A model generated the notes under the pieces. It was not told the origin of the DNA. It made no database searches and was given only the letters and a program-made list of their open reading frames with translations. The position numbers were made by a program, and so were the translations under genes. A stretch of 64,000 nucleotides of DNA from Eledone cirrhosa. Its lineage: Eukaryota. Shown piece after piece: positions 1-64,000 of this stretch. Position 1 is the first letter of the stretch. Each line of letters opens with the position of its first letter. The stretch spans positions 56,730,001 to 56,794,000 of the forward strand of contig OZ024748.1 in NCBI GenBank assembly GCA_964016885.1, given 5' to 3'.

Positions 1-72
1 ATACTGTAAAGGGCCGTAACTCTATGCGTCAAAGCATGGCGTCCGACCCTCTACCGAGACTGTCAATCCACA
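1..72 (-). mobile_element. tRNA-derived SINE family A, 5' head fragment cut by the window edge
   Basis: Matches the reverse complement of the head of the full copy at 26278-26468 (aagggccgtaactctatgcgtcaaagcatggcgtccgaccctctaccga). Confidence 0.75.
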
Positions 73-97
73 GCAATAATCATAAACAGTCTCATGA

Positions 98-300
98 GAA
101 TGATTATGATGTTTATGTGGATGATGTTGAGGATGATGATGATGATGATGTAGATGTTATTGATGTTGATGATGACGGTTAAGGTGATGAGGATGATGAT
201 GATGATGATGAAAAAGATGAACATCGTTATCATCATCATCATCATTCTTGTCTGTCTTCGTCGTTGTTGCAAGCATCATCATCCTCATTATCATACGTTG
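98..300. repeat. Degenerate (GAT)n/(CAT)n trinucleotide repeat
   Basis: Runs of gatgatgat followed by catcatcat. Confidence 0.85.
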
Positions 301-529
301 AAACATGATGACCAAGCTGGTCAGACTCTGACGATGACCATCCTAACGATCATGAAATATTTGAAAAAGACAGAATATTTAGTGAGAAGCAGAGAGAGAG
401 AGAGAGAGGGGGGGGGGAGAAGAAGGAGAAGAGGACGAAGATATCATTGATTAACTTTCGTCAGTGATAATAAATGTAGACATTCATCTTTTCAAAAACA
501 ATCCAAGTATTGTAAAAAGACCTGCATTT

Positions 530-2237
<1,708 letters not shown>

Positions 2238-2859
2238 AGAGAGAAAAGGAGGATAGACAGATTATGACTTATAGATTTAGGAGTGAAAGTTAAGTGAATG
2301 GATGGGGAACATGAAATTGGTAGAATTTGTATTGATAGATATAAAACTGTGTGTGCTTTATGTGTATGTTGATGTATGTATGTTACCGTTACGTTAAACT
2401 AATAACTATGATATCTATATAAAATACTATTAACATATCTAAAGAGTATAATAGTTTATCGATAACAAATCACAAAGCAATGATGTGAAATGGAAACAGA
2501 TTTCGTCTCGGGAGTCAACGTTCTAAGAATTCAATTGTAGAGCTTCGTGAGGTCATGCTATATTGAAATGTCGCCTCAAAATGACCGTCGTATCATTCCT
2601 TTATTATATGTTATAATTCATCTAATATCTAACTTAGCAAGGTAGTCAAACATCTTTCCTTTTATAACATAATTTTGTCATACAATTCCCTATATTTTCC
2701 CACATAAATGTTTACAATTATAGATTAGAGGAAGCGTTGGATTGTCAGACAAAAATGTTTGCGATATTTCTTTCAGCACTTTACTCGCGAATTAAATCCC
2801 ATCCAGGTCAACTTTGTCTTTTTATTTTCTACAGTCTTTAAACAGAAGCATCAGTCAAA

Positions 2860-3045
2860 TAATAGTTTCTACATTTGGCACAAGGCCAGCAATTATTCCA
2901 GTGCATTACTGGTACTTTATTATATCGATCCCGTAAGGATGAAAGGCAAAGTTCACCTCGGCGGGATTTGAACTCAGACCGTAAACGGGTGTGACTCTAT
3001 GCTGCAAAGCATGGTGTCCAACCCTCTATCGATAATGCCAAATGG
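2860..3045 (-). mobile_element. tRNA-derived SINE family A
   Basis: ggcacaaggccagcaatt...ctggtactttatt...aaggatgaaaggcaaagtt...ggcgggatttgaactcag; B box GAGTTCAAATCC on the minus strand. Confidence 0.85.
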
Positions 3046-3331
3046 ATAACTCTCATTGATTAAGATCTCCCTTCAGTGTGGACATGCGATTCTACATCTT
3101 GGATTAAAACCTGTATTAGCGTTATTACAGTTTATTTATAGTTCATAATGAATCCCTTAGTATGACCGTCACGACGACTGAAAATAGTGCCGACTAATAT
3201 ATAAAGCTAAGAAACATGTCTTTGTTCATACGTATATGTCTGTGTTATATATGAGTGGTTGTACAGGGCTGCTGTGATAGAAATATATGGGCATCTTTCA
3301 TCTAGAAAATCCTTAAACCGAGCGCAGACAC

Positions 3332-3395
<64 letters not shown>

Positions 3396-3402
<7 letters not shown>

Positions 3403-3456
3403 AGATCAAAAGATGGTTAAAAGAGTTCCATGTAACCATCTTTTGATCTTATATAT
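3396..3456. repeat. Perfect hairpin at the edge of a (TA)n tract
   Basis: aagatcaaaagatggtta (3402-3419) pairs with taaccatcttttgatctt (3433-3450); 13-nt loop. Confidence 0.9.
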
Positions 3457-3754
3457 TATTTATACTCCAGTCCTACAAACTGTAGAGTGCTACTTATCCG
3501 ATATCTGCATTGCTTTATTGTACTACAATAAAACTCACCTCCTACACATATATATAAATATATATATATAATAAAAGTATGTATTCCTACATGTAAATAA
3601 TACACGTATGGGTACAAGTATTTTCCAACCGTATGCCAGTGTGGTTCAATGGCAAGTTAATAAATTAACAAGCCAGAACATAAAATCAAGGTCAAGCAAA
3701 TAGTGAAAAAGTTTTTAAATAAATTTCAAAAAATTCACTGTACTTACTATATGT

Positions 3755-3836
3755 GCCTTTACCGCGGTTTCCGATCCCAAAATAAATAGATAATCCAAGC
3801 GAATTTCTATTGAGAATGAGATCATCGTCAGAAGGC
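3755..3836 (-). ncRNA. Type I hammerhead ribozyme motif with extended stem II
   Basis: Minus strand: GCCUU-CUGACGA-UGAUCUCA...UGGGAUCG-GAAAC-CGCG-GUA-AAGGC. Stem I is 5 bp, stem III is the palindrome ACCGCGGU and the cleavage triplet is GUA. Confidence 0.8.
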
Positions 3837-3891
3837 TTTTCTCACTCGGAGTTCAAATCACAATCTTTCGCCACACAAATAAATAAATAAA

Positions 3892-3942
<51 letters not shown>

Positions 3943-4071
3943 GTACATACGTATGTATGTTTGCATGTAGAAATATTTGAGGGTGGTCACGTTGCCAATA
4001 AGAAGAAACACCCGCACTATGTAATTTTCACTTTAATTTTATCTACATTTTTCCTAATTCATTCATTTCTC

Positions 4072-4108
4072 AAAGGTCTTTCGTTGCGCATTCTGTGAAC
4101 TCATCAAT
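4072..4108 (-). ncRNA. Decayed hammerhead motif related to 5108-5150
   Basis: Minus strand: UUGAUGA-GUUCACAGAAUGCGCAAC-GAAAGACCUUUG, compared with CUGACGAUGUUGCAGAUGUGCAAC-GAAAGAACUUUG. Confidence 0.45.
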
Positions 4109-4463
4109 AACTATCTGCCTTGTGCCTTCTCATTTTTTCTATTCTTATACTTTTACTCCATCTTGTCTATGTTTAGAACATTGTTTTAAAAATAACTGAA
4201 AAGAAGATATCAAAAAGATTTTAAATGCTGAAGATGGTTTAAAATAGCTACGTTTGTCTGTCATCAATAGACAAAACTATGCAAACTTGTTTATCTCATA
4301 TGAACATGGCGACAGTTTATATGCATGGTGTGATACACAAGACAATGAGATTTAATTCCCAAACAATAAATTAGGCAAGTGTAGATTCCATTAACTATCT
4401 GTTATTAAATATTATTTCATGAATGCATTCTGAAGATACAAAATTGATATTAAGCGTTTGTAT

Positions 4464-4595
<132 letters not shown>

Positions 4596-4773
4596 ATGTA
4601 TATATATATTTACATACAAACACATACACACACACTCCTATATATATACATATATATATACATATATATTTACATACAAACAAAGACACACACACACTCC
4701 TATATATATATATATATATATATAATAAGGATAAGGAACAAGGATTCAGTGTTGCATCATAACATATTTAATA

Positions 4774-4863
4774 ACATATTACATATGTTTCACTAACGGT
4801 CAGCGCGAGACAAGATCTATTATAGATCAAACCAGACCCTGTAATCGAAAGTTCGTCATATGT
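4774..4863 (-). ncRNA. Damaged type I hammerhead motif (core CU missing)
   Basis: Minus strand: ACAUAU-[CU]GACGA-ACU...AGU-GAAAC-AUAU-GUA-AUAUGU. Stem I is 6 bp and stem III is the palindrome ACAUAUGU. Confidence 0.55.
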
Positions 4864-5107
4864 GCTTGGTATATGATCTCGTCTCCGATTCTGTGATGTA
4901 TATATATATATAGTTATACTTGGGGAGGGTCATATTGTTGTAATAATATTGCCAGAATTAATAACAGAACACACTCCCTGTTTGGTTGGTGTTCGCTTCT
5001 GTATCTTTTATATTAGTTAATTTATTCGGTCCTCAATATTTACCATTGACTGACGAACGGTCAAAAATTCAGATATAATAATAGACACAAACACATATAT
5101 ATAGTCT

Positions 5108-5150
5108 AACAAAGTTCTTTCGTTGCACATCTGCAACATCGTCAGTGGTG
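5108..5150 (-). ncRNA. Minimal hammerhead motif in the Penelope 3' UTR
   Basis: Minus strand: CUGACGA-U-GUUGCA-GAUG-UGCAAC-GAAAG-AA-CUU. Stem II is a perfect 6 bp; stem I is weak. Confidence 0.65.
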
Positions 5151-5414
5151 CTATTATGTTTCCTCCTGTTGTAGTGTATGTCTACGCCATCTTTATTTAA
5201 TTTGTTTATTTATATTTTTTGTCTTCTCTGCGCATGCATTTGCGTGTGTGTATAGTGTTTGGTGTGTGTTCGTGTTTGGCTGAATGTGTTTTGGTTATTA
5301 TATTCTATCTTAGTTTACTAGTGTGTGTTTATATGTTTGTTGTTATTGTGCTTGTGTATATATTTATTTATTTATTTATATTTCTCTTAGTTCAGTATTC
5401 TTTGTTTGGGTGTT

Positions 5415-6330
5415 GTTGTTATTCCATTCATTTTTTTCTGTTTAGCTTTGGCCCTCTAAATTCTATTTCGCTGGCCTCACTGATTTGCCTATCTGCTGGG
5501 CTATTTCTATGTTTAGATATTATTTTAATTTCTATGTTGTCTATTTTCCGTCATGTTGTTGTCTGGTGTGTTCGTATAGTACTGAACCGTATTTTCGTCC
5601 TTTGAGTTCCCCCCAGTGTTGGTGTATCCTTTCACCTATGCTATGATCTGTCTCACCTTTGTATGTTGTTGTCATGTTTCTGCAAGTACCCTCTGTACAT
5701 CTGATGCTATAGACTACGTTTCTAGTTTTACAGTTTTTCCGGGGGTTCACTTTACATATAATACATTTCCTATTAGTACAGTGGGTTTTCTTAAACGGGT
5801 AGATTTTGCTGATCAGGGATTTTATGGTGGTTCCTGGCTTTTCTACCACCTTTATTTTTAAGTGGGTCTTTCTCAGGGCCTTTCTACACTGGTTAGCTAA
5901 TTTCCCTCCAGCGGTAGCGTCCACGAACATGACACTCTGGTATCTCTGGTTGTCGTACCATGAGGTGGCTTTCCCTATCTTATGTTTAGTCCTATCTAAG
6001 CTATTCCATGATTTTCTCCTGTATAATGTGCAAATTCCTTTCATGTCCAGTTCTATGAGGGTCTTATACTTCTCCGTGGCTCCTTCGTATACTCTGATTC
6101 TGTCTCTTTGGTTGTAGCCAGCGAACTGCATGCGATTGATGAAGTGTTGGATGTCTCTTTCCATTTCTGTTAGGTCGCACAGGTGGGACACGTTCTTCAT
6201 CACTCGTACCAAGTCTGCGATCAGAATATTAAACTTAGCACTGCTGGACATTGCTGAGTTTTTGAGTATCAGGTATTTGGAGTCCATGGGTTTAGCGTAG
6301 TGTGAGTGGAGAATTTGAGCCCTTTCGTCT
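5415..6330 (-). pseudogene. Penelope-like ORF fragment: RT C-terminal region, Cys-rich linker and GIY-YIG endonuclease
   Basis: HYAKPMDSKYL...ADLVRVMKN; CTNRKCIIC; NVVYSIRC...YKGET..SIGERIHQH. After a frameshift near 5545 it continues RQISEA..I...PKLNRK. Confidence 0.85.
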
Positions 6331-6540
6331 TTGGTCAGTCAATGGTAAACATTGAGGACCGAATAAATTAACTGATATAAAAGATACAGAAGCGAAAACC
6401 AACCAAAAAGTGAGTGTGTTCTGTTATTAATTCTGACAATATTATTACAACAATATGACCCTCCCCAAATATAACAATATTTGTTTCGACACACGATTTC
6501 ATATCAAAAACCTCGCAAAACAAATTTATATATATATATG

Positions 6541-6570
<30 letters not shown>

Positions 6571-6573
<3 letters not shown>

Positions 6574-6644
6574 CGCACAAGGATTTGTAGATAATGGTGG
6601 TGTATATATATATACCACCATTATCTACAAATCCTTGTGCGCTT
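6571..6644. repeat. Perfect 31-bp inverted repeat with a short TA spacer
   Basis: aagcgcacaaggatttgtagataatggtggt (6571-6601) pairs with accaccattatctacaaatccttgtgcgctt (6614-6644). Confidence 0.95.
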
Positions 6645-7190
6645 CCTCCAGCGCGGCAGAGGTTAATTTCTTACTGACATTGGGGTCCTTGACCAGTTAA
6701 TGATTACCAGTATGGACGTCATACTGTTATCGACGGAATTGCGCTGGGCAGGGCAGATATTGCGGATTGAGAATCATTGCTGATACAAGATTAGAATTAA
6801 TGAATTCTCCTCTGCCCATCATAACAGAACGTCCCAGAGTAAATATATAAGTATTCTCTAGAACATTCCCGCTAAGTGTAACATGTTTTCCGCCGCCAAA
6901 TACTTGATGATGCTTCTTGTCATACGATCGGGTCAAGCAGCATCCACAAATCTTTTTCCCACGCCGATAATTCTCGCAAGCGCTATCGTGCCCGGAATGG
7001 ATATTCCAGATATGGCCTCTGCGGCAAGATGTGGATGTATTATACTGGTATCATCATATACTAGTGAGTCTGCAATAGATATGAGCAGATGCCTTCATAT
7101 CATAAAAATTCGGTAGCGAAGTAAAATGCTCAGGACATTTTTACCACTAATATATGAAACCATATAATATGAATTATTTGGATTCAATTA

Positions 7191-7249
7191 GAATCTGAAG
7201 AATGAAATTTATTTAATTCCTGGTTCGTCTAGTGAAACGGTCGTAATTT
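7191..7249 (+). ncRNA. Type I hammerhead motif, core intact, stem II damaged
   Basis: GAAU-CUGAAGA-AUGAA...UUCGU-CUAGU-GAAAC-GGUC-GUA-AUUU. Confidence 0.55.
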
Positions 7250-7254
7250 GTTAA

Positions 7255-7374
<120 letters not shown>

Positions 7375-8541
7375 TATTTATATATGTATAAGTGTGTTTC
7401 AGTGAATGTGTGTGTGTCTTTACGTACGATTAAAAAACCTGCAAGTGTCAAATTTATATTGTTCTTCCTCCAACCATAGATAGAGAAATTCATGCTGTGT
7501 ATGTAAATATATGTGGTTTGTATTCAGTCTACTTTCATCATCTTTAATAATGAAATATGGCAAATCATACTTATGTATATAGCATCAGCCATTTTAAATT
7601 TCTATTTCCCTGTCCTCATTTTGTTTATGTTGTTGATTTAGATTTTATAATTTCATACCGAACATTATTTTTCTTACCAAATATAATTTCTCAACATGTC
7701 AATTTTCTTGTCGTTTAAAACATATCTCCCCTCTCGCCCTCACCCTTATACACATCTACACAAACACATTCGTTTCCTCTCATTCTAACTTTCACTGCAC
7801 CTAGTCTTTTTTTAAAAATAATATACATATATATAAATATATATATGGAGGTAGTTATAGTTCAGTTGAAGCATTGTGTAATGAGGTATAAACGTTTGTA
7901 TATGTATAATAAAGCCAAAACAATGCAGTGGAATGCAAATGCAAAATATATTGTTTTACCTTAGATTTATTTAAATGTCCTTAATTTTCGAGATAATATC
8001 TCTTCTAAATAATGTTCTAAATAGCTTGCCAAGTCATGCTGATAGGAAATGGTATCGAGTATCTGTTCTATCTCTAATGTCAAAGGGTTAAGGTTAGGGG
8101 GATAAAGAGTAGTCTCCCTTTAAAAAGGTTTTTTTTTGTACATGCCTGTTTAAGTGTGTGGGAGAATGCGTGAATGTGTAAGTATGTGGGTGTCTGTATG
8201 TGAGTGTGAGAAGATATGTCTATACGTAAATGTTAGACAAATCTTTGGATTTCAAATCCACCCGATGTCGACTTAGACATTAATGTTTTGAGGTCCAACG
8301 AATTGCAATTTAAGACGGTAGAGTGACGGAATTATTAGTGTCTGAAGCATTATGCTTTACACAAATTACACTGACACTAACACTGCCAGGAAAATTATGT
8401 TGGCAATTGCTTTCCCGTTCCGTAATATTCAAGGAAAGTGTGTCTAGACTTGCAAGCATGAGTATATGATGTGATCCGGTGTGTCTAAGATCAAGTTGCA
8501 AATTCAGACACGTTGTATCCACACACAAACAAACACTACAC

Positions 8542-8573
<32 letters not shown>

Positions 8574-8628
8574 CATTCATTTACATATATAAATACATAT
8601 ATACAATATATATATATATATATATACA

Positions 8629-8707
<79 letters not shown>

Positions 8708-8739
8708 GTGTGTATGTGTGTATATATATATATATATAT

Positions 8740-9112
8740 TCTAGGAGAAGGAAAACTCTGATATAACACCTGCAACTCTGATGGTATCCAATGATGTTGA
8801 CTTGTTCTTCATTTTGGTAAATATCATCTTGGTTAAGAGAGTGGGACTGGCTTTGTGCAGTGCCTTTGCTCACTATAAAAGCTTCACGGCACAGGCATTG
8901 CTTTATATCTGGAGATCTCTCTGCACTTGTCGTCACATGGTACCATGAACCCAGCACTATGTGTCAATCATTGTCACAAGTGTAGTGTTTGTACCAGAGT
9001 TTTCAAGTCACTGGCTGGACTAAAAAGTCACACTCGTTCAGCGCATCGGTAGGGGTTCTCCTATATGGACATAAAGTAGTGGCCATACTCGAAAACTCGT
9101 TGGCAGCCACCA
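8740..9112 (+). mobile_element. Shorter copy of a tandemly repeated retroposon-like element
   Basis: About 370 bp highly similar to 9417-9789. Starts next to a (TA)n tract and ends ggcagccacca followed by (TATG)n. Confidence 0.65.
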
Positions 9113-9154
9113 TGTATGTGTGTATGTATGTATGTATGTATGTATGTATGTATG

Positions 9155-9183
<29 letters not shown>

Positions 9184-9185
<2 letters not shown>

Positions 9186-9789
9186 GGTCACCAGTTGGTG
9201 CTACTGGTAACATGTATCCCAGTACAACCTGTCTCATGGTCGCGTCGTTGGCAACTAAACTGGCAACCCCACCAAGGTTTCTTGGTGAGGAGGGTGACTT
9301 GGACATCCTGCAGGACTAAAAACAAAACCAGTCAAAGGGCAAAGGAACTCTTAAGAGTCAATGACCATCCAAAATCATCGGGAGAGATGACCCCTTAGCC
9401 TTTGTCTAGGCAGAATTCTAGAAGAAGGAAAACTCTGATATAACACCTGAAACCCTGATGGTATCCAATGATGTTGACTTGTTCTTCTTTTTGGTAAATA
9501 TCATCGTGGTTAAGAGAGTGGGACTGGCTTTGTGCAGTGCCTTTGCTCACTATAAAAGCTTCACGGCACAGGCATTGCTTTATATCTGGAAATCTCTCTG
9601 CACTTGTCGTCACATGGTACCATGGGCCCAGCACTGTGTGTCAATCATTGTCACAAGTGTAGTGTTTGTACCAGAGTTTTCAAGTCGCTGGCTGGACTAA
9701 AAAGTCACACTCGTTCAGCGCATCGGTAAGGGTTCTCCTACATGGATATAAAGTATTGGCTGTACTCGAAAACGAGTTGGCAGCCACCA
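9184..9789 (+). mobile_element. Longer copy of the same element
   Basis: Shares 370 bp with 8740-9112 plus about 230 bp of extra 5' sequence. The ctagRagaaggaaaactctga motif resembles RTE-clade 5' UTRs as recalled, not searched. Confidence 0.6.
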
Positions 9790-10845
9790 TATATCTATAT
9801 ATATATAGTACGCACATGCGCACATAGAGACACGCATACAACAATAGATAGACATACATATGTATATGTGAAAGTACGTGTATGTGCGTACACCATCCTA
9901 TTCACAAAACTATTTACAAGAGAGCGCGAGAGAGAGTGAGAGAGTGTGTGTGCGTGTGTGTGTGTGTGTGCGTGTGTTTATGTGTGTGTTGAGCAGTTTA
10001 ATATTAACAATGAAACAGACAGATTGACGCACAGTCTAATAATTTACCGGGTGTTAGAGACAGAAAATACGATCTACCTCCCACACCGAGCCCAAACCAT
10101 GCTAGCCACGCCTTCAACACCGAAATATAAGTAAAGCTAAAAAATCCTAAATACTGAGTGTAAAGTTCAAAGTAACTTCATTAAGATCAAGGCAAGAAAC
10201 GTTTATAGTTCAAAGTCGAAACCTAACGAAGGTTGCTGAAGGAAGGGGGTGACTTGAATGGATGGGAAGAGGGGAGGAAATGAAGGGGAGGATGTTTAGA
10301 GGAGAATGTTGGGAAGAGGAGACCAGTTGTGTCGTAGGGGGAAACTAGAGAAAAAAAAATTGTATCCGTGATAGAAATTGAATAGTGGAATAGAGAGACA
10401 GAGAGAGAGAGAGAGAAAGCGAGAGATAGAGAGAGACAGACAGAGAGACAGAGCGAGAGAGAGAGAGAGAAAGAGCGGTGGTGAGAGATGGTAATGTGTG
10501 AAAGAGTCTGTTACAAAGCGGGAGCATAACAGATGTACAAAACTGACTGATAGATACAGACAGAATGGGTGAGAGAGAATGTGTGAGACACAGACAGACT
10601 GACAGACAATCAGACAGTGTGTGTACGTGCATCTGCTTGCGTATGTGTATGTCAGCTAAAAGAAACAACACAGGGAGACAGTGAGGTAGAGAAAGAAAGA
10701 CAGATCAGTGAGAAGAGGATAGCTGGAGAGGAGGCAACAGATATACTTGAGGCCTAGTGATAAAATAAAACATGGGTATGTTAGTGTTTGAGTGTACATG
10801 AGAGTGCTTATGGGTGAGAGAGAGAGAGAGAGAAAGACAGCGAAA

Positions 10846-10932
<87 letters not shown>

Positions 10933-11493
10933 TAAAAGTACTAAAGAAACAACATGGAAGAACATTTGATGGAGAAATAAATAACTTAACGAACGAGATA
11001 TACACATATTCAAAACCACTTACATGTATGCATACACTCATATATGCACGCAATTACATACAAACACATACGGATATATATATATGTATATCCGTGTGTG
11101 TGTGTATGTAATTGTGTGTTTGTGTGTCTATGTGTGTGTCTGTTTTCTTTCAGAGAGCGATGGTAGAGACAAGCACTAAAAAAAGAAAGATAACTAAAGA
11201 AGTTAGTCGGAGAGAAACGCAAAGCTTAATGAGAAATGAAAGAATGTATATAAAATGATAAAAATGGAGCAAAATGTATATTTGCCAGAAATCAGAAGTT
11301 GCTAAAGAAACGAAAGAAACTTTAAGTGAGAGGAAACAGACAGAGAAAAGGAGATAGAAAGAAACGGAGGGTGATGAAATATATATGAAATATTGAATGT
11401 GATTAAAATATATCAATGAAGTTTTGTGTAACGGAGAGAATATTCCAGTCAACACGGTTCTAGGCCACCAGAGTTTGATAACTTGGAATACTG

Positions 11494-11628
<135 letters not shown>

Positions 11629-12817
11629 TTCTCTCTCTATCTCTCTCTTACACATCATAGTTTGTCCTGGTAACAAAGTTGATGACATGGACTAATTGGT
11701 TTATATGGTTTGAAGTAGGACATCATTTTGAACCGTTAACTGAAATGTGAGACCTGCAACTACTTTGTGGTGACATCTAATATAAATAAAATTGTGTGCA
11801 GTGGGGTTGGTGGTAGAAGTACTGTAGTAGTGATAAAGTCTAGGAAGGTTATATTTAATACGGCTGTGTTGTAGGAATCGGGTTTAGTTACTTGTAAAAC
11901 TGAGTGTGCATGATAGGTCCTACGGTACTTTATTCAGACAGAAATACCCTTTGATTCGATAGATCTCTTATTTTCTCTGTTTTCGTACATAATGTTTCTT
12001 GGACTATAATATAGAATATGTCCTTTATATCTAAAATAAAATAAACTAAGATTTCAGGAAATGTAGCTGCTATTATCAGCAGAACGGATTGTATGTCGGA
12101 ACACTTTGGTGTATGATATGATGTGGTGGAGACTGATTCGTGTTGCTTTTTGTTATTCCTTTTTCCTTTACCTGCTTATGTTTCTAGTCGTCTTTCTAAA
12201 GGAAAACATATTCTAACAACAACAATATTGTCATCTTTCCTGTATAAATATCTTGTCTCTAGAATTATATTATCTAGTGTGACTTTTAGTTGGAAAAGTG
12301 GGATTTTAAGGTGAATTGTTTGCTATTTCTTCGCAGATTCAGCAGTTATCTTGGATTTCCCAGTTTTAACACTTTGTGTGGATTGTGGTCGACAGTGTTT
12401 ATATAAATTGATGTTAGACGTGGTGTCAGTTGTAGTGGCGGTGATAGTCTTTGCAATAATTATGGCAGAAAAGTGAAGAGTTTTTGGTAGTGTTATTGTC
12501 TGGTTTTCAATGTTTCTGTTGAATTATCAGCATCCATGTGGTCGTGTTTTAATCTGTGGACGTCTTCAAATTTGGTCTTTCAAATGTGGAGGTCTTCAAA
12601 TTTTTCAACGCATTCGCATAGGCATACACTCAGCCACACACACACTCATGGTCATACACAAATTCACACATACAAAAACATACATGCATACCCATATATA
12701 AAAAAATAAACTCACACAGACACACTCACAGACATACACAGAGCCACACATACAAGACCATACAAGGACAAGCACACACAAACATACCCATATATAAAGG
12801 CATACATACACAAACAG

Positions 12818-12959
<142 letters not shown>

Positions 12960-13028
12960 GTATATAAAAGCAAAATGAATAAATGAGGCAGTTACAGTTC
13001 GTTTAAAGAAACTTTTACTTCTTACCCT

Positions 13029-13086
<58 letters not shown>

Positions 13087-13514
13087 CATTTCAATACAGT
13101 GGTGTGGGGATAGAGGTGTTGTCACTATTGCTGTTTCTGTAATAAGACAAAGATATCGTGGGTATTGATACCAGTATTACATTTGTTTAGTGAGCACCTC
13201 TTATATTATTCAGCACCAGTTGTAAAATAAATCATACCAAAATACCATTCAGCATGAGAATTAAATATTTATTTGAAAACATATTTATGTGGTTAAAACA
13301 TATATACGTCTGTTTGAAGACATATTTTCTAATGTTCTCCTGTCGTGTTATATATATATATATCCTAGATAACATGATATTCATACCTTCCGGTGTGAAT
13401 TCCACAACACGTATGTCTCGCCTTTTGTTTAGGTATATGACGTGTAAGCGTATAAGACGAACTGTTATTTTAGAGAAAATCTATGTCAAAAGAAAAATAT
13501 CCATGTTGTTATTA

Positions 13515-14085
13515 CCTCTTTCCATTCTAGGGAGATAGATTCCTGATCTGGGACGCCACCTGCTGCGACACGTTCTCCCCCTCCAACTTAGTCGCTCTGA
13601 CCACAAACCCGGGCATCGCAGCCCACCTCGCAGAAGAACGTAAAATAAACAAAATATCGGGGTTGTCCGGCCGCTTTCTCTTCGCACTGGTCACCGTCGA
13701 GACATCAGGCGTACTCGGACTCCCTGCACTGCCGAGCTCCTGCGCAAGACCGGAGCGTCGGGCCGTCTGAGAAAGGAGCCCCGCGAGTTTGGGTGGCCGT
13801 TGCAGCTGGTTTCACTGGCCATCTTCCGGGAGAATGCTTTTACTGTCTTGTCAGCGGATGCAGTACGTCTGCCCCCTTGCCCTAGGTCCCAAACCCAATC
13901 ACCCTCCCCTCTCTTCTGCGACACTAGAACTCTTGCCATCCTCTCCCCTTCCCATTCTTTTTCTTCTTTTTCTCTCTCTTTTATTTCTCTATATTTCCCT
14001 ATTCATTCTTTCCTTGTTTCTCCCTTTTTGATGTTTTAATTTTTTATTTTAAAAATAAACATCAATTGAAGGTTAAAAAAAATAT
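13515..14085 (+). mobile_element. 3' end of a CRE-like non-LTR retrotransposon (restriction-like endonuclease), degraded
   Basis: Frameshifted translation LIWDATCCDTF...GIAAHLAEERKINK.Y...VETSGVLG...EPRE..W.LQLVSLAIFRENAFTVL; AATAAA and an A-run follow near 14053-14082. Confidence 0.75.
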
Positions 14086-14959
14086 AGTCATTACAATCAA
14101 TTCCAGTACACGTTTTTATCTAAACACTTCTTCTTCTTCTTGTGTGTGTGCGTTTGGGATCAGCCATGAAAGGAAGATGTCTCCGTTAGCCAGGTCTGAC
14201 CATAGATCAGCATCTTCAACATGTATCACTAGGATGTAGCTTAAGGAATTGTTTGCCTTTTTGCCTCCTACAACTGGTAACCGTGACACCCCGCACAAGC
14301 CTTCTCTCTTTAAACCATCACATTAGCCTCAGTATCTTTTCAATTGGACTTGATCGTAAAATCTGGAACAAATGCCGCAAGCCACTTCATCAAATGCATG
14401 AGAAATTCTAAAGATGTATAACACTGAACATTTACTTGATTTCATTGACACCAAAAATGGTGAAAATTAAAATCGATCTCTGTGATATCTGAACTTAGAT
14501 TATGAGGAGTTGGATGAGATAGTGTAAACAAATTTTGTCCGATTCATTATCAATTTCTGCCATTCCATTTCCTTGTGGTTATAATTGATCGCAAGACATG
14601 TATTGAAATGATAAGTCATTATCAGTAATGTATGCTTTTATACTTTTACTGTTTTCAGCCATTAGATTGTGACATTGAAAGGGCACGTCTGTGAAGGGAT
14701 CACGTTGGCCAAATCTATTTCTGAAATTTGGATCAGGTCAGTCTTTGCTTTATCGATTTCTGTCTCCCACACAGTAGTTCCCGCCTGCAAAATTTCACTC
14801 CGCAAACATTTGTCAAACGGAGAATTTAGTGAAAGATACTTAACTAAGATGCCCTCCAGTTGGATTGAACTCTAGTCAATGCAGGTGCCAAACATACTCT
14901 TAACAACGCAGGCAATCTTGCACTTATGGGTAGTGATTACTGTATATGTATAATATAAT

Positions 14960-48665: not shown

Positions 48666-49799
48666 CAATTCCCCACCCTTCTTTCTTTAACCTCACACAT
48701 TACCTCCCCTTACATACAAACACAACTAATTTACTAGGTACACACACATCACCCTTCTACACTTTAATCACCATACATGACACTAACTAATTATCTAACG
48801 AACCCCCACCACTAGTACTACTAAATCTCGTCTACCTCAACAGCGCAACTGCCAATCCGCCACTCTTATGTAAATCCACCGTTATTTTATTTATGTATAA
48901 TAATCATGCACGTGTGTCGTTGAGAAGATTTTAAAATTCCTTCATATCTACCTTAGTATCCCTGTAAAAGTATAACATATATGGAATGGGGCAACGGTTC
49001 TCAATTGAGAAGCATTTGGCTATCAGGAAAATGATTTCAAACCAAAGCGGGTGGAGGTAATTGTCGCCGTGTAAAGCTGGTAATACATGACAGAGCGCGA
49101 ATGATATCTAATACCACTTATATATTAGAAACAAAAATAAGATAGTGAGTAGGAAATAAGAAAGAGGGAGGAATTCAGAGAGAAAGAATAGCACAAGAAT
49201 CAAAGATAAGAAAAATGAAGGCGGAGAATTTAGAACAGATATAACGCAGGTATCTTTCTTTCTCTTGAATATGTTCGTAGACTCCATGAATTAAAATCCT
49301 TATCTATGGTTGGCAGATCCCACGTAATATATTGCAAATGAAATACCAATATAACCAATTATAAGGGTGATCACGAATTAACACTTCACAAAGACTCCAG
49401 CTTTGGATTTAATCCTGTTTAGGACTATACGATTATTGAGCTTTGAAAAGCTTGTTCAAGTTAATGCGGAGAGAATTGAAGAAAACTACCATTGGAAACC
49501 TAGGTCACTGTGAACAACTGTTTTGAAGGTTATTGTCAATTAAATTGTGTACAGTATTTGAGTGGAGCTTTGATTCAGGGACACTTGATGGATCGAACAC
49601 CTCAGTGATATTACAACACAGAAAGCAAACTGACGCATGCGTAGTTGTATCTTACATGTGATTCCGGTTCAAACCCACTGCGCAATAAGTGATGAAGTGT
49701 TTTTTTTTTAAATTATTATTATTGTGGATAAATGACACCAGCACAGCAACCATCACAACCACCACCAACAAAACAAATATTTGTCAACATCAACTACAT

Positions 49800-49840
49800 C
49801 AATACTACTACCACTACTAGTACTACTGCTGCTGCTGCTT

Positions 49841-49879
<39 letters not shown>

Positions 49880-49880
49880 T

Positions 49881-49921
<41 letters not shown>

Positions 49922-49958
49922 TGTTGCTGCTTCTGCTACTACTACTACTACTACTCTG

Positions 49959-50040
<82 letters not shown>

Positions 50041-50960
50041 CGACATAGACACTAAAAATTTAAACAGCACCAGCGGACTCTTCACTACTACAACAAACAC
50101 CAAAACTACTAACATTAACATCACTATTACCAAAATCAATAGAATAGCTAAATGTCCAATGTTCTCCTCCACAGCCACAGAAACGAGTAGGACCGACACT
50201 ACTACCATGACCACCACCACGACAACCATAATCTTAACAGGCATCAACAATATTATCAACAACAACAACAACAGCACTCACAATAACACCAGCACTACCA
50301 ATACTAACACCACTAGCACCACAGCTCCAACAACAGTCAATTTCCCCATCACTAACAACAGTAATACCATTTTTTAAAACCACCACCACCACCACCACCA
50401 CCACCACCACCACCACTGCGAATGCAAACATGAACAGCAGCACCACCAACAACATCACCACTGTCTGCACCATCTCAAGCATCAAAACCACCACCCCCAC
50501 CACCGCCGACACCACCACCACCACCACCACACCAACATGATCGTACTATCACTACCACTACCACCGCCATTGCAACAAACACTACCACAAACACGACCAC
50601 CGACACCACCAGCACCTCCAGCAACATCAACACCACATCATTCACACTGCCATATCACAAACACTACCACAATAACCATATCCAATCACAAACACCACCA
50701 CCAACACCAACACCAACACCAACAGCTACTCCAGCACCACCAACACCACCACCAGGACATACCCACTTCCATACCACAAACACTACCTCAACCACAATAA
50801 CAATCACAAACCCCACGACCAATACCACCAACACCACCACCAACACCAACAGCTACTCCAGCACCACCACCATAAGCACCGCCAACATCACCACCACCAC
50901 AAGCAGCACCACGAGCAGCAGCAGCACCACCACCACCACCAGTACAACCACCACCCACTT
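49800..50960. repeat. (ACT)n/(TAG)n/(ACC)n low-complexity region
   Basis: Read directly. Confidence 0.85.
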
Positions 50961-51106
50961 GCTCACATGCCATGCTCTTTACATTCGACAGACGTGGTTT
51001 CTTTAATAAAATAAAGGCAGGTCGATACTATCACATCGACCCTAATCTATAAGAATCCAGCCACGCTTAAAATTAAGAGAGCCTTTCTGTAAATTGTATG
51101 TATGTC

Positions 51107-51196
51107 TGTACGTATGTATGTATGTAAGGGGGTAGGTAGGTAAGTAGGTATCCAAGCAAATATATATATATATATATATGTAAGTAGGTATCCAAG

Positions 51197-51238
<42 letters not shown>

Positions 51239-51283
51239 CTTGGATACCTACTTACCTACCTACCCCTTACATACATACGTACA
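51107..51283. repeat. About 50-bp inverted repeat around (TA)n, with an extra partial direct copy
   Basis: gtaagggggtaggtaggtaagtaggtatccaagcaaa / tttgcttggatacctacttacctacctaccccttac. Confidence 0.92.
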
Positions 51284-51419
51284 TACACGTGCTTGCCTAT
51301 ATATATATACAGTAAAGTGACCAGTGAAAAAAAAATCGGTACATCTACATATGTATACGTGTGTGTATTCATATGCATACTAGTATTTCAGTATACATAT
51401 GTGGGTGTACATTTTTAAC

Positions 51420-51562
<143 letters not shown>

Positions 51563-52069
51563 TGCTTGCGGATATATATATATATATATATACTGTGTGT
51601 CTTTGTGTGTAAGTGTGTATTTATATGATTGTATGGATGCGTATATGTTAGGTATGTGTGTAGATATGTATGTGTGATTTGTCGAAGATTTTTTAAAGTT
51701 TTGTCTTGGTCTTAGTGTGTGAATATATATAGTGGAATTGTATGTAATATATATTTTAGCTCGTGTCTGTCAAAATTAATGTGTTGAATACATTCAGGCT
51801 TATGTACACGCCATCATTCACACACAAATACACATTCTTATATGTGAAAAGATAAATGCACTATACACATATGCAGGCATAAATACATAGGTGCATACAT
51901 TAGCAAAAACGCTCGAAACAAAGAGACAGTGGAGAATGAACGTGTGTGAGAGAAGGGGGAGAAGGACGCTGGGAAGAGATATACATGGGTAAAAAAAGGC
52001 ATCGAATGGACTAAAAAATATATAAATAAGAAAAGGGACGATATTTGGAGAGAGACAGAGACAGAGAGA

Positions 52070-52360
52070 GACAGAATTGTGATTTATATATAGAGGTGTA
52101 TAGAGGGATTTGATAGACAGGAGTTGGGGCAAGTCTGACAGAGTCTGTGTGAGGGAGAGAGACAGAGAGTGAAAGAGTGTGATTTATATATAGATATATA
52201 TAGAGGGATTTGATAGACAGGAGTTGGTGAAAGTCTGACAGTCTGTGTGAGGGAGAGAGACAGAGTGAAAGAGTGAGATTTATATATAGATATATATAGA
52301 GGGATTTGAGAGACAGGAGTTTGTGAAAGTTTGACAGAGTCTGTGTGAGGGAGAAAGAGA
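52070..52360. repeat. Three tandem copies of a 96-100 bp unit
   Basis: tagagggatttga recurs at 52101, 52201 and 52297. Confidence 0.85.
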
Positions 52361-53498
52361 GAACGTGAGTGAGGTTGGAGGAATAATATATAAAGAATCA
52401 AACTGTAAAAAAAAAATGGAAGAAAAAAAAATGGTGGCATGCTCTTGGTGCTTTGTTCATTAGCTGATGTTGGTTATACAATATTGGCTGGGTTGATTGC
52501 GTGAGGTCGGTGTCGCCGTGGGGTCGTGTAAAGGCGAGGTCGGTAGATGTTTAGACGAGGGTAGGAGGTGAATGGACCCTGCGGAAGGATTTGTTGTTGT
52601 TGTTGGTGGTGTGTGTGTAGTGTCGCTGTCGGATGGGGGTAGGGGATCTATGGTCTGGGGTTAGATATATCTGTCTCCTGCAACTTCAGCTGCTGCTGAT
52701 GTTTCTGCTGATGTTGTTTAGCTGTTGTTGCTGTGCTATCTCTACAACTGCTGCTGCTGCTGCTGCTGGTGTGGATATTGTTATTGTTGTTGTTGTTTCT
52801 GTTTGTTCTATGGTGGCGTTGGTGTTGAAAATGCGGATGGTGATTGCGGAATTGATGGTTGTGGTGACGGTGGTGCTGGAGTTGTGTGATTTTGTTGTTG
52901 GTGTTGGTGTTGGAGATATTTATGGTAGTGGTGATGGCGGTGCAGGAGTTGTGTGTTTTGTTTGTGAGTGTTGGAGTAGGTTTTTTGAGTTGATATTTTG
53001 TTGTTGTTGGATGTGTTAGTGTTGGTGTTGGAGAATTAGGGATGATGCTGTTGACAAGAGAAGGAAATGATAAGAGGTGAGATATAGTTAGAAAGGTGGT
53101 CATATTTGGAAAGGCTCATGATTAGACAAGATGCTGAAGAGAGAAAAGTGACGATAAGACGAAAAAATAGAGACGGTGAGAGATAGAAAGTATTGGTGAT
53201 CGATAAAGGGGAAAAAAGAATGCATATAACAGAAAGAAAAGAGAAAGATAGAAAGAACAAACGAAAGAAAGAAGGAAAGCAAGGGATGCAAAGTGAATGC
53301 ATGGCTGAAGAGAAAGAGAGAGTAATAAAGAGCTAGAGAAAAATCAAAGAGATCGAATATGCAATAGAGAGATGGTTAGAGAGAGATGCTGAGGGTGATA
53401 TACTGACAAATACATTTATTAAGAGAACGGAGATAGATAGATGGATAGAAAGAGATATAGATAGAGAGAGAGAGGGATAACGAGGGTAATATATATAT

Positions 53499-53556
<58 letters not shown>

Positions 53557-53681
53557 CCACTGATGAATTATAAGAGCCAACTTGAATAATTATCTGTTGA
53601 TCTTATACAAGCTTCTACATAAATTGGTATAATTTTACCCAAATTGTAGGAATCTTATAATGAAACGAGACGTCCGTCTGG
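53557..53681 (+). ncRNA. Type I hammerhead ribozyme motif with branched, enlarged stem II
   Basis: CCA-CUGAUGA-AUUAUAAGA...UCUUAUAAU-GAAAC-GAGACGUCC-GUC-UGG. Canonical core, 9-bp stem II base, GUC triplet at 53676-53678. Confidence 0.82.
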
Positions 53682-53886
53682 AAGAGATATGTTCGATATG
53701 TCTCATATGAAATAATACAGCCAATTTTCCACACAATACATTTAGTTAGCACCCGAACACTTAATTGGGAATATACTCACTTATGTCCTAACGTTTGTTG
53801 AGTGAGTAGGAATTTGGCCGGAGTATCGCTAAAAGCTTTCTCCGATAATGTATATATATATATATATAATATTCCCACACACTTTT

Positions 53887-53920
53887 CACCTGAAGAAGGG
53901 CTTATACCCGAAACGTTGTT
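53887..53920 (+). ncRNA. Minimal type I hammerhead motif
   Basis: CAC-CUGAAGA-A-GGG-CUUAUA-CCC-GAAACGUU-GU; stem III palindrome AACGUU; AATAAA about 35 nt downstream. Confidence 0.72.
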
Positions 53921-54012
53921 CCCCACCACCACCCCACTCTCAAGAGCGTGAAATTAATAAACATTCGTTGTACTGCCTCTCTGTCTTGTTCCTGTTCAAA
54001 TTTTCCATTATA

Positions 54013-54077
<65 letters not shown>

Positions 54078-54111
54078 ATATATTATATATATATATATAT
54101 ATATTATATAT

Positions 54112-54265
<154 letters not shown>

Positions 54266-54297
54266 ATATATATATATATATTTAAAGGTTAAACAAG

Positions 54298-54355
54298 GTT
54301 ATCTGATGAGGACGTACTGTTGAAGATAGCTCAGTACCTCTGAAATATGTATAAT
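54298..54355 (+). ncRNA. Type I hammerhead motif
   Basis: GUUAU-CUGAUGA-GGA-C-GUACUG...CAGUAC-C-UCU-GAAAUAUGUA-UAAU, overlapping AATAAA. Confidence 0.62.
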
Positions 54356-54941
54356 AAAATATATTTGATCACACGAATGTCTATTTTTGTTAATATTTTG
54401 AATTACTATATATATATATAGAAGTGTGTACGGATATATATATATATATAAGTGTGTACAAATGTATATATATCAGTATATATGCGCATGTATATATATA
54501 TACAACGTATTTGTTAGACTAAGAGTGTCTAGGTATGTATCTCCCCATGGAGTCGACACCACCAACACATCCACCACACCACCACAAACGCCACTACCAT
54601 AAACAACACCACAACCACGCCCCACACACGCCAACCCGTCTACCGACAACCCACTACCCCCGTACCACAGCCCATCCCAGTCAGCGACCGTCACCATCAT
54701 CTTATCATCACATCCACCCCCACATACACTACAGGCCAAAGCCAATCCGCCACCACCTCCCCACAGCCAATCGCAGCCAGTGACCGTCACCAACATCTTA
54801 TCATCACATCCACCCCACATACACTACAGGCCAGTACATCCCTTTGCTCCTTCCCACCAATCAAAACAACTCATATTGTCAAACTCTTGAACTTCTGTCT
54901 TTACCACATAGCATGTATTTCATTTCTTATAGTATTTTAAA

Positions 54942-55028
54942 GGGTCCGTCGAGCTGCCGATCATTGAGTCGGGTTGGATCGATACAGATCGAACCTTGAG
55001 CTGATCAGTGGCGAAACGCGCGTCACCT
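54942..55028 (+). ncRNA. Type I hammerhead fold with mutated core (CCGUCGA) and long stem II
   Basis: GGGU-CCGUCGA-GCUGCCGAUCA...UGAUCAGUGGC-GAAAC-GCGC-GUC-ACCU followed by AATAAA. Confidence 0.65.
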
Positions 55029-55179
55029 ACCAATAAATGTAATGAAGGAGTAACCAATCGTCCTTGTTATCCTTTCAATATATTACATTCTGTATAGCTC
55101 TACAACTCAACACAGAAGTGAACCTAAACATCGAGTGCTCTCCCGGGTGAACCTGCAGTAACTCCAAGTTACACCCCCT

Positions 55180-55243
<64 letters not shown>

Positions 55244-55339
55244 TAACGAGCGTAATAGAGAGAATGAGATGAATTAAAAAGTGAAACGAGTAAGATATCC
55301 AAACAGAGAGTGATCGAAAGTCAGATCCATAGAAAAAGA

Positions 55340-55373
<34 letters not shown>

Positions 55374-56124
55374 TGAGAGAGAGAGGAAAAAATATAATGA
55401 AAAGTGCAAGAAACACAAAGAAGAGAGAAATATGGAGAGAGAGAGAGGGAGAGAGAGAGAGAGGGTGAGAAAGAGAGAGAAGGACAGAGAGATTAAGTGA
55501 AAGAGAGAAAAGAGACAGACAGCTTGACAGGCAGACAGGCTGACACCTAGAATGCGGACAATGGACAGAGAATGTTAAATCTTTAAATGATGATAGGAAA
55601 AAGAGAATGATGGAAAAACAAAAGTAAATTTCAAAAAAAAAAAGGAGAATGGAGCCACACAGAGAACGAAGGTGCGAGGATATACCGTATATATATATAT
55701 ATATATGAGAAGAAAGAAGAATACTGCGTGGTTGCACATAGGTTACATATGATAAAAATAGTCCTTCGTCAGTGATTTTCCAACCATCATTGGTATTTCA
55801 TCGCATTAAAAATCAGATACCTCAGGTTGGTGCGAGCAATAACTAAATAAAGTTATTGGGACCAGTAATTCGCGTATAGCGAGGGAGACAAGTAAACAAC
55901 ATAGAAGGATAAAAGCAAACCAAATATAGGAAAATAAACAAGCAACATGGTTGCCCTGTCAGCTTAAGCTGGGTAGATTTCATGAGCAAGAGAGGTACAG
56001 ACCGTGCGATATGCGTGAGATGTAAGCATGAAGAGACCCACTACCAGCCAAACGGGAAGAAGTGAGAAGGGGAAAAACAGAGAGTGAGTGGGTGGAAGTG
56101 TAAGGAAGAGGTCAGACGAGAGAT

Positions 56125-60815
<4,691 letters not shown>

Positions 60816-61321
60816 TTACATATATACACACACAGAGAGGGAGACATAAATTTATACAAAAAACGAAATCTCTATACACACACATTCATATACGGTAACA
60901 ACCCCCAGCCCATCAAAAGTGTATACGGAAGAATTCAGAATTCAGGACATGTAGGTAAAAATAGTGGAATAAATTCTGTGTGTGAGACGAATATAGAGGC
61001 AAAAATTGTGAGTTAAGTCTGCAGCCATATTTGAAGAATGGAGGCAAGAACACAGAAGTGTCCTTTTATTCTATTTCTAGTTGTTTTTCTTTATCCTTGT
61101 TTAAATGAATTTCTGTTCATGATTATGTAGCTATTTTAGAAAATAGATGCACTCAACTGAGAATATATATGCATACTCATATACTCATACACTCACTCAT
61201 ACACACACACACTCATACACCCACATGCTCCTATACACATTCACATACACATTTACACTTACACACACATACATACACAAATACACACACACATATATGT
61301 ATTGTGATTCAGTTGATATAT

Positions 61322-61360
61322 GGCTTACTGAGGAAGATACCACTATCAGCATTCTAAGCT
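61322..61360 (+). ncRNA. Decayed minimal hammerhead motif (GAA missing)
   Basis: GGCUUA-CUGAGGA-A-GAUA-CCAC-UAUC-[GAA]AGCAUUC-UAAGCU. Confidence 0.5.
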
Positions 61361-62988
61361 ACAGCATTGTTTAAAGAAGTGTAAAACGAAGTTTCATATT
61401 GAAGTTTGTATTGGTTAGTCTCAGATACGAACCTTTCACAGTTAGGTGGCTCAAGATCCACCCGACTCCAGCCCCAATCTGCTCATCCGACTTGTTAATG
61501 AAGCAAGCTTGAATCTGATCAATAAAATCTTCAATGTGAGACTTCATTTTGTTCTTCTTATGAATGTGTGTTTGTATGTGTGTGGTCCACTTTCCTCTTC
61601 AGAATATGAAGAGAGAAATATGGAAAGTGGTCCGTGTGAGATATAGAGAGGTTTTAAAAAAATGATTGATTGTGAGTAACGATAAACTAAAACGGTGTGG
61701 GTTAAGCCTAACAGAATGAGTGAAGATTGAAAAGTAGAGAGCGTGAGAAGGGTAGAAAATATGGTCAAAATCTGGTTTCAGGTTTGAACTGTGCTTCTGC
61801 TGGTGCACAGCCCTTAAGGCGGCAAACTTGTAGAATGAATACAGCGTCAGATTTAAGACATTTCTTCAGGCACTAAACTCTTTACTTTCAAATTACACGA
61901 GTCACCTTTGGCCTTTTCTAATAACGGTGTAGATTGATAAAATAGCACTCAAGAAAAGTGGATTCGTGGAATTATTAGATCGAAGGAAGGTAAAGTGTTT
62001 TAACAGTATTTCTTCCCATGAATTCTAAGTTCAAATCCCGTCAACAATCAACAGGAACAGTTAACGTAAAAATATCAAAGGATCATCCTATAGTTTATAG
62101 TCTCAAACAAAGCAGATAAAACCTTGAAACTTTTTTTTTTTTCTTAAAGTCTGAATAGTTTTAATTTAATAAATATATTGATTGCCCTACTTAGTTCAAT
62201 AGTGTTGTGAATAGAACTTTCCAATCCTATCTATGAAGTTTTAAAGAATATATTCCTGTTTCAATTTATCACCTCATAAAAGGCAACGAACAATATCGAT
62301 TGTGCAATAGCCATATGTTTAGGGCGTATTGCTGTTGTAATTGGTACCCAAATCATCTTTAAAGTGGAAGGCATATGATGATGTCAGTAAAAATTCTGGC
62401 CTTTGTACATAGAGGATACTATTTATTAGTACGCTTTCTCTTAAAGGTGATGACAGCTATTTCTACGTAAAGAATATAAAATTGGTTATTACTCTAGATT
62501 TTAGAGTGTTGAACTGGGTCAGATTTCCTTACCAACAACTTCATCGAATTCTTTTGCAAAATACCTTATTTTCATATACCAAGAGTTGCAATTGAAAGAA
62601 AAATTGGAACATATTTTTCGCGTTTCTGATTTGAGAAACTTATCCTTACAAATTGTTAGTGCTAGATATATGGAAGTGTTCAGTCTCAGACAAAAGATAC
62701 AAAGAATATTATGGAAAGGCGTAACTGGAATAGTATATACTGTAACAAAACAGATTTATGTATTTGCCATAGTTCATGTATTTGTCTTTATTTGCCATAT
62801 TTCATGTGTATGTGTGATTGTGTATTTGTCTATATGTGTGTGAGAAAGAGAGTGTACGAGTGTGTGTGTGTGTGTGTGTGTGTGTTTTTATTTTTTATTT
62901 ACTTCACCTTTTACGTTAAACAGCATGTTGTAAATTTTAGAAGGTTCAAAATCAAGACAATACGCACACACACACATACACCCCCCCC

Positions 62989-63041
<53 letters not shown>

Positions 63042-63042
<1 letters not shown>

Positions 63043-63115
63043 CATGAGATTGTGAGTTCGATTCCCGGACCGGGCGATGCGTTATGTCCTTGAGCAAGAC
63101 ACTTTATTTCACGTT
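63042..63115 (+). mobile_element. SINE family B fragment
   Basis: B box GAGTTCGATTCC, then ccttgagcaagacactttatttcacgttg. Confidence 0.7.
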
Positions 63116-63849
63116 GTTTCTTCTACCTGGAGTTGCGACCGATAGATATTATTAGCAATTAGAAAGAGCAACGTAAACATTATTTCCTGGGTCCGATTTG
63201 ACGAAAGTCAATCGAAAATATATCATACTGGGGAACATACATAACAACAATTGCAAGTAGATGAAGGAGAATGTATTTTAATGGCTTTAGGGGCTCAAGT
63301 AAATTATGACTGCAAGATTGAATAAGATAAATAATAGAGAATAAAATATAAAAGAATCTTATTTATTGATGGTTTACGTAAAAATTCAACGAGGAAGAAT
63401 AAGAAAGAGGACATGAAACTATGTTGAATGAACAGACTAAGAAATAGCTTTAGATGAGAAAAGGCAATAGGTATGTCTGAAATAGTGAGAGAAGGAAGAA
63501 AAAATAGCATCACCACTGAAAACTATAGACATTACAGCCACGTCAAGCTTGCCTTTATTGACCACCACACCGACAAACATTCTTCTGCCTTCTAACAAAA
63601 GTCCGCCATATCATGCACAACACACCAGGTGACCTGCCATCTTCAGCATTACCTGTGGCGTAGCCATCATCAACATTGACATAATCATCACCATCAGGTT
63701 CATCATCATGTTCATCATCATCATCATCATCATTAACATATCCATCATCTTTTCCCTCAATATCACATCTATAATTATGACGATGAAGGTGATTGAATTT
63801 TCATCATCATCATCATCGTCGTCATCACACCTAATTATGATTATTATTA

Positions 63850-64000
63850 TTGGCAGTAACGGTAGAGGTTTGGACGCCATGCTTTCTAGCATAGTTACGT
63901 CCCTTTACGGTCTGAGTTCAAATCCCGCCGATGTTAACTTTGCCTTTCATCCTTACAGGTTCGATAAAATAAAGTACCAGTAATGCACTGGTTATTTGCT
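63850..64000 (+). mobile_element. SINE family A, runs off the window
   Basis: TGGCAGTAACGG...GAGTTCAAATCC...tcgataaaataaagtaccagt. Confidence 0.85.

Follow-up and report, generated by a model that had tools for sequence, protein, structure and literature searches.

A hammerhead motif with a branched stem II in a non-coding repeat family of the Eledone cirrhosa genome

The DNA analysed here is a 64,000-nucleotide stretch (the window, whose coordinates are used throughout) of contig OZ024748.1 from Eledone cirrhosa, a 3.0 Gb, (TA)n-rich animal assembly. At 53557–53681 on the plus strand it contains a type I hammerhead motif in which stem II is a 95-nt three-way junction composed of a 9-bp base and two hairpins; the first-pass annotation had described a hammerhead with a two-hairpin insert in stem II at this position, and inspection of the sequence, a motif scan and folding all recover it as described. 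The motif, all of it on the plus strand, opens with the 5′ strand of stem I, CCA (53557–53559; CCCA or TCCA in the family to which it belongs), followed by the catalytic box CUGAUGA (DNA CTGATGA; 53560–53566) and the 5′ strand of the stem II base, ATTATAAGA (53567–53575), which pairs perfectly over nine base pairs with the 3′ strand, TCTTATAAT, at 53653–53661. The 77 nt enclosed by this base comprise an unpaired junction, GCCAA (53576–53580; GCCCA or GCCCG in the family, and the predicted partner of an upstream GGGC in full copies), hairpin 1 (CUUG...CAAG, 53581–53611), which is the helix with the most covariation, and hairpin 2 (UUCUACA...UGUAGGA with an inner GGU/ACC stem, 53613–53651). The GAAA box, a near-palindromic stem III (ACG-A-GACGTC-CGT) and the GUC site occupy 53662–53678, with the predicted cut after 53678; GAAA itself is at 53662–53665, ACGAGACGTCCGT spans 53665–53677 and a C is at 53678. 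Read onwards from GAAA, the window copy continues as ACGAGACGUCCGU, the C at 53678, and then UGG, the 3′ strand of stem I (DNA TGG, 53679–53681; UGGG or UGGA in the family). Directly 3′ of the cut is a further hairpin, GAGAUAU...AUGUCUC (53684–53704, plus strand), which is also predicted in copies of diverged subfamilies. CUGANGA, GAAA, A15.1-U16.1 and NUH are all present and in the right order; the core had been called canonical, which holds for CUGAUGA, GAAA and GUC but not for the first pair of stem II, an A-U rather than the usual G-C. The 95-nt domain folds with a z of −3.1, one of 200 shuffles being equally good.

The window copy forms the 5′ end of a 297-nt piece flanked by TA runs, and is a 5′-truncated member of a 696–767-nt non-coding repeat that ends at (TA)n. 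The 3′ tail of the element extends on the plus strand from 53679 to the fixed 3′ end of the family at 53853 (...CCGATAATGTAT), where a TA run begins, and a second (TA)n run, at 53489–53555, lies at the truncated 5′ end and occupies the place of the family's GGGCAC upstream of stem I. Stem I is 3 bp in this copy and 4 bp in the family, and fold prediction for the window-copy monomer gives pair probabilities of no more than 0.08 for stem I and 0.00 for stem III. Because it lacks the GGGC and a tandem partner, is truncated at stem I with the loss of one stem I pair, and has GCCAA at the junction, the window copy is probably inactive. This truncation and probable inactivity were missed by the first-pass annotation, as were the 700-nt repeat unit and the dimer requirement proposed below. 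A second, tail-only copy of the family is present at 24594–24772 (plus strand), between TA runs. The expectation that standard descriptors would miss the motif is borne out: Rfam at the gathering score returned 0 hits in the whole window, and with E values up to 10 there was no hammerhead among 37 hits in 53000–55600, just AT-repeat microRNA look-alikes; a published core search used a 7–17-nt spacer, according to the sections of PMC8557442 that we draw on.

Enlarged stems II had also been proposed at 3755, 4774 and 54942, and these do exist, but they belong to other families and have unbranched predicted folds where folded. A hammerhead motif on the minus strand at 3831–3760 has a 53-nt unbranched stem II and a palindromic ACCGCGGT stem III; a decayed motif with a 60-nt stem II lies at 54946–55024 (plus strand), and a decayed one with a 63-nt stem II at about 4860–4775 (minus strand) is of the same family, one with the ACGCGCGT stem III; the cores of these two are altered, to CCGTCGA and ATGACGA respectively. 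The family with the 60-nt stem II has 874 pattern matches, and consensus folding of 26 of its sequences recovered only 4 pairs. A further, rod-like and very abundant family with a 100–115-nt stem II accounts for most of the matches listed for a pattern that hits 9,367 places; its copies (L086–L115 and L177–L183) often occur as inverted pairs, and some adjoin Penelope-type ORF pieces, for which a GIY-YIG match fell below the cut-off (E 0.03). Three hammerhead-like cores with 13–32-nt stems II are found on the plus strand at 53890–53915, 54303–54353 and 7195–7245. We note that four different hammerhead families occur within 1.5 kb of the 53557–53681 motif, beside TA runs. Elsewhere in the window, pieces of another repeat, recognised by eye, lie at 6300–6500 and 4920–5050 (both plus strand) beside a decayed RT-like stretch at about 5500–6340 (minus strand), and there are homogeneous long minisatellites of 37, 42, 73 and 60 nt at 17776–19850, 20379–21328 and 46746–47885.

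A pattern running from the core to stem III has 866 matches in the genome as compared with one for the reversed pattern, and the motif is thus not a chance occurrence. A pattern for diverged subfamilies has 659 matches (control 0), and a third, which partly overlaps the others, has 408 (control 2); the non-coding repeats that carry the branched motif number more than 1,500. The best 40 copies elsewhere in the genome are 93–95% identical to the window piece, and the 29 of these that were inspected have a common 3′ stop and nearly all reach further upstream. In a sample of 115 copies extracted from 120 loci, the 3′ end motif is present in 107; it gives way to TA in 99 of these and to a further unit in the other 8. 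Nine cut-to-cut intervals at eight loci, including one mixed-subfamily pair and one unit with a core deletion, measure 696–767 nt. These units have a GC content of 31–34% and a longest ATG ORF of 58 amino acids, fold as circles 19–45 kcal/mol below the mean of eight shuffles each, and when in tandem are joined tail to head without an ORF between them; compared with the tails of two other hammerhead families, they show no similarity among the matches listed. An ORF start at a short ATG frame that runs over GAAA was considered and set aside, as subfamilies D and F do not keep the frame. Three contig runs (type unrecorded, one sample) contain the family, and are unsuited to showing ends or expression.

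Upstream homology in the 115 copies extends no further than 649 nt and thus stays inside the unit, and no RT or GIY-YIG ORF adjoins the motif as it would in a pseudo-LTR arrangement in any of them; a 4.6-kb repeat spacing at locus L176, examined as a candidate pLTR-ORF-pLTR structure, has no RT-like ORF inside, and a search for a helper element with the same 3′ end found none among the matches listed. Most copies reach upstream past the cut, with a median of 273 nt upstream of the motif, and uncut or re-ligated RNA would therefore be the main template. Several loci have more complex arrangements: two subfamily A units, a short TA run and a subfamily D copy follow one another in the same orientation at L044/L045 (the mixed tandem having a 712-nt spacing); L098/L099 is an inverted head-to-head pair of 5′-truncated subfamily E copies, a structure typical of Penelope insertions; and at L008 a truncated family copy follows directly, with no TA spacer, on the 3′ terminus of a Penelope-type ORF that has a small hammerhead of its own and lies upstream of position 1501, reflecting either a template switch or a deletion. 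Penelope-like elements are described (in the portions of PMC8557442 and PMC11167929 consulted) as having an insertion pattern with a constant 3′ end, variable 5′ ends, partly tandem copies and microsatellite targets, and the family shows all four. The reading that fits it best is a retrozyme-like, non-autonomous derivative, or parasite, of Penelope elements.

Conservation of the branched fold was evaluated in an alignment of 45 copies chosen across subfamilies, with 21 of 60 extracted close copies and 24 diverged ones. The RNAalifold consensus is again this three-way junction, and 7 of its 26 pairs carry double changes. Five measures were compared with shuffles, and two of them fail. The 32 named pairs are paired in 94.3% of cells as compared with 88.0% in shuffles (0 of 500 as good), and sliding the partners reduces this to 34–49%; the number of doubly changed pairs (9, against 8.7 in shuffles; 328 of 500) and the number of pair types (457 of 500) are not above shuffle level. 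Among structure pairs in which both columns vary, 4 of 8 are both paired and doubly changed; for the other column pairs this is true of 63 of 1288 (p 4e-4 by Fisher's test, with an effective n of 8.75). When subfamily clusters are built from the 3′ tail alone, those whose domain has 69–73% identity to the cluster of the window copy retain the fold, and each of the three helices has compensatory pairs. The stem II base shows A-U/G-C and A-U/U-A swaps, hairpin 1 shows U-A/C-G, G-C/A-U and C-G/U-A swaps, and hairpin 2 shows C-G/U-G/U-A variation. The first stem II pair is A-U, U-U or G-C according to subfamily. Domain length is about 93–97 nt across lineages, and between lineages that are about 70% identical this length, the GCCC of the junction, the GGGC upstream of stem I and a large part of hairpin 2 hardly vary. 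We conclude from these alignments, which represent some six to nine related lineages, that the branched fold is under selection. The first-pass annotation had suggested a structural variant and had named an insert that is unconserved or unstructured among copies as part of what would speak against it; the pairing relative to shuffles, the RNAalifold consensus and the subfamily swaps point to an insert that is both conserved and structured.

Stem I is 4 bp in the family and its fourth pair covaries (CCCA/TGGG versus TCCA/TGGA). Stem III, a near-palindrome in the window copy as had been noted earlier, forms perfect palindromes in diverged subfamilies (ACGATCGT, ACGGCCGT and ACAATTGT) and varies as a palindrome from one subfamily to another (ACGAUCGU, ACGGCCGU, ACAAUUGU). 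Every sampled subfamily retains the core, the NUH and the palindromic stem III; at the cut, two of them mostly read GUU. Predicted stem III self-dimers have energies of −6 to −15 kcal/mol and monomers 0, and a double hammerhead with both junctions intact is the best co-fold in one of four tandem pairs (locus L129). The core would thus be surrounded by three helices with stem I open-ended, in which stem II covaries and stem III is predicted to form between two motifs. Because stem III is palindromic in diverged subfamilies, it seems likely that cleavage proceeds via dimers, as in Penelope-type hammerheads. A 2017 paper in RNA Biology reportedly deals with dimeric Penelope hammerheads.

Two bases upstream of CCA, 98 of the 115 copies have the sequence GGGC, while the three bases preceding it take at least 12 forms; the junction is GCCC in most copies. 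GGGC:GCCC pairs in 89.8% of cells with no double change. The pattern with 408 matches was aimed at a family with another junction, and among its first 100 matches there is none, these 100 comprising just subfamily D and decayed copies. As a pseudoknot, the pairing would lie some four base pairs further out than the usual loop-loop contacts, by our own estimate. In predicted folds it often forms a hairpin at the expense of the stem II base, and in four of seven copies the stem II probability is 0.00–0.12. We favor a pseudoknot, because a helix linking the stem I and stem II regions is a known activator and because these motifs are without a loop I. The first-pass annotation had suggested that the extra domain may provide tertiary contacts or a protein-binding site, and GGGC:GCCC would be a candidate for such a contact. 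An alternative register, TAGGAGC/GCTCCTA, was considered as a family-wide switch and discarded, being confined to subfamily A. A broader proposal, that the three-way junction and GGGC:GCCC act as a switch or a docking site for the Penelope RT that decides whether the RNA is cut, and that oversized stem II domains, in several shapes, are a large class of animal hammerheads missed by standard searches, is tentative; we regard the two parts together as possible and somewhat short of probable.

A reverse transcriptase that copies cut RNA must stop at +1, and 5′ ends at that position can thus be read as a trace of cleavage. This was examined in 93 subfamily-A-type matches whose sequence departs from the full copy 17 nt upstream of the cut. 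Fourteen of them begin exactly at +1 (13 events, as two look like one), compared with just nine breaks over positions −1 to −16. Subfamily D shows a weaker repeat of this pattern, with 6 of 83 matches at the cut and 11 breaks over 19 positions; from counts made by eye, the Poisson probabilities are 3e-10 and 1e-3 respectively. The baseline is higher in a control stretch of the tail, at about 2.4 per position when the 100 matches listed are scaled to all 178, and against it the excess at +1 has a p of only about 1e-3; this control also peaks at TA-like microhomologies, with 6 at one site among the same 100 listed matches. Junctions were checked for 17 candidates and three upstream breaks, and +1 and +2 are indistinguishable in most of them; three events (L186, L190/191 and L192) have junctions that are out of TA phase and exactly at +1. 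The pile-up of truncated 5′ ends at the cut appears to be a good, but indirect, sign of cleavage in the living animal, and the truncation points of other copies indirectly support a cut after 53678.

The explanation that we consider fairly probable is of a type I hammerhead with a covarying three-way junction, carried in a 700–770-nt non-coding repeat that is likely copied into (TA)n by a Penelope-type RT, and that likely cuts after GUC through paired palindromic stems III. Read-through transcripts of tandem units would form a double hammerhead and release unit-length RNA, on which reverse transcription would begin about 175–185 nt downstream of the cut; running off at the cut end would give short copies starting at +1, and continuing through uncut or re-ligated RNA would give the longer and tandem copies. 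The branch most likely stands in for the absent loop I-loop II contact: its junction GCCC would pair with the GGGC that closely precedes the 4-bp stem I, and the two hairpins would organise the junction and may bind a helper protein.

Several observations bear on other readings of the branch. The size of stem II looks unconstrained, as unrelated families in this genome reach 32, 53, 60 and about 100–115 nt in various ways; the domain is not more similar from one subfamily to another than the 3′ tail is (69–90% versus 74–90% identity), and stem II tolerates engineered aptamers, as described in the part of PMC12192606 that we cite. The branch could then be a tolerated self-folding spacer, with selection only preventing misfolding of the core and nothing added to catalysis or protein binding. 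However, a spacer need not keep unpaired letters, and the near invariance of its length, of the unpaired GCCC, of the upstream GGGC and of much of hairpin 2 leads us to regard this as rather doubtful. It also seems unlikely that GGGC:GCCC is an off-switch, such that single units acquire a hairpin over CUGAUGA and an opened stem II base, and cutting needs a dimer or a protein. Four of seven single-copy minimum-energy folds do use GGGC:GCCC over the stem II base, and in subfamilies E and G the pairing reaches 6 bp; the extension of most copies through the cut (median 273 nt) suggests that much of the template is uncut or re-ligated, and a published Penelope hammerhead requires its protein, according to the sections of PMC11167929 covered. 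Folding programs are nonetheless unable to form pseudoknots and would render any such pairing as a hairpin, and the stem II base is favored (0.54–0.88) in the window's own subfamilies.

The weakness of stems I and III, and the peaks at TA-like positions in the tail, could alternatively mean that the core is vestigial and that the 5′-end pile-up comes from RT stalling at structure or from TA microhomology. We think this very unlikely given the retention of the core, the NUH and a stem III that changes as a palindrome in all sampled subfamilies, and given that a stall at stem I would presumably fall near +4 rather than +1, where the three events out of TA phase exactly lie. The sister family with the rod-like long stem II shares the ACGATCGT palindrome and adjoins Penelope-type ORFs (L086, L177), which raises the question of whether the unit is a mere pseudo-LTR of an ORF-bearing Penelope-like element with full copies outside the sample; the confinement of upstream homology to the unit in the 115 sampled copies, the tail-to-head tandems and the empty spacing at L176 make this quite unlikely.

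The preferred reading, a dimer-dependent hammerhead copied by a Penelope-type RT, has counterparts in known systems. The minimal Penelope hammerheads, as presented in the consulted text of Cervera and de la Pena 2014 (PMC4209133), have a helix I of 4–5 bp, a helix II that is a 6–8-bp hairpin, a constant G10.1-C11.1 and a double-hammerhead (dimer) design; our family resembles them in its type I core, short helix I, longer helix II, palindromic 15.2–16.2 region, predicted dimers and mostly scattered truncated copies, but differs in having a 95-nt three-way junction as helix II and in lacking a constant G10.1-C11.1, and no ORF-bearing form was found in 115 sampled copies. Animal non-LTR retrozymes, proposed as non-autonomous Penelope derivatives (PMC7229834; bioRxiv 10.64898/2026.07.22.740005; both drawn on in part), share with the family non-coding, low-GC (<45%) units with one type I hammerhead each, tandem or dispersed (Cervera and de la Pena 2020, PMC7229834). 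Their monomers are of ~300 bp (PMC7229834), or about 300–390 nt in the two sources, a typical size rather than a strict criterion, compared with 696–767 nt here, and unlike retrozymes as PMC7229834 describes them in the part covered, the family has no loop 1 for the usual loop-loop contact and consists mostly of 5′-truncated singles. Retrozymes are expressed as monomeric linear and circular RNA, whereas the present family is known from genomic DNA. In pseudoknot-stabilised hammerheads (Perreault et al. 2011, PMC3088659, in the portion cited) a helix of four or more pairs between the stem I and stem II regions replaces the loop-loop contacts, a role that GGGC:GCCC may have here; the U10.1-U11.1 start of stem II in some of our subfamilies occurs among them as well, but their stem II is short (often 2 bp), whereas our candidate pairing uses the junction strand after an 8–9-bp stem and is without covariation. 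PAc Penelope/Poseidon (Frangieh et al. 2024, PMC11167929) is similar in its fixed internal RT start, AT-rich targets and hammerhead in a repeat; it is autonomous and, in the sections of that paper covered, has no RNA reads ending at the cut, in contrast to the genomic 5′ ends that mark the cut here. A natural branched stem II was not found in the literature covered; long stems II may be shown in the supplements of PMC4209133 and PMC8557442. The family would act as dimeric Penelope-type hammerheads do, within an element that resembles retrozymes, and departs from the Penelope-type and retrozyme descriptions in its branched stem II and its unit size.

Natural hammerheads have been described as compact. 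In animal genomes rich in retroelements, searches with short spacers would count too few ribozymes. The portions of PMC11167929 and PMC8557442 cited present in vivo cutting by Penelope-type hammerheads as an open question, and the 5′-end pile-up would offer a readout of such cutting from DNA alone. The family is also a source of natural variants for bench tests. A 95-nt domain that covaries across the family would mean that natural stem II arms, like those of engineered aptazymes, are able to hold a folded module.
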